This document shows, piece by piece, positions 1 through 57,653 of a DNA stretch of 57,653 nucleotides. The translations under genes and the position numbers were made by a program. The stretch's first letter is position 1. The number at the start of each line of letters is the position of its first letter. Location of the stretch: positions 1-57,653 of the forward strand of contig CAYOAY010000001.1 of the NCBI GenBank assembly GCA_964402155.1, written 5' to 3'. Under the pieces are notes generated by a model. That model saw only the letters and a program-made list of their open reading frames with translations. It ran no database searches and was not told where the DNA came from. Source of the stretch: an uncultured Muribaculaceae bacterium (GTDB lineage: Bacteria > Bacillota_I > Bacilli_A > RF39 > UBA660).

Positions 1-94
1 TATTACTAGATATTTAACCTTATAATTTTTGTTGCACTTCTAATTACAATTTAGCGACATATCAAAAAAATGTAATAAATTAGAATATATATTT

Positions 95-1297
95 TTATTT
101 ATTAATTATTTTAATTTGATTATTATCAATATAAGCAAGAACATTTTTTCTTCTTGCATTATTTTCATTAGATAAAGCATCATTACCTGATAATATATCT
201 TGTTTAGGTGAAATAATTTCTACTTGTTTTCTATTTAGATTATTATCTATTATAACTTTTAACCCTTTTAATAAAGCTTTATAAATTGCGGTATATGTAT
301 CTTCAGTTGAATTTGTATAATTACCTCCACTACCCATATATGATGAATCCTCAATTTTGTAACTCCAACAATATGAATCATCACTATTCTTAGTTGGTGT
401 AACATTTAGTTTTACTGGCCCAGTACCTAAATCCTTAATTGTTTTTGTATCAACAAGTTTAGATAATGCTTTTTTAAGTTTTCGATAGTCACCAATTTTA
501 ATTTCATTTACTTCATCACTTAAATTAATAACTCCAGTCGCAACATCGATAACCGTAAATCCTTTTTTTGCTACATCTTGTTTTTCTACACCTAGTTCTT
601 GATACATCTTATCATATACTTCAATTTTTTTGCCTAAAATAAAATCATCTAATCCTTTTAGAAAAGCATTTAAATAATCCTCATATCTTGTATCAAAACA
701 ATATTCTCTTAATGAATAATACAATAATACTTCTAATAAGTAACCAGATATTTGATTAAGTTTTTGTTCATCTCGGTAATACTTAATGATTTGAATTGTA
801 TTTCTAAAATATGTATAATCACGATTTGCAATTTCAACAAATTTATTTCTTTTTTCTTCCTTATCAAGTAAATAATTTTCAGGTAAATCAATGATTGTTG
901 AATTATTTGGATAATAAATAATTAAATTGAACACATCATTATCTAATTTAAAACTAATTAGATTTTTATCATCATCATATTTAATATCACTTAATTTTTG
1001 AATATCATCAATATTAAAAATTATTGCATTAATAATTTCATTAACAATTATTTTATTTATTAACGAAAAACACTTGTTAATATCTGAATTTACAACAACC
1101 ACAACATCAATAATATTAGAACTTGCAATCATTGTATTCTTCATAATACTTCCTGATTTGATTATATCTACTAAAGTAAAGTATTTGTTACTGGATAAAA
1201 TAACTTTAATTAGATTTATATTATTTAATATTTGTTCTTTACGAACTTTTGATACTTCTTGTTCACTAACAAGTTTTCTAAATTCTTTTTCTGTCAT
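95..1297 (-). CDS. Pol-beta-superfamily nucleotidyltransferase-like protein (OAS/CD-NTase-like) with extra C-terminal domain
   Basis: 400-aa ORF with GGAG 8 nt upstream. It has a G-S-x13-D-h-h-h segment (KSGSIMKNTMIASSNIIDVVVV) resembling the NTase hG[GS]x9-13Dh[DE]h motif, but the second carboxylate is absent. A later helical segment (FRNTIQIIKYYRDEQ..GYLLEVLLYYSL) is typical of OAS/CD-NTase-type folds. About 100 aa of unassigned C-terminal sequence follow. Confidence 0.45.
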   Translation of the reverse strand: MTEKEFRKLVSEQEVSKVRKEQILNNINLIKVILSSNKYFTLVDIIKSGSIMKNTMIASSNIIDVVVVVNSDINKCFSLINKIIVNEIINAIIFNIDDIQKLSDIKYDDDKNLISFKLDNDVFNLIIYYPNNSTIIDLPENYLLDKEEKRNKFVEIANRDYTYFRNTIQIIKYYRDEQKLNQISGYLLEVLLYYSLREYCFDTRYEDYLNAFLKGLDDFILGKKIEVYDKMYQELGVEKQDVAKKGFTVIDVATGVINLSDEVNEIKIGDYRKLKKALSKLVDTKTIKDLGTGPVKLNVTPTKNSDDSYCWSYKIEDSSYMGSGGNYTNSTEDTYTAIYKALLKGLKVIIDNNLNRKQVEIISPKQDILSGNDALSNENNARRKNVLAYIDNNQIKIINK

Positions 1298-1380
1298 ATC
1301 ATTTCTCCTACTTTATTACAAGTATTATATCATAAATTTTAAAAATAATCTATAATTTAATAAATATAATAGCAACAAAT

Positions 1381-1422
1381 AAAAAACTTAGTTAAAAAGA
1401 TGATTAAATTTCTAACTAAGTT
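1381..1422 (-). terminator. Putative intrinsic terminator after the PHP phosphatase gene
   Basis: 10-bp inverted repeat AACTTAGTTA/TAACTAAGTT (1385-1394 and 1413-1422), followed on the minus strand by TTTTATTT. The loop is rather large (18 nt). Confidence 0.45.
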
Positions 1423-2221
1423 TTATGCTATATATATATTCTTTTCTTTTTACAAAATATCTTAATTCATTAAACCCCAAATCTTTAAATATTTGAAAAT
1501 ACATGAATTGTTGCTTATAATATTTTTCATATGCATCTTCATTATGACTATCAGAAGAAAGACTAAGTTTAACTCCTCCTTCTTCTTGATACCATTTCAA
1601 TATTTTCTTTAAATGAGTAACTCCTAAGATATTTTCAACTTTCATATTAATTTCTAATGTTTTATTTTGTTTAATTAATAATTTAAATATCTTTCTTACG
1701 AATGATTCATATGCATCAATTAATAAAGTATCATCAATTAAATAGGCCGTTTTAAAACCATAATCAAAATGACTTAAAACATCAAAGTTATCAAAATTAT
1801 TAAGCGCATCAATAATGTTATTAAAATATATATTTAACATATTATCAATACCAATATTAATAAAGGCATCTTTTAAATAATAATCATATACATCATTATC
1901 ATGAATACTAAGATTAATGAAATCAAATTCATATGAATTAATTACATCATTAATATTATGAATATAATTTTTTTTATATCCCATTTCTACACCTAATAAA
2001 GGAGTAACATTTGGAAATTTCTTATTTAAACTATTTAATTCACTTATTAATTGATCAAAGTTAACAGTCCAATCTTGATGATTATAAGCACTAGCAAATT
2101 CAATATGTTCTGTTGTAACAAAATACTTAGTTTGATAATTAGAAGCTATTTGATAATACTTTTCTATATTTGCTTTTGAATCTAACGAATAACTAGTATG
2201 ACAATGTTGGTCGTGAAGCAT
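1412..2221 (-). CDS. PHP-domain phosphatase (HisJ-family histidinol-phosphatase-like)
   Basis: N-terminal MLHDQHCHTSYSLDS (H-x-H metal motif), internal HIEF, SIHD and SHFDY, and C-terminal SSDSH. These match the PHP/HisJ pattern. The ATG at 2221 lies directly after the typA stop. The longer ORF-track start is unlikely. Confidence 0.7.
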   Translation of the reverse strand: MLHDQHCHTSYSLDSKANIEKYYQIASNYQTKYFVTTEHIEFASAYNHQDWTVNFDQLISELNSLNKKFPNVTPLLGVEMGYKKNYIHNINDVINSYEFDFINLSIHDNDVYDYYLKDAFINIGIDNMLNIYFNNIIDALNNFDNFDVLSHFDYGFKTAYLIDDTLLIDAYESFVRKIFKLLIKQNKTLEINMKVENILGVTHLKKILKWYQEEGGVKLSLSSDSHNEDAYEKYYKQQFMYFQIFKDLGFNELRYFVKRKEYIYSIKLS

Positions 2222-2222
2222 A

Positions 2223-4046
2223 TTAATGTTTACTTGGTTTAGTACTATCAAATTTCTTTCTTTCCACAGTATCTAAGATTCGTTTACGTAATCTTATACT
2301 TTTAGGAGTAATTTCCACTAATTCATCATCATCAATAAAATCTAAGTAATTTTCTAAAGTTAAAACACGAGGTTTCTTTAAAACAACCGTTGTATCTTTT
2401 GTTGAACTTCTTTGGTTTGTTTGTTGTTTTTCTCTTGTAATATTAACCGCTAAATCTTCTTCACGATTACATTCGCCAACAATCATTCCTTCATACACAG
2501 TTGTACCTGGTTCAATAAATAGTTCACCACGGTCTTCAATACCACCACACGCATACGCAGTTGCCATTCCGGAATTAAATGAAACAAGAACACCAAGTTT
2601 GCGACCAATAAATGCCTCAGGTGTAACTTTACGATAATCTAAGAAATAGTGATTTATGATACCATAACCATGCGTTACACTTAAAAATTCATTCATAAAT
2701 CCGATTAAACCTTTAGAAGGAATACTATAAATTAATCTTGTTTGTCCTTCATGGCTCGACATATTTTCTAGAATTCCACGTCTGCTACCAAGCATTTCAA
2801 TGGCAGGGCCTATATATTCATCAGGCACATCTACTTGAACAAATTCATATGGTTCACAAGTATCACCATCAATTTCTTTTAAGATTACCCTTGGTTTTGA
2901 TACTTGGAACTCATATCCTTCACGTCTCATATTTTCTATTAATATAGATAGATGTAATTCACCACGTCCCGATACAATCCATTCTTCTTTATTACCAACG
3001 CGTTCTACTTTTAAACTAACATCACGTTGAGTTTCGCGGTACAATCTTTCTTCAATTTTACGAGCTGTAACAAATTCACCTTCTAAGCCACTCATTGGAC
3101 TAGTGTTCGTTCCAAAATTCATTTGAACTGTTGGTTCTCCAACTTTAATTAATGGAAGAGCATCATCACAACCAACCTCACAAACAGTTTCCCCAACATA
3201 TATATCTGGAAGACCAGCGATTGCGACTATATCTCCAGCACAAGCTTCTTCTACTTCAATTCTTTTTAGTCCCATAAATGAAAACAACTTTTGGATTCTA
3301 AATGGTTTAATTGATTTATCAATTCTAATACAAGATACATTTTGATTTAATTTTACTTTACCACTAACAATTCGACCAATTCCAATTCGACCTACGTATT
3401 CATTATAATCTAGTAATGCAGGTTGAAATCTAAATGGTTTATCTTCTTCAATATCTGGATCTGGAATTTCTTTTAAAATCATATCAAGTAATACTTCCAT
3501 ACCTTTAGTTTGTGTAGATACATCAGGAGACAAGCTTGAAGTATCTTGAATTGCTGAAACATAAACAACAGGGAAATCCAATTGATCATCATCGGCACCA
3601 AGTTCAATAAATAAATCAATTACTTCATCAACTACTTCTAAAGGTCTTGCTGCTTCACGGTCAATTTTATTAATTACAACGATAGGTTTTAAATGATGCT
3701 CTAATGCTTTTTGTAAAACAAACCTAGTTTGAGGCATTGTTCCTTCATAGGCATCAACAACAAGTAAAACACCATCAACCATTCCCATTATTCTTTCTAC
3801 TTCACCGCTAAAGTCAGCATGGCCTGGAGTATCTAAAATATTAATTTTATATCCTTTATAATTTATCGCTGTGGTTTTGGCTAAAATTGTTATACCACGT
3901 TCTCTTTCAATATCATTTGAATCCATTGCTCTTTCTGATACAGTTTCATTTGATCTAAATGTTGAAGAAGAAGAAAGCAACGTATCAACAAGAGTTGTTT
4001 TTCCATGGTCAACATGGGCTATAATTGCTATATTTTTTATATTCAT
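2223..4046 (-). CDS. typA: Translational GTPase TypA/BipA
   Basis: NIAIIAHVDHGKTTL (G1), DTPGHADF (G3) and NKID (G4), with full-length collinearity to the TypA/BipA architecture. ATG (MNIKN) lies 7 nt after GAGGTG. The ORF-track start is an upstream GTG. Confidence 0.95.
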   Translation of the reverse strand: MNIKNIAIIAHVDHGKTTLVDTLLSSSSTFRSNETVSERAMDSNDIERERGITILAKTTAINYKGYKINILDTPGHADFSGEVERIMGMVDGVLLVVDAYEGTMPQTRFVLQKALEHHLKPIVVINKIDREAARPLEVVDEVIDLFIELGADDDQLDFPVVYVSAIQDTSSLSPDVSTQTKGMEVLLDMILKEIPDPDIEEDKPFRFQPALLDYNEYVGRIGIGRIVSGKVKLNQNVSCIRIDKSIKPFRIQKLFSFMGLKRIEVEEACAGDIVAIAGLPDIYVGETVCEVGCDDALPLIKVGEPTVQMNFGTNTSPMSGLEGEFVTARKIEERLYRETQRDVSLKVERVGNKEEWIVSGRGELHLSILIENMRREGYEFQVSKPRVILKEIDGDTCEPYEFVQVDVPDEYIGPAIEMLGSRRGILENMSSHEGQTRLIYSIPSKGLIGFMNEFLSVTHGYGIINHYFLDYRKVTPEAFIGRKLGVLVSFNSGMATAYACGGIEDRGELFIEPGTTVYEGMIVGECNREEDLAVNITREKQQTNQRSSTKDTTVVLKKPRVLTLENYLDFIDDDELVEITPKSIRLRKRILDTVERKKFDSTKPSKH

Positions 4047-4072
4047 AATAATCACCTCAAAAATAAAGAAAA

Positions 4073-4117
4073 AGCTACTAGTTTAAGAACAAAGTTGCAG
4101 TTCTTATCCTACTAGCT
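4073..4117 (-). terminator. Intrinsic terminator between the membrane-protein gene and typA
   Basis: On the minus strand: AGCTAGTAGGATAAGAAC-loop-GTTCTTAAACTAGTAGCT, followed by TTTTCTTTATTTTT. Confidence 0.65.
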
Positions 4118-4191
4118 GTTTTAAACCTTGTTTATTATACACCATTTAAGGCAATTTGTCAAAAAGATTATACTATTTTTACAAGGTTATA

Positions 4192-4995
4192 TTAATTTTC
4201 ACTTCTTCTATTAAATAATAAAACAACAATACCAATAAATACCATTACAATACCAACAAGTAAAATATTTAATGGATTTTGATAAATAAATAACCAAAAT
4301 TGTATGAAACTATGTTCTTTAAAATAAAAGGCAATTATTATTTCTTTACTGATATTTACAAGTGTAACCATATTTAATGCATAGAAACCACCTAAAACAA
4401 TTAGTAAGATACCAATGAATTTACCCATTTTAATTGAGGATCCTCCATCCTTATCTTTAATTAAACTATCTAGGCCTATAATCATAAATATATATAATAA
4501 TATTTTAACGACACTAAATATAAATAGAATAACAATTGCTAGAATAACCGTCCCATAGTACCCCATTACATTAAATACTTTTACATATTCGGTAAGAATA
4601 AATGCAATTGTGCCAACCACAAAATGAATTAATGTAATAATACTAAATATAACCATTATCCATTTTAGTGTTTTAAAGACAGATACACTTACTTCATGTT
4701 TATTATGTGCAATTGAAAACAACATCCATAAAAAGACACAACATATAATATTGGGAACAAATCTTATAAGCATTAAACCCATCCAGTTTAAACTTTGTAA
4801 CATTATGTCACTACCACAACTTATAGAAGAAACGAATCCCGCAAATAAATCTATTGCGACAAATATTGTATAAAGTATACATACAGTTCTCATATATCCA
4901 GAACCAAAAGTTTTTCCAATTCTTTCGCGTCTTTCTAGATTTTTACTATTAATATCTTCTAAACTTTGTTCATTTACATTTTCTATGGTTTCCAT
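4192..4995 (-). CDS. Polytopic membrane protein, function unknown
   Basis: 267-aa ORF with a GGAGG RBS, a charged N-terminus, and about 6 hydrophobic segments. No recognisable catalytic motif. Confidence 0.6.
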   Translation of the reverse strand: METIENVNEQSLEDINSKNLERRERIGKTFGSGYMRTVCILYTIFVAIDLFAGFVSSISCGSDIMLQSLNWMGLMLIRFVPNIICCVFLWMLFSIAHNKHEVSVSVFKTLKWIMVIFSIITLIHFVVGTIAFILTEYVKVFNVMGYYGTVILAIVILFIFSVVKILLYIFMIIGLDSLIKDKDGGSSIKMGKFIGILLIVLGGFYALNMVTLVNISKEIIIAFYFKEHSFIQFWLFIYQNPLNILLVGIVMVFIGIVVLLFNRRSEN

Positions 4996-5069
4996 ATTTA
5001 CCTCCTAATAATACTTTAATTATATCATATTTTTAATTATTATTAAATAGACAATATATTTGTTTTGTC

Positions 5070-5786
5070 TTAATTTATTTCATTATCAATAGTTTGTATA
5101 TTTTTACATTGATTAATTTTATTAAATAATAAATATATACTATAAGATAACATTGCTATATATATAATAATCATACCTATAAAAACTATATACCCAAAAT
5201 TATTTGCATTATTTATTACATATGAAACAATCGAAATATAGATTCCTTCCTTTTTAATTATATTAATGATACCTAAGACAACTAATATAATTATAATACA
5301 AATATTTAAACATCCATATATTGTCATTAACACTTTATTTGGATTTTCATTGTTAACTATTGATAACATAATATTGTAAAATACCAAATATATTGTTGCG
5401 AAAAGAATTAGTAAAGTAAACGGATAAACAATCTTTGCTTTATCAATAAAACTAAGGTTAGCATCAGGTGAACCTATAGAATGAGAACAATCTTGAATAA
5501 TTAAAAGTAAGAAACAAATAAAGATGCTAGCTGCTATAATATATATATACTTTAATATTCCTTTTACTCTTAATAGAATTAAGGCTGCTTTTGTATTTTT
5601 TTCAACAGTTAAAAGCCACAAACTAATTGAAGTCATTATTATAAATAATAATGGTATTAATGTAATAATAAAATTAGCAATTTCCATTTGTCCAGCTATT
5701 CCTATTATAAAAAATAATAAATAAAATAAACCAAAACAAGAATAAAGACTACTCAATAGAGTCATTTTATTTTTCATAATTTCCAT
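5070..5786 (-). CDS. Polytopic membrane protein, function unknown
   Basis: 238-aa ORF with about 6 TM segments. It overlaps the stop of the upstream VanZ gene by 20 nt. An alternative start MKNKM at 5777 is possible. Its topology is similar to that of ORF 4192-4995. Confidence 0.55.
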   Translation of the reverse strand: MEIMKNKMTLLSSLYSCFGLFYLLFFIIGIAGQMEIANFIITLIPLLFIIMTSISLWLLTVEKNTKAALILLRVKGILKYIYIIAASIFICFLLLIIQDCSHSIGSPDANLSFIDKAKIVYPFTLLILFATIYLVFYNIMLSIVNNENPNKVLMTIYGCLNICIIIILVVLGIINIIKKEGIYISIVSYVINNANNFGYIVFIGMIIIYIAMLSYSIYLLFNKINQCKNIQTIDNEIN

Positions 5787-7335
5787 CCTTTCTTTTAACT
5801 AATAATTTAATAAAGATAACTAAATAAAAAATTACAACCGTAATAACAGTACCCACTAAGTATCCAGAAAAATCAATTAATACATCATCAAAGGTACCTG
5901 TTCTTCCTTTAACTGATAACTGAATTATTTCTGTCACCCCCGCAAGACTAAATCCAACAACTAAAGATATTATCATACCTACAATTTTTCGATTAAAGAA
6001 AAAATAAATTACTCCAAAAGCAATAAGCGATAATATCATAAATGCTCCAAAATGACCGATACCTTTTCTAATTAATAAATAGAAAGCAGGTTTAGGAGGA
6101 TTAATAACATTAACAATTATATCATAAATAAATGAAGAACCATCACTACTTGTTAATACTATATGACAAGTTGTTTTTCCTTTTTTTATACCATATATAA
6201 TTCCAGCATCATCAACCGTTGATATAGTATTATCATCAATTAAATATTTTATTTCATAATTATTTGGAAAAATAGTATTTTCATTATATATAATTTTATC
6301 ATTTGAATTAACCACAACATTCATCTGATTATCTACATCATAATTTACTTTCTTACTTATTACTTTTACCTTAATTTCTGAAAATATACTTGGATTATCA
6401 TTTAAATACACTCTTACATTAATAAGAGATTTACTACCTTCAAATGCCTTTAAATAACCATTTTGTAAAATATCTAAAGCTATATTATCTTCGGCTTCCC
6501 ATTTTAAATCAATATGATTGGCATTACTTGGTATTATATTTAAATAATCATTTAAATTTACTACTTCGTCTTCATAAACCGAAAAGACATTATTCTCAAA
6601 ATTCTTATTAGGTTTTAATATAAGTTGTTCTACAGGGATATTTACAAAGGTTGTTATTTCAAAAGACTTAATAATATATATATCATCATTTTCTTTACTA
6701 GTTAATTTAATATCAACTTTACCTTCTTTTAAACAAGTCATTTTACCATTTTGATCAATCAACGCCACATCTTCATTTAGTGATTCCCAAATAACTGATT
6801 TACTTGTAGTATTTTTTGGAGTATATATGGCATGAAGTTGATAACTATTACCAACATTAAACTCAGGTGCAGCTGTATGAATTGAAAGTTTCTGAACAGG
6901 TATTTCAATAATCTTTCCTTCTAATTCAACTACATCATATATATCTTCGTATTCATCTATCCATACTTTTAGTTTTACTTTTCCTTCTTTATTAAAAGTA
7001 AGACTACCATTTGAATTAATACTTGCAATATCACTATCTAATTCATACTTTATTGTTTTCTTTGAGGCATTCTTTGGTAATATTTCACATTCTATATTAA
7101 TAGAACTACCAACTCCATAAATTTCATTATTTGTTAAAATCTTTATACTAGTTGGTTTTATAAATTCAGCACTAGAACCAATCCCCGTTTGCCCAGTAAT
7201 TGTTTCAGTTATAATATCACTCTGGCCCGCCGATACATCTCCCGGCATACAAGCTTCTAAAATTAAAACAAGAGCAAGGATAAAATAACATGAAAGAAAT
7301 CCATACTTAAAGATTAATTTAATTATTTTTTTCAT
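5767..7335 (-). CDS. Secreted Big_2 (bacterial Ig-like) repeat protein fused to a C-terminal VanZ-like membrane domain
   Basis: N-terminal signal/TM segment. Repeated Big_2-like modules (e.g. FNVGNSYQLHAIYTPKNTTSKSVIWESLNEDVALIDQNGKMTCLKEGKVDI). The C-terminus GHFGAFMILSL...TGTFDDVLIDFSGYLVG is VanZ-like with about 4 TM segments. Confidence 0.7.
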   Translation of the reverse strand: MKKIIKLIFKYGFLSCYFILALVLILEACMPGDVSAGQSDIITETITGQTGIGSSAEFIKPTSIKILTNNEIYGVGSSINIECEILPKNASKKTIKYELDSDIASINSNGSLTFNKEGKVKLKVWIDEYEDIYDVVELEGKIIEIPVQKLSIHTAAPEFNVGNSYQLHAIYTPKNTTSKSVIWESLNEDVALIDQNGKMTCLKEGKVDIKLTSKENDDIYIIKSFEITTFVNIPVEQLILKPNKNFENNVFSVYEDEVVNLNDYLNIIPSNANHIDLKWEAEDNIALDILQNGYLKAFEGSKSLINVRVYLNDNPSIFSEIKVKVISKKVNYDVDNQMNVVVNSNDKIIYNENTIFPNNYEIKYLIDDNTISTVDDAGIIYGIKKGKTTCHIVLTSSDGSSFIYDIIVNVINPPKPAFYLLIRKGIGHFGAFMILSLIAFGVIYFFFNRKIVGMIISLVVGFSLAGVTEIIQLSVKGRTGTFDDVLIDFSGYLVGTVITVVIFYLVIFIKLLVKRKDGNYEK

Positions 7336-8460
7336 TTATTGACCCTCATTATAATTTACCATAAACAAAAGGGAATCTTCTTGTATATCCGTAATACCTT
7401 TCGATACAATATCTGTAAAATGAGCACCATTACACAAAAATATATAACCACGCGTTTTTCCAAAAAGCATAAAACTTCTTAATCCATAAGCATTACCAAA
7501 ATGTCCATATAAAGTCTCACCATATCCATCAAGAATTAATAATTGTAATCCTTTTTTCTTATATTGAGGATCATCACTAATTCCTTCCCAATGTATTTCT
7601 TTCATATATTCGATTGTTGATGGTTCAAATAAACGAACATTTTCATATATACCATAATTCATTAACATTGTCATTATTTTGTTTAATCCAAGAATAGAAA
7701 TAAATAATCCACCAGCAGGCATTCTAAAATTATCCCCTAATGAATATTTAGGATATTCATATTCTAAAAATAAGTTTAAATCTCTATTCATAACAAATTC
7801 ATTATTTAAAGAATTATAATCATAAAGCGATGCTATATTATTTTTATCAACTATATCAGATATTCTAAAACTTGCATCAATATTTAGAGGAAGCAAAATC
7901 TTTTCTCTAATATAATCGCTAAAATACATTCCACTTACCTTTTCAATAATACAAGCTAAAATGCCACAACCAAAATTAGAATATTCAAAATGACTACCAG
8001 GTAAAACATTTCTAAAAGTTCTATCTAAATAATATTCATATTCTTTATTAGTTAATAAGTCTTGTAACTTTACTTCAAACTTTGGTCCATTAACACCATC
8101 ATATCCCTTAACTGAATCTTCACCATCACTAATACTAGAAGTTTGAGTCATTAACATTTCGATGGTTATTTTATTATTTGGAAAGTACGGGTTTCTAACA
8201 CTATAGCCTAAATATTTGCTTATATCTTCAGTAATATCAATCTTTTTTTCTTCATATAATTTCATAATTCCTAGGGCAACAACTACCTTAGAGATAGAAG
8301 CAATTCTGAATATTGTATTTTCATTTATCTTTTGAGAAGTTTTAATGTCGCTGAATCCATTAAAAGATGTATATAAGGTATTTGAATCATTTATTAATGT
8401 CGCAATACCCATATATTTATATTTATTAATTATTTTTTCAAATTCTTTATTATAACTCAT
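7336..8460 (-). CDS. Serine hydrolase, beta-lactamase/PBP-like (class C-type) family
   Basis: SxxK motif (FRIASISKVVV), Y-S-N (FEYSNFG) and a GHFGNAYG box. The stop directly abuts the start of the VanZ gene. The ATG start lies after GGTGAT. Confidence 0.75.
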   Translation of the reverse strand: MSYNKEFEKIINKYKYMGIATLINDSNTLYTSFNGFSDIKTSQKINENTIFRIASISKVVVALGIMKLYEEKKIDITEDISKYLGYSVRNPYFPNNKITIEMLMTQTSSISDGEDSVKGYDGVNGPKFEVKLQDLLTNKEYEYYLDRTFRNVLPGSHFEYSNFGCGILACIIEKVSGMYFSDYIREKILLPLNIDASFRISDIVDKNNIASLYDYNSLNNEFVMNRDLNLFLEYEYPKYSLGDNFRMPAGGLFISILGLNKIMTMLMNYGIYENVRLFEPSTIEYMKEIHWEGISDDPQYKKKGLQLLILDGYGETLYGHFGNAYGLRSFMLFGKTRGYIFLCNGAHFTDIVSKGITDIQEDSLLFMVNYNEGQ

Positions 8461-8540
8461 ATATATCACCTTACATTAATTATACCACATTTATAAATTT
8501 TAATCAATAATGTAGAAAAGTAACTTACCATAATGATAAG

Positions 8541-9425
8541 TTACTCTGTTTCATTTATCTTTTTTCTTTTTTGAAAAAATCTACATAACAAGAATATTGT
8601 AACAAAAGCAATTACTCCTAATATTATACCAATTACTAATTCAGCTCTACTATAATTGAAATTAGTATTATCGATTATACATGTTTTAATTATAATTGCG
8701 GGAGCAGCAATAACAAATGCGAAAGAAGCAAACTGAAATTGTTGTGAATATCTATTCATTAAATACTTAATTAATTTTGATAATAAGAATGCACCAATTG
8801 CATAACCTATTAAATAAGTCCCCATAATACCTAAGTTTGGCAAAACATTAGTAAAAGTTACAAGTTCATAGATCGTATTAGTAAATGCATAATAATAGCC
8901 TAGTGCTAAAAATACAACAGCGAAGTCAACACCAGGTATCACTAATGTAACTGAGGTAATAACACCAATGAAAAACCAGTGGATATAATCACCAATTGTC
9001 ATATCATTAAACTGAATATTAGTTGTTTCATTCAAACAAACAGAATATAAGATTATTAATGCAATAACAAAGATAAATACTAATATATTTGATGGCTTTT
9101 TAATTCCATTACTAAGAGACATAAAAGTTGAAGGTATACTTCCCATTATAGAACCAATTATTACTAGTACAATTGGAAGAGGAAACAATACATATATAAT
9201 ATTAACTGATATCGAACCTAATATTGCGCCTAAAAAAAATCCTAAAACTAAAGAACCTAAAAAAGGAAAGTACTTTTTAAAATCCTTAAGAATTCCACTA
9301 ATAGATTCAATTAATAAACCATATGTGCCTATCATTATGGCTACTGTACTTGCACTAAGGCCAGGTATTGCTACACTTGCAACTCCAAGTAAAATTCCTT
9401 TTAAGGCAATTATTACATATTTCAT
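8541..9425 (-). CDS. DUF368-family membrane protein (family implicated in undecaprenyl-phosphate recycling)
   Basis: Two-fold repeated polytopic protein with N-terminal GILLGVASVAIPGLSASTVAIMIGTY and a second copy VIPGVDFAVVFLALGYY. This matches the DUF368 signature. Confidence 0.65.
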   Translation of the reverse strand: MKYVIIALKGILLGVASVAIPGLSASTVAIMIGTYGLLIESISGILKDFKKYFPFLGSLVLGFFLGAILGSISVNIIYVLFPLPIVLVIIGSIMGSIPSTFMSLSNGIKKPSNILVFIFVIALIILYSVCLNETTNIQFNDMTIGDYIHWFFIGVITSVTLVIPGVDFAVVFLALGYYYAFTNTIYELVTFTNVLPNLGIMGTYLIGYAIGAFLLSKLIKYLMNRYSQQFQFASFAFVIAAPAIIIKTCIIDNTNFNYSRAELVIGIILGVIAFVTIFLLCRFFQKRKKINETE

Positions 9426-9547
9426 AAAACCACCAACTTCTAACTAAAAAGTATTTTATCATAATACTTTAGTTTTGTCTAAATATTTGAAGATAAATTT
9501 TAAAAACATAAGAAAATAAAATCATCTCATGTTTTTAAATATTCATT

Positions 9548-11200
9548 TTATACCATTTCTTGTTTTTCAGGTACATTATTCCAATAATATGTACCATCTA
9601 CTTTTTTATTTGCAATCCAACTAAAGTCAGTTCTTGTGCCATCATATTCAGGATATTTAGGTGAACCATAGCCAGTAATTCTTGCGTCATTTATACTCCA
9701 ACGCCATACATCAACTCTATTGCTTGCATTACCTTCAATTGTATAAACATAGTTAGCATCAGAATATACTACCATACCAGTATGAGATGAACCAGCGCTT
9801 AAGAAAAATACAACATCACCAGATTTTGGTTGATAGCCTTTTTTATCATGGAAAATACCTTGTGATTTACACCATTCAGCACCAGTATAAACACTACAAT
9901 ATTTTAATAATAACTCATTACTTAAACCGGCATGATACCAACACCAAGAAACAAACATTGCGCACCATGGTCCTTCCATATTATACCAATGATTATACTT
10001 TGTATCATTTACATATTCACCACTTACTGAATCATATCTTTCAACATAACCTTGTTCACCAAGAGCAATCTTTAAAACTCTATCTATATAATCAACATTT
10101 GCTTCGCCTTCAATTTTTAAACGATATATTGATTTATTTTTTGGATTATCAGTTTCATAAGCATAAATTGTTGCTAAGCCTTCACCGATTGCCATAAATA
10201 CATCATCATATATATATCTAATCATTTCTTGATTAGTACTACCTAATGTCATATCTTCAATACTATATCCATCATTTAACTTAATATGTATTTGGTCACC
10301 ACAAGCAATACTTCCTAAATATTCTTCTTTAATAGATAATTTTAAATCAGTGTTATCTTTATTAATTACTTCAAGCTTATATGTAGATTTAACTAAATCA
10401 TTAGTTTTTGATGAAACAGTTAAAATGGTTTCCCCAACCCTAACAGCCGTAACTGAATAATCATCATTTAAAACAAAATTATCATTACTTAATTCCCAGT
10501 TAAAATCGCTTAATTCATTTCCTTTAGTAACACCTAAATTAAATATATCTAAATATGCTTTTTCAGAAATATATAATCTATCACTTGTTGAAAAAATTTT
10601 AGGACAATCTTCTATAACCTCAATTGTCGTATAGATTGCGGAAGTAGGATTAGATTTTAAACTAATAAATAAATCTGCTTTTCCAATTCCAAGTGGATTA
10701 ATTCGATATTGATTATCTACCATAATAACATTATCACTCATAACTTGAATATTTAAAGAATTATAATCATCAAAATCTTTAAGTCTTAAAGCAATAGAAC
10801 CGTTCATTTCCATATAATTGCTAGATAAATTAAAAGTAGGTATTTCATTTATATTAGAACTTTCAACAACAGTAACTTTTTTCGTTAATACTTTTGTAGA
10901 ATTAAAGTCATAAATCGAAATTAATGTTTCTCCTAAATTCTTTGCATATATATAATTACCATAATTTAACAAATTATCATTATCTAATTTAATTGAATAA
11001 CCAAAATTTTGAATTTCATCTTCATAATCATTTATAGTTAATTTAATCTTATCAAAATACCCTTGTTCAATAGTCTCTCCTATATTAATTTTAATATCTG
11101 TTTCTTCATCAAAAGTAGGTTTATCATCATCTTTTTTGCTACAACCCACAATTAAAAATAAACAAAAAAATAAAATTAAGTATCTAAATTTAAATTTCAT
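9548..11200 (-). CDS. Lipoprotein with Ig-like repeats and a C-terminal CHAP cell-wall hydrolase domain
   Basis: Lipobox LIVGC after MKFKFRYLILFF. The C-terminus has a Cys nucleophile context (PWCAMFVSWCWYHAG) and a His context (GDVVFF..SSHTGMVV..IEGN) typical of CHAP. RBS GGAAGGAG. Confidence 0.75.
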   Translation of the reverse strand: MKFKFRYLILFFCLFLIVGCSKKDDDKPTFDEETDIKINIGETIEQGYFDKIKLTINDYEDEIQNFGYSIKLDNDNLLNYGNYIYAKNLGETLISIYDFNSTKVLTKKVTVVESSNINEIPTFNLSSNYMEMNGSIALRLKDFDDYNSLNIQVMSDNVIMVDNQYRINPLGIGKADLFISLKSNPTSAIYTTIEVIEDCPKIFSTSDRLYISEKAYLDIFNLGVTKGNELSDFNWELSNDNFVLNDDYSVTAVRVGETILTVSSKTNDLVKSTYKLEVINKDNTDLKLSIKEEYLGSIACGDQIHIKLNDGYSIEDMTLGSTNQEMIRYIYDDVFMAIGEGLATIYAYETDNPKNKSIYRLKIEGEANVDYIDRVLKIALGEQGYVERYDSVSGEYVNDTKYNHWYNMEGPWCAMFVSWCWYHAGLSNELLLKYCSVYTGAEWCKSQGIFHDKKGYQPKSGDVVFFLSAGSSHTGMVVYSDANYVYTIEGNASNRVDVWRWSINDARITGYGSPKYPEYDGTRTDFSWIANKKVDGTYYWNNVPEKQEMV

Positions 11201-11342
11201 TTTATACTCCTTCCAAAACATTTATTAATACTATTTACTGATATACCAATTATATCATATTTTATTTTTAAGTCAACTACTTAAAGTATATATTGTCACA
11301 ATTTGTATTTTTTTTGTTATAATATATTCAAGGAGAATAATT

Positions 11343-12143
11343 ATGAAAAAGAAACTATACTTATTATTAATAACACTAATTTTTGTATTTACAAGTTTTA
11401 CTGCTAGTTGTACAACAACTAAATCTGATAAAATCATTTTACCAGATTTAGAATATATGTCTAGAGAAGAAATATCTGAAGAATTAGATAAATTGAATAT
11501 TACTTATTTCTTTAAATTTGCTAATGTAATTTGTAATATGGAAGGTGACTATGATTGTTTTGTTAAATATAATAGTGGCCTTAAAGCCGGAGATGAAATA
11601 TCTAAAGATGATCAAATCTATGTATATACTACTCCACTTCGTCTAACAATAAATAATCTAGATAAAGTATCACTAACTACCGATTATGAAGGCAAAAGCT
11701 TTTTAGAAGATGGAATTGGTGAAGTTGTATTAAGTAGATGTATTGATGGTGATACAGCTTATTTCTATGATAAAGTATCTAATTCCAATGAATTAATAAA
11801 GGTAAGATTTCTAGGAATTGATACACCAGAATCTACGAGAGAACATGACCCATGGGGTGAAGCTGCTTCTAAATATACTAAAAACATTTTAACAAAAGCT
11901 AAAACAATTGTTTTAGAATCAGAAGGAGCTATTAAAGATACATATAATCGATATTTAGCGTGGGTATGGGCAGATGGTAAATTAGTAAATCTTCAAATAG
12001 TTCAAGCTGCATATTCAAATTCAACCACTTCAAAAAGTTCAAAGTATTTTGATATTATGAATTTAACAGCAACACAAGCTAAAAAAACAGGTAGAAGATT
12101 TTATGGAGAAATAGATCCTGATTATAACTATAATCAAAAATAA
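11343..12143 (+). CDS. Thermonuclease (SNase-like) family lipoprotein
   Basis: Lipobox FTASC. SNase core motifs DGDTAYF, VRFLGIDTPES and RYLAWVW. RBS AAGGAG. Confidence 0.8.
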   Translation: MKKKLYLLLITLIFVFTSFTASCTTTKSDKIILPDLEYMSREEISEELDKLNITYFFKFANVICNMEGDYDCFVKYNSGLKAGDEISKDDQIYVYTTPLRLTINNLDKVSLTTDYEGKSFLEDGIGEVVLSRCIDGDTAYFYDKVSNSNELIKVRFLGIDTPESTREHDPWGEAASKYTKNILTKAKTIVLESEGAIKDTYNRYLAWVWADGKLVNLQIVQAAYSNSTTSKSSKYFDIMNLTATQAKKTGRRFYGEIDPDYNYNQK

Positions 12144-12151
12144 TTAAATGC

Positions 12152-12180
12152 TTGCAAAAGTAAAAGAAATGTGATAGAAT
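12152..12180 (+). promoter_or_regulatory. Sigma-A-type promoter for tRNA-Thr
   Basis: TTGCAA, 17 nt spacer, then TGaTAGAAT (extended -10), ending 10 nt before the tRNA 5' end. Confidence 0.6.
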
Positions 12181-12190
12181 ACTTTACGAT

Positions 12191-12266
12191 GCTGGGATAG
12201 CTCAGTTGGTAGAGCAACTGACTCGTAATCAGTAGGTCGTAGGTTCAATTCCCATTCTCAGCACCA
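12191..12266 (+). tRNA. tRNA-Thr (anticodon CGT)
   Basis: Manual cloverleaf. Acceptor GCTGGGA/TCTCAGC. D arm GCTC-AGTTGGTA-GAGC. Anticodon arm ACTGA-CTCGTAA-TCAGT. Variable loop AGGTC. T arm GTAGG-TTCAATT-CCCAT (one mismatch). CCA is encoded. Confidence 0.9.
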
Positions 12267-12311
12267 TTTTAAAAAGCATAGGTTTGATGCATAAGCAATC
12301 AGACCTTTTTT
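12267..12311 (+). repeat. Copy 1 of the ~45-bp tRNA-distal repeat (also an intrinsic terminator hairpin)
   Basis: TTTTAAAAAGCATAGGTTTGATGCATAAGCAATCAGACCTTTTTT. The hairpin AGGTTTGAT..ATCAGACCT is followed by a T-run. Near-identical copies lie at 13778 and 14748. Confidence 0.85.
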
Positions 12312-12380
12312 CTTTACCTGATTGATACAACTACTCGACAAAGTTTACTGTAACTCCTTATTCAACATGTGCCTAAAGTA

Positions 12381-12409
12381 TTGACAATAGGCATATAATA
12401 TGATATAAT
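12381..12409 (+). promoter_or_regulatory. Consensus sigma-A promoter of the relB-parE cassette
   Basis: TTGACA, 17 nt spacer, then TGATATAAT. Confidence 0.65.
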
Positions 12410-12438
12410 AAAGCATAATAAGTTAGGAGGATTCAGAA

Positions 12439-12735
12439 ATGAAGATAAGTGTGAATATTAAAATGGAAGAGAGTATAAGAGATCAAGCCAAGGACCTGTT
12501 TGCGAAAATGGGTTTGGATATGACAACTGCGGTCAATATGTTTTTGCTTGCAGCACTTCGTGAAAAGAAGATTCCGTTTGAAGTCAGTGCGGTATCTAAA
12601 ACAGATGATGAAGCTAAGTATGAAAAGTTTTTCGCACAAAAATTAAGAACGGCGGAAGAACAAGAAAGTGCTGGAATAATGCATAATTTCGATGATTTTA
12701 TGCAAGAGGTAGATAGCCGTTATGACGATAGATAA
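12439..12735 (+). CDS. Type II antitoxin, RelB/DinJ family
   Basis: 98 aa. N-terminal ribbon-helix-helix-type sequence (NIKMEESIRDQAKDLFAKMGLDMTTAVNMFLLAALREKKIPFEV). AGGAGG RBS. The 3' end overlaps the toxin gene by 14 nt. Confidence 0.8.
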   Translation: MKISVNIKMEESIRDQAKDLFAKMGLDMTTAVNMFLLAALREKKIPFEVSAVSKTDDEAKYEKFFAQKLRTAEEQESAGIMHNFDDFMQEVDSRYDDR

Positions 12736-13057
12736 TTATACAGCGGTCATTTTACCACAAGCGGAAAAAGACATTACAGAAATATTGGACTATATAACAA
12801 CCGAGTTTTCTAACTCGATGGCAGCAAGAAATTTATGGGTAGACATAAAAGAAGCGATCGGAAGGGCAAAAATGTTTCCGTATGCGATGCCGCTACTCAA
12901 GAATGAACGAATCACGCTGGGGAAAGAGTACAAACGATTGGATGTCAACAACTACGTTGTGATTTATAAAGTGGTTGAAGAATTGAAACAAATTCGTATA
13001 TTCGCTGTTTTTTATGGGCCGTCCAACGTAATGGCGAAAGTATTAAACAGAATATAA
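12722..13057 (+). CDS. Type II toxin, RelE/ParE family
   Basis: 111 aa, with size, position and sequence pattern (ILPQAEKDITEILDYI...YVVIYKV..E..QIRIFAVFYG) typical of ParE/RelE toxins. Confidence 0.8.
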   Translation: MTIDNYTAVILPQAEKDITEILDYITTEFSNSMAARNLWVDIKEAIGRAKMFPYAMPLLKNERITLGKEYKRLDVNNYVVIYKVVEELKQIRIFAVFYGPSNVMAKVLNRI

Positions 13058-13095
13058 AGCCGAAAAGCAAATATTAGTTAAGGATTTAAAAAATA

Positions 13096-13683
13096 AATGA
13101 ATATATAGATTTAACTTTAGACAATATTGAAAAAGAACATATATGTTGTACAATAGACGACAAAAAGCATCAAGAAGGTGTTGATAAAAAAAGAATGGAT
13201 AAAAAGTAAGTTAAAAGACGGTCACGTATTTAGAAAACTAAATGCTAGAGGTAAGATATTTATTGAAGCGGAATATGCACCCTTGTTTCTAAAAAGAAAA
13301 AACCATTTATAGGAAATAAGAAATTTTTTGAGCGTTTAGGTTTTAAGGTTGTTGATAGTATTGCCGATTACGAATTATTAGCCTTACAATTTGATACTAA
13401 TGAATCACCCAGATTTAATGATACTGCTAAACTTATGAAGATAAATAATCAGCAATTTACTATTTATTATAGTAACGAATGTCCTTACGAAGAATATGAA
13501 GTAAAAGAATTAGCAGATTATGCGAAAGAAAATAACATAACGATTGATTTTATTAAAATAGATTCATTAGAGAAAGCAAAAAATGCACCTTGTTTTTTTA
13601 ACAACTGGGCTAATTTTTATAAAGGAGAGCTTGTATCTAATACGATATTAAACGCAAATTCATTTGAAAAGTTAATTAAATAA
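13096..13683 (+). pseudogene. Degraded YoaP-like GNAT N-acetyltransferase
   Basis: Fragments appear in different frames: NEYIDLTLDNIEKEHICCTIDDKKHQEG, then ..LKDGHVFRKLNARGKIFIE.., then ..KKPFIGNKKFFERLGFKVVDSIADYELL... An intact YoaP-like C-terminal domain ORF follows (13435-13683, FTIYYSNECPY). There are premature stops, and the acetyl-CoA-binding core appears deleted. Confidence 0.65.
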
Positions 13684-13777
13684 CAAATTCCAATTTATAG
13701 GTGAACTCACTTTCTTCTTACTGTACGCATAATTTAATAGTGTACGCAAATAGTATTAAAATAGGTAGTGGCACATA

Positions 13778-13822
13778 TTTTAAAAAGCATAGGTTTGATG
13801 CGTAAGCAATCAGACCTTTTTT
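13778..13822 (+). repeat. Copy 2 of the tRNA-distal repeat/terminator
   Basis: TTTTAAAAAGCATAGGTTTGATGCGTAAGCAATCAGACCTTTTTT, with one mismatch to copy 1. The ~95 nt to its left also resemble the region left of copy 3. Confidence 0.85.
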
Positions 13823-13949
13823 CTATACATAAATAGATCATTTTATCTGTAATGCCAATTTAACTCTTGTAAAAAGTGTCATTAGTGTTCTTCTAAGAAT
13901 TCAATATAATAATCTAGATTTTTGCAAGTAAGTAGCAACAACAAGTTGC

Positions 13950-13978
13950 TTGTCAATGCTAATCGATTGTGATACAAT
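13950..13978 (+). promoter_or_regulatory. Promoter of the XRE-zinc-ribbon gene with an adjacent inverted repeat
   Basis: TTGTCA, 17 nt spacer, then TGATACAAT. The inverted repeat AGCAAC-aacaa-GTTGCT (13934-13950) overlaps the -35 element and is a possible operator. Confidence 0.5.
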
Positions 13979-14007
13979 ATAATTACAACCTAGGAGGATA
14001 TAATTAT

Positions 14008-14667
14008 ATGAAAACAAAGGATATAATTTTCGAACTCAGAACAAAAAAAGGACTATCACAAGAGGAACTTGCAGAAAAGGTATTCGTAACAAGACAAGCG
14101 GTTTCTCGGTGGGAAACTGGCGAAACAACACCTAACATCGATACGCTTAAACTTCTTTCAAAATTTTTTGACGTTTCTATCAACACTCTTTTGGGGTCTC
14201 CAAGAAAACTGATATGTCAATGTTGCGGAATGCCCCTTGACGACTGCACAACCAGCCACGAAACCGATGGTAGTTTTAATGAAGAATATTGCAAATGGTG
14301 CTATAATGAAGGCGAATACACGCTTGATATTTGGAAACAATATGGTGATAGCAGTAGAAAAGAAAAACTTGAAGAATTAAAAAAACAACTAATGTACGAA
14401 TTCAATACACTTTTAAATATTGAGAAATTGCCAAAGGTTGAACAATTAAACGTGTTATCGGGCGAATTTATCAATATGGAATACATGCTTCCCAACGGCA
14501 CCAAGGCTAAATTTCTTGACGACAAAAAAACGTATCTCGGCAATCAACTTGAAAGCGAATTTGGCGGTAGATGCTTTGGTATAGCCGCAAACATGGACTT
14601 CCTTCTCATATGCACTTATGAAGAAAATGGTAAGAATCCAGAGTTAGTAATTTACAAAAAGAGATAA
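14008..14667 (+). CDS. XRE-family HTH regulator fused to a putative zinc-ribbon domain and an uncharacterised C-terminal domain
   Basis: The HTH is LSQEELAEKVFVTRQAVSRWETGETTPNIDTLKLLSKFFDVSINTLLG. The Cys pairs are CQCCGMPL...EEYCKWCYNEG. ATG lies 8 nt after AGGAGG. The ORF-track GTG start at 13969 falls inside the promoter. Confidence 0.8.
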   Translation: MKTKDIIFELRTKKGLSQEELAEKVFVTRQAVSRWETGETTPNIDTLKLLSKFFDVSINTLLGSPRKLICQCCGMPLDDCTTSHETDGSFNEEYCKWCYNEGEYTLDIWKQYGDSSRKEKLEELKKQLMYEFNTLLNIEKLPKVEQLNVLSGEFINMEYMLPNGTKAKFLDDKKTYLGNQLESEFGGRCFGIAANMDFLLICTYEENGKNPELVIYKKR

Positions 14668-14747
14668 TCCAATTTAACTAATGAGTATACTCATTTTAAT
14701 CTATCGAACGTAAATTTAGTATAGAATCAAAATTAAAATGGCACACA

Positions 14748-14792
14748 TTTAAAAAGAATAGGTTTGATGCGTAAGCAATCAGACCTTTTTTT
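14748..14792 (+). repeat. Copy 3 of the tRNA-distal repeat/terminator
   Basis: TTTAAAAAGAATAGGTTTGATGCGTAAGCAATCAGACCTTTTTTT. Confidence 0.85.
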
Positions 14793-14935
14793 ACAAAGAA
14801 CTCCGAGGGCGAATTATATATATGGTACAAAAATACGATATTCATTTTGATAAAGAATCTAATTAGATTGCTCACTTAACTTAACAAAAAATGCTCAGTT
14901 TGTTATAATTAAATAAAAAGGAAGGAGGTTAAACT

Positions 14936-16226
14936 ATGAGTATAATATCAGACAAAACTGAGTATAAAAGAAGAGTTATAGATACAACGATTGAAACATA
15001 TTTAGAAGTTAGTGGTGCAGTTTGTATTGAGGAACCTAAATGGTGTGGCAAAACTTGGACATCTGCATTTCATTCCCATAGTGAGTTTTTAGTTGGAGAT
15101 TCTACTAATAATTTTTCAAACAAGCAACTTGCAGAGTTAAATCCTTCTTTAATTTTACAAGGTGCAACACCTCGTATGATTGACGAATGGCAAGAAGTTT
15201 CATTGATTTAGGATGCAACACGAGCTGAAATAGATAAGCGTCATAAAAAAGCACAAATTATTTTAACAGGTTCATCGACCCCAAGAACGAAGGGAATTAT
15301 GCATACTGGTTCGGGTAGAATTGTAAGACTTAGAATGAATACAATGTCATTATATGAATCCGACGATTCATCTGAAAAAATCAGTCTAAAGGAGCTTTGT
15401 GATGATAAATTTGCAATGCAAATGCTTGATGAAGTGCCACTTAAAAAACTTGCAATTTATATTGTGCGTGGTGGTTGGTCCGAAAACATTTCTGTTGATG
15501 ATAAAAAAGTTCATTTAATGCCGCGAGCTTATATTGATAACTAAATAAGTGAAGACTTAAACAGTCTAAATGACGGTGTAAAATACGATAAACATAAAAC
15601 AACTCTTCTTCTTAAATCACTTGCAAAAAATGAATCTACTACTGTATCTGATTTGTCTTTACTAAAGGATATTATTGAACAAGATAGTGAATCTATGAGC
15701 AGAAATACAATAGCAAAATATCTTGAAGCCTTGAATTGCTTGTTTATTTTAAATAATCAAGCTCCATTTTCTCCGAATCTGCGTTCGTCACTTCGAGTAA
15801 AACAATCAGAAAAGAGCCATTTTTACGATCCAGCGATGGCTGCAACTTTATTAAACGTTACACCTGAGAAATTGCTTGGCGACTTAAATACTTTCGGATT
15901 CTTATTTGAAGGACTTGTAGAACGTGATTTAGCAATTTATGCTCAATCTTTTGGAGCAAAGTTGTTTCATTATCAGGACTATAAAAATAATGAAATAGAT
16001 GCTGTAATAAAACTTGAAAATAGCGATTGGTGTGCATTTGAAATTAAGCTTAGCACAAAGAAAATCGATGAAGGTATAAAAAAATCTAATTAAAGTATGC
16101 AATGATATCGAAAAAATTGGCGGTAAACCACCAAAGATTAAATGCGTAATCTGCGGTTTATCCAATGCGGCATATCAAAGACCAGATGGGGTTTATGTTG
16201 TCCCCATTACAACATTAAAAAACTAA
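14936..16226 (+). pseudogene. Disrupted AAA-ATPase (AAA_14 + DUF4143-type ATP-binding protein)
   Basis: The homologous reading frame is split. TAG at 15209 interrupts ..DEWQEVSLI*DATR.. (the position of a conserved Trp). There is an in-frame TAA at 15542, a near-Walker A motif EEPKWCGKTW, and a frameshift near 16085 before the C-terminal piece ..KCVICGLSNAAYQRPDGVYVVPITTLKN. Confidence 0.7.
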
Positions 16227-16430
16227 GATTATTAATCACTTACTAATTAAACTATACAAAATAGTTTTAAGGAAAATAATTAAATAATAAAATTAGTTGC
16301 GGAATAAGTAAACAATATCGCCATTTTTTAAAGGAAACTAACTAGTTTAATAATATTATCTAATTCAATAACTGTTAAGATAAATGTTAATTTAATTACT
16401 ACCTTTATTCTTATAATCACACCTAAAGTA

Positions 16431-16460
16431 AAAAGTGACAAACATCAAGCCGTCACTTTT
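16431..16460 (-). terminator. Intrinsic terminator downstream of the ttcA-like gene (bidirectional appearance)
   Basis: AAAGTGAC-12 nt-GTCACTTT, flanked by A- and T-runs. Confidence 0.6.
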
Positions 16461-16495
16461 TATTTTAAAAATATTGCAAGAGAATATATATTATA

Positions 16496-17326
16496 TTAAT
16501 TATTACTTTTTTTCTTATAATCATCTAAAAAGTTATAAGACATATTATCATTATGATAACCAATTAATGTATTTAAATTAACATCATGAACACTTCTAAA
16601 TATATTTATATCTACATTCGGATATACTTTTCTTAGATTATTTATTAACTCTTTAACTTCTTTTCTTTTTGAATTATGTTCTACTTCTACATTTTCAGTA
16701 AATCGACATGCACATTGTAAAAAATGTAAATCATTACTTTTTGCCCAACTTATGATACTTTTTTCCTTAACTAAATATAATGGACGTATTAACTCCATTC
16801 CTTCAAAATTAGTACTATGTAGTTTTGGCATCATTGTTTGAATTTGTGAACCATAAAGCATTCCCATTAAAATAGTTTCAATTACATCATCAAAATGATG
16901 ACCTAACGCTATTTTATTACATCCAAGTTTTTTAGCTTCAGAATATAAATAACCTCTTCTCATTCTTGCGCATAAATAACATGGAGATTCTTTAATATTA
17001 TTAACAACATTGAAAATATTAGTTTCAAAGAAATTTAAAGGAATATTTAAGATTTTTGCATTTTCTTCAAGTAGTTTTCGATTTTCTTCATTATATCCTG
17101 GATCCATCGAAATAAATGCTAACTCAAAATCAACATCACCATGTGCTTTAAGTTCTTGCATGCATTTTGCTAAAAGCATTGAGTCTTTTCCTCCAGATAT
17201 ACATACAGCAATCTTATCCCCTTTTTCAATCATTTGATATTCATCAATACCTCTTAAAAAAAGTCTCCATATCGTAGGTCTAAATTTCGTTATTATGCTT
17301 CTTTCTATTTCTTTATATCTTTCCAT
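16496..17326 (-). CDS. PP-loop ATPase, TtcA-like tRNA 2-thiolation family
   Basis: SGGKDS PP-loop (IAVCISGGKDSMLLAKCM). Cys motifs CYLCARMRRG and LQCACRF. Start at MERYKEI; the upstream extension is AT-rich junk. Confidence 0.75.
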   Translation of the reverse strand: MERYKEIERSIITKFRPTIWRLFLRGIDEYQMIEKGDKIAVCISGGKDSMLLAKCMQELKAHGDVDFELAFISMDPGYNEENRKLLEENAKILNIPLNFFETNIFNVVNNIKESPCYLCARMRRGYLYSEAKKLGCNKIALGHHFDDVIETILMGMLYGSQIQTMMPKLHSTNFEGMELIRPLYLVKEKSIISWAKSNDLHFLQCACRFTENVEVEHNSKRKEVKELINNLRKVYPNVDINIFRSVHDVNLNTLIGYHNDNMSYNFLDDYKKKSNN

Positions 17327-17444
17327 ATAACACCTATACTTATAAATTTTATAATTTATATTTATTATAACATAAGACTTAATCAAATTATTTTTATTTG
17401 CATAAAAATGTAAATAATTACTAATATTTTCATAATTAAATTGA

Positions 17445-17473
17445 TTGATGTATTAACAAAGATATGATATAAT
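17445..17473 (+). promoter_or_regulatory. Promoter of the unclassified structured RNA
   Basis: TTGATG, 17 nt spacer, then TGATATAAT (extended -10). Confidence 0.6.
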
Positions 17474-17479
17474 ATTTGT

Positions 17480-17701
17480 GCCTGGGGAGTTCGCTTTTTC
17501 ACAAAATTGGCGACCCGAACAAAAAAACATAGGGGACGATGATTATGTGGTGTCGAAGGCCTGCTACGGGTAGGAATCCTAAAATGTAATCTTAAGTCTA
17601 CCACCTTAGAGTAACATGCGGTGGCGCATGGTGATAACGGCTCATCTGGGTTAACTCTACATAATAATCACAAAAGATAAGTTGTTCTTATCTTTTTTTT
17701 C
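17480..17701 (+). ncRNA. Unclassified structured RNA or cis-regulatory leader (~220 nt) ending in an intrinsic terminator
   Basis: A G+C-enriched island in AT-rich intergenic DNA. Clear helices: CATGCG-GTGG-CGCATG (17615-17630), TAGAGTAAC/GTTAACTCTA (17607-17615 with 17650-17659), and GGTAG/CTACC. The terminator AAGATAAG-ttgtt-CTTATCTT plus T8 lies at 17674-17701. I could not match it to any Rfam-type consensus I know. Confidence 0.55.
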
Positions 17702-17761
17702 TTGCTTATATTTATAAATTATGATACAATATAAATATAGTTTATACAAGGAGGAACAATT

Positions 17762-19525
17762 ATGAAATGGGATTTAACTTACCATTTTAAAAATGATAAA
17801 GAGTTTGAACAAGCATATAATAATGTTCAAAATTTAGTAAAATCTTTTTCATCTTTTAAAGGCAAATTAGGTGAACCAAATAGTTTTAGAGATTATTATT
17901 TAAAAATTAAACAATTTGAAAGTGAGGCATCTAAAGTATATCAATATGCATCACTAAAAAGTGATTTAAATAAAAAGAATGTAGAAAATGCTTCTAATAT
18001 TGCAAAATGTCAAATGATGCTTTACACATTTAGTGAAATTACTTCTTTTGAATCACCAGAAATAATTAAACTAGGACAAGAAAAAGTAACAAGTTTTTTA
18101 AATCAATTTCCAGAGTTAAATGAATTCAAATTTTATTTTGACAAATTATTTAGAAACGCAAGTCATATACTAGATGAAAATAGCGAGAAACTACTTTCAA
18201 TTTATGACCCACTAACAAGTAGTGGTAGTGAACTATATAGTAGTCTTGCTGTTGGTGATTGTAATCCAGTTACCGTAACATTATCGACTAATGAAAAAGT
18301 TCAAGTAACACAAGGAAACTATCGTTCTTTAATTGCTGATAGTAAAAATGAACAGGACCGTAAAATTATATTTGAAGCTATCTTTAATTCTTATGAACAA
18401 AATAAAACTACTTATGCTTCAATATATAATACTGTTTTACTTGCTGATAAAGCAACATCAAAAGCAAGAGGATATAAGAATTCCTTAGAAGCTCATTTAT
18501 ATGGCAATAATATACCACTTGAAGTATATTATAATTTAATTGATGTAGCTTCAAATAATAATGAAGGATTAAAGAAATATATTAAATTACGTCAAAAATA
18601 TTTAGGTCTTGAAACATATCATACATATGATCGTTTTATTGAACTAGCATCATCAAATAAAAAATACACATATGAAGAAGCAAAAGAATTATTTTTTAAT
18701 TCATTAGAAAGTTTTCCACAAGATTTTAAAGATAAAGCTCATGAAGTACTAAAATCAGGCTTTGTTGATGTATATGAACAAGATGGAAAAAGAACAGGTG
18801 CATATTCTTCAAGTGTTGCCAATTTACATCCATTTATCTTATTAAACTATGACAATACCTTAGATAGTGTATTTACGGTTGCGCATGAAGCTGGACATTC
18901 AATGCATTCGATGTATGCATGTGAAACACAACCAACAATGTTACAAGATTATACTATTTTTGTTGCTGAAATTGCATCAACATTTAATGAACATGCACTA
19001 TTAGATTATTTTTTAAATTTACCTTCAACAACAAAAGAAGAAAAAATCATGGTAATCCAAAAAGCTATTGATAATATTGCTTCTACTTTCTATCGTCAAA
19101 CTTTATTTGCTGAATATGAACTTCAAGCTCATGAAATGATTGAAAAAGATATGCCAATTAACCATGAAGTATTATCAAAAATAATGATTGAATTATATAA
19201 GAAGTATTATAATCTTGATATTACAAAAGAAAATGTAAAACAATTTGTTTGGGCATATATACCTCATTTATTCTATACCCCTTTCTATGTATATCAATAT
19301 GCAACTAGCTTTGCAGCAAGTTTTAAATTATACCAAGCTGTTTGTAATAAAGAACAAAATGCACATGAAAAGTATATTAACCTATTAAAATCAGGAGGTT
19401 CAAAATATCCAATAGAACAAGCAAAAGATGCAGGTGTTGACTTTATGAAAAAAGAAACATTTATGGCTGTTGTTGATAGAATGAATGAACTTGTAGATAT
19501 GTTAGAAAAATTATTAGAAGAATAA
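17762..19525 (+). CDS. pepF: Oligoendopeptidase F (M3B family)
   Basis: Zinc motif HEAGHSMH, with length and overall pattern typical of PepF. RBS AAGGAGG. Confidence 0.9.
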   Translation: MKWDLTYHFKNDKEFEQAYNNVQNLVKSFSSFKGKLGEPNSFRDYYLKIKQFESEASKVYQYASLKSDLNKKNVENASNIAKCQMMLYTFSEITSFESPEIIKLGQEKVTSFLNQFPELNEFKFYFDKLFRNASHILDENSEKLLSIYDPLTSSGSELYSSLAVGDCNPVTVTLSTNEKVQVTQGNYRSLIADSKNEQDRKIIFEAIFNSYEQNKTTYASIYNTVLLADKATSKARGYKNSLEAHLYGNNIPLEVYYNLIDVASNNNEGLKKYIKLRQKYLGLETYHTYDRFIELASSNKKYTYEEAKELFFNSLESFPQDFKDKAHEVLKSGFVDVYEQDGKRTGAYSSSVANLHPFILLNYDNTLDSVFTVAHEAGHSMHSMYACETQPTMLQDYTIFVAEIASTFNEHALLDYFLNLPSTTKEEKIMVIQKAIDNIASTFYRQTLFAEYELQAHEMIEKDMPINHEVLSKIMIELYKKYYNLDITKENVKQFVWAYIPHLFYTPFYVYQYATSFAASFKLYQAVCNKEQNAHEKYINLLKSGGSKYPIEQAKDAGVDFMKKETFMAVVDRMNELVDMLEKLLEE

Positions 19526-19531
19526 TTAAAA

Positions 19532-19561
19532 AATAGATATTAGTTTGTGCTAATATCTATT
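19532..19561. terminator. Bidirectional terminator between convergent pepF and thiT
   Basis: AATAGATATTAG-tttgtg-CTAATATCTATT, flanked by A5 and T-runs. Confidence 0.75.
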
Positions 19562-19568
19562 TATTTTT

Positions 19569-20108
19569 TTATTCAGTCATATATTTAATTGGTAAAAACT
19601 TCAATAATAATAAAACTACAATAATTGATGCAAATGCACTTAGATAAGTATATGTTCCATTATATACTATTGAATAAATAATTCCAGCTTCCCAATATAA
19701 AACACCAGATAATACTAAGCATAATAATCTTAAACTACAAACCAACAATATAGGAACAGCTATAAAAATAATTCTTTTTAAACCTGTAGTTGATTTAACT
19801 TTATTTCTAAACTCTCCAACAAAACCAATTACTAAATTAGGTAATACATAATCTAGTAAAACTTGAGGAACAGTTATTAAATAACTAGACCAAAGTAATT
19901 GAATTACACCTATTAAAAGTCCCGTTAATAATCCACCCTTTAATCCATACTTATATCCCATAATAATTGTTGGGACAAATGCAATTGTAATAGACCCACC
20001 ATTTTGCCATAGTGGTACTGAAATCAAACTTGCAACTAAATCTAAGATTAATCCAAGTGCTGCAAAAATACTAACTTCAGCAATAAATTTAATTTGATTT
20101 TTTCTCAT
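19569..20108 (-). CDS. thiT: Thiamine transporter ThiT (ECF S-component)
   Basis: About 180-aa 6-TM protein starting MRKNQIKFIAEVSIFAALGLIL after AAGGAG. It lies directly downstream of a TPP riboswitch. The ORF-track start at 20201 would run into the riboswitch. Confidence 0.8.
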   Translation of the reverse strand: MRKNQIKFIAEVSIFAALGLILDLVASLISVPLWQNGGSITIAFVPTIIMGYKYGLKGGLLTGLLIGVIQLLWSSYLITVPQVLLDYVLPNLVIGFVGEFRNKVKSTTGLKRIIFIAVPILLVCSLRLLCLVLSGVLYWEAGIIYSIVYNGTYTYLSAFASIIVVLLLLKFLPIKYMTE

Positions 20109-20174
20109 ACCATTCTCCTTATATATATTTGGAAAATGCGAAGCAAGAGTAATATATAATAAATATATAAAAAA

Positions 20175-20262
20175 ACGTATATTTCCCTCCGCTAGTATCA
20201 TCTAGTTCAGGTTCAAAGCGTCGTGGTTACCCCACCTCTCAGCATTAGCTCCGCTAATATAT
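20175..20262 (-). promoter_or_regulatory. TPP (THI-box) riboswitch
   Basis: The minus strand reads AGCGGAGCTAATGCTGAGAGGTGGGGTAACCACGACGCTTTGAACCTGAACTAGATGATACTAGCGGAGGGAA. This contains the conserved CUGAGA, ACC, GAACCUGA and AGCG-AGGGA elements. TATAAT lies just upstream. Confidence 0.9.
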
Positions 20263-20526
20263 CCTTAATCATTATACTAAAAATAATGAACAATGTCAAA
20301 ACTAAAACACCTTTAAGGTTAGTAACATATTTTATTTTTTTGTTATGCTTCCAGTATTAAATAAAATAATACCTTATTACTGTGTTATATAATGGTTTTT
20401 TACTCATATTTCATAATATCATTTATGTTTAAAAATTGAACGATAGTTGTTAAATAATTTATCATAAATACTACATTTGAAAATAGTATATTTGAAGTAC
20501 GTACTCTAGAGATACTTTTAGCACAA

Positions 20527-21235
20527 TCACTTCCAATTTTCGACTATACTATCCTTTTTAAACTCTATTTCTAAAATAAAATTCGGAAATATAACAACAT
20601 TTAATATTTTACCAAAATTTTTTTTAATTAGTCCTTTATCAATCAATGATTTTAAAATATTAATGCTTTTTTTGCTGCAAGATAAATATTTTTCTAAATC
20701 TTGTCTTAATATTTCTTCATTAGTTTTTATAAACTCCAAAGTTTTTTCTTTCTCAAAAGAAAGAATTAATTTTGACATGATGAGGTTCACCATCATTTAT
20801 CGTTATACTCGCCAGCTTTCCTAAGATAATTATTAGTTTTGTTCTATCAGGATTAAAGTTTTCTTCAATAATAGGTTTACTATATCCAAAAATATTAATT
20901 ACATGTAATATTTGTTGGATTCCTGTGCCAGCTCTTTCTCCTATTTTAATTAAACTGAAGATTTTTAAATTGTCTCATTTCTAGAATCATGATTTTCGCT
21001 TGCTAAAGCTTCTTCAATACTCATTCTCATACAACCACTATTATCAAACTCAATCCTATCTTTATATTTTTTAATTATTATTCCTCTTGTACCATAATAA
21101 TCAGCATTTGACAATGTATTACATAAAGCTTCTCTTAGTGCTTTATGCATTTCTGTATCATCAACTCTTTGTGCTCCTTCTAATTTAAAAGAATAAACAA
21201 ATCCTAAACTAATTTGTTATATACTTTAAAAAAGA
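20527..21235 (-). pseudogene. 5'-truncated, frameshifted remnant of an AlbA_2/HATPase_c_4-type ATP-binding regulator (paralogue of 42777-44237)
   Basis: Fragments lie in three frames. MHKALREALCNTLSNADYYG..IEFDNSGCM parallels ASLREAILNAFCHANYL..VKITNPGG. ..IGERAGTGIQQILHVINIFGYSKP.. parallels NYGTGIPRIVKAY. A wHTH-like tail follows (20527-20796). There is no AlbA_2 N-terminal part. Confidence 0.6.
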
Positions 21236-21682
21236 AGTCAAATACATTTCCACTTTTAAGTTTTAAAAATCTTTTTCAAACATATTATCAGATTCATTAC
21301 ACTTATATTGTATCATTATTACTAATTTTCAAGTTTTATATGTGTAAATGTGTTCGAATGTTTTAAAGTGTAATATTGATGAATTTATAATATATTATAA
21401 TAAGAAACAATTTCAATTGCTTTATGCACAGTATCTAATACTAATTTAAAATCTTTTAATTTAGTTGTAGTATATATTATTATATATTTGGCATACATAT
21501 TCTTAGTTGCACATAGATATTTGACTACATCTCGAACAAAGACGTATAAAAAACACATTAGACTTCAAGTAATAAATATCGTATCACTTTCTCTAATGTG
21601 TCTTTTTTTATCTAGTGAATGTTAATCAAATTAGTTCATTGAACTTGTTCTTTTTAAACATACTACTTCTCAAAGATATATT

Positions 21683-22858
21683 TTAATTATTGCGATCATA
21701 AAGTTGATCAATTTGAATAATTGGATTTAGTTTTTCATCTTGTTGTTTTATTTTTTCTATTATATCCATTCTAAGTTCTGCTTTGGTAACTTTAAATTTA
21801 AGTGGCATTGCAATATCAAATAAAATATTTGTATGTGTTTGTCCATGAACAACTCTAAAATCATGAATTGTTAAATTTGAATCATAGTCATTAATTATCT
21901 TTAAAACCATTTCTTTTAATTCTATCGTTTTAGGGTCTGTAATATCAATTGGATCCATATGAATTACTAAATCAATATTTTTTTCTTGTCTAAAGTCTCT
22001 TTCTATATTATCAATAATATCATGAATTTCTAAAATATCACCTTTACACGATACTTCAGCATGGATAGTTGCGAAAACCTTATTATGTCCATACGTGTGA
22101 ACAACCAAATCATGAACACCTAAAATAAAGGGATAGGAACGAACCTTATTACAAATCATTTCTTGATATTCTTTAGAAACACCTTCACCAATGAGTGGAT
22201 TCATAGTTTCCTTTAATGTTTTTAAACCAGATATTAAAATAAAGATTGAAACTAATATTCCAATATAACCATCAATTGGAATCCCCCATATATGATAAAC
22301 AATAGTACCAACAATAACAAATCCTGTAGATATGCAATCATTTAAACTATCTTGAGCCGTAGCAATTAATGCTTGAGAATCGATATCATTACCATTCTTT
22401 TTATAAAATAATGATTGCCAACATTTAATTACAATTGATATAACTAATATAATATATATTAATGGACTAATATTTATTTCTTCAGGGTTTAATATTTTAG
22501 TAAATGAATTTTTAAATAATGATACACCAATAATTAGAATAATAAATGCAATAATTACTCCTGTCAAATACTCAATTCGTTCATGTCCAAAAGGATGGTC
22601 TTCGTCAGCAGGCTTAGATGATAATTTAAATCCAATTAAAGTAATTATTGATGATCCTGCATCTGATAAGTTATTTATTCCATCAGCCATAATGGAGACA
22701 CTACCACTAATAAATCCAGCTAAAATTTTTACTAAACATAATAGCAAGTTAGAAGCAATACCAACTATCCCTGATAATGATCCATATTTTACTCTGACTT
22801 TCGCATCTGTAGTATTTTTATAATCTTTAATAAAAAGTTTTAATAATAATTTTCTCAT
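21683..22858 (-). CDS. Cation diffusion facilitator (CDF) family transporter
   Basis: The N-terminal TM domain has SGSVSIMADGINNLSDAGSS and HPFGHERIEY. A C-terminal cytoplasmic domain is present. Confidence 0.85.
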   Translation of the reverse strand: MRKLLLKLFIKDYKNTTDAKVRVKYGSLSGIVGIASNLLLCLVKILAGFISGSVSIMADGINNLSDAGSSIITLIGFKLSSKPADEDHPFGHERIEYLTGVIIAFIILIIGVSLFKNSFTKILNPEEINISPLIYIILVISIVIKCWQSLFYKKNGNDIDSQALIATAQDSLNDCISTGFVIVGTIVYHIWGIPIDGYIGILVSIFILISGLKTLKETMNPLIGEGVSKEYQEMICNKVRSYPFILGVHDLVVHTYGHNKVFATIHAEVSCKGDILEIHDIIDNIERDFRQEKNIDLVIHMDPIDITDPKTIELKEMVLKIINDYDSNLTIHDFRVVHGQTHTNILFDIAMPLKFKVTKAELRMDIIEKIKQQDEKLNPIIQIDQLYDRNN

Positions 22859-22873
22859 ATTTGTCCTTCTTTA

Positions 22874-23620
22874 TTAAGAGAAAATAAGATTAAATATCCA
22901 CTTAAGAATATTATGTTCATACATAAATTTAGCAAATGAAGATTCTTCACTTAATTCATCACTTAATTTTAAAGTATTAATTAACCAATTAGACATATCT
23001 CCAGGTATGCTTATTAAGAAAGTAATAATATAACATACTATCGCAATAAAGACTAAGGAAACAATTATACCAAGTGCTAATCCTAATAATCTATTAGCTA
23101 AACCTACAATCGGAACTTTATTTATATTTTTAAGTATTTTCTGTAATATAGATAAAATTATTATTAATAAAAAGAAAACAACGACATAAGCAATTATAGT
23201 ACAAACGAATAATGATATTCCTTTACCAATATATTCAGCAACACTCATATCATTAATAACATCTATTTTTTCAACTAGTAAATTTTTAAGGTAATCTCTA
23301 ATTACTCCCGGAATCTTCGCATCTTTTAATGTTTGATCTAAAGCTTCATTAATAAATACTTCCTTATTATCATCTGTTAATACAAATCCAAATTTTTCAT
23401 CTTTATCAATTAAAGTTGTTTCTATTTTCTCAACTATACCGGTACCAATTCCAGTATTATTAATAACAACCCCAACTGGCTTACATAAAAGTGAAGCAAG
23501 AAGTATTGCGACTAAACCTTTAGCGAAACCAAGTAGTAATGAAAGAAAACCTTTAATATATCCAATAATACAAGCAACAATAATAATTACTAAAAATGCT
23601 ATACTAAAAACATCTGTCAT
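22874..23620 (-). CDS. CvpA-family membrane protein
   Basis: The N-terminus (IAFLVIIIVACIIGYIKGFLSLLLGFAKGLVAILLA) and 4-TM layout are typical of the CvpA family. Confidence 0.6.
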   Translation of the reverse strand: MTDVFSIAFLVIIIVACIIGYIKGFLSLLLGFAKGLVAILLASLLCKPVGVVINNTGIGTGIVEKIETTLIDKDEKFGFVLTDDNKEVFINEALDQTLKDAKIPGVIRDYLKNLLVEKIDVINDMSVAEYIGKGISLFVCTIIAYVVVFFLLIIILSILQKILKNINKVPIVGLANRLLGLALGIIVSLVFIAIVCYIITFLISIPGDMSNWLINTLKLSDELSEESSFAKFMYEHNILKWIFNLIFS

Positions 23621-23625
23621 TTAAT

Positions 23626-24939
23626 TCACCCCTTTTTATTTATTCTATTTATATCAGAAATGAGTTTACGATAAAACACATCTCCTATTTGCATGTAACC
23701 ATCCATATTAGGATGTACTCCATTTGTTCCAATTGATTCTGTTATATTACTTCTAGCATTAACTTTCATCAATGTTGAAGGCATATTATATTCACTATCA
23801 AATTGGGCTTTTGTATCTACATATTCAGTAAATGATGAAAATTCTTCTTCATCACATAATTGTTCTAATGCTTCATTATAATAAAAAGCAGTCGAAACTT
23901 CTCCAAAAGTATCATGATATGGACCGGTCGCTCCATAGTTAGAAGCAATACCTCCATTAATCGAACATATATGAATACCTAATAATCTAACCTTTGTTAA
24001 AGGATATTCTTCATGAATCTTTCTAAGCATCATTCTTGCGTAATCAAAATGATGACTAAAATCATGATTATATGGAATATATAATCCATTCCATGTTAAT
24101 AATATATATATTAAATCTGGATTTTCAAACTTATTTAAATTAATATAATTTTTAAAACTAATAGTATTATTTTCTTTATCCCAAAATGGATTCGTCTTTT
24201 CATATTCAAAAGAATCAATAAAAAGAGTATCTTGATGTATGGCATTGGCGACATGTTGAAGTGTCTTACCTAAATTAGGTAACATACTTATATTTTTAGG
24301 TCCACGTTTAAATTTTAATCTATTTTCCTCAATTGTTTCTAAGATCCAACTTAGTCCATCACTTTCCCATTGACTATGTTGGTCAGCTTCGGTTAAATGA
24401 TGTTTCGTTTTAATCCACACACTTGAATTTAATCCAATGTGGTCATTAGTACAATATGATTTCCACGTCCATCCACCATATCCTTCATAACCAATTTCTT
24501 TATCATCAACACTAGTTTTACATGTGCCCATAAAATTTAAGACATCGCCATAATTTAATCCTTGAGGATTTTCCTCATTTAAACAAACTCTTTCATATCC
24601 TACCTTGGGCCATACACCATTAACAGTTATACTATCACCAATACACAATATATTAAGTTTTTTGCTTGGTTTTGATGGATTTTCAACAACTAAATTAGTA
24701 GATGCTTCATCAATAATATTATGATCATTATCAAATAATTGAATTTTTAATTCATAACAACCTTCTTCTGAAGCTTTAGGAGTATATGTAAAATATCTAG
24801 GAAAGGGATTACCTTTAGGGCAAGTAACTAAAATATAGTATTGGTAAGGATTATGTAATCTTATTACTCCTCTATAAAAAAGTTCAAATCGATCACCTAC
24901 AACTAAATTATATTGTTTAGCTAAATGTAAATATTTCAT
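23626..24939 (-). CDS. SGNH/GDSL-type hydrolase with an N-terminal beta-rich domain
   Basis: Block I GDSIT (LNILCIGDSITVNG) and block V-like GVHPNMDGY near the C-terminus. Confidence 0.65.
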   Translation of the reverse strand: MKYLHLAKQYNLVVGDRFELFYRGVIRLHNPYQYYILVTCPKGNPFPRYFTYTPKASEEGCYELKIQLFDNDHNIIDEASTNLVVENPSKPSKKLNILCIGDSITVNGVWPKVGYERVCLNEENPQGLNYGDVLNFMGTCKTSVDDKEIGYEGYGGWTWKSYCTNDHIGLNSSVWIKTKHHLTEADQHSQWESDGLSWILETIEENRLKFKRGPKNISMLPNLGKTLQHVANAIHQDTLFIDSFEYEKTNPFWDKENNTISFKNYINLNKFENPDLIYILLTWNGLYIPYNHDFSHHFDYARMMLRKIHEEYPLTKVRLLGIHICSINGGIASNYGATGPYHDTFGEVSTAFYYNEALEQLCDEEEFSSFTEYVDTKAQFDSEYNMPSTLMKVNARSNITESIGTNGVHPNMDGYMQIGDVFYRKLISDINRINKKG

Positions 24940-25152
24940 AATATTCCTCCCAATAAAGTTAGCGATATATATAAATTATACCTAATATATTTTTTTTGTA
25001 AAGTTTTATGATAAAGAAAAAAGGGATGGTTTAATTATAACTAGAATCTATTTTAAAATAATTAAATAATTATTTTTTATTCTCTTTTTTAAATAATATG
25101 TGTCTTATATAATGAACCAAATAACTATTAAACTTAAAAATACCTTTTTAAA

Positions 25153-25177
25153 AAACACTAGATTTATTCTAGTGTTT
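25153..25177 (-). terminator. Intrinsic terminator after the LRR lipoprotein gene
   Basis: AAACACTAGA-5 nt-TCTAGTGTTT, with flanking T/A runs, immediately after the stop codon. Confidence 0.6.
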
Positions 25178-25178
25178 T

Positions 25179-26705
25179 TTATAACGTGTGATTCCAGAAA
25201 ATTGGTCTACTACTCATATTCCATCCAGATTCCCAAGTAGATAGTTCAGCACTTCCCTCACAGAAAATTGAAGCACTACTACATGCATAGCATGCACCAC
25301 CTTTAATTACAGTAACTGACTTTGGAATATATATCTTTGTAAGACAAACACACCATGCGAAAGCATAACCTCCAATTAATTCAACACCACTTGGAATAAT
25401 CATTTCTTTAAGTTTTGAGCACATATTAAATGCGGCATATTCAATTTTTTTAAGTGAAGTAGGTAAAACAACATTTTCTAAGTTTATACATCCTCTTAAT
25501 GAATATTCACCTAAAACCTCTATCGAATTTGCTAAAGATATATTAACTAAGTTTTCTGTTTCAGCAAGTCCATATGTTTCGATTATTTTAATTCCATCAG
25601 AAATAGTAATACTAGTAATATTATTATTTCCTCTAAAGCATGCTGCCCCAATTATTTCTACTTTTTTACCATTAAATAAAGTAGGAGTAACAACTGTAGA
25701 TGAATTACCATAATAGTTACTTAAAACAACTGTATCATCTTTGATAAAATATTCAAAATCACCATCTTTAACAATTGTATCTATATCAGTTCCATATTGA
25801 ATACAACTATGTAGTGTATCATGCCAATCTTGAGGCCAGTTACTACCTTCATTCATACTTTCCATATAAATAATTTTAGCGCTGCCTAAACCATATTTTT
25901 CAACGCTAGTAACGCTACTTGGAACAACTACAGTATTTAAATTTGTCATTTGATAAAATGCTGCTTCATCAATTTTAGTTACTGTATTAGGAATGATAAC
26001 TTTCTTTACATTATTATTTTTAAGAAATGCTTGGGTACCAATTTCAACAACTGGTAAGTTATTATATTGATTAGGAATATAAACAACTTCATCAACACCA
26101 CTATATTCAGTTATCGAATAGCCACCATTAATTTTACTAAATACAAAATCACTTGAAGAATTGGTAATAGTAACTTCAATACTTAAATTTTTACCTTCAT
26201 AAGAAATATTAAGTGTATGTTTTCCAACTTCTTCTAAACTATTTAATCCATCAACGATATTTTCTTCTTTTAAAGCAACTCTTTTAATTGTTGTATTACT
26301 ATATGTAACATCAATATATATTTTAGATATATCGAATTTATTTTTTTCAAATGTATTCGTACTATTTTTATCATAATCAATACTATCAACAAATACTTTT
26401 TCTTCAATTAAAACATTGACTTGGCATGTTTTATTTTCATAACTAACAGTTAATTGATGTTGACCAGATTGATTAATATTTTCTAATCCCTCTAATACCA
26501 TTTCATTTGTTAAACTAATTACTGATATATCACCATTGCTATATGCAACATCTATTTTTATTTTATCAATCTTAAATTCATTTTCATAAAATATTAAAAC
26601 ACTATCTTCATTAACACTGATACTTGTTACTTCTGTTTTTTTACAACCTACAAAAGAAAAACAAGCAAATATGAATATTGCAATTATACTAATTTTTTTA
26701 ATCAT
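25179..26705 (-). CDS. Surface lipoprotein with Ig-like modules and BspA-type leucine-rich repeats
   Basis: Lipobox SFVGC after MIKKISIIAIFIFA, with RBS GGAGG. Two ~85-aa repeated modules (..KIDVAYSNGDISVISLT.. and ..YIDVTYSNTTIKRVALK..). Then repeated IP.SVT.I...AF units typical of LRR_5/BspA. Confidence 0.7.
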   Translation of the reverse strand: MIKKISIIAIFIFACFSFVGCKKTEVTSISVNEDSVLIFYENEFKIDKIKIDVAYSNGDISVISLTNEMVLEGLENINQSGQHQLTVSYENKTCQVNVLIEEKVFVDSIDYDKNSTNTFEKNKFDISKIYIDVTYSNTTIKRVALKEENIVDGLNSLEEVGKHTLNISYEGKNLSIEVTITNSSSDFVFSKINGGYSITEYSGVDEVVYIPNQYNNLPVVEIGTQAFLKNNNVKKVIIPNTVTKIDEAAFYQMTNLNTVVVPSSVTSVEKYGLGSAKIIYMESMNEGSNWPQDWHDTLHSCIQYGTDIDTIVKDGDFEYFIKDDTVVLSNYYGNSSTVVTPTLFNGKKVEIIGAACFRGNNNITSITISDGIKIIETYGLAETENLVNISLANSIEVLGEYSLRGCINLENVVLPTSLKKIEYAAFNMCSKLKEMIIPSGVELIGGYAFAWCVCLTKIYIPKSVTVIKGGACYACSSASIFCEGSAELSTWESGWNMSSRPIFWNHTL

Positions 26706-26780
26706 AAGCGCCTCCTGCTTTTTTATTAATAATATTTTACCATAATTATAATCATTTTTCAAGAGTTTTACGAAAAATAA

Positions 26781-26814
26781 AACAGATATACTTTTTATAT
26801 AAGCTATATCTGTT
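26781..26814 (-). terminator. Intrinsic terminator after the permease gene
   Basis: AACAGATATA-loop-TATATCTGTT, followed on the minus strand by TTTTATTTTT. Confidence 0.6.
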
Positions 26815-26828
26815 AAATATATATTATT

Positions 26829-28190
26829 TTAATTTTTTTCTAAGTTTTTTGGTAATATATAATATAAAACTATACTAATAATAAATACTATTGCGACAGG
26901 ACACTCACATAATATTTTTATAATAAGTAAATTATCAGGTAATTGATTCAAAATCGAAGGTACTAAATATAATCCAATACTTACACATAAAGAAATAGAA
27001 GCAATTATTGAATTTCTAGCATTTAATTCACATTTAGATAACATCTTAATACCAGTAATTATAATTGAACCAAATATCATTACCATACATCCACCAATAA
27101 CCGAATCAGGAATTGTTGAAAGAATAGCACTAAGGGGCGGAAATAGACTAATTATAACAAGCATAAAGGCTCCAACAAATAAAGTAAATCTATTTACTAC
27201 TCCCGTCATATTAACAATACCAGCACATTCTGAATATGTAGTAAAAGGGAAAGCACCAAAAAGACCAGACAAAGCACTAATAAATCCATTACATGTTATT
27301 GCGCCTGTTATTTCATCAGGCGTAAGTTCTCTTGAGAAATTTGATGATGTTATCGAATAAGCATTACCAATTGTTTCAGCAGTTGAAATAATATATATTA
27401 ATGTAAAAGTAATAATAGCATCTAATCTAAATTCTATTTTTGAAAAATTAGTAAAGTGCGGAATATCAATTATTTTTACATTATTTAATGAAGAAAAATC
27501 AACTAATCCAAAACAAATAGATACAATATATCCGGTAATTAATGCGAGTAAAATAGCAATTGATTTAAATTTTTGTTTATAAATAACCGACAAAATAATT
27601 GCAATCAATAATGTAATACTTGCGACAACAATATTTTTATAACTTCCAAAATCACTACTTCCACTTCCCCCACCAAATGAATTGACAGCAACCTTTAATA
27701 GGGAAATACCAAGAACAACTACTACAAGTGCACTCGTAATTGAAGGGATTAATTTACACCAATATTTGGTAAAAAACCCAAGAACTAAAAGAATAATACC
27801 ACCAATTATAACCGCACCAAGTATGGTACCATAATTATAGATTGTTCCAATATATGTTACAGCCGATAAAAAGACAAAGCTAGTACCCATTACAATTGGT
27901 AATTTAGATCCTACTTTCCAGATTGGGAAAAGCTGAATTATGGTGCCAATTCCTGCTAAAAATAACGCATTTTGAATTACTGTATTTGTTAATGCGTAAT
28001 CCGTATTAATACTTGGATTAGATAATATTAAAATAATTGGTGTAATATTAGAAATAAACATTGTTAATACATGTTGTAAACCATATGGAAGTGCATGAAT
28101 TACTGATACATATCCATCTAGTTTATATAAATTATCAGAATCAGTTTCATGAACAAAAAATGATTTTATCTTATTAAATATATTCTTCAT
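26829..28190 (-). CDS. NCS2-family nucleobase:cation symporter (xanthine/uracil permease-like)
   Basis: 453 aa with about 12-13 TM segments. NCS2-like segments LPYGLQHVLTMF, GTSFVFL and the ECAGI context (FTTYSECAGIVNMTGV). Confidence 0.75.
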   Translation of the reverse strand: MKNIFNKIKSFFVHETDSDNLYKLDGYVSVIHALPYGLQHVLTMFISNITPIILILSNPSINTDYALTNTVIQNALFLAGIGTIIQLFPIWKVGSKLPIVMGTSFVFLSAVTYIGTIYNYGTILGAVIIGGIILLVLGFFTKYWCKLIPSITSALVVVVLGISLLKVAVNSFGGGSGSSDFGSYKNIVVASITLLIAIILSVIYKQKFKSIAILLALITGYIVSICFGLVDFSSLNNVKIIDIPHFTNFSKIEFRLDAIITFTLIYIISTAETIGNAYSITSSNFSRELTPDEITGAITCNGFISALSGLFGAFPFTTYSECAGIVNMTGVVNRFTLFVGAFMLVIISLFPPLSAILSTIPDSVIGGCMVMIFGSIIITGIKMLSKCELNARNSIIASISLCVSIGLYLVPSILNQLPDNLLIIKILCECPVAIVFIISIVLYYILPKNLEKN

Positions 28191-28199
28191 TTTATTTCC

Positions 28200-29660
28200 T
28201 TAATTAACTTTTACCGATTCACTAGTTACATTAATATGTAACTTTTTTAATACCTTTTCATCTTCATAACAAAGTATTACTGTTGAATGTGCTTCTGTAT
28301 TTTCTAATTCTGATAAAGAATTAAGGGTTTCTTCAACAATAGCATTTGTTGTTGCGTTAATTGATAAGGCTGTTAATACATCTCCAGCATTTAATCTAGT
28401 ATTAGTTTCTTTATATATATTTTCTTTTAATTTACATATTGGTTCAATAATATTAGGTGATAATAACTTTAACTGATCTTTTACCCCTGCTAAATACTTG
28501 ATGCAATTAAGTAATGCTGCAGAAGTTGCGGTTAAAAGCTTTGTTTGTTTTCCTGTAATAATCGAGCCATCTTTAAGTTCAATCGCAAACGCAGGTACTT
28601 TCTTTTCTTTTTCTTTAAGTAGAGCCGCTTCAACTGGTTTTCTATCTTCAATCGTTGTTTTCATTTGAGCCATTATCATACTTATTTTCTCAACTTCAAC
28701 TTCAGTTGCTTTTCCAAGTCTAACCCTGCATTTTGTTTTATAATATCTTCTAATTACTTCTTGTTTACAAGCTTTAGTGACTTCTTCTTCATTAGTAATA
28801 CAAAAGCCTGCCATATTTACTCCCATATCCGTAGGAGATGAATATGGTGAAGAACCATATATCTTTTTAAACAAAGCCTCTAATATCGGATATACTTCAA
28901 CATCACGGTTATAGTTTACAGCAAGTTCTCCATATTTATTTAAATGAAATGGGTCAATCATATTGACATCATTTAAATCAACAGTTGCTGCTTCATATGC
29001 GAGATTAACTGGATGTTTTAATGGTAAATTCCAAATAGGGAATGTTTCATACTTTGCATATCCTGCATGTATGCCATTTTTATTTTCATGATATAACTGT
29101 GAAAGGCAAGTAGCCATTTTACCACTACCAGGTCCCGGAGCAGTAACAACGATTAAAGAACGTGTTGTCTTAATATAATCATTTTTACCAAATCCTTCTT
29201 CACTAACTATTTTATTAGTATCAAATGGATAACCAGGAATAGTATAATGAAAGAAAACAGGAATTCGTAAATATTTAAGTTTTCTTTTAAAAATCTCAAC
29301 TGTAGGTTGCATACTATACTGAGTAACAACAACACTACCAACATATAGATCCATTTTTCGAAAAGATTCTATCATTCTAAATACTTCTTCTTCATAAGAA
29401 ATACCATTATCGCCACGCATTTTAGATATTTCAATATCATTCGCATTGATACATATAACAATTTCTACTTTATCTCGAAGTCCAAATAACATTTGAACTT
29501 TTGAGTCAATCTTAAATCCTGGTAAGACTCTAGATGCATGATAATCATCAAATATCTTTCCACCAAATTCAAGATATAACTTATTATTAAATTGTTTAAT
29601 TCTTTCTCTAATTTTTTCTGCTTGTAATTTTAAATATTTGTCATTATCAAATGCACTCAT
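28200..29660 (-). CDS. DUF1846 (UPF0371) family protein
   Basis: The N-terminus (SAFDNDKYLKLQAEKIRERI..LYLEFGGKIFDDYHASRVLPGF) and the ~490-aa length match the UPF0371 family as I recall it. The ATG start follows GAGGTG. Confidence 0.7.
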   Translation of the reverse strand: MSAFDNDKYLKLQAEKIRERIKQFNNKLYLEFGGKIFDDYHASRVLPGFKIDSKVQMLFGLRDKVEIVICINANDIEISKMRGDNGISYEEEVFRMIESFRKMDLYVGSVVVTQYSMQPTVEIFKRKLKYLRIPVFFHYTIPGYPFDTNKIVSEEGFGKNDYIKTTRSLIVVTAPGPGSGKMATCLSQLYHENKNGIHAGYAKYETFPIWNLPLKHPVNLAYEAATVDLNDVNMIDPFHLNKYGELAVNYNRDVEVYPILEALFKKIYGSSPYSSPTDMGVNMAGFCITNEEEVTKACKQEVIRRYYKTKCRVRLGKATEVEVEKISMIMAQMKTTIEDRKPVEAALLKEKEKKVPAFAIELKDGSIITGKQTKLLTATSAALLNCIKYLAGVKDQLKLLSPNIIEPICKLKENIYKETNTRLNAGDVLTALSINATTNAIVEETLNSLSELENTEAHSTVILCYEDEKVLKKLHINVTSESVKVN

Positions 29661-29801
29661 TTTGCTCACCTCACAATTAATATATATATTATACCATAAA
29701 TAATTATTTTTTGTTTTGAATTTAATTTAAAAAAAGGCTATTAGTTTTTTAACGTGTCAAATAAATGGGGGTTCACTTCAAAAAACTATTAGTCTATTTT
29801 C

Positions 29802-30461
29802 TTATTTTCTATCAATAATGATTGGTTTAAGTACTTGTAAACCCATACTTCCACCTTTAATGGCTTTGATTAAAACTACATTAGAATATTCTTTATTCTT
29901 GTCAAAAACAAATTTTAATACTTTAACTTTAAATTTATTCTTTCTTAATTCAATCATTACTTCTTCTAACCTTGATGTTTGAAATAATAAATATAATACA
30001 CCCTGATTTTTTAAATTTCTTCTAATTGAAAGAATTAATTTATCTAAAGTTAAATCACTTTCATGTTTAGCAAGAGCTTTATATTTATTAATGCATTTCC
30101 CATCTTCTTTTGTTTTAAAATAAGGAGGATTACATATAATAACATCTACTTCTTCACCAGTATAAGTAATAATGTCATCATTTATTAATTCATAGTTAGA
30201 AATATTATTTTCATCTAAATTTCTTTTAGCAAGTTTTAATGCTTCTGTATTAATTTCAAGTCCAATTAATTTCTTTGGCTTAAAAAAACTTGCATATATC
30301 AGTAAAGCCCCATTATTAGTTCCCATATCAAGGACGGTATCTTTTTGATATATATTAATGAATTCACCAAGTACTGCTGTATCAGTGTTAATTCTAAACA
30401 TTGTATCATCTTGATATATAGGAATTTCAGGATGGTTTGGTAAATAATCTTTTCTAATCAT
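29802..30461 (-). CDS. Class I SAM-dependent N6-adenine methyltransferase (YfiC/TrmN6-like)
   Basis: SAM-binding motif VLDMGTNNGAL and catalytic NPPY (IICNPPYFK). Confidence 0.65.
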   Translation of the reverse strand: MIRKDYLPNHPEIPIYQDDTMFRINTDTAVLGEFINIYQKDTVLDMGTNNGALLIYASFFKPKKLIGLEINTEALKLAKRNLDENNISNYELINDDIITYTGEEVDVIICNPPYFKTKEDGKCINKYKALAKHESDLTLDKLILSIRRNLKNQGVLYLLFQTSRLEEVMIELRKNKFKVKVLKFVFDKNKEYSNVVLIKAIKGGSMGLQVLKPIIIDRK

Positions 30462-31035
30462 ACTTTTTTCCTTCTTTTAATGGTATTATTCGATTATTAG
30501 TTAATGAAATAATTATTAATGGAATAAGAATTAACTGAATAAGGATACCAGGCCACGCTGTTAATAGGGCACCACTAATAAACATTTCTTTTGAAAATTT
30601 CATTGTTTCATCAATTAAAATTAATAAATATCTTGTAAGTCCCCAGCCTACTCTACCTAAAATCATTGCGATTATTAAACTAATATATACATATATAATA
30701 TTTAGGCTTAATTTATTTTCTTTATTTTTCTTTATTAAAAAATTATAAATTGCACCTGAAACAAACCCATATATACAAAGTTCTACTGACATTGATATTG
30801 CAAGTGGGTAAAATGTAGGCATTGTAAAAATTAAAGATCTAAGTAGAGGTGTAACCATACCAAGTAAGGCACCATAAATAGGGCCACATATAAATCCACA
30901 TATAATTACTGGTATATGCATTGGACATAACATATTACCTACTTCTTTTATTTGACCAGTTATAAATGGCAAGATTAAACCTATAGCAAGGCATAATCCG
31001 GTAATACATATTTTATTAATTCTTATTTTTTTCAT
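30454..31035 (-). CDS. ECF-transporter S-component-like membrane protein (substrate unknown)
   Basis: 193 aa, 6 TM. The segment GLILPFITGQ...PMHIPVIICGFICGPIYGALLG is typical of S-components. No riboswitch is visible upstream. Confidence 0.5.
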   Translation of the reverse strand: MKKIRINKICITGLCLAIGLILPFITGQIKEVGNMLCPMHIPVIICGFICGPIYGALLGMVTPLLRSLIFTMPTFYPLAISMSVELCIYGFVSGAIYNFLIKKNKENKLSLNIIYVYISLIIAMILGRVGWGLTRYLLILIDETMKFSKEMFISGALLTAWPGILIQLILIPLIIISLTNNRIIPLKEGKKYD

Positions 31036-31153
31036 ATAATATTCCTTATTTATTTTTTATTAAGTATATCATATTTTACCGATAATTGCAAAATATAAGG
31101 AATTTTAATATATATCTTTATTTAATAAAAAAATGGAGTATGAAACTCCATTA

Positions 31154-31870
31154 TTACATTTCTTCAATATGATATATATATTCTAAAGATTTAAATGCGG
31201 CTATAATTTCTTTATGGGTTTTATATTTTTTAAGTTCCGGACTTACAATAGATATAGAAACAGTATAAACACTTAATCCTGAATTTATATATGCAGGATT
31301 AGTTTCAATATCATCAATTCGAAGTCCAAGTTCTCTAGCTGTTGTTGTGAATTCTTTTAAATATGTAACATTTTTTAATTCTAAATGAATTTCAAAATGA
31401 TTTGATCTATTCTTTAAATATATCTCAATACTAGGGAAAATTGATAAAATAATAAGGAAACTAACAAAGCAAATTAATACAAGTGTATAATAGCCAGTAC
31501 CTATTAATAAACCAATAATGGCTGAACCCCAAAGTCCAACTGAAGTAGTTAACCCCTTAATTTGATTTTTAGAACTATATAGAATAGTATTACTACTGAT
31601 AATGGCAATACCGATTATCATTGAGGCTGATATTAACCATAATCCTCCACTATTTTTTTCAATTAAAAGTAAATCTAAAAGCATTGCAAGTGTTGAACCT
31701 AGTGATACAATTATAAAAGTTCTAAGTCCTGCTGCGTGACGTTTACTAGAACGTTCACAACCAATTATAGCAGCTATTAAAATTGATAATCCTATTTTTA
31801 AAATAATACTCCAAATATTATTTTCTGTTGACCATGTTCCTAAAAGTTTAGCAATTGGATCTTCATACAT
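31154..31870 (-). CDS. MgtC/SapB family protein
   Basis: GCERSSKRHAAGLRTFIIVSLGS motif, a 4-5 TM N-terminal domain, and an ACT-like C-terminal domain. Confidence 0.8.
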   Translation of the reverse strand: MYEDPIAKLLGTWSTENNIWSIILKIGLSILIAAIIGCERSSKRHAAGLRTFIIVSLGSTLAMLLDLLLIEKNSGGLWLISASMIIGIAIISSNTILYSSKNQIKGLTTSVGLWGSAIIGLLIGTGYYTLVLICFVSFLIILSIFPSIEIYLKNRSNHFEIHLELKNVTYLKEFTTTARELGLRIDDIETNPAYINSGLSVYTVSISIVSPELKKYKTHKEIIAAFKSLEYIYHIEEM

Positions 31871-31875
31871 AATCT

Positions 31876-33354
31876 TTACCTCCTATTTCTCATTAAATTA
31901 GCACGTCTTGAATTAGATAGATTATATTCATCTGCTGCCTCAGTAAATGCTATTTCTTCTTCATTTAACAATGCCTCATGTTCCGGCAATTGTTCTTGAA
32001 TCTTCTTAATTCTTTCAATTAAAATTTCAACATCAGTTTTCTTGCTTCCATCTTCATTTTCAGGTGTAACTACCGTAATATCATCTAAATTATTTGAATA
32101 TGACTTAGATAAATATAATGATAACTTAGCGCATGCGGGACCAATTAGTTCATATAAAACACTTGATGCTAAAATAATGGTTTCTAAATTACTTCCTTGC
32201 TCTCCACCTAATGTTCTTGCACCTAAAGCCGCAAGACCAATAGCAACTCCAGCTTGAGGAATTAATGCAAGTCCTAAGTAATTTCTAACTTCCTTTTTCT
32301 TTTTAACAGTTGCACATCCTACATATGCACCTGCATATTTTCCTATAATCCTTACAATAAAATAGACAACCCCAACCACAATTAGAGGTGTAGATGACAC
32401 AGTGCCAGATGTATGAACTAAGGCATCTAACTTAAAGTTTAATCCCGACCTTACAAAGAATAAAAGTAAAATTGGTGGTGTAAAGTAATTAAGTTGTTTA
32501 AATAACTTATCATCATTTGTTGAATTTATATATATAGTTCCCATAGCCATACAACCAAGTAATGGTGATTCATCTAAGATTGCGCATATTCCACAAAATA
32601 AAAATATCAAAGCAATGGCAATAATTAATCTATTATCGGTTGTTCTTTTCTTTGTCATCATTAATTTCATAATAATACCAAAGAAAGCACCTAAAATAAG
32701 GATGCCAAGACTAGTTAAAATAGGAACAACAACACTTGTAAAACTAAATGTTCCACCTGCATTTGATGCGACCGCAACGGAAATAGCAATACTATATGCG
32801 ACAAGTCCAACAATATCATCAAGAGCTACAACTTGAAGTAATGTGTCAACGAAATCTCCTTTAGCTCCTGTTTGTCTAATTGTCATTACTGTTGATGCAG
32901 GGGCAGTCGCCGCAGCTAGTGCCGCAAGTACAACCGAGAATGCTAAACTCATATGTAATAAAAAATACATAACAATAAATATTAATATCGAAGCAACAAG
33001 TGATTCAAATAAAGTTATAACAATTACTTTTGGTCCATTTTTCTTTATAATTGCAAATTTAAAAAATTCTCCTGTACTAAAAGCAATAAAAGCAAGTGCT
33101 ATATCTGATAAAAAATCCATCCCACTAATTATTGTTTCCGGAATTAAATTAAGTACATAAGGGCCCATTAAAATACCAACTACTATATAAGCAGTTACAT
33201 TTGGTAGTTTTAATCTTTTCGTAATTCTAGTCATTAAAAAGCCACCAAATAACATTAATGCTACTGAAATAATTACTAATGCGACATTAGATTTAATTCC
33301 TAAATTTTCAAAAAAGCTTAAATCAGCAATTATATTAATCCTTAAATTATTCAT
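31876..33354 (-). CDS. Cation:proton antiporter (CPA2-like, Na+/H+ exchanger family)
   Basis: 492 aa with about 12 TM segments and a charged cytoplasmic tail. Motifs RLKLPNVTAYIVVGILMGP and FIAFSTGEEF-like are typical of the Na_H_Exchanger family. Confidence 0.75.
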   Translation of the reverse strand: MNNLRINIIADLSFFENLGIKSNVALVIISVALMLFGGFLMTRITKRLKLPNVTAYIVVGILMGPYVLNLIPETIISGMDFLSDIALAFIAFSTGEFFKFAIIKKNGPKVIVITLFESLVASILIFIVMYFLLHMSLAFSVVLAALAAATAPASTVMTIRQTGAKGDFVDTLLQVVALDDIVGLVAYSIAISVAVASNAGGTFSFTSVVVPILTSLGILILGAFFGIIMKLMMTKKRTTDNRLIIAIALIFLFCGICAILDESPLLGCMAMGTIYINSTNDDKLFKQLNYFTPPILLLFFVRSGLNFKLDALVHTSGTVSSTPLIVVGVVYFIVRIIGKYAGAYVGCATVKKKKEVRNYLGLALIPQAGVAIGLAALGARTLGGEQGSNLETIILASSVLYELIGPACAKLSLYLSKSYSNNLDDITVVTPENEDGSKKTDVEILIERIKKIQEQLPEHEALLNEEEIAFTEAADEYNLSNSRRANLMRNRR

Positions 33355-33474
33355 ATGATCCTCCTTCCTTCTTGAATTTATTAATTTCTTGTGATATAAT
33401 TATAACACAAAATAACTATAAAGTAAAATTATTATTTTTTAGGTATCCATAAATTATTTTTATAGGAGGTAGTT

Positions 33475-34395
33475 ATGATTGATCCTAAATTAAATACCTT
33501 ATTAACAGTCGCAAATCTTAAAAACTTTACAAAGGCTGCTGAGAAACTAAATTTAACGCAACCTGCTGTAAGTCATCAAATATCATTACTTGAAGAAGAA
33601 CTACATACTCAAATATTTGTAAGAAAAAAAGGAGATATTATTCCAACAGTTAAAGGTGAAATCATTATTAATTATGCGAAAAGAGTTAATGCCATGTATC
33701 AAAAATTAACTCAAGAACTAAAAAGCGATACTAATCATATTAACATTAGGCTTGGTATTACTCATACAGCAGAAAGTAATCAAATAACAGAAGTAATTGG
33801 AGAATACCTTAAAAATAATTCGGAAATAAAAATTACAATTATTACTGATACAACGAAAAAACTTTATGAAATGGTTAATAATTATGAATTAGATCTTGCT
33901 ATTGTTGATAGTAAACATGAACAAACAAATCTTACTTTTGTTCCTTTAGATAATGATTATTTAGTATGTGTATTAAATAATAATAATAAACTTGCCAGTA
34001 AAAAAGTAATTAAATTAACTGATTTAAAAAAAGAAAACTTAATTTTACGACTTCCATCATCAAGTACTAGAAAGCTTTTTGCTTCTTCTTTAGAGACAAT
34101 AAATGAATCATTAGATAATTTCAATATATGTATTGAAGTTGATAATATTGCGACGATTAAAGATTTAATTAGAAAAGACTTTGGAGTCTCAGTTCTTGCT
34201 AAAAGTGCGTGTATGGATGAAGTTAGTAAAAAGAAATTAACAATTCTACCAATAGAAAATTTAAGTATGTTAAGACAAAACTATATTATTTATAATAAAG
34301 ATTTCCCTTATGTAAGTCAAATTAACTATCTTGTTAATATGTATGTAGGAAAAGTAAACAAAGAAAAAAACATATCTATAGATAATATCATATGA
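33475..34395 (+). CDS. LysR-family transcriptional regulator
   Basis: The N-terminal HTH (LLTVANLKNFTKAAEKLNLTQPAVSHQISLLEEEL) is followed by a substrate-binding domain. It is divergent from the antiporter/mgtC operon. Confidence 0.9.
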   Translation: MIDPKLNTLLTVANLKNFTKAAEKLNLTQPAVSHQISLLEEELHTQIFVRKKGDIIPTVKGEIIINYAKRVNAMYQKLTQELKSDTNHINIRLGITHTAESNQITEVIGEYLKNNSEIKITIITDTTKKLYEMVNNYELDLAIVDSKHEQTNLTFVPLDNDYLVCVLNNNNKLASKKVIKLTDLKKENLILRLPSSSTRKLFASSLETINESLDNFNICIEVDNIATIKDLIRKDFGVSVLAKSACMDEVSKKKLTILPIENLSMLRQNYIIYNKDFPYVSQINYLVNMYVGKVNKEKNISIDNII

Positions 34396-34421
34396 TATTA
34401 AATCTATAAGATATGCTTTTT

Positions 34422-35780
34422 TTATTTTTCTTTCATCTTTGTCTTTAAATTAGATACACTATTTTTTTCTTTATTAATATCTTTTTGATATTTAAATTCA
34501 AAATCTTTAAGTAAATTATTTTTATATTCATATAATTCACTAGCAGTATCAAAAATTTCTGAAAATTTATATGTTAAGATATTGGTAGGTATTTTATTTC
34601 TTATATCATCAAGTTCTTTGATTGTAGATATTATCTTATTACATATACCTTGATATAATGAGGTTGCACTTTCTTCTAAATCAATTAAACTTTGTTCAAT
34701 ATTTTTTAATTCCCATGTTAAATTTAAGACTTTTGTATTAATTTCAAAATACCCAATTAAATCATTTTCTAAAGACTTCTGACCAAGAAGTTGTTTTTGT
34801 ATATTTAGTTCTTGTTTCTTTTCTTGTAAAGAAACTAACATCTGTTGATAAAGTGAATCTTCAAGAATAAAATATTCTTCGTATTTTGACTCAACTAAAT
34901 TATAAGCATCAACAAAAAGATTATATTTTTCATTATATTCATCAATTAAATTTTGGTAAAGTTCATTATCTAAATTATTTATGGCATTTTTTATGGATTC
35001 TTGTTCAGCTAATGTAATTGATTGGTTTTTAACTTCTAAATATAAATCTTCTAATTTTTTAGTCGCAAAATTTTTAACTTCCAATTGATATAACTTAATT
35101 TCATTTAATAAATTAGTAAGTGAATATGTATCTGATACTTTTTCATCAATTGTAGGGTTATATTTTAACACTAAATCTCTTAATTCATCAATCGTTTTAC
35201 TATTATCAATTTTAATATTTGCATTAATCGAATTATTATTACATGATGTAGAAATAATTTGTTTAATATTTTCTTGAAGTAGTTTATTTTTGCCATCTTC
35301 ATCTGAGGTAACACTAAGTGCAATTTCGTTTTCAATACCAGGTACTAAATATTTAGTTTGTAATTCTATTGAAATAATTGAATTAATAACATCCTCTATA
35401 TTTTGACCTATAATATTTTCTCCTTCAATAATCATTTTTCCTTCATCATTATTTCCATATACGGATAAGACTTGATTTTTTTCATCAATTACCATTTCAA
35501 TACTAGGATTAACATCTATCGTAACAAGTGCTAAATATTGATTATTCGGATTAACAGAAGTAGAAGGCTTATTATCAAAAAGAGTAATCGTAAGTAAAGT
35601 AGTACACATAATTATTAATATAAAAATACAAGCATAAGACCACTTAAATTTAAATGTGAAAGGTTTAGGGAGATTTACATCATTTTCTTGATAGATACGC
35701 GTTTTTAGTTGTGTGGTCGGATTCGTATCTAATAATTCATTTTTTAAGGTCTTCTTTAACTTTTTTTCAAATTTTGTCAT
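34422..35780 (-). CDS. Single-pass membrane protein, candidate anti-sigma factor with an RsgI-like extracytoplasmic module and long coiled coil
   Basis: Its start lies 1 nt after the sigma gene stop. It has a short cytoplasmic N-terminus and one TM segment (ACIFILIIMCTTLLTITLF), then TIDVNPSIEMVIDEKNQVLSVYGNNDEGK.. resembling the post-TM module of RsgI-type anti-sigma factors. The C-terminal half is heptad-rich. Confidence 0.5.
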   Translation of the reverse strand: MTKFEKKLKKTLKNELLDTNPTTQLKTRIYQENDVNLPKPFTFKFKWSYACIFILIIMCTTLLTITLFDNKPSTSVNPNNQYLALVTIDVNPSIEMVIDEKNQVLSVYGNNDEGKMIIEGENIIGQNIEDVINSIISIELQTKYLVPGIENEIALSVTSDEDGKNKLLQENIKQIISTSCNNNSINANIKIDNSKTIDELRDLVLKYNPTIDEKVSDTYSLTNLLNEIKLYQLEVKNFATKKLEDLYLEVKNQSITLAEQESIKNAINNLDNELYQNLIDEYNEKYNLFVDAYNLVESKYEEYFILEDSLYQQMLVSLQEKKQELNIQKQLLGQKSLENDLIGYFEINTKVLNLTWELKNIEQSLIDLEESATSLYQGICNKIISTIKELDDIRNKIPTNILTYKFSEIFDTASELYEYKNNLLKDFEFKYQKDINKEKNSVSNLKTKMKEK

Positions 35781-35781
35781 T

Positions 35782-36279
35782 TTACTTGTACTCCTTTCTT
35801 AATATTTCAATTCCATCATAATATAAGCCTTGTACTTTTCCAATCGTCATATCCATCATCATAGCTATTTCTTTAAACTTATGATTATAGATAAAACGTA
35901 AAACCATTATCTGAATTGTTTCATCATCTAAATGATCATGAAATAGTTCTAGCATTTCTCTATGATTATTATCATTTGTCTTATAATTTGTTATAATCTC
36001 ATCATCGTGTAACACATCCTTGTGTTTATCCCTTGTAACATAATTACATGCGGTATTGCGTGTAATCATACATATCCATTCCTTCATTTTCCCTTTATCA
36101 ACATATGTATCAAGTGAATTTAAGATTTTAGTAAAGACCTCACTAACAATGTCTTCACTATCCTCTTTGTTTAAGGTATAAGAATAAGCGATATGATATA
36201 CTAATTTTACATAATCATTATATAACTTATTTATAGCAATGTCATCTTTTTGTCTAAGACGTTCATAAAAGTCTTTCAT
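35782..36279 (-). CDS. Sigma-70 family (ECF-size) RNA polymerase sigma factor
   Basis: 165 aa. Region 2-like segment (VYHIAYSYTLNKEDSEDIVSEVFTKIL) and region 4 HTH (VLRFIYNHKFKEIAMMMDMTIGKVQGLYYDGIEILRK). Confidence 0.75.
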   Translation of the reverse strand: MKDFYERLRQKDDIAINKLYNDYVKLVYHIAYSYTLNKEDSEDIVSEVFTKILNSLDTYVDKGKMKEWICMITRNTACNYVTRDKHKDVLHDDEIITNYKTNDNNHREMLELFHDHLDDETIQIMVLRFIYNHKFKEIAMMMDMTIGKVQGLYYDGIEILRKEYK

Positions 36280-36333
36280 ATCGATTACCCTATACCTTTC
36301 ATAATATTATTACTTTTATTTTATCTTAATATT

Positions 36334-37554
36334 TTATTTTTGGTTAATTGATGCTTTTAATTCTTCTTTTTTAGCTTTTAATTCAGCATCAATTTTAGCA
36401 ATGTCTTCAGCATGTGCACTTTCGAATTTTTCAAAGTAGTTATCTTTTACTTCATTCATGGCATTTTCAATTTCTACAGCTTTAGCTTGAAGAGTACCTT
36501 CAACATCTAAATTCTTTAATTTATTATCTAATTCTGTAAATGTTTTTTCTGCTTCTTTTAAATAATTAAGAGTTACATCAAATCCTTTAATCGCATTATT
36601 ACCCATTGTAACTAATGCAGTTTCAAGCTTATCATATGCTTGTTTTAATGCTTCTAAATTATCAAGTTCTACTTCTAGTTTTGCATCTCCAACTTCAATT
36701 GTTGCGACGAATGCTTTTTGTTCTAAGTATTTCACTTTTGCCTCACGTACAGCAGCTAGAGCTTTTTGATATTCAGAATCAGGAGAAATTAATGTATTAT
36801 ACTTTAATTCTTCAAGTTCTGTTAAATATTGACGATAAATTTGTAATGCTGAATTATATGCGCCATAAACTAAAGTATAAGCTCCACCGATTTCACTTAT
36901 AATTTTGGCTGTTGTTTCTTTTTCAGTAAAAGAAATTTCATATTCTTTAGCTTCAAAATATAATTTTTTCATTTCTTCAGATACTAGTTCTGCCGTTTCA
37001 ATACGACTTACAGCAAGAGCTTTAATTAAATCTTCTTCAGACATTTCAGCCACTTCTTCTTCTGTATATGTTGAATTGTTAAGTACTAATGTTCTTAATT
37101 GTTCAACAGCCATCGCATTTACTTTTTCAACAGATGCATTTATATGATTATCTTCTAAGAATTTCTTTGTTGATTCTTGAATTTTATCATTTAATTTTGT
37201 TGCATATTCAGAATTACCAGATACTGATATTTTAACGGTATTTTCGTTTGCTTCTAATTCACCTTTTACAAGATAACCTGTTTCAGTAGATACATTAACA
37301 ATTAAATTAACTGCATCTTCAACATCTTTTCCAACAATTGCCTCTCCAGCAATAATAATACTACCATCATCATTTAAGGCAGATACGGCAACTACTTTTT
37401 GTTCTTCATCTACTATTAATTCAATACTTGGATTAATGTCAACAGTAACTCTTGACATTTCTCCTTTTTCTTCATCCTTGCCACATGATACAAATGTTAG
37501 TGCACATGTAAATGTAATTGCAAGTACTAAAAAACTTTTAAATAATTTTCTCAT
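36334..37554 (-). CDS. Lipoprotein paralogous to the ectodomain of the downstream candidate anti-sigma factor
   Basis: Lipobox FVSCG. TVDINPSIELIVDEEQKVVAVSALNDDGSIIIAGEAIVGKDVEDAVNLIV aligns residue-for-residue with 34422-35780 (TIDVNPSIEMVIDEKNQVLSVYGNNDEGKMIIEGENIIGQNIEDVINSII). A coiled-coil tail follows. Confidence 0.65.
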   Translation of the reverse strand: MRKLFKSFLVLAITFTCALTFVSCGKDEEKGEMSRVTVDINPSIELIVDEEQKVVAVSALNDDGSIIIAGEAIVGKDVEDAVNLIVNVSTETGYLVKGELEANENTVKISVSGNSEYATKLNDKIQESTKKFLEDNHINASVEKVNAMAVEQLRTLVLNNSTYTEEEVAEMSEEDLIKALAVSRIETAELVSEEMKKLYFEAKEYEISFTEKETTAKIISEIGGAYTLVYGAYNSALQIYRQYLTELEELKYNTLISPDSEYQKALAAVREAKVKYLEQKAFVATIEVGDAKLEVELDNLEALKQAYDKLETALVTMGNNAIKGFDVTLNYLKEAEKTFTELDNKLKNLDVEGTLQAKAVEIENAMNEVKDNYFEKFESAHAEDIAKIDAELKAKKEELKASINQK

Positions 37555-38269
37555 TTTTTACATTTCCTTTCTTTTTTTATCCTTACACTATACATAACAC
37601 AAAAAAATTAATATTTATTCTAAAATAATAAATATTTTTTTATATAGTCTATTTATACCATTAATATATAATATAAGAATTATATAAAAAAGAATTAATA
37701 AAATTTTTTTGTAATTTTTTTAATTTCAACTCTATAGTCTTCCATCATTTTTACATTTCCATATCAGACTCTTTTTTCTTTTCTTTAACTATCTTTTTAG
37801 AGGTTTCTAAATCGCTAAATATAAAATGTAACATGTTAAATGTTTCTTGTATTTGTTCAATATCAATTTTATCTTTTTTATCAAATACATAAATATTATG
37901 GATAGTATTTAATGCTTTTTTAAATTGTTCACTATCATTCCTTAAGTCTCCATCATGATCAATAATGCCTTCTTCTACTAATCTTTCAAATTCGGCTTTT
38001 CTTAATTTCTTTTGATATTCTTCAAATACTTTACTAGCTTCATCTATTACTTTTAGATTGTGGCTGAAAGTTTGATAAAATTGAAATACCAGTAAAACTA
38101 TTTAGAAAACAAGAATTAAAACATATAAAGCAAACAATAGATTTTTCAAAATAGGTATCAAATATAGGTATCATTTTTCAAAAAATATAAAGACCAAATT
38201 ATTAAAGTAAAATAATGATTTTTACAGGTTGTACTTATGTAAATTATTATTATACTTTTTTAATTTGGT

Positions 38270-38530
38270 CTTTTTTAGAAAATTTCGGTGGCAAACTCGG
38301 GTTTTATCATTATTAATATATTTATATGTCAATCTACCTTTAATATCATAAGATGTAGAATAGTTATTAATACTAGTCATATTCTTATATTTAACTAAAT
38401 CTGTAGTAGTTAAAGCTGAGTTTGATATAATTAATTCTTCAATATTACCTGCTAAATATTCTGACTCATTATTATAATTTGAACCTATATATACGTCGAT
38501 ACCACCTTGAAGTAGGTACTTTTGGTTTAT
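38270..38530 (-). pseudogene. Fragment of a LamG/concanavalin-like domain gene
   Basis: The minus-strand frame reads ..GGIDVYIGSNYNNESEYLAGNIEELIISNSALTTTDL.., resembling the F-G-x-I-D-E-hydrophobic-I-Y-N-x-A-L-S end of LamG domains. There is no start codon or upstream domain. Confidence 0.3.
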
Positions 38531-38783
38531 ATACTATTAAAATGAACATTCCTTATAAATAAAAAAGGTAAGCATACTTCTAAAAGCACACTTACCAAGT
38601 TTTACTATATAAAACATTAGATTATTCTTTTAATGAATCAAATCTTAATATTTAATCAATCATTATAAATTACGATATTGATCCATTCTTTATATTTAAC
38701 AATTACAAATCCACTATTAAATGTTTTGATAAATCATAAATATAATCATTAATTTTTTATTTAAACAACTCAAGTTATAATTA

Positions 38784-38930
38784 TTATTTATTATCTTTAT
38801 TTGTTACTTTATTTAAAATACAAATTGCAATAAAAATAACCGTCATAGCAATAAATATCGATAATATACCTTTCCAACTAAGTTCTAATGCCTTTAAAAA
38901 GTTTTCTTTAATTTCAGTTGATAAAAACAT
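38784..38930 (-). CDS. Small single-TM protein, possibly an OadG-like gamma subunit
   Basis: 48-aa ORF not in the supplied track (MFLSTEIKENFLKALELSWKGILSIFIAMTVIFIAICILNKVTNKDNK). Its GAGG RBS overlaps the end of oadB and its start lies 10 nt after the oadB stop. Confidence 0.45.
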   Translation of the reverse strand: MFLSTEIKENFLKALELSWKGILSIFIAMTVIFIAICILNKVTNKDNK

Positions 38931-38940
38931 ATTATACCTC

Positions 38941-40062
38941 CTATAGTAATCCTAGAATTACACCACCAGCTACAACTGATGCGATTTGACCAGCAACATT
39001 AGCACTTGCTGCATGCATTAATAAATGATTGGTTGGGTCTTCTTTAATGCCTAGTTTTTGGACAACTCTAGATGCCATTGGAAAAGCTGATATACCAGCT
39101 GCTCCTACCATTGGATTGATTTTCTTTTTTGAGAATATATTTAATATTTTAACAAAGATAACACCACCAAAAGTATCAAATACAAAGGCAAATAAACCAA
39201 GAGCAATAATCATTAAAGTATCAAAAGTAACGAATTCACTAGCTCTCATACTAAATGAAATTGTGATACCTAAAAGCAAAGTAACTAAATTAGATAAAAT
39301 ATTACTTGCGGTATCAGATAAAGAATCTAATACACCACACTCTCTAATTAGGTTTCCAAACATTAAGAAACCAACAAGCGATATTGATGCAGGTGCTATT
39401 AATCCCGCAATCATCGTTACAACAATTGGGAAAATAATCTTTGTTGTTTTAGAAACACTTTGAGGATTATATTCCATTTTAATTCTTCTTTCATTTTTAG
39501 TTGTTAATCCTTTAATAACAATAGGTTGAATAATTGGAACAAGTGCCATATAACAATATGCGGCAACAGCAATCGCTCCTACATACTTACTTCTTAAAAC
39601 TTGAGATACTAAAATTGATGTAGGGCCATCAGCAGCACCAATAATACCAATACTTGCCGCATCCCTAATATCAAATCCTAATAGAGTCGCAATTGTTAAT
39701 GTAAAGAATATACCAAATTGAGCAGCAGCACCAATGAATATTAATTTGGGATTAGATAATAGTGGTCCAAAATCAATCATTGCGCCGATACCTATAAATA
39801 ATAATAATGGTAAAATTTCAGATGCTTCAATACCTACTTCAAATAACCATTGTATAGCACCTACTACTTCTTCGCCACCATTAGTTTGATTAATTACACC
39901 TGATAAAGGTAAATTAACTAAGATGGCACCAAAACCCATAGGTAATAATAATGCGGGTTCTAGTTGTTTTTTAATAGCTAAAAATATTAAAATAATACCA
40001 ACAACATACATTACACATTGTTGCCATGTAATGTTACTAATTCCTTCTAATAAAAAATCCAT
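38941..40062 (-). CDS. oadB: Sodium ion-translocating decarboxylase, beta subunit
   Basis: Strong collinear matches to OadB/GcdB/MmdB blocks: EPALLLPMGFGAILVNLP, GIGAMIDFGPLLSNPK, GAAAQFGIF, IGIIGAADGPTSI, AYCYMALVPIIQP, FGNLIRECGV, KINPMVGAAGISAFPMASRV. Confidence 0.9.
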   Translation of the reverse strand: MDFLLEGISNITWQQCVMYVVGIILIFLAIKKQLEPALLLPMGFGAILVNLPLSGVINQTNGGEEVVGAIQWLFEVGIEASEILPLLLFIGIGAMIDFGPLLSNPKLIFIGAAAQFGIFFTLTIATLLGFDIRDAASIGIIGAADGPTSILVSQVLRSKYVGAIAVAAYCYMALVPIIQPIVIKGLTTKNERRIKMEYNPQSVSKTTKIIFPIVVTMIAGLIAPASISLVGFLMFGNLIRECGVLDSLSDTASNILSNLVTLLLGITISFSMRASEFVTFDTLMIIALGLFAFVFDTFGGVIFVKILNIFSKKKINPMVGAAGISAFPMASRVVQKLGIKEDPTNHLLMHAASANVAGQIASVVAGGVILGLL

Positions 40063-40166
40063 AATTTTCTCCTATTTTTAATTTTAACACAATTTAAGAT
40101 AACATATTTTGACATTTTTTGCAATTAGTTTACAAACGTTTATAAATATTATTATCTAAAAAGAAA

Positions 40167-40194
40167 AAGATAATACTTTTAATCGTACTATCTT
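40167..40194 (-). terminator. Intrinsic terminator after maa
   Basis: The minus strand reads AAGATAGTAC-gattaaaa-GTATTATCTT (one mismatch), followed by TTTCTTTTT. Confidence 0.5.
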
Positions 40195-40203
40195 AATTAA
40201 TAA

Positions 40204-40755
40204 TTATAATTTTTTTATAATTTTTGCAGGGACACCCGCAACAACACAATTAGATGGAACATCTTTATTAACTAAGCTTCCTGCTCCAACCACAACATTG
40301 TCACCAATATTAACCCCCGCAAGTACTGTTACACCGCCACCTATCCAAACATTATTACCTACATTAATTGGAAAAGCTTCTTCAATTCCTTCAATTCTTG
40401 TTTTAAAATCAAGGGGATGCGTTGCTGTATAAAAGCCACAATTTGGTCCAATAAAAACATTATTTCCAAATGAAACTTCTGCACAATCCAATATTACTAA
40501 ATTATGATTTGAATAAAAATTATCACCAAGTGAGATATTATATCCATAATCACACCAAAAAACAGGTTGAATAATGGGATTTACACCAACTTTACCAAGT
40601 AATTTATTTAATATATGAATAGAATCATTTCCAATTAATATATTATTATATTCTTGACAAAGTCTTTTCGCATATATTCTTTCTTTATCTAATTCAGCAT
40701 CATTTGCATTATAAGGTATTCCATTTATCATTTTTTCTTTTTCTGTCATTTTCAT
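40204..40755 (-). CDS. maa: Sugar O-acetyltransferase (maltose/galactoside acetyltransferase family, left-handed beta-helix)
   Basis: N-terminal Mac-type segment (MINGIPYNANDAELDKERIYAKRLCQEYN) and hexapeptide repeats (VWIGGGVTVLAGVNIGDNVVVGAGSLV). Confidence 0.85.
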   Translation of the reverse strand: MKMTEKEKMINGIPYNANDAELDKERIYAKRLCQEYNNILIGNDSIHILNKLLGKVGVNPIIQPVFWCDYGYNISLGDNFYSNHNLVILDCAEVSFGNNVFIGPNCGFYTATHPLDFKTRIEGIEEAFPINVGNNVWIGGGVTVLAGVNIGDNVVVGAGSLVNKDVPSNCVVAGVPAKIIKKL

Positions 40756-40826
40756 TTTTCCTTTATATAATTAATTTGCAATTTAATATTATTTATTATA
40801 TAATATCTTTGTGGAGGTATAAAACT

Positions 40827-41231
40827 ATGAACATATTATTTTTTCTAACACCAAAAAACAAAGTAGAATATCTAAGTGATGATTATACAATGAGACAAGC
40901 ATTAGAAAAAATGCAATATCACCATTATTCAGCAATTCCCCTATTAAATAGTGAAGGTGAATATGTTGGAACAATATCAGAAGGTGATCTACTTTGGAAA
41001 ATCAAAGAGCTTGAACAATTCGATTTATTAAAAGCAGAAGAAATAAAAATATCTGATATAAAAAGATATCGAGATATTCAACCTATTAAAGTAAATTGTG
41101 AAATGGATAGTTTAATATCTTTAGTTATTAATCAAAACTTTGTTCCTGTAATCGATGACTTCAATAAATTTATAGGTATAATTACCAGAAAAGATATTAT
41201 TACATATTGTTATAAACAAATGAATAAATAA
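40827..41231 (+). CDS. CBS-pair domain protein
   Basis: 134 aa starting MNILFFLTPK after GGAGG. Two CBS motifs (..SAIPLLNSEGEYVGTISEGDLL.. and ..FVPVIDDFNKFIGIITRKDII..). The ORF-track start at 40704 overlaps the maa 5' end and is unlikely. Confidence 0.8.
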   Translation: MNILFFLTPKNKVEYLSDDYTMRQALEKMQYHHYSAIPLLNSEGEYVGTISEGDLLWKIKELEQFDLLKAEEIKISDIKRYRDIQPIKVNCEMDSLISLVINQNFVPVIDDFNKFIGIITRKDIITYCYKQMNK

Positions 41232-41257
41232 ATTAATTAAGGATTACTTTTTAAAAG

Positions 41258-42064
41258 TTAATCCTTTTTTATTAACTCATATATGGCATGAGCTACCCCA
41301 CTATGTTCTTGGTCTTTCGTAATATAGGTAGCTTCATTTTTAACTTTACTACTTCCATTTCCCATAGCAACCTTAGTTTTTACTACATCAAACATCGGTA
41401 AGTCGTTTTCTTCATCACCGATTGCCATCAGCATACTACTATCAATTTCTAAGAACTTAGCTAATTCACTTAAAGCAGTTCCTTTATTAGAATCAATTGT
41501 TAAAAATTCTAAAAAATCAGTTGAACTTTTTAATACATTATATTTTCCTTTTAAATTTTCTTTTATAGTATTAACATATATATTTATCTTTTCATCTTCA
41601 TCAGCAATAATTATTTTATTAGCATAAGGAAAACTTCTAAGTTTAGTAATAGGCGTATTTATAAAGTTTATACCTTTAAATACAGGTTTATTAATTATTT
41701 TTGAAGATATTCCTTCTGTATATATATCATTATCTACATAAACTGTAAAAGTTAAACCATATTTAATTATTTCATCAATAATAATATTTATATCATTATT
41801 ATTAAGAACACTACGTTTAATAATTGAATTATTTGTATTATTAGATATATATGCTCCATTATAAGATATTGAATATTCATTATCATAAACTAAGTCTAAT
41901 TCTTTTAAAATAGGCAATACTCTAAAAAATGGTCTTCCACTAGCAATTACAACTTTAATATTATTCTCTTTCGCATAATTAATAGCATCTATATTCTCTT
42001 TTGTTATTTCTTTATTTTTATTAAGTAATGTATCATCTAAATCAATGGCAATAAGTTTAATCAT
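41258..42064 (-). CDS. Cof-type HAD-IIB family phosphatase
   Basis: Motif I IAIDLDDTLL, motif II ASGR, and motif IV GDEENDLPMF. Confidence 0.85.
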   Translation of the reverse strand: MIKLIAIDLDDTLLNKNKEITKENIDAINYAKENNIKVVIASGRPFFRVLPILKELDLVYDNEYSISYNGAYISNNTNNSIIKRSVLNNNDINIIIDEIIKYGLTFTVYVDNDIYTEGISSKIINKPVFKGINFINTPITKLRSFPYANKIIIADEDEKINIYVNTIKENLKGKYNVLKSSTDFLEFLTIDSNKGTALSELAKFLEIDSSMLMAIGDEENDLPMFDVVKTKVAMGNGSSKVKNEATYITKDQEHSGVAHAIYELIKKD

Positions 42065-42154
42065 ATATATACCTATCCTTCTTATAATAATTATACATTT
42101 ATTTTCTTATTTGCCACGTAGTTTGCATTTTTAAATGAAAGTAATAAATAAATT

Positions 42155-42724
42155 TTATTTTTTATTATTCCAATTAAAACCAAAATCAGTTCTCTTAATT
42201 TTACACATATCACCATTATCTCTATAAAAAACAATTCCTTCAATGTAGTGATTCTCTAAATATTGTTTTATACCATCATAAGATAATGTAATATCATTAA
42301 TAACTCTTAATCCATGTTTTTCTAAATAATCATCTTCTAAATGATAAGGATTCCCACTAAAGTGTACTCCAATTAATTCATACGTACCATCAATTAAAGT
42401 TTCGTATTTTTCTTTTGCTTTGACATGCCATTTATCTGATGGATTATTAGGGTCTACTTTTACATAATGAGGAAAGTGACCAGTAATCAAATCAGGTCCT
42501 GCCTGACAAGGAATAGCATTTTTTGGAAGTACTCTTCCTGGTTTATAATCAAATCTTTTATATAGTACTTGATCTTTTACCATACAACAAGTACCATCTA
42601 GTTTTTCAGTCGCAATTACTTTTTCTAAAAAGACCCACTCACATCCTTCTTCTACTTCATTTGTACATCCTTTAACCCTACCATTTTCATAAATTCTTTT
42701 AAATAATGTTTTCATTTTTTTCAT
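42155..42724 (-). CDS. Minimal ATP-dependent RNA/DNA ligase-like nucleotidyltransferase (no OB domain)
   Basis: Covalent nucleotidyltransferase motifs occur in the correct order: I ATEKLDGTCCMV (KxDG), III TYELIGVHFSGNPY, IV IEGIVFY, V MCKIKRTDF. The protein is only ~190 aa. ATG lies 6 nt after GAGGTG; the ORF-track start is that GTG. Confidence 0.6.
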   Translation of the reverse strand: MKKMKTLFKRIYENGRVKGCTNEVEEGCEWVFLEKVIATEKLDGTCCMVKDQVLYKRFDYKPGRVLPKNAIPCQAGPDLITGHFPHYVKVDPNNPSDKWHVKAKEKYETLIDGTYELIGVHFSGNPYHLEDDYLEKHGLRVINDITLSYDGIKQYLENHYIEGIVFYRDNGDMCKIKRTDFGFNWNNKK

Positions 42725-42730
42725 CTTTTT

Positions 42731-42775
42731 CACCTCATATTATAAATAATACGAATTAAAAGCACAAATTCCATT
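42731..42775 (-). promoter_or_regulatory. Copy A of a shared ~45-nt upstream element (promoter/operator candidate) preceding the ligase-like gene
   Basis: The minus strand reads AATGGAATTTGTGCTTTTAATTCGTATTATTTATAATATGAGGTG. It is near-identical to copy B at 44243-44284 and contains TATAAT. Confidence 0.55.
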
Positions 42776-42776
42776 T

Positions 42777-44237
42777 TTATTTTTTTAAATAATAACCACC
42801 ACTTTTTTTAGATCCAACATACTTTATATATTTTTTTATTTTTCTCTTCAACTCATTTCTTACTTTATCTAATGTTACTGAATAATCATCTTGATTAATT
42901 TTATTTACAATATCTATTGCTTTAATTCCTGGATTATCCTTAATTATATTTAAAATTTTGTTCTGTATTTCATTTATTTGGTCATTTATTTGGTCATTTA
43001 TCTGGTCATTTATCTGGTCATTTATTTGGTCATTTATTTGGTCATTTATCTGGTCATTTATTTGGTCATTTATTTGGTCATTTATCTGGTCATTTATTTG
43101 GTCATTTATTTGGTCATTTATTTGGTCATTTATTTGGACATTACAATTTAATACATAATTTAAATTAGGTAAACGAACTATAAAAAAATTTTCTGATGAA
43201 AAAAATTTCGGTTTTTTATCTGAAGAACTATATGCTTTTACAATTCTTGGAATTCCTGTTCCATAATTCTCAATATAATTCAATTTATCAAGTATATGAA
43301 CAAGCTTAGGATTTCTATATGTTTGAATACCATTCATAATATCATTCATTGTTGCATTATATATACCACCAGGATTTGTTATTTTTACTTCATGTGGGAA
43401 AAATTCAATCTTAATATTTGATCTAATAAGATAATTAGCATGACAAAAAGCATTTAATATTGCTTCACGTAACGAAGCACCAGGATATGATTTTGTTTCT
43501 ATCCTTGTAAAAGATTCTCCAGAAATAACTGCAGATGTATCATTAAAAAAATTAGCTTGTTCTTCAATACAAGTAAATACTTTTATTAAAGAACCTTTAA
43601 ATTCTTTTTTTACTAGGAAATTTAGATTATTATCATATCTAGCTATTTTAACAACTAAATTTGACTGATCAGATAAAAGGTAAGCTAAATTTGTATATTT
43701 ATTTTTTTTATTAATTAAACCTAATGTTCTATACTCTCTTATTGAAAACTTAATTTGTTTTTCATCAAAAATACTTGACAAGTATTTAAACGTTAATTTT
43801 TGTAATTCAGAAGTATCTTCTTCATATATATATTTCTGTGAATCTAACATCATTTTTAATATTTCTTCTTCTGTTGCTCTTCTTGAGCTACTACCTACTC
43901 TTTTAAATACTCCTGATGGTTTAGGCCCTTTATCTCTTAAATAATAAGGTTTATGATTTCCTTCTAAAACATTAATAATTAGTATTCCATCTTCAGTAAA
44001 ATTATGTTTAACAAGTTCAAAAGTTGAAGGATATATAGAATGATCCAGCCAATTACTAATTTCTAAATCTATTTTATCCCTATCAATTTCTTTAAATGGT
44101 TCATAAATGGTCTTATCATTATTAACACCAACGTATATTGTCCCACCATTAGTATTTAGAAATGCAATAATTTCATTTTTTATCTTATCAATAAACTCTC
44201 TTTTATATTCAATATTTACGTTTTCATCTTTATTCAT
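42777..44237 (-). CDS. Schlafen/AlbA_2-domain plus HATPase_c_4-like ATP-binding protein with an (INDQ)n linker and a C-terminal winged-HTH-like domain
   Basis: N-terminus NIEYKREF..IIAFLNTNGGTIYVGV (AlbA_2-type). Middle ASLREAILNAFCHANY..ITNPGG..YRNPKL..NYGTGIPRI (HATPase_c_4-type). Then 14 tandem tetrapeptide units and a tail ILNIIKDNPGIKAIDIVNKI.. Start MNKDEN lies after GAGGTG. Confidence 0.7.
   Translation of the reverse strand: MNKDENVNIEYKREFIDKIKNEIIAFLNTNGGTIYVGVNNDKTIYEPFKEIDRDKIDLEISNWLDHSIYPSTFELVKHNFTEDGILIINVLEGNHKPYYLRDKGPKPSGVFKRVGSSSRRATEEEILKMMLDSQKYIYEEDTSELQKLTFKYLSSIFDEKQIKFSIREYRTLGLINKKNKYTNLAYLLSDQSNLVVKIARYDNNLNFLVKKEFKGSLIKVFTCIEEQANFFNDTSAVISGESFTRIETKSYPGASLREAILNAFCHANYLIRSNIKIEFFPHEVKITNPGGIYNATMNDIMNGIQTYRNPKLVHILDKLNYIENYGTGIPRIVKAYSSSDKKPKFFSSENFFIVRLPNLNYVLNCNVQINDQINDQINDQINDQINDQINDQINDQINDQINDQINDQINDQINDQINDQINEIQNKILNIIKDNPGIKAIDIVNKINQDDYSVTLDKVRNELKRKIKKYIKYVGSKKSGGYYLKK
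42970..43137 (-). repeat. In-frame 12-bp tandem repeat, 14 copies, encoding (INDQ)13-INE
   Basis: Plus-strand unit TCATTTATYTGG repeated head-to-tail. The only variation is the synonymous T/C position (CAA/CAG Gln). Confidence 0.95.
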
Positions 44238-44242
44238 TGTTT

Positions 44243-44284
44243 CACCTCTTATAAATAATTCGAATGTAAAACACAAATTCCATT
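44243..44284 (-). promoter_or_regulatory. Copy B of the shared upstream element, preceding the AlbA_2-family gene
   Basis: The minus strand reads AATGGAATTTGTGTTTTACATTCGAATTATTTATAAGAGGTG. It contains the palindrome ATTCGAAT. Confidence 0.55.
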
Positions 44285-44290
44285 AAAAAA

Positions 44291-44307
44291 ATAGGCCTTT
44301 TAGCCTA
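44291..44307 (-). terminator. Intrinsic terminator after pncB
   Basis: ATAGGC-taaaa-GCCTAT overlaps the pncB stop codon and is followed by T7 on the minus strand. Confidence 0.6.
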
Positions 44308-45735
44308 TTTTCTTCCTTTAACTAATAAATCATGTTTAATATTCCATAGTTTTTCTGATAAGTCAACATAATAACCATGGGGATTATCAAAGCGTTTTAC
44401 TTCATCCCATAGTCTTGATAATGAATAAGTACAGAATTTTCTTGATTCTTCTAAAGATGGCACTTTATATACAAGTTTTCCATTCTTAAATATTGGTTTT
44501 TGAAGAGTTTCTGCTGTAAAATTAGTTAGTGTTTTTCGCTTCCAAGTACAACGTGGATCAAATATTTCATATGGTTCAGTTGGAACTTTTTCATCATAAA
44601 CACATAATACATCAGCAAGAGCTTTATTATCTTCATTTGAAAATAATCTATATGTTTTCTTAAAATGAGGTGTTGTTATTTTTCCTTCATTTTCACTTAT
44701 TTTTATTTTTGGAATAATCATTCCATCTTTTTCAATCGCAGCAAGTTTATAGACTCCATCAAATACTGGGTCTGCTTTTGACGTAATTAGTCTTTCACCG
44801 ACACCATATGAATCAATGCATGCGCCTTGGTTTCGAAGTTCTGTAATTAAGTATTCATCTAAACTATTAGATGCGCAAATAGTAACAAAGTTTAATCCTG
44901 CCTCATCTAGCATTTTTCTTGCTTCTTTTGATAAATAAGCGATATCTCCTGAGTCAATTCTTACTCCAGCTTTCTTTAAATTAAATTCTTTAATAACTTT
45001 TATAGCATTAGGAATACCACTTTGTAATACATTATATGTATCAATTAAAAGTACTACATTATCAGGATATAATTTAACATATGCCTTAAATGCTTCATAC
45101 TCAGATTCAAAGGTTTGAACCCAAGAATGAGCCATTGTTCCTAAGGCCTTTACACCATACCACTGATCACAGGTAACACAAGATGTGCCTGCTGCCCCCG
45201 CAATATAGGCTGCACGTGGACCATTGATGGCTGCTGAAGCCCCTTGAGCACGGCGTGCCCCAAATTCCATAACACTTCTACCTTTAGCGGCACGTACTAT
45301 TCTTTCTGCTTTAGTAGCAATAAGGGTTTGATGGTTTATTGTTAAAAGAACAAATGTTTCAATTATTTGAGCTTCAATAATTGGAGCTTTGATTGTTACA
45401 ATTGGTTCATTAGGAAATATAAAGTTACCTTCTTCCACCGCATATATATCTCCACTAAAATGAAAGTCTTTTAAATAGTTTAAGAAGCCTTCCGAGAAAC
45501 AGCCTTTACTTCTTAAATAATTAATATCTTCTTCTGTAAAGTGTAAGTTTTCAATATAATCAATTAATGTTTTAAGTCCTGCGCATACAGCAAATCCTGC
45601 TTGATTAGGGTTTGTACGATAGAACATATCAAAATATACTATTTCATCTTTCATTCCAAGTTCATAATAGCCATTAGCCATTGTTAATTCATAAAAATCA
45701 GTTAAAGTTGTATAGTTATTTAAATCTTTCATCAT
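44305..45735 (-). CDS. pncB: Nicotinate phosphoribosyltransferase
   Basis: 476 aa. TDFYELTMANGY, GTMAHSWVQ and IDSGD are conserved NAPRTase blocks. Confidence 0.9.
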   Translation of the reverse strand: MMKDLNNYTTLTDFYELTMANGYYELGMKDEIVYFDMFYRTNPNQAGFAVCAGLKTLIDYIENLHFTEEDINYLRSKGCFSEGFLNYLKDFHFSGDIYAVEEGNFIFPNEPIVTIKAPIIEAQIIETFVLLTINHQTLIATKAERIVRAAKGRSVMEFGARRAQGASAAINGPRAAYIAGAAGTSCVTCDQWYGVKALGTMAHSWVQTFESEYEAFKAYVKLYPDNVVLLIDTYNVLQSGIPNAIKVIKEFNLKKAGVRIDSGDIAYLSKEARKMLDEAGLNFVTICASNSLDEYLITELRNQGACIDSYGVGERLITSKADPVFDGVYKLAAIEKDGMIIPKIKISENEGKITTPHFKKTYRLFSNEDNKALADVLCVYDEKVPTEPYEIFDPRCTWKRKTLTNFTAETLQKPIFKNGKLVYKVPSLEESRKFCTYSLSRLWDEVKRFDNPHGYYVDLSEKLWNIKHDLLVKGRK

Positions 45736-46247
45736 TATTCTCCTCTTACTTCAACGTGTATACCTTTTAATATATCAAAGGTTTTGTTATTTAAGTCTTC
45801 ATCAAATGAAGCTGTTAAATTTTTATCAACAATTATTAAGGCATTAGGTAAAGCTGATTTTACCATAATGACATTAGATAAAACACAAATATTTGATACT
45901 AGCCCACATATTTCTACTTCATCATATGGTTTGTCTTTTAAATAGTTAGCAAGATCAAGTGATGGAAAAGTAGGTTTTTCAAATACTTTAATTGCTTTAT
46001 TTAAATAGTTTTTTGTATTGCCATATATATCATGTCCATATGTATCCTTAATACAATGTTTAATTGGTAAATGTTTACCTTCAAATGTATTTAAATAATC
46101 ATCTGTATGTGTATCTAATGTAAATATGATATCATCATATTCTTCTATTTTTTTTACAATTCTACTATCTAATTCTTTTGCTTTAGGAAATCCTAATGCT
46201 CCACAAACAAAATCATTTTGAAAATCAACAATTATTAACAATTTCAT
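45735..46247 (-). CDS. pncA: Nicotinamidase/isochorismatase-family cysteine hydrolase
   Basis: LLIIVDFQNDF (catalytic Asp), a Lys region, and ICGLVSNICV (catalytic Cys). The stop overlaps the pncB start (TAATG). Confidence 0.8.
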   Translation of the reverse strand: MKLLIIVDFQNDFVCGALGFPKAKELDSRIVKKIEEYDDIIFTLDTHTDDYLNTFEGKHLPIKHCIKDTYGHDIYGNTKNYLNKAIKVFEKPTFPSLDLANYLKDKPYDEVEICGLVSNICVLSNVIMVKSALPNALIIVDKNLTASFDEDLNNKTFDILKGIHVEVRGE

Positions 46248-46414
46248 TTTTTGTCACCTTCTTTTTTATTTTTGCATTTTTCACAATCATGCATACAACA
46301 ACTACAACCTTTATTATTACTTTTTATTAAAAATATAATTATAATTACTGAAAGAATGGCAATTATTCCAATTAACGATATATCTATAATATTTAATGTT
46401 AATGCTAATATCAT
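46244..46414 (-). CDS. FeoB-associated Cys-rich small membrane protein
   Basis: 56-aa ORF not in the supplied track (MILALTLNIIDISLIGIIAILSVIIIIFLIKSNNKGCSCCMHDCEKCKNKKEGDKK). One TM segment plus a CxCC..C..C cluster. ATGA overlaps join it to feoB upstream and pncA downstream. Confidence 0.7.
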   Translation of the reverse strand: MILALTLNIIDISLIGIIAILSVIIIIFLIKSNNKGCSCCMHDCEKCKNKKEGDKK

Positions 46415-48780
46415 ATACTAAGTCCTATCAATAAGCCAATTCCTACAACCAATAATGAACAAACCCAAGCAATTAAGCATTGGAATATAACTACTATAAA
46501 TGCCCATTTTCTTCCTAGTTCTCTTTTGATTGCACCTACAGCCGCAACACATGGTGTATATAACAAGCAAAAAACAAGTAAACTAAAAGCAGCAAGAGGA
46601 CTAATAATAGATGTAATGTTAGTTGTTCCAAGTAATAAAGTTAATGTTGATACAACACTTTCTTTAGCCATAAATCCCGCAATTAAACTAGTAACAATTC
46701 GCCAATCACCAAATCCTTGTAATTTAAATATTGGTTCAATTAACATTGCAATATGCGCAAGGATACTATTATTTGTTAATGATGAATCAAGATAATTAAA
46801 ACCAAAATCAAATGATTGTAAAAACCAAATAATCATTGAAGCAATAAAGATTATTGTAAATGCTCTTTTTAAAAAGTCTTTTGATTTATCCCATAATAAT
46901 TGTAATACATTCTTCGCACCAGGTACGCGGTAATTAGGAAGTTCCATAACAAAAGGAACTGCTTCCCCTTTAAAGACGGTATTTTTACTAATTAATGCAA
47001 CCACAATTGCCATTATAATTCCAATAAAATAAAGTGATACCATGATTAACCAACTATACTTAGGACTAAAGAAGGCACTAATAAAGAAACCATAAATTGG
47101 AATTTTCGCCGTACAACTCATAAATGGAGTTAAAAAGATTGTCATTTTACGGTCTCTTTCAGAAGGCAAGGTTCTACTTGCCATAACTCCTGGCACAGTA
47201 CAACCAAATCCAATAAGCATAGGTACAATACTTCTTCCTGATAATCCAATCTTTCTAAGTAATTTATCCATCACAAATGCAACACGAGCCATATATCCAG
47301 AATCTTCTAATATCGATAAGAAAAAGAACAAGACAACAATGATTGGTAAAAAGCTTAAAACACTGCCAACTCCCGTAAAAATGCCATCAATTATCAGTGA
47401 ATGTAAAACATTATTAACATTAGCCTTTGTTAAGGCATTATCAACTACTGAAGTTAGAGCATTAATACCAAGTTCTAATAATTCTTGAAGACCAGATCCA
47501 ACCAATCCAAAAGTTAAGTAAAATACTAGAGCCATAATTATAATAAAAGCTGGTATTGCTGTAAACTTACCTGTTAATATTTTATCTATTTTTCTACTTC
47601 TTATATGTTCTTTACTTTCTTTGGGTTTTACTACAGTTTCACTACATAATGAATTAATAAAAGAAAATCTCATATCAGCTATTGCTGCAGAACGGTCTAA
47701 AGAACTTTCTTCTTCCATTTGTACAATAATATGTTCAAGCATTTCTTTTTCATTTTGTGAAAGTTTTAATGCATCTAATACTAATTTATCATTTTCAATT
47801 AATTTAGTCGCAGCAAATCTAACTGGTATATTGGCTTCTTTCGCATGGTCTTCAATTAAATGCATAACACCATGAATTGACCTATGAACAGCTCCTCCAT
47901 TTTTAGCCTCACTACAAAAATCATTTCTAAGAGGTGTTTCTTGATATTTAGCAACATGAATCGCATGTTCAATTAGTTCTTTTACCCCTTCATTTTTTGA
48001 AGCAGAAATGGGAACAATAGGAACCCCAAGCATTTCTTCCATCTTATTAATGTTAATGGTACCACCATTACCTCTAACTTCATCCATCATATTTAAGGCA
48101 ATAACCATTGGAACATTTAATTCCATAAGTTGTAGTGATAGATATAAGTTTCTTTCAATATTGGTTGCATCTACTATATTGATAATTCCTTTTGGTTTTT
48201 CATCTAAAATAAACTGTCTAGAAACTATTTCTTCAGATGTATATGGTGATAAACTATATATACCTGGTAAATCAGTAACTAGAGTTTCTTGATTACCTTT
48301 AATTACTCCACTTTTTCTATCAACAGTTACACCTGGGAAATTTCCAACATGTTGATTAGAACCAGTTAATTGATTAAATAAAGTTGTTTTGCCACTGTTT
48401 TGATTTCCTGCAAGCGCAAATGTAAGTATGGTTCCTTTTGGTAGCGGCTTTTCATCTTCTTTATTATGAAATATTCCTCCTTCACCAAGTCCTGGGTGAT
48501 GTAGGTCTTTTTTGGGTTCTGCGCTTAATTGAATAAATTCTTTATCCTCTTCTAAAGTACTTATTTCAATTTTACTTGCATCATCAAGTCGAAGCGTTAA
48601 TGTATATCCATGAATTAAAAGTTCCATCGGGTCACCCATTGGTGCGTACTTTAATAAAGTAATTTTAGCACCTGGAATTACTCCCATATCTAAAAAGTGT
48701 TGTCTAAGGGAACCTTCGCCGCCTACACTTGTAATGATTGCTGATTTACCTAATTCTAATTCTTTTAGTGTCATATTCAT
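46411..48780 (-). CDS. feoB: Ferrous iron transporter, FeoA-FeoB fusion
   Basis: N-terminal FeoA SH3-like domain (LGKSAIITSV..GDPMELLIHGYTLTLR). G-domain motifs GNQNSGKTTLFN and DLPG. A polytopic C-terminal FeoB permease. Confidence 0.9.
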   Translation of the reverse strand: MNMTLKELELGKSAIITSVGGEGSLRQHFLDMGVIPGAKITLLKYAPMGDPMELLIHGYTLTLRLDDASKIEISTLEEDKEFIQLSAEPKKDLHHPGLGEGGIFHNKEDEKPLPKGTILTFALAGNQNSGKTTLFNQLTGSNQHVGNFPGVTVDRKSGVIKGNQETLVTDLPGIYSLSPYTSEEIVSRQFILDEKPKGIINIVDATNIERNLYLSLQLMELNVPMVIALNMMDEVRGNGGTININKMEEMLGVPIVPISASKNEGVKELIEHAIHVAKYQETPLRNDFCSEAKNGGAVHRSIHGVMHLIEDHAKEANIPVRFAATKLIENDKLVLDALKLSQNEKEMLEHIIVQMEEESSLDRSAAIADMRFSFINSLCSETVVKPKESKEHIRSRKIDKILTGKFTAIPAFIIIMALVFYLTFGLVGSGLQELLELGINALTSVVDNALTKANVNNVLHSLIIDGIFTGVGSVLSFLPIIVVLFFFLSILEDSGYMARVAFVMDKLLRKIGLSGRSIVPMLIGFGCTVPGVMASRTLPSERDRKMTIFLTPFMSCTAKIPIYGFFISAFFSPKYSWLIMVSLYFIGIIMAIVVALISKNTVFKGEAVPFVMELPNYRVPGAKNVLQLLWDKSKDFLKRAFTIIFIASMIIWFLQSFDFGFNYLDSSLTNNSILAHIAMLIEPIFKLQGFGDWRIVTSLIAGFMAKESVVSTLTLLLGTTNITSIISPLAAFSLLVFCLLYTPCVAAVGAIKRELGRKWAFIVVIFQCLIAWVCSLLVVGIGLLIGLSI

Positions 48781-48843
48781 ACCTCTAATTTGTACATATT
48801 ATATCAAAATTAAGTTTAAATTACTAGTAAATTACAAAAAAGA

Positions 48844-48875
48844 AAATATGTTTATGAATAGACATAAACATATTT
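48844..48875 (-). terminator. Intrinsic terminator upstream of the feoAB promoter region
   Basis: Perfect 13-bp inverted repeat AAATATGTTTATG-6 nt-CATAAACATATTT, followed on the minus strand by TTCTTTTTT. Confidence 0.65.
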
Positions 48876-48936
48876 ATATAATTAATTATTTATTATTACT
48901 AAATTCTTTATATATACCTTTTATAAATCTAAAGTA

Positions 48937-49569
48937 TTATAATGCTATATATTCTTTTTTCATTGTTGTTATAAATGACATAACCGAAAAAACCATCAAT
49001 ACACCTAATATAGATATTGTTGAAACCATTGAAAGTAAATGCATATCACTACTTGCTTCGGTTTGATTAACAATAATCATTGTATTTTGTAATGTTAGAA
49101 CTGACATTGCTGCGTCAAATAATCTTACTAGTTTCATTTGATTGATAATAAGAGATTCTGATTTTTTCTTTTTAGAACAAAGATTATATATAACAGATAT
49201 TACTTTACAGGTTGTATATAATGCGATTGCTATTGCGGGGATCAAAGTCATATTAACACTCTTTTGACCATTCACCATTAATATTGCGGGGAATATCATT
49301 ACAATATTCATAATAAATAGAATAATAGATGTCGCAATATATGTAGGTTTTTCATAATCTTTCTTTTTGTTATGATATAAAGTAAATCTTATTATTAAAA
49401 GTAATAAATAATATAAAAAGATTGCTTGGTTCCATACTGTATGTTTAATTAAACCTAGGATTCCATTATATATAGAGAAGGCTAAACTACATAAAACTGA
49501 TATAAAGAATGAATGTTTTTGAAATAGGTTTTTATATTTCTTAAATGTTTCTATTAATGTATTAAACAT
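48937..49569 (-). CDS. Membrane protein, function unknown (last gene of the TetR operon)
   Basis: 210 aa with about 6 TM segments. Its start lies 2 nt after the tetR-family stop, with RBS GAGGA. Confidence 0.55.
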   Translation of the reverse strand: MFNTLIETFKKYKNLFQKHSFFISVLCSLAFSIYNGILGLIKHTVWNQAIFLYYLLLLIIRFTLYHNKKKDYEKPTYIATSIILFIMNIVMIFPAILMVNGQKSVNMTLIPAIAIALYTTCKVISVIYNLCSKKKKSESLIINQMKLVRLFDAAMSVLTLQNTMIIVNQTEASSDMHLLSMVSTISILGVLMVFSVMSFITTMKKEYIAL

Positions 49570-49571
49570 AA

Positions 49572-50162
49572 TTATTCCTCATTATATTTAATACATTTAA
49601 GTATTACTTTTATTACATCATTAATTTCATCTTTACAATTATTTTTTAGCCATTCTAATATAATTGCAAGAATACCTTTTGAATAAAACTCTAAAATATA
49701 ACGTTGTTCTTCTTTTTTTATATTAAATTTATCCATAATAGGTTCAAATAAATTAGTATACATTTTATTAAATGTTTGTTCTGTATTTAATATTTCTGGT
49801 TTATTATGTGATAATCTAAATATTTTTTTATTTTCTTTTATAAATTTTAAGTATGGTTCTAAATATGGAGTAGTAACTAACATTAAGTCTTCTTTTTTTA
49901 AGGTTTGTTTCCAGTTAGAAGTAAATATATGTTTAGATTCATCAAATGATTCTGCGAACTTTTTATTTGTCATTTCAATTGTTTCTTCTAATAAATCATT
50001 TATTGATTCATAATGAAGATAGAAAGTTGATCTATTTACACCTGCTTTTTGACATATTTCTTTAACAGTAATATATTCATAATCTTTCTTTTCAAGTAAT
50101 ATTAATAAAGCTTCATCCATTGCTTGGGCAGTATTAAAATATTTACTTTCAAATCTATCCAT
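49572..50162 (-). CDS. TetR/AcrR-family transcriptional regulator
   Basis: N-terminal HTH (ITVKEICQKAGVNRSTFYLHYESINDLL), about 195 aa, RBS AAAGGAGG. Confidence 0.85.
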   Translation of the reverse strand: MDRFESKYFNTAQAMDEALLILLEKKDYEYITVKEICQKAGVNRSTFYLHYESINDLLEETIEMTNKKFAESFDESKHIFTSNWKQTLKKEDLMLVTTPYLEPYLKFIKENKKIFRLSHNKPEILNTEQTFNKMYTNLFEPIMDKFNIKKEEQRYILEFYSKGILAIILEWLKNNCKDEINDVIKVILKCIKYNEE

Positions 50163-50199
50163 AATTATTTCCTCCTTTGGAAAATATTAAACTTATTGT

Positions 50200-50553
50200 T
50201 TAGTTTTCTTCTGCTTCAATTTCGTTTGCTAAAGTAACGATTTCAAATGCATATTTTTCTTTTCTTTTAGCAAGTATTTGTTTATAAATTGGATAATTAA
50301 TAGCAACTAGGATTAATCCTATAATACCAATAACGATACCTAAAATAAAGGCATTACCTATTACTTTCATAGCAAGGCACATACCAGTACCAAAGATAAG
50401 AGTTGCGATAATACCAAATGTATAAGCAAATATCTCAGCTGGTCTTTTAGCCTTTCTATCTAATTTCTTTAAAGCTAGTACCTTAGATGTACTTTTTTTA
50501 GCATATTCCTTTGCTATTGATTGTGCATAAATTTTATCTGTATTCATTGTCAT
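50200..50553 (-). CDS. Small two-TM membrane protein, function unknown
   Basis: 117 aa. Amphipathic N-terminus, then two TM segments (IFAYTFGIIATLIFGTGMCLAM and ILGIVIGIIGLILVAI). RBS AAAGGAGG. Confidence 0.55.
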   Translation of the reverse strand: MTMNTDKIYAQSIAKEYAKKSTSKVLALKKLDRKAKRPAEIFAYTFGIIATLIFGTGMCLAMKVIGNAFILGIVIGIIGLILVAINYPIYKQILAKRKEKYAFEIVTLANEIEAEEN

Positions 50554-51000
50554 TTCCTCCTTTTGACACTAACATTATATCATTTATTAGTATTGGAATG
50601 AACAACATTTTTTATACTTTGTGTTGATTTAAACAAAATCTATCAAAATTATAAACTATTACATAATTATTATTATCATTTAATTAATATAGCTAGTTTT
50701 ACTAATATAATTATACAACAAAATTATAATTATGTGTTACAAATTTGAAATTTTTTTTAATTTGTGACACATAAATTAAAAAAAGTTTTTGATTTTTAAC
50801 ATTGAGTATTAATATTAATAAATCCATTTTTAATCTATAAAACATATTATTAATTAACTATTATCTCATATTATACAATTTAAAAAAGTAGATATCTCTA
50901 TCTACTTTATCAATACTTTATTAAATTTAAATTATTACTTTATATTCTTACTAAAGACAAATTGCATAATAAATCTTGCATATTTATCTACTTTATCTAT

Positions 51001-51365
51001 TGGTGGACCTGAGGGTAGTCGAAACCCTGTCCGAGAAATGTTAGGCTTTGCTTTCTACATATTTAGTTTATCTATTAAATTTCATAACTAAAAGTAAGAT
51101 AAACAAAATCTTTTAGTTACTAGCTTAATTATCTTGATTCATACCTCAAGCTATGGTAATTATCAAAGCCTACTCTCTTTCCCTTATTATACACGTAGGC
51201 TAGTATATTAAGAGATAAATCAAAATTAATTGATTACTTGCTTATGCTAGCAAGCGAAAGCGTAATTTGTGTTTGCGTTTAATTTAATAAACCTCAGGTT
51301 TTAACGTGCCTACCCACGATATGCTTACATTGCTTCACATAGCCCGTCGAAACCAGTACAGGCCC
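51001..51365 (-). ncRNA. ssrA: tmRNA (SsrA)
   Basis: The minus-strand 5' end is GGGCCTGTACTGGTTTCGACGGG and the 3' end is GGACAGGGTTTCGACTACCCTCAGGTCCACCA. This gives a tRNA-Ala-like acceptor with G3-U and a T-arm. The candidate tag ORF is GCA AAC ACA AAT TAC GCT TTC GCT TGC TAG (ANTNYAFAC), with its stop in the loop of hairpin CTTGCT/AGCAAG. Confidence 0.9.
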
Positions 51366-51428
51366 GTATATATGTAGTTTATCATATTTTCTTTATTTTT
51401 TCAAAAAATATGATAAATCTACTTCTTC

Positions 51429-52211
51429 TTAAATATCTATTTTTTTAAATTCTAATTTTTTAGGATACCAACTACATGCTTTATTGGTTTTTTCTATATT
51501 ACCGGTAGTATATATATCTACTTTTTGGTTATTATTAGAATCATTTAATAAATTATTTGTTTTTAATGTTTCATATAAATTAATACTTGTTGGATATCCA
51601 CATGCTATATATGTAATATTATTTCCAAGTTCTTCTTTAATTAAAGATTTAATTATACTAAAATGAGTACATCCATATATTAAAGTATCTATATTAGTTT
51701 TCTTTAAGTCTTTTAGTTTTTCTTTTACAAGTGTTTTTCCATAAGAGGAATTTAAATCTTTAGTTTCAATAAAGTCAACAAATTCTGAACAAGCAACAGG
51801 ATATACATTAATATTATTTTCCTTTAATATTTCTTGATACTTTCCTTTATTAATTGTTGCGTTAGTCGCAATAACTCCAATATTATTATTTTTTGTTTTA
51901 GATATTGCATAGTTACTTGTTGGTTTTATTACATCAATAATAGGAATTGATGTTAGTTTTCTAAGATCATTTACAAATAATGAAGCAGTATTACAAGCAA
52001 TTACAATTGCTTTTACATTTTGTTTAATTAAATATTTTACAATACGGCTAACAATTTGTTTTATTTCTTCTAATGGTTTTGTTCCATATGGGCATTTTTC
52101 TTCATCAGCAATATATATAAAATCTTCATTTGGCAACATTTTTATTAATTCATCTAGTACAGTAATACCACCTACACCAGAGTCAAATACCCCAATTGGC
52201 CTTGTTTTCAT
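51429..52211 (-). CDS. murI: Glutamate racemase
   Basis: IGVFDSGVGGITVL, ACNTAS and GCTHF catalytic Cys motifs. Confidence 0.9.
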   Translation of the reverse strand: MKTRPIGVFDSGVGGITVLDELIKMLPNEDFIYIADEEKCPYGTKPLEEIKQIVSRIVKYLIKQNVKAIVIACNTASLFVNDLRKLTSIPIIDVIKPTSNYAISKTKNNNIGVIATNATINKGKYQEILKENNINVYPVACSEFVDFIETKDLNSSYGKTLVKEKLKDLKKTNIDTLIYGCTHFSIIKSLIKEELGNNITYIACGYPTSINLYETLKTNNLLNDSNNNQKVDIYTTGNIEKTNKACSWYPKKLEFKKIDI

Positions 52212-52480
52212 GATTTCACCCTCAAATTTCGTTTTTTGTTCATTTCTTGATAATTAGTCAGTTTTAATTAAAACATTCAAATTTAACCCCTTTTTAGGCT
52301 TTAAATTAGAAAATAAAGTAAATTTATAAGATTATATTTAACAAATATAATTATAGTTAAATATTAAATGTATGATTATTATATACTAAATAGGTAGAAA
52401 TTGCAATAGAAAATATATAAAAATAATCGAATAAATATAATAAATAAAATACATTACTATTCAAAAATTTCCTATATAAA

Positions 52481-52501
52481 AGCCCTGATGAAATCAGGAC
52501 T
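52481..52501 (-). terminator. Intrinsic terminator after the DUF6273 lipoprotein gene
   Basis: The minus strand reads GTCCTGAT-ttc-ATCAGGGC, followed by TTTTAT. Confidence 0.6.
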
Positions 52502-52509
52502 AATTAAAT

Positions 52510-53301
52510 TTAAGCATTAATTATAATTACAGGTCTTACCCCAATTCGAATATAATAACAATCAATATAGTTATAAATGATACCATCATAATTCATACCA
52601 TATACTTGATATGGGCAATAGCTATTGGCATCTCTTAACCAATATGATGCATATCCATTACAGTCTATTTTTTCTTCTTCACTATAATATGTATTAACTT
52701 TATCTTTAATAAATTCAGTTGGCTTTAAGGCCTTTTTAATATTTAATTCAAAGTCTTTTTCACATAAAGTATATACAGAATCTTTAAATCCATCATATTC
52801 ATATTTAACCATTTGTTCTTGTTCAGCATCAGAAAATGCGGTATTATAGAAAGTAGAATTTAACCAAGTTCTAAGGTCTGAATATTCATAAGTATTTGCT
52901 TTGGTTTTTTCAGGAACTCCATCTTTATTTAAATATGAATAAATATCTGGTTTAAAATATTCATCGCTATTAAAGACAACACGGTCAAGGATTTTAGTTG
53001 AATATAAGTATTTAACACCATCTTTTAAAATAACTTGCCAAGTTATTGGTTCAACTTTATAATATGAATCATCTCTTAAATAGTAATATTCTTCATTATA
53101 TTCAATAAAAGAACGTTCATTTGTTTCATGTATTTGTTTTAATTCATTTATGATACTTTCATCTTCAACAAGACTTTGAGGATATAGTCCAAATGTCATA
53201 TCATCTAAATATTCTATTTTATTTGAATTATTAGAATTAACACAACTAGTTAATGGAATTAAAAGCATCAATAGTAATACGATTAATAGTCTTTTTTTCA
53301 T
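52510..53301 (-). CDS. DUF6273-like domain lipoprotein
   Basis: Lipobox LTSC after MKKRLLIVLLLMLL. Blocks FGLYPQS, EPITWQVI, YSDLRTWLNSTFYNTAFS, YWLRD and GVRPVIIIN match the DUF6273 pattern and the C-terminus of ORF 54961. The ORF-track start at 53367 overlaps the peptidase gene. Confidence 0.65.
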   Translation of the reverse strand: MKKRLLIVLLLMLLIPLTSCVNSNNSNKIEYLDDMTFGLYPQSLVEDESIINELKQIHETNERSFIEYNEEYYYLRDDSYYKVEPITWQVILKDGVKYLYSTKILDRVVFNSDEYFKPDIYSYLNKDGVPEKTKANTYEYSDLRTWLNSTFYNTAFSDAEQEQMVKYEYDGFKDSVYTLCEKDFELNIKKALKPTEFIKDKVNTYYSEEEKIDCNGYASYWLRDANSYCPYQVYGMNYDGIIYNYIDCYYIRIGVRPVIIINA

Positions 53302-53314
53302 ATGTTTTCCTTTC

Positions 53315-54343
53315 TTATTTAAATGGATCGAATTCGGTATTAGGGTCAAAATGCATAATGAAGTCAACTAACAAATCAATGATTTGTTCAACATCTTTCA
53401 TTGAACATACCTCAGTTGAAGAATGCATATATCTTAGTGGGATACTTACTAAATAAGTAGGGATACCACCATGTTTATCATACACGCTATCAGCATCAGT
53501 ATAGCTTCTGCTAGTCGCAATATCCATTTGAACATTAATTCCAAGTCTTTCTGAAGATTCTAACATCATTGAATGAATCTTTGGATTCATTAGAGATCCT
53601 CTTGTAAGAATCGGACCTTGTCCAAGCGATGTATCTCCAGTTAATCCTTCAAGATAATTAATGTCTGTTGCATATGACACATCAACAGCAATAGCAACCG
53701 TAGGATTAACGATTTCAGCAGCTGAATTTGCGCCTCGTCCTGTTGTTTCTTCACCAACTGTAGTTGAAGCATATACACCAAGTGGTGTATTTTTTTCTTT
53801 TACTTTTCTTAATACTTCAAGAATAATGTATGCGCCTAACTTATCATCTAAAGCACGACCTGCCAAAAAGTCATTTTGAAGATAAGTATAATTTGTACAA
53901 TGAACAACTGGATCACCAATAGATACAAGTTTTAATGTTTCTTCTTTAGATGAAGTACCAAGATCAAGCAGTAAATCAGTTACTTTTAAATTTGACATAT
54001 TAGGTGTATATCCTATAACACCATATACTTCTTTATTATTAGATGTAATTACTCTTACATGTTGACTAACGTAAGCATAAGGTCTAATACCACCTGCTCT
54101 TGCAATTTTACATGTTCCATCATTTAATACTTTTTCAATATATAAACCTATTTCATCAATATGTCCACATAATAATATCTTAGTATTAGAACTAGGATTA
54201 ATAACATTAATTACATTAAAGTTATGATGAGTAATAACTTCATCACTTATGTCTTTCATTTCATTAATAATCATTTTTTGAATATTAAGTTCAGAACCAG
54301 ATGGTGATGGAGTTTCTAACATTTTATATAATAATTCTCTCAT
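53315..54343 (-). CDS. M42-family metallo-aminopeptidase (glutamyl aminopeptidase/FrvX-like)
   Basis: PSPSGSE near the N-terminus, GHIDEIG, RALDDKLG, EETTGRGA, and DV..A.D metal-ligand blocks. Confidence 0.85.
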   Translation of the reverse strand: MRELLYKMLETPSPSGSELNIQKMIINEMKDISDEVITHHNFNVINVINPSSNTKILLCGHIDEIGLYIEKVLNDGTCKIARAGGIRPYAYVSQHVRVITSNNKEVYGVIGYTPNMSNLKVTDLLLDLGTSSKEETLKLVSIGDPVVHCTNYTYLQNDFLAGRALDDKLGAYIILEVLRKVKEKNTPLGVYASTTVGEETTGRGANSAAEIVNPTVAIAVDVSYATDINYLEGLTGDTSLGQGPILTRGSLMNPKIHSMMLESSERLGINVQMDIATSRSYTDADSVYDKHGGIPTYLVSIPLRYMHSSTEVCSMKDVEQIIDLLVDFIMHFDPNTEFDPFK

Positions 54344-54352
54344 AATGCCCTC

Positions 54353-54799
54353 CTAAAAAAATTTATATTTATTTTCTTTATCAATATATGATGAAAAAAT
54401 TTCAATACCATTATTTTCTAAAAATAAAGGAAGTTCTAATTTAAATCCCTCACAAAGTTTAATGTTATTCAAGTCTTTTATTTTAACCCAACCAATATCA
54501 CCTTCACAACTTGTTGAAATAATATTACCTTTATATTTATTTGTCTTAAATAAAATACCAACATTTCTAATATCAGAATCAGCATCATACCATTCACGGA
54601 TACCAATTAACTTTATATCAAAAATCTCAAGTCCAGTTTCTTCCTTAATTTCTCTGATAATTGCTGATACAATTGGTTCTTTATTTTCCACATGACCTCC
54701 AGGAAAAGTAAATCCAGGCCAATCATTACATCTATTAATCATCAAGACTTCTTCATCATTATATATCATACACATTACTGTTAATACTATTTTTTCCAT
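54353..54799 (-). CDS. NUDIX hydrolase
   Basis: Nudix box GGHVENKEPIVSAIIREIKEETGLE. Confidence 0.85.
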   Translation of the reverse strand: MEKIVLTVMCMIYNDEEVLMINRCNDWPGFTFPGGHVENKEPIVSAIIREIKEETGLEIFDIKLIGIREWYDADSDIRNVGILFKTNKYKGNIISTSCEGDIGWVKIKDLNNIKLCEGFKLELPLFLENNGIEIFSSYIDKENKYKFF

Positions 54800-54864
54800 A
54801 TATTCACCATTATTATTATATCATTATTAAAAGAAATATTCAACTTTATTGGAATAATTAAAAA

Positions 54865-54883
54865 GAGCCACATTAAGTGACCC
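54865..54883 (-). terminator. Putative terminator after the large surface-protein gene
   Basis: The minus strand reads GGGTCAC-ttaat-GTGGCTC (with G-U pairs), followed by TTTTTAATT. Confidence 0.4.
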
Positions 54884-54960
54884 TTAAAATTAAATTAATT
54901 TTACTTTAAAAAATAATCATAGAAATTTAACAAGTAAATTTTTTATTTAATTATTATTAC

Positions 54961-57653
54961 TTATTTTATATTTAAGTCAATTTGTATTACTGGTCTAACT
55001 CCAGGGCATTCTATTTTAGAACTTATATTTCCAGTACTTTTATAATACAACGATTGTCCATCTGAAGATACCATTTCAAAATCGGTACTTCCAACAACTA
55101 ATAATGTAATATCTGTATTTGGCGTTCTAAGCCACCATCTTCCATACTTAGTTATTCCTTTTGCGGCTGCGTAATCACTTGGTGCAGATATTGATTTTAA
55201 TTCATAAGTTGCTGTTTCAGATTTACTAAGTAAGTATACTTTATCGCTTGTATTAATTTCCTGGTATGTTGATGAAACACCTGTCTTATTATCAACTTCA
55301 GTATTTAAAATTATTTTTCTTTCGTTTTGAACAAAAGCAGAGTAATAAAAATCACTATTTAACCAATTTCTAATATCACTATATACATAATTAGAACATG
55401 TAACTTTCTTTCCATCAACATATCTGCTTGAACTATGAGAATCAAATTGCATACAATCTATTAAATCTTTTGCGACTAGTGTTAATTTACCAGCATTATT
55501 TTCAACTACTAACCAACATATTGGTTCATAATAGAATAGCTCATTATTATATAATTTAAGTTTCCAACCATTATATTCATATATATCTTCAGAATTAGGC
55601 ATAAGATTATTTAATACATATGAACTTATTTCGTCTTCTTGTACTTTTGATTTTGGATAAGAGCCAAAATAAATATATTCTTTACTATTTTCAGTAAATA
55701 CTTCATTTAGTTTTAGCCATTTCGCATAAAGTACTATATCTGATTCTCTATTGTAAATAGCATTTTCTTTTACTAAATAATTGTTATCATCATACCAGCC
55801 ACTAAAATAATACCCATCTCTTTGTGGTATATTAAATAATATGTAATCATCATAACCAAATTCATTGATAGCCTCACTATCAAATTTTCCACCATTTAAT
55901 ACATATGTAACTGAATATGTTATTTTATGCCATCTAGCATAAAGTGTAATATTATCATTATATGTTTTGCAAGATATCTCATCAACCTTTGATGACTCAT
56001 TAAAGTCTTTTGATGTATACCAGCCAACAAAATTATATCCTTTTCTAATAGGATCTTTTAACTTAATTGCTCCTTCATCAACAGTAATTTTCTGAGGGTT
56101 TCCTTTATTATTAACACCATCATATAAAAAATAGTCAATCGTAAATTCTTTAGGTTTCCATTTCGCATATAAAGTTATATCCTTATTAGGAATAGTTGAT
56201 AAATCAAATTTAGTATCAAAACTAGCATCTTCGTACCAACCATCAAATACATAATAATTTTTTGTTGTTGATACATTAAATTTGCTTCCATAGTCTGCAG
56301 TAATTGCTTCAATTTCTGTTCCACCATTAGTATTAAAAGTTAATGTATATTGATTAATTGTAAACTTAGCATATAATGTTATATTTCCGATTGAGCCTTT
56401 TTCTATTTTTTCAATTCTTTGATTAAACAATTCATCTTTATACCAACCATTAAATGTCTCTTCTTCTTTTGTAGGATTATTTAATACTATAGTTTTAGAT
56501 GTAAAATAATATGTAGTTGGATTATCAATATTATTAACTCCACCATTTAAGACATAAGTTATATTATATGTTTCTAATTCCCATAAAGCATTTGCTATTA
56601 CATCAGATGTTATAGGCGTTTTAAAATCATAATCCCAACCATTAAATATATACCCAGTTTTTGTTAGATTATAATTATTTATAACTTGTTCACCTTTTTC
56701 TATATAAATATCATCAATACTTTCATCGCAATTAGTATTAAAAACAACTTTGTATTTATTTCTTCTATAAATATTAACTTTATAACTATCTTTTAATCCA
56801 TTATCTTTTTCACAAAGAATATAATAAATATTATCACCTTTTTGAAGACTAATTGTATGATTATTAATTTCAGTAGATAAATCTTCTGATGTACATATAT
56901 AATAATTTTCATAGCCTTCAACTAATATATAATTATTAAAATTAAGTGTAGCTGTTTCAGTTGATACTTCTATTTTATAGATTGATCCTTCGTGAACACT
57001 ATTTTCAAGATAAAAAGAATAATTTAATTTCCATTTTGCTTCTAAATTAATATCTTCAGTAACAACATTACCATTAAATAGCCATTTTTCATCATCTATA
57101 TACCAACCTAGGAAAGTATACCCTTCTTTTGTTGGAGTAGCTGGTTTTCTAATTTTTTCTCCTTTTTTAACGCCTTGATTTTGTATTACATCATCAGTAT
57201 TAGTAATAAAAGTAACAGTAAATTCATCAGGATTCATTAGTCTAGTTACTTTTTCAATTAATTCATTAATCTTATCTGTATTATTAGAACTAGTATTTTT
57301 AAGTAAATTTAATGATGTTTCTATCTCACTAAACTTTGCATTATAATCTGATTTAAGCTCTTCGGTTTTACTATTATAAGCATTAGTTAAATCTGTTATT
57401 GCTTGACTATTCTTACTATCTTCTGCTTGTAATTTTGTAAGTTCTGTTTCATAACTTGTTTTTAATGATGCTATTGCATCTTTATTTTCTTTATCACTTG
57501 CTTCTAATTCAGTAACTTTTTTTGTATAAGTGTTTGTTAGGTTTTCGATTGCTTCTTTATTTTCGGAATCTTTTTCTTTTAATTCTTTTAATGATGATTC
57601 ATAGTTTTCTTTTAAGTTAGATAATGCTGATGCGTTTTCTTCATCTTTTGTTT
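54961..57653 (-). CDS. Large surface protein (5'-partial): coiled-coil repeats, Listeria-Bacteroides (Flg_new) repeats, C-terminal DUF6273-like domain
   Basis: The frame stays open upstream of the ORF-track Met (..IEKVTRLMNPDEF) to the window edge. There are multiple ~70-aa units of the type GYTFLGWY...W.F....V..DI.LYAKW. The C-terminus carries FGSYPKS, EPICWLVV, YSDIRNWLNSDFYYSAF, WWLRTP and GVRPVIQI. Confidence 0.75.
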   Translation of the reverse strand, partial: TKDEENASALSNLKENYESSLKELKEKDSENKEAIENLTNTYTKKVTELEASDKENKDAIASLKTSYETELTKLQAEDSKNSQAITDLTNAYNSKTEELKSDYNAKFSEIETSLNLLKNTSSNNTDKINELIEKVTRLMNPDEFTVTFITNTDDVIQNQGVKKGEKIRKPATPTKEGYTFLGWYIDDEKWLFNGNVVTEDINLEAKWKLNYSFYLENSVHEGSIYKIEVSTETATLNFNNYILVEGYENYYICTSEDLSTEINNHTISLQKGDNIYYILCEKDNGLKDSYKVNIYRRNKYKVVFNTNCDESIDDIYIEKGEQVINNYNLTKTGYIFNGWDYDFKTPITSDVIANALWELETYNITYVLNGGVNNIDNPTTYYFTSKTIVLNNPTKEEETFNGWYKDELFNQRIEKIEKGSIGNITLYAKFTINQYTLTFNTNGGTEIEAITADYGSKFNVSTTKNYYVFDGWYEDASFDTKFDLSTIPNKDITLYAKWKPKEFTIDYFLYDGVNNKGNPQKITVDEGAIKLKDPIRKGYNFVGWYTSKDFNESSKVDEISCKTYNDNITLYARWHKITYSVTYVLNGGKFDSEAINEFGYDDYILFNIPQRDGYYFSGWYDDNNYLVKENAIYNRESDIVLYAKWLKLNEVFTENSKEYIYFGSYPKSKVQEDEISSYVLNNLMPNSEDIYEYNGWKLKLYNNELFYYEPICWLVVENNAGKLTLVAKDLIDCMQFDSHSSSRYVDGKKVTCSNYVYSDIRNWLNSDFYYSAFVQNERKIILNTEVDNKTGVSSTYQEINTSDKVYLLSKSETATYELKSISAPSDYAAAKGITKYGRWWLRTPNTDITLLVVGSTDFEMVSSDGQSLYYKSTGNISSKIECPGVRPVIQIDLNIK
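57346..57653 (-). repeat. 75-bp (25-aa) degenerate tandem repeats encoding a coiled-coil, at least 4 copies, continuing beyond the window
   Basis: Protein units: DEENASALSNLKENYESSLKELKEK / DSENKEAIENLTNTYTKKVTELEAS / DKENKDAIASLKTSYETELTKLQAE / DSKNSQAITDLTNAYNSKTEELKSD. Confidence 0.8.

What the first reader, a model, noticed from the sequence alone, without database searches (positions are those of the whole stretch)
42155..44284. Two-gene module: minimal KxDG ligase-like enzyme plus Schlafen/AlbA_2-HATPase-wHTH protein, each preceded by the same ~45-nt element
Both genes sit between housekeeping genes (a Cof phosphatase and the pncB terminator). Each is preceded by a near-identical sequence, AATGGAATTTGTG(C/T)TTT..ATTCG(T/A)ATTATTTATAA..GAGGTG, at 42731-42775 and 44243-44284. 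A duplicated 5' region on two adjacent, unrelated genes argues for common control or joint acquisition. Copy B contains the palindrome ATTCGAAT, so the wHTH tail of the AlbA_2 protein is a candidate binder, but that is inference. The ~190-aa protein carries ligase/capping-enzyme motifs I, III, IV and V but has no OB or other accessory domain, so it would need a partner for substrate recognition. AlbA_2/Schlafen-type domains fused to HATPase_c_4 are widespread but functionally unassigned, and Schlafen-fold proteins elsewhere act on tRNA/RNA during conflicts. Pairing one with an RNA-repair-type ligase would fit a nucleic-acid damage/repair or stress/defence module that I do not recognise as a described system. 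A decayed paralogue of the large gene at 20527-21235 suggests the family is gained and lost.
Basis: partly seen in the sequence, partly recalled or inferred. Interest (0 to 1): 0.7.

Follow-up and report, generated by a model that had tools for sequence, protein, structure and literature searches.

The report
Variable RNA-ligase/Schlafen-like islet with duplicated leader
Two accessory genes lie between pncB and cof, a tiny phage-type RNA-repair ligase and a Schlafen-like ATP-binding protein; each has its own copy of one short upstream sequence, but they belong to known families, occur without each other in sister strains, and show no sign of forming a new two-part system.

Summary
Two ~45-50-nt direct repeats (42725-42775 and 44238-44284, minus strand) fill the whole 5' intergenic region of two adjacent genes. 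Their similarity far exceeds that of any other pair of upstream regions in the window.

The small gene is a full-length RLIG1/C12orf29-family RNA ligase (PF17720). All catalytic residues are present, and a confident model matches the Yasminevirus RLIG1 crystal structure. Homologues of this family ligate tRNA halves without a partner, and its nearest relatives are phage genes.

The large gene is a COG2865-type protein with a Schlafen-like AlbA_2 domain, a GHKL ATP-binding domain, an expandable QIND helical linker and a wHTH.

The "new two-gene module" interpretation is only partly supported. The pair was co-inherited through ~21% nucleotide divergence. However, a 99%-identical strain has lost AlbA2 precisely between the repeats. 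A second lineage also lacks AlbA2. Another strain keeps AlbA2 beside a ligase pseudogene.

The two families are not neighbours elsewhere: no AlbA2 relative in 73 ligase loci, no RLIG1-type ligase in 87 AlbA2 loci, one of which has an unrelated small ligase. The ATTCGAAT palindrome is not conserved.

Best reading: a strain-variable islet at a hot spot that holds a restriction-modification system in a sister strain, with a duplicated promoter/RBS leader. Interest is modest.

The parts
44288..44311 (-). pncB intrinsic terminator hairpin followed by a T-run. It forms the left boundary of the islet.
   Evidence: 9-bp stem plus T-run. The same hairpin precedes the single element in the AlbA2-less strain L168.
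44238..44284 (-). Element copy B, the complete 5' intergenic region of AlbA2. It has a conserved ATGGAATTT block, a variable 11-12-nt spacer, a conserved TTCG(A/T)ATTATTTATAA block, and the SD GAGGTG (44243-44248). The promoter-plus-RBS role is inferred.
   Evidence: No room exists for another promoter between the terminator and the ATG. The tool's strict sigma-70 scan did not flag it.
42777..44237 (-). AlbA2 gene (486 aa). Domains: Schlafen-like AlbA_2 (aa ~5-121), GHKL-type HATPase_c_4 (aa ~273-356), helical QIND-repeat linker, C-terminal wHTH (aa ~423-486).
   Evidence: Pfam PF04326 E 7e-17 and PF13749 E 1e-16. PHROG 12156. AF2 model pLDDT 84. Foldseek: 3lmm E 6e-18; N-domain matches SLFN13/14/12/5/11 and the SAMD9 tRNase domain; middle domain matches GHKL kinases. 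E5, E10 and K12 are invariant and D41 is present in 30/32 homologues.
42970..43142 (-). 12-nt tandem repeat, 14.4 copies, encoding (DQIN)n in the linker of AlbA2.
   Evidence: L176 has 7 copies. Homologues have 0-4 copies. Assemblies L001 and L177-178 break here.
42725..42775 (-). Element copy A, the complete 5' intergenic region of the ligase gene (SD 42731-42736). With copy B it forms a direct repeat flanking AlbA2.
   Evidence: It is conserved upstream of the ligase in L001, L058, L168, L169-172 and L176.
42155..42724 (-). RLIG1-family minimal ATP-dependent 5'-P/3'-OH RNA ligase (189 aa, NTase domain only).
   Evidence: PF17720 49.6 bits against a cut-off of 25. PDB 9c6l E 2e-14. PHROG 14301 'RNA ligase' E 3e-53, full length. 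AF2 pLDDT 91.6. Foldseek 9c6l E 1e-10, TM 0.77. K41, D43, R57, E116, H137, E162 and K175 are invariant in 30 homologues.
42065..42154 (-). Spacer between the ligase and cof, carrying a promoter-like site (GTGGCA-16-TATAAT, 42117-42090). It forms the right boundary of the islet.
   Evidence: In L173 pncB and cof are only 11 nt apart, so this spacer came in with the insertion.
20530..21216 (-). Decayed C-terminal half (HATPase_c_4, GTGI motif, wHTH) of a distant COG2865-type gene, in three frames.
   Evidence: PF13749 E 4.6e-4, below cut-off; collinear fragments, best E 8e-6.

Best explanation
The region is a strain-variable accessory islet inserted between pncB and cof of an uncultured, ~25% G+C Bacilli-like bacterium. 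It carries two genes that are probably co-expressed but can each be lost separately.

Gene 1 is a stand-alone RLIG1/C12orf29-family RNA ligase. Following the family mechanism (inferred for this protein), Lys41 of EKLDG is adenylylated by ATP. AMP then passes to a 5'-phosphate RNA end, and a 3'-OH attacks to seal the break. tRNA anticodon-loop nicks are the best-documented substrate in this family. Its closest relatives outside the lineage sit in phage genomes, so it is most likely a domesticated phage RNA-repair gene.

Gene 2 is a COG2865-type protein with a Schlafen-like AlbA_2 domain, a GHKL ATP-binding domain, an expandable helical QIND linker and a wHTH. Its function is unknown. Other bacterial AlbA_2 proteins are enriched near defence systems.

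The repeated 45-50 nt is a duplicated compact leader. It has a conserved ATGGAATTT block, a variable spacer, a conserved CG(T/A)ATTAT(T/A)TATAA block and the SD GAGGTG. It most likely acts as promoter plus ribosome-binding site for each gene (inferred).

Because the two copies are direct repeats flanking AlbA2, they also allow precise loss of that gene by homologous recombination. One sister strain shows exactly this deletion.
For: Ligase identity, shown here:
- Pfam, PDB, PHROG, fold match and catalytic residues all agree.
- Stand-alone activity of bacterial, phage and giant-virus homologues on tRNA halves is published (PMC11494293).

Phage ancestry:
- Homologues with 65-66% identity lie in phage contigs carrying Sak, SSB, NinB, terminase and capsid genes.
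- 24 IMG/VR contigs and 25 GenBank phage records carry the family.

AlbA2 architecture.

Insertion into a variable site:
- L173 (PncB 88%) has pncB and cof 11 nt apart.
- L175 (PncB 91%) has a type II methyltransferase (E 2e-205) plus an endonuclease-like gene at the same site.

Co-inheritance: L058 aligns as one 842-nt block at 79% identity across the AlbA2 3' end, the element and the ligase.

Separate loss:
- L168 is 98.4-99.4% identical on both sides but lacks exactly the ~1.5 kb between the repeats. Its single element has copy B's left flank and copy A's right part.
- L169-172 lack AlbA2 but keep the A-run of its 3' end.
- L176 keeps an intact 458-aa AlbA2. Its ligase has a 1-nt insertion and a 65-nt deletion that removes motif IIIa.
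- Ligase fragments of 51 and 111 aa are on record from further contigs of the same protein cluster.

Leader role:
- In L168 and L169 the element is all that lies between the pncB terminator and the ligase ATG.
- Across 8 variants, two blocks at a fixed distance are conserved around a variable spacer, followed by the SD.
Against: - No transcription start is mapped. The tool's sigma-70 scan did not flag either copy, and the -35-like block is weak against TTGACA.
- Long co-inheritance of the pair with matched leaders could reflect a functional link.
- Ligase homologues in other genomes sit directly downstream of another defence-candidate ATPase: AAA_14-DUF4143, PADLOC PDC-S01, in 30 of 49 loci.
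- One AlbA2 homologue lies near a different small RNA ligase.
- The pseudogene calls rest on metagenome assemblies.
Confidence: 0.6

Rival explanations
1. The two genes form a functional cut-and-reseal pair. The Schlafen-like AlbA_2 domain of the large protein, gated by its GHKL ATP-binding domain and wHTH, nicks tRNA or rRNA during phage attack or stress. The nicks carry 5'-P/3'-OH ends. The co-expressed RLIG1 ligase reseals them, which makes the arrest reversible or protects the cell from leaky activity.
For: - The pair is adjacent, on the same strand, has matched leaders and was co-inherited through ~21% nucleotide divergence.
- The AlbA_2 N-domain matches SLFN and SAMD9 tRNase domains.
- E5, E10 and K12 are invariant and align with SLFN12 E200/E205.
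- The SLFN13 authors liken its carboxylate triad to the Mg-dependent RNase E and RNase III sites (PMC5862951). Enzymes of that type leave 5'-P/3'-OH ends (my own knowledge), which is what RLIG1 seals.
- Bacterial AlbA_2 domains are reported to be enriched near defence systems (PMC12680541).
- The ligase is also found behind the defence candidate PDC-S01, and a different small ligase lies near AlbA2 homologue P0124.
Against: - No co-occurrence outside the lineage: no AlbA2 relative in 73 ligase loci and no RLIG1-type ligase in 87 AlbA2 loci.
- Each gene survives without the other in near-identical strains, including an intact AlbA2 beside a dead ligase.
- The third SLFN catalytic Asp aligns to a variable column, N30 here.
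- 27 of the 30 PDC-S01-ligase loci share flanking genes and so count as about one event. That leaves roughly 4 independent contexts.
- PADLOC has no model for the pair.
Confidence: 0.2
2. The repeated element is mainly an operator. The wHTH of the AlbA2 protein, or another regulator, binds both copies and so autoregulates AlbA2 and co-regulates the ligase.
For: - Two near-identical 5' regions lie upstream of adjacent genes.
- The protein has a C-terminal wHTH.
- Upstream regions of homologues carry operator-like inverted repeats (TTTGGTCA...TGACCAAA) around the -10. Autoregulation is therefore plausible for the family.
Against: - The ATTCGAAT palindrome occurs only in the window's copy B. Copy A and the copy B of L176-179 read ATTCGTAT.
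- The window element lacks the TGACYAAA motif seen in homologues.
- The element is kept unchanged in strains that have lost AlbA2, so it works without that protein.
Confidence: 0.12
3. The repeats are recombination sites of a cassette-type mobile element, integron-like or otherwise site-specific, and AlbA2 and the ligase are captured cassettes.
For: - Direct repeats flank AlbA2 exactly, and a sister strain lacks exactly the repeat-to-repeat segment.
- The site downstream of pncB holds different cargo in relatives.
Against: - No recombinase appears among the flanking genes: PncA, PncB, FeoB, Cof, CBS, Mac and OAD_beta.
- The element has no attC-like imperfect palindrome.
- No third copy follows the ligase.
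- The second AlbA2-less lineage has different deletion end points, in T/A runs. That fits ordinary recombination.
- The element was not found in viral contigs.
Confidence: 0.05

Closest known systems
RLIG1 / C12orf29 family (Pfam PF17720; Yasminevirus RLIG1, PDB 9C6L/9C6M; human RLIG1)
   Same: All nucleotidyltransferase motifs are conserved: K41/D43, R57, E116, H137, E162 and K175 correspond to YspRLIG1 K73/D75, R89, E174, H195, E240 and K253. The protein has the same minimal NTase-only fold without an RNA-binding domain (Foldseek E 1e-10, TM 0.77). The family is reported in bacteria, viruses and metazoans.
   Different: It is shorter, at 189 aa against 277 (YspRLIG1) and 325 (human), with only ~24% identity to YspRLIG1. 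It belongs to the ~190-aa bacterial/phage subgroup (PHROG 14301). Activity of this particular protein is untested.
Phage T4 Rnl1 with Pnkp (tRNA repair against the PrrC anticodon nuclease)
   Same: It is an ATP-dependent 5'-P/3'-OH RNA ligase. Relatives are phage-encoded, and family members seal tRNA anticodon-loop breaks.
   Different: There is no C-terminal tRNA-binding domain, and the fold match to Rnl1 is weak (Foldseek E 0.16-0.2). The window islet holds no kinase/phosphatase end-healing partner.
COG2865 proteins (AlbA_2 + HATPase_c_4 + wHTH; e.g. DIP2311, PDB 3LMM; annotated 'ATP-binding protein', 'RecG-related' or 'predicted HTH transcriptional regulator')
   Same: The domain order and fold are the same.
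   Different: The QIND linker is strongly expanded: 14 repeats against 0-4 in homologues and 7 in a sister strain. The function of the whole family is unknown.
Schlafen and SAMD9 AlbA_2 tRNA nucleases, and bacterial Avs9
   Same: The N-terminal domain is structurally similar. The two Glu of the ExxxxE(x)K motif are conserved. Bacterial AlbA_2 domains are reported near defence systems.
   Different: It has a single AlbA_2 lobe fused to a GHKL domain, not a STAND or helicase architecture. The third catalytic Asp position is not conserved. No nuclease activity is known for COG2865 proteins.
AAA_14-DUF4143 ATPases (COG1373; PADLOC candidate PDC-S01) followed by an RLIG1-like ligase in uncultured Clostridia
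   Same: A small RLIG1-type ligase lies directly downstream, on the same strand, of an orphan ATP-binding protein that carries a nuclease-fold domain. DUF4143 is classed as PD-(D/E)XK.
   Different: The partner family is different, and the gap of 8-44 nt carries no duplicated leader. 27 of 30 cases share one synteny block.

Membership tests
RLIG1 (PF17720) RNA ligase | Match to the family profile above the curated threshold | tested here: met
   PF17720 scores 49.6 bits against a cut-off of 25. PHROG 14301 matches full length at E 3e-53. PDB 9c6l gives E 2e-14.
RLIG1 (PF17720) RNA ligase | Motif I KxDG lysine plus motifs Ia, III, IIIa, IV and V | tested here: met
   K41/D43, R57, E116, H137, E162 and K175 align to the mutationally validated YspRLIG1 residues. 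All are invariant in 30 homologues.
RLIG1 (PF17720) RNA ligase | Minimal ATP-grasp/NTase fold without an OB or RNA-binding domain | tested here: met
   The AF2 model has pLDDT 91.6. The top 12 Foldseek PDB matches are all YspRLIG1 chains (E 1e-10, TMq 0.77). Next come NgrRnl and T4 Rnl1 at E above 0.04.
RLIG1 (PF17720) RNA ligase | Auto-adenylylation and 5'-P/3'-OH RNA sealing | not testable with these tools
   Shown for human, Yasminevirus, bacterial and phage homologues in PMC11494293, but not for this protein.
T4 Rnl1-type tRNA repair ligase | C-terminal tRNA-specificity domain and a Pnkp end-healing partner | tested here: not met
   The 189-aa protein ends after motif V. The Rnl1 fold match is weak, E 0.16. 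The window islet holds only AlbA2 and the ligase, with no kinase/phosphatase gene.
COG2865 (AlbA_2-HATPase_c_4-wHTH) | Both Pfam domains above threshold, in this order, plus a C-terminal wHTH | tested here: met
   PF04326 scores 62.4 bits (cut-off 25.3) and PF13749 scores 60.8 bits (cut-off 26). The 3lmm fold match is E 6e-18. The C-terminal three-helix-plus-hairpin is modelled at pLDDT 82-92. HTH_24 is weak by sequence, E 0.14.
Schlafen-type RNase | Three-carboxylate active site (E, E, D; SLFN13 E205/E210/D248) | tested here: inconclusive
   E5 and E10 are invariant and align to the two SLFN12 Glu residues. The Asp position aligns to a variable column (N30). A different Asp, D41, is present in 30/32 homologues.
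Obligate two-gene defence or toxin-antidote system | The two families recur as neighbours across unrelated genomes | tested here: not met
   No AlbA2 relative in 49 genome or 24 viral ligase loci. No RLIG1-type ligase in 80 metagenome loci or in the 7 loci of the two closest AlbA2 homologues; one of these, L063, has a PF09414 ligase two genes away.
Obligate two-gene defence or toxin-antidote system | Neither gene persists without the other | tested here: not met
   L168 and L169-172 have the ligase only. L176 has an intact AlbA2 with a ligase pseudogene.
Known PADLOC defence systems | Match to a system protein model | tested here: not met
   The ligase has no hit. AlbA2 has only partial hits: E 7.5e-9 to 140 residues of an 876-position Argonaute-associated profile.
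Integron-type gene cassette | attC-like imperfect palindrome after each cassette and an integrase nearby | tested here: not met
   The element contains no inverted repeat. No copy follows the ligase. No recombinase appears in the flanking genes.
Known structured RNA (Rfam) | Covariance-model match of the element | tested here: not met
   Nothing reaches gathering score in the window at these coordinates. Only noise appears at E of 0.3 or more.

The most novel reading that the evidence does not exclude
RLIG1-type minimal ligases may be recruited repeatedly next to orphan ATP-binding proteins that carry nuclease-fold domains. Examples are the Schlafen-like AlbA_2-GHKL-wHTH protein here, the AAA_14-DUF4143 (PDC-S01) protein in Clostridia, and a different small ligase beside another AlbA2 homologue. 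Together they would form a previously undescribed reversible 'cut-and-reseal' RNA-targeting immunity or dormancy module. The duplicated leader in this window would then ensure stoichiometric co-expression.
Probability: 0.12. Interest if true: 0.75.

Novelty: new member of a known kind. Interest (0 to 1): 0.33.

Why it matters
The locus gives a clean natural example of three things. A phage-type RNA-repair ligase has settled in a bacterial chromosome at a variable, defence-type hot spot. A short promoter/RBS leader has been duplicated onto a neighbouring gene. The resulting direct repeats make that gene precisely excisable.

It also offers a compact 189-aa RLIG1 enzyme for biochemistry. The natural variants (both genes intact, ligase only, AlbA2 with a dead ligase, neither gene) form a ready-made genetic series. 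That series could test whether Schlafen-like COG2865 proteins damage RNA and whether RLIG1 ligases counteract the damage.

As it stands, neither gene nor the pairing establishes a new kind of system.

Tried and rejected
- Rfam found no family at the element.
- A viral-contig scan for the element gave 0 matches.
- The element was not found in any of the 57 loci held at that point, apart from orthologous copies that differ by a base.
- The conserved-operator idea for ATTCGAAT was rejected because the palindrome is absent from copy A and from the copy B of sister strains.
- The canonical sigma-70 reading TTGTGY-17-TATAAT was considered. It is disfavoured because the -35 part is not conserved (AAC in L058 and L169), the -10 degrades to TATAAG or TATGAT, and the start would fall on or after the SD. 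The better-conserved ATGGAA/TATTAT blocks are preferred. The blocks also resemble a sigma-H-type GGAATTT-N11-CGAAT promoter; this comes from memory and was not tested.
- The PDC-S01-ligase adjacency was considered as independent support for a functional theme. It was down-weighted after 27 of 30 loci proved to share flanking genes.
- The AlbA2-less arrangement in L168 was considered as the ancestral empty site. This was rejected because the AlbA2-element-ligase block is co-diverged in L058, and L169 keeps the AlbA2 3' A-run.
- The Burroughs and Aravind 2016 RNA-repair survey is not held in the library.
- Source names for the window proteins are not on record.


Full report
**1. What is in the sequence**

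Both genes lie on the minus strand.
- The small gene is 42155-42724. It starts at ATG, encodes 189 aa beginning MKKMKTLF like all homologues, and has the SD GAGGTG 6 nt upstream.
- The large gene is 42777-44237. It starts at ATG, encodes 486 aa beginning MNKDEN, and has the SD 5 nt upstream.
- pncB ends at 44305 and is followed by a hairpin terminator at 44288-44311.
- A Cof-type phosphatase follows at 41258-42064.

The two 5' intergenic regions, 42725-42775 (copy A) and 44238-44284 (copy B), are direct repeats. About 40 of 44 positions are identical, with one 3-nt indel.
- Each half of the element occurs only at these two places in the window.
- Among 1081 pairs of upstream regions of window genes, this pair scores 34. 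The mean is 11.4 and the next best is 22.

**2. The small protein**

It is a member of the RLIG1/C12orf29 family.
- PF17720 scores 49.6 bits against a cut-off of 25.
- PHROG 14301 'RNA ligase' matches end to end at E 3e-53.
- The only significant PDB sequence match is Yasminevirus RLIG1 (9c6l, E 2e-14).
- The residues shown by mutation to be needed in that enzyme are K73, D75, R89, E174, H195, E240 and K253 (PMC11494293). They align to K41, D43, R57, E116, H137, E162 and K175 here. All are invariant in 30 homologues.
- An AlphaFold model (pLDDT 91.6) matches the 9c6l and 9c6m chains first (E 1e-10, TM 0.77). NgrRnl and T4 Rnl1 match only marginally.

The same paper reports that bacterial and phage homologues ligate tRNA halves with 5'-P/3'-OH ends in vitro. 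It also reports that the viral enzyme is a minimal fold without an RNA-binding domain.

The family is large, with 850 relatives of about 190 aa. It is frequent in phages:
- mycobacteriophages, Cellulophaga phi10:1, and Ralstonia and Burkholderia jumbo phages;
- 24 IMG/VR contigs;
- the closest relatives outside the window's lineage (65-66% identity), which sit in phage contigs.

**3. The large protein**

Pfam finds SLFN_AlbA_2 and HATPase_c_4 above threshold. The AlphaFold model (pLDDT 84) matches several structures.
- The uncharacterised DIP2311 structure 3lmm matches along most of its length (E 6e-18).
- The N-domain matches SLFN13, 14, 12, 5 and 11 and the SAMD9 tRNase domain.
- The middle domain matches GHKL kinases.

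A helix built from 13-14 DQIN repeats leads to a C-terminal wHTH. The repeats are encoded by a 12-nt tandem repeat of 14.4 copies at 42970-43142.

E5, E10 and K12 are invariant and align with the two catalytic Glu of SLFN12. The third Schlafen carboxylate aligns with a variable column (N30). A different Asp, D41, is nearly invariant. Nuclease competence is therefore open.

Sources annotate homologues only as 'ATP-binding', 'putative DNA binding domain-containing', 'RNA-binding domain-containing' or 'predicted HTH transcriptional regulator'.

**4. Are the two families partners?**

- None of 49 genome loci with a ligase homologue (flanks of up to 10 kb) has an AlbA2 relative, by tblastn or by a family HMM.
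- The same is true of 24 viral loci.
- None of 80 metagenome loci with AlbA2 homologues (47-65% identity; flanks of up to 6 kb, many contigs shorter) has an RLIG1-type ligase.
- Neither do the six contigs of the closest homologue, P0121.
- The single exception of a sort is L063. There an AlbA2 homologue is followed by a PRiA4_ORF3 gene and then a 219-aa PF09414 ligase, a different ligase family.

The commonest genomic partner of the ligase is instead an AAA_14-DUF4143 ATPase directly upstream (30 of 49 loci). This ATPase is PADLOC candidate PDC-S01. However, 27 of those 30 loci share flanking genes, so there are only about four independent contexts.

**5. History of the site**

PncB orthologues give a graded series.

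| Locus | PncB identity | Arrangement downstream of pncB |
|---|---|---|
| L173 | 88% | pncB and cof 11 nt apart; neither gene present |
| L175 | 91% | Type II methyltransferase plus an endonuclease-like gene on the other strand |
| L058 | not on the 986-nt contig (ligase 79% identical to the window's) | AlbA2 3' end, element and ligase align to the window as one 842-nt block at 79% identity |
| L169-172 | 91% | No AlbA2. The terminator is followed by AAAAATAAAA, the A-run of the AlbA2 3' end, and then the element. Ligase 95% identical to L058's, so same lineage |
| L168 | 99% | 98.4-99.4% identical on both sides but lacks exactly the ~1.5 kb between the repeats |
| L176-179 | 99% (NCBI GCA_964653035.1) | Both element copies and an intact 458-aa AlbA2 with 7 repeats. 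In L176 the ligase has a 1-nt insertion near codon 33 and a 65-nt deletion that removes motif IIIa; the L177-179 contigs end before the ligase |

- The L058 result shows that the arrangement predates the split of the two lineages.
- The single element in L168 carries copy B's left flank and copy A's right part. This is the expected product of recombination between the repeats.
- Ligase fragments of 51 and 111 aa are on record from further contigs of the same protein cluster.

In summary, the islet was gained at a pncB-cof junction that behaves as a variable hot spot. It was inherited as a pair. Since then each gene has been lost separately.

**6. What the element is**

Eight variants show a conserved ATG(G/T)AATTT block, a variable 11-12-nt spacer and a conserved T(T/A)CG(T/A)ATTAT(T/A)TAT(A/G)A block, followed by GAGGTG and the start codon.

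In AlbA2-less strains the element is the only sequence between a terminator and the ligase ATG. I therefore read it as a compact promoter plus RBS that has been duplicated.
- This is inferred. No transcription start is known.
- The strict sigma-70 scan does not flag it.
- No Rfam family matches.
- The ATTCGAAT palindrome is private to the window's copy B. This argues against a conserved operator for the wHTH.

**7. Verdict**

- The identity of both genes is secure and both belong to known families.
- The repeat is real. It is best explained as a duplicated leader that also makes AlbA2 precisely excisable.
- A functional nuclease/repair partnership is not excluded. Co-inheritance, Schlafen-like fold, compatible end chemistry by analogy, and the ligase's habit of sitting behind defence-candidate ATPases all speak for it. 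Comparative evidence is mostly against it. I give it about 0.2.
- Novelty: new member of a known kind. Interest: about 0.33.

Noticed in passing
L027, L029-L033, L035-L044, L047 (about 100 nt into each ligase gene): In 17 species of uncultured Clostridia the RLIG1-like ligase gene carries the same 1-nt insertion after codon ~33. The sequence reads TGG GTA YTR RAN C GGA GAA GG, where intact genes read ...GAT GGA GAA GG. Both the upstream and the +1 downstream frames stay open, keep all catalytic residues, and appear to differ mostly at synonymous sites. This looks like a conserved programmed +1 frameshift at a rare CGG codon, not a set of pseudogenes.
   Followed up: partly
L012-L056 (30 of 49 genome loci), directly upstream of the ligase match: An AAA_14-DUF4143 ATPase lies 8-250 nt upstream of the ligase on the same strand. 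It is COG1373, carries a PD-(D/E)XK-class domain, and matches PADLOC candidate PDC-S01 at E 5e-157. 27 of the 30 loci share flanking genes, so they form mostly one conserved synteny block.
   Followed up: partly
window 42970-43142; L003 4840-4895; L063, L064 and other AlbA2 loci: The DQIN linker repeat (GAC CAA ATA AAT, 14 copies) contains TGACCAAAT every 12 nt. The same 8-9-mer and its complement (TTTGGTCA...TGACCAAA) bracket the -10 region upstream of several AlbA2 homologues, like an operator. Copy number varies: 14 in the window, 7 in L176 and 0-4 in homologues. Assemblies break at the repeat.
   Followed up: partly
L063 6001-10666: AlbA2 homologue P0124 (62% identity) is followed by a PRiA4_ORF3 protein, a 219-aa PF09414 RNA ligase, an XRE-type HTH gene on the opposite strand, and a 444-aa Metallophos phosphoesterase. 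This may be an RNA-repair-like cluster next to a COG2865 gene.
   Followed up: partly
L175 3406-6641; L174 1-2419: The site downstream of pncB holds a type II DNA methyltransferase (E 2e-205) plus an endonuclease-like gene in a strain with 91% PncB identity. A Cas9-Cas1-Cas2 locus lies a few kb upstream of pncA in a relative with 84% PncB identity. The neighbourhood behaves as a defence-gene hot spot.
   Followed up: partly
L176 3508-3997; proteins P0362, P0363, P0365: The ligase is disrupted in L176, a strain with 99% PncB identity, by a 1-nt insertion near codon 33 and a 65-nt deletion. Fragments of 51 and 111 aa from further contigs suggest a second disruption. AlbA2 stays intact in L176.
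   Followed up: yes
window 20530-21216 (-), next to the TPP riboswitch at 20167-20265: A fragmented remnant of the C-terminal half of a distant COG2865-type gene (HATPase_c_4, GTGI motif, wHTH) lies in three reading frames. No AlbA_2 part is detectable.
   Followed up: yes
window 51001-51365 (-), 17476-17656 (+), 12191-12263 (+), 20167-20265 (-): Rfam finds tmRNA, 6S RNA, one tRNA and a TPP riboswitch in the window.
   Followed up: no
L169 1639-2862: The lineage with 91% PncB identity carries an extra AAA_14-DUF4143 (PDC-S01) gene between a MatE gene and feoB. This gene is absent from the window.
   Followed up: no
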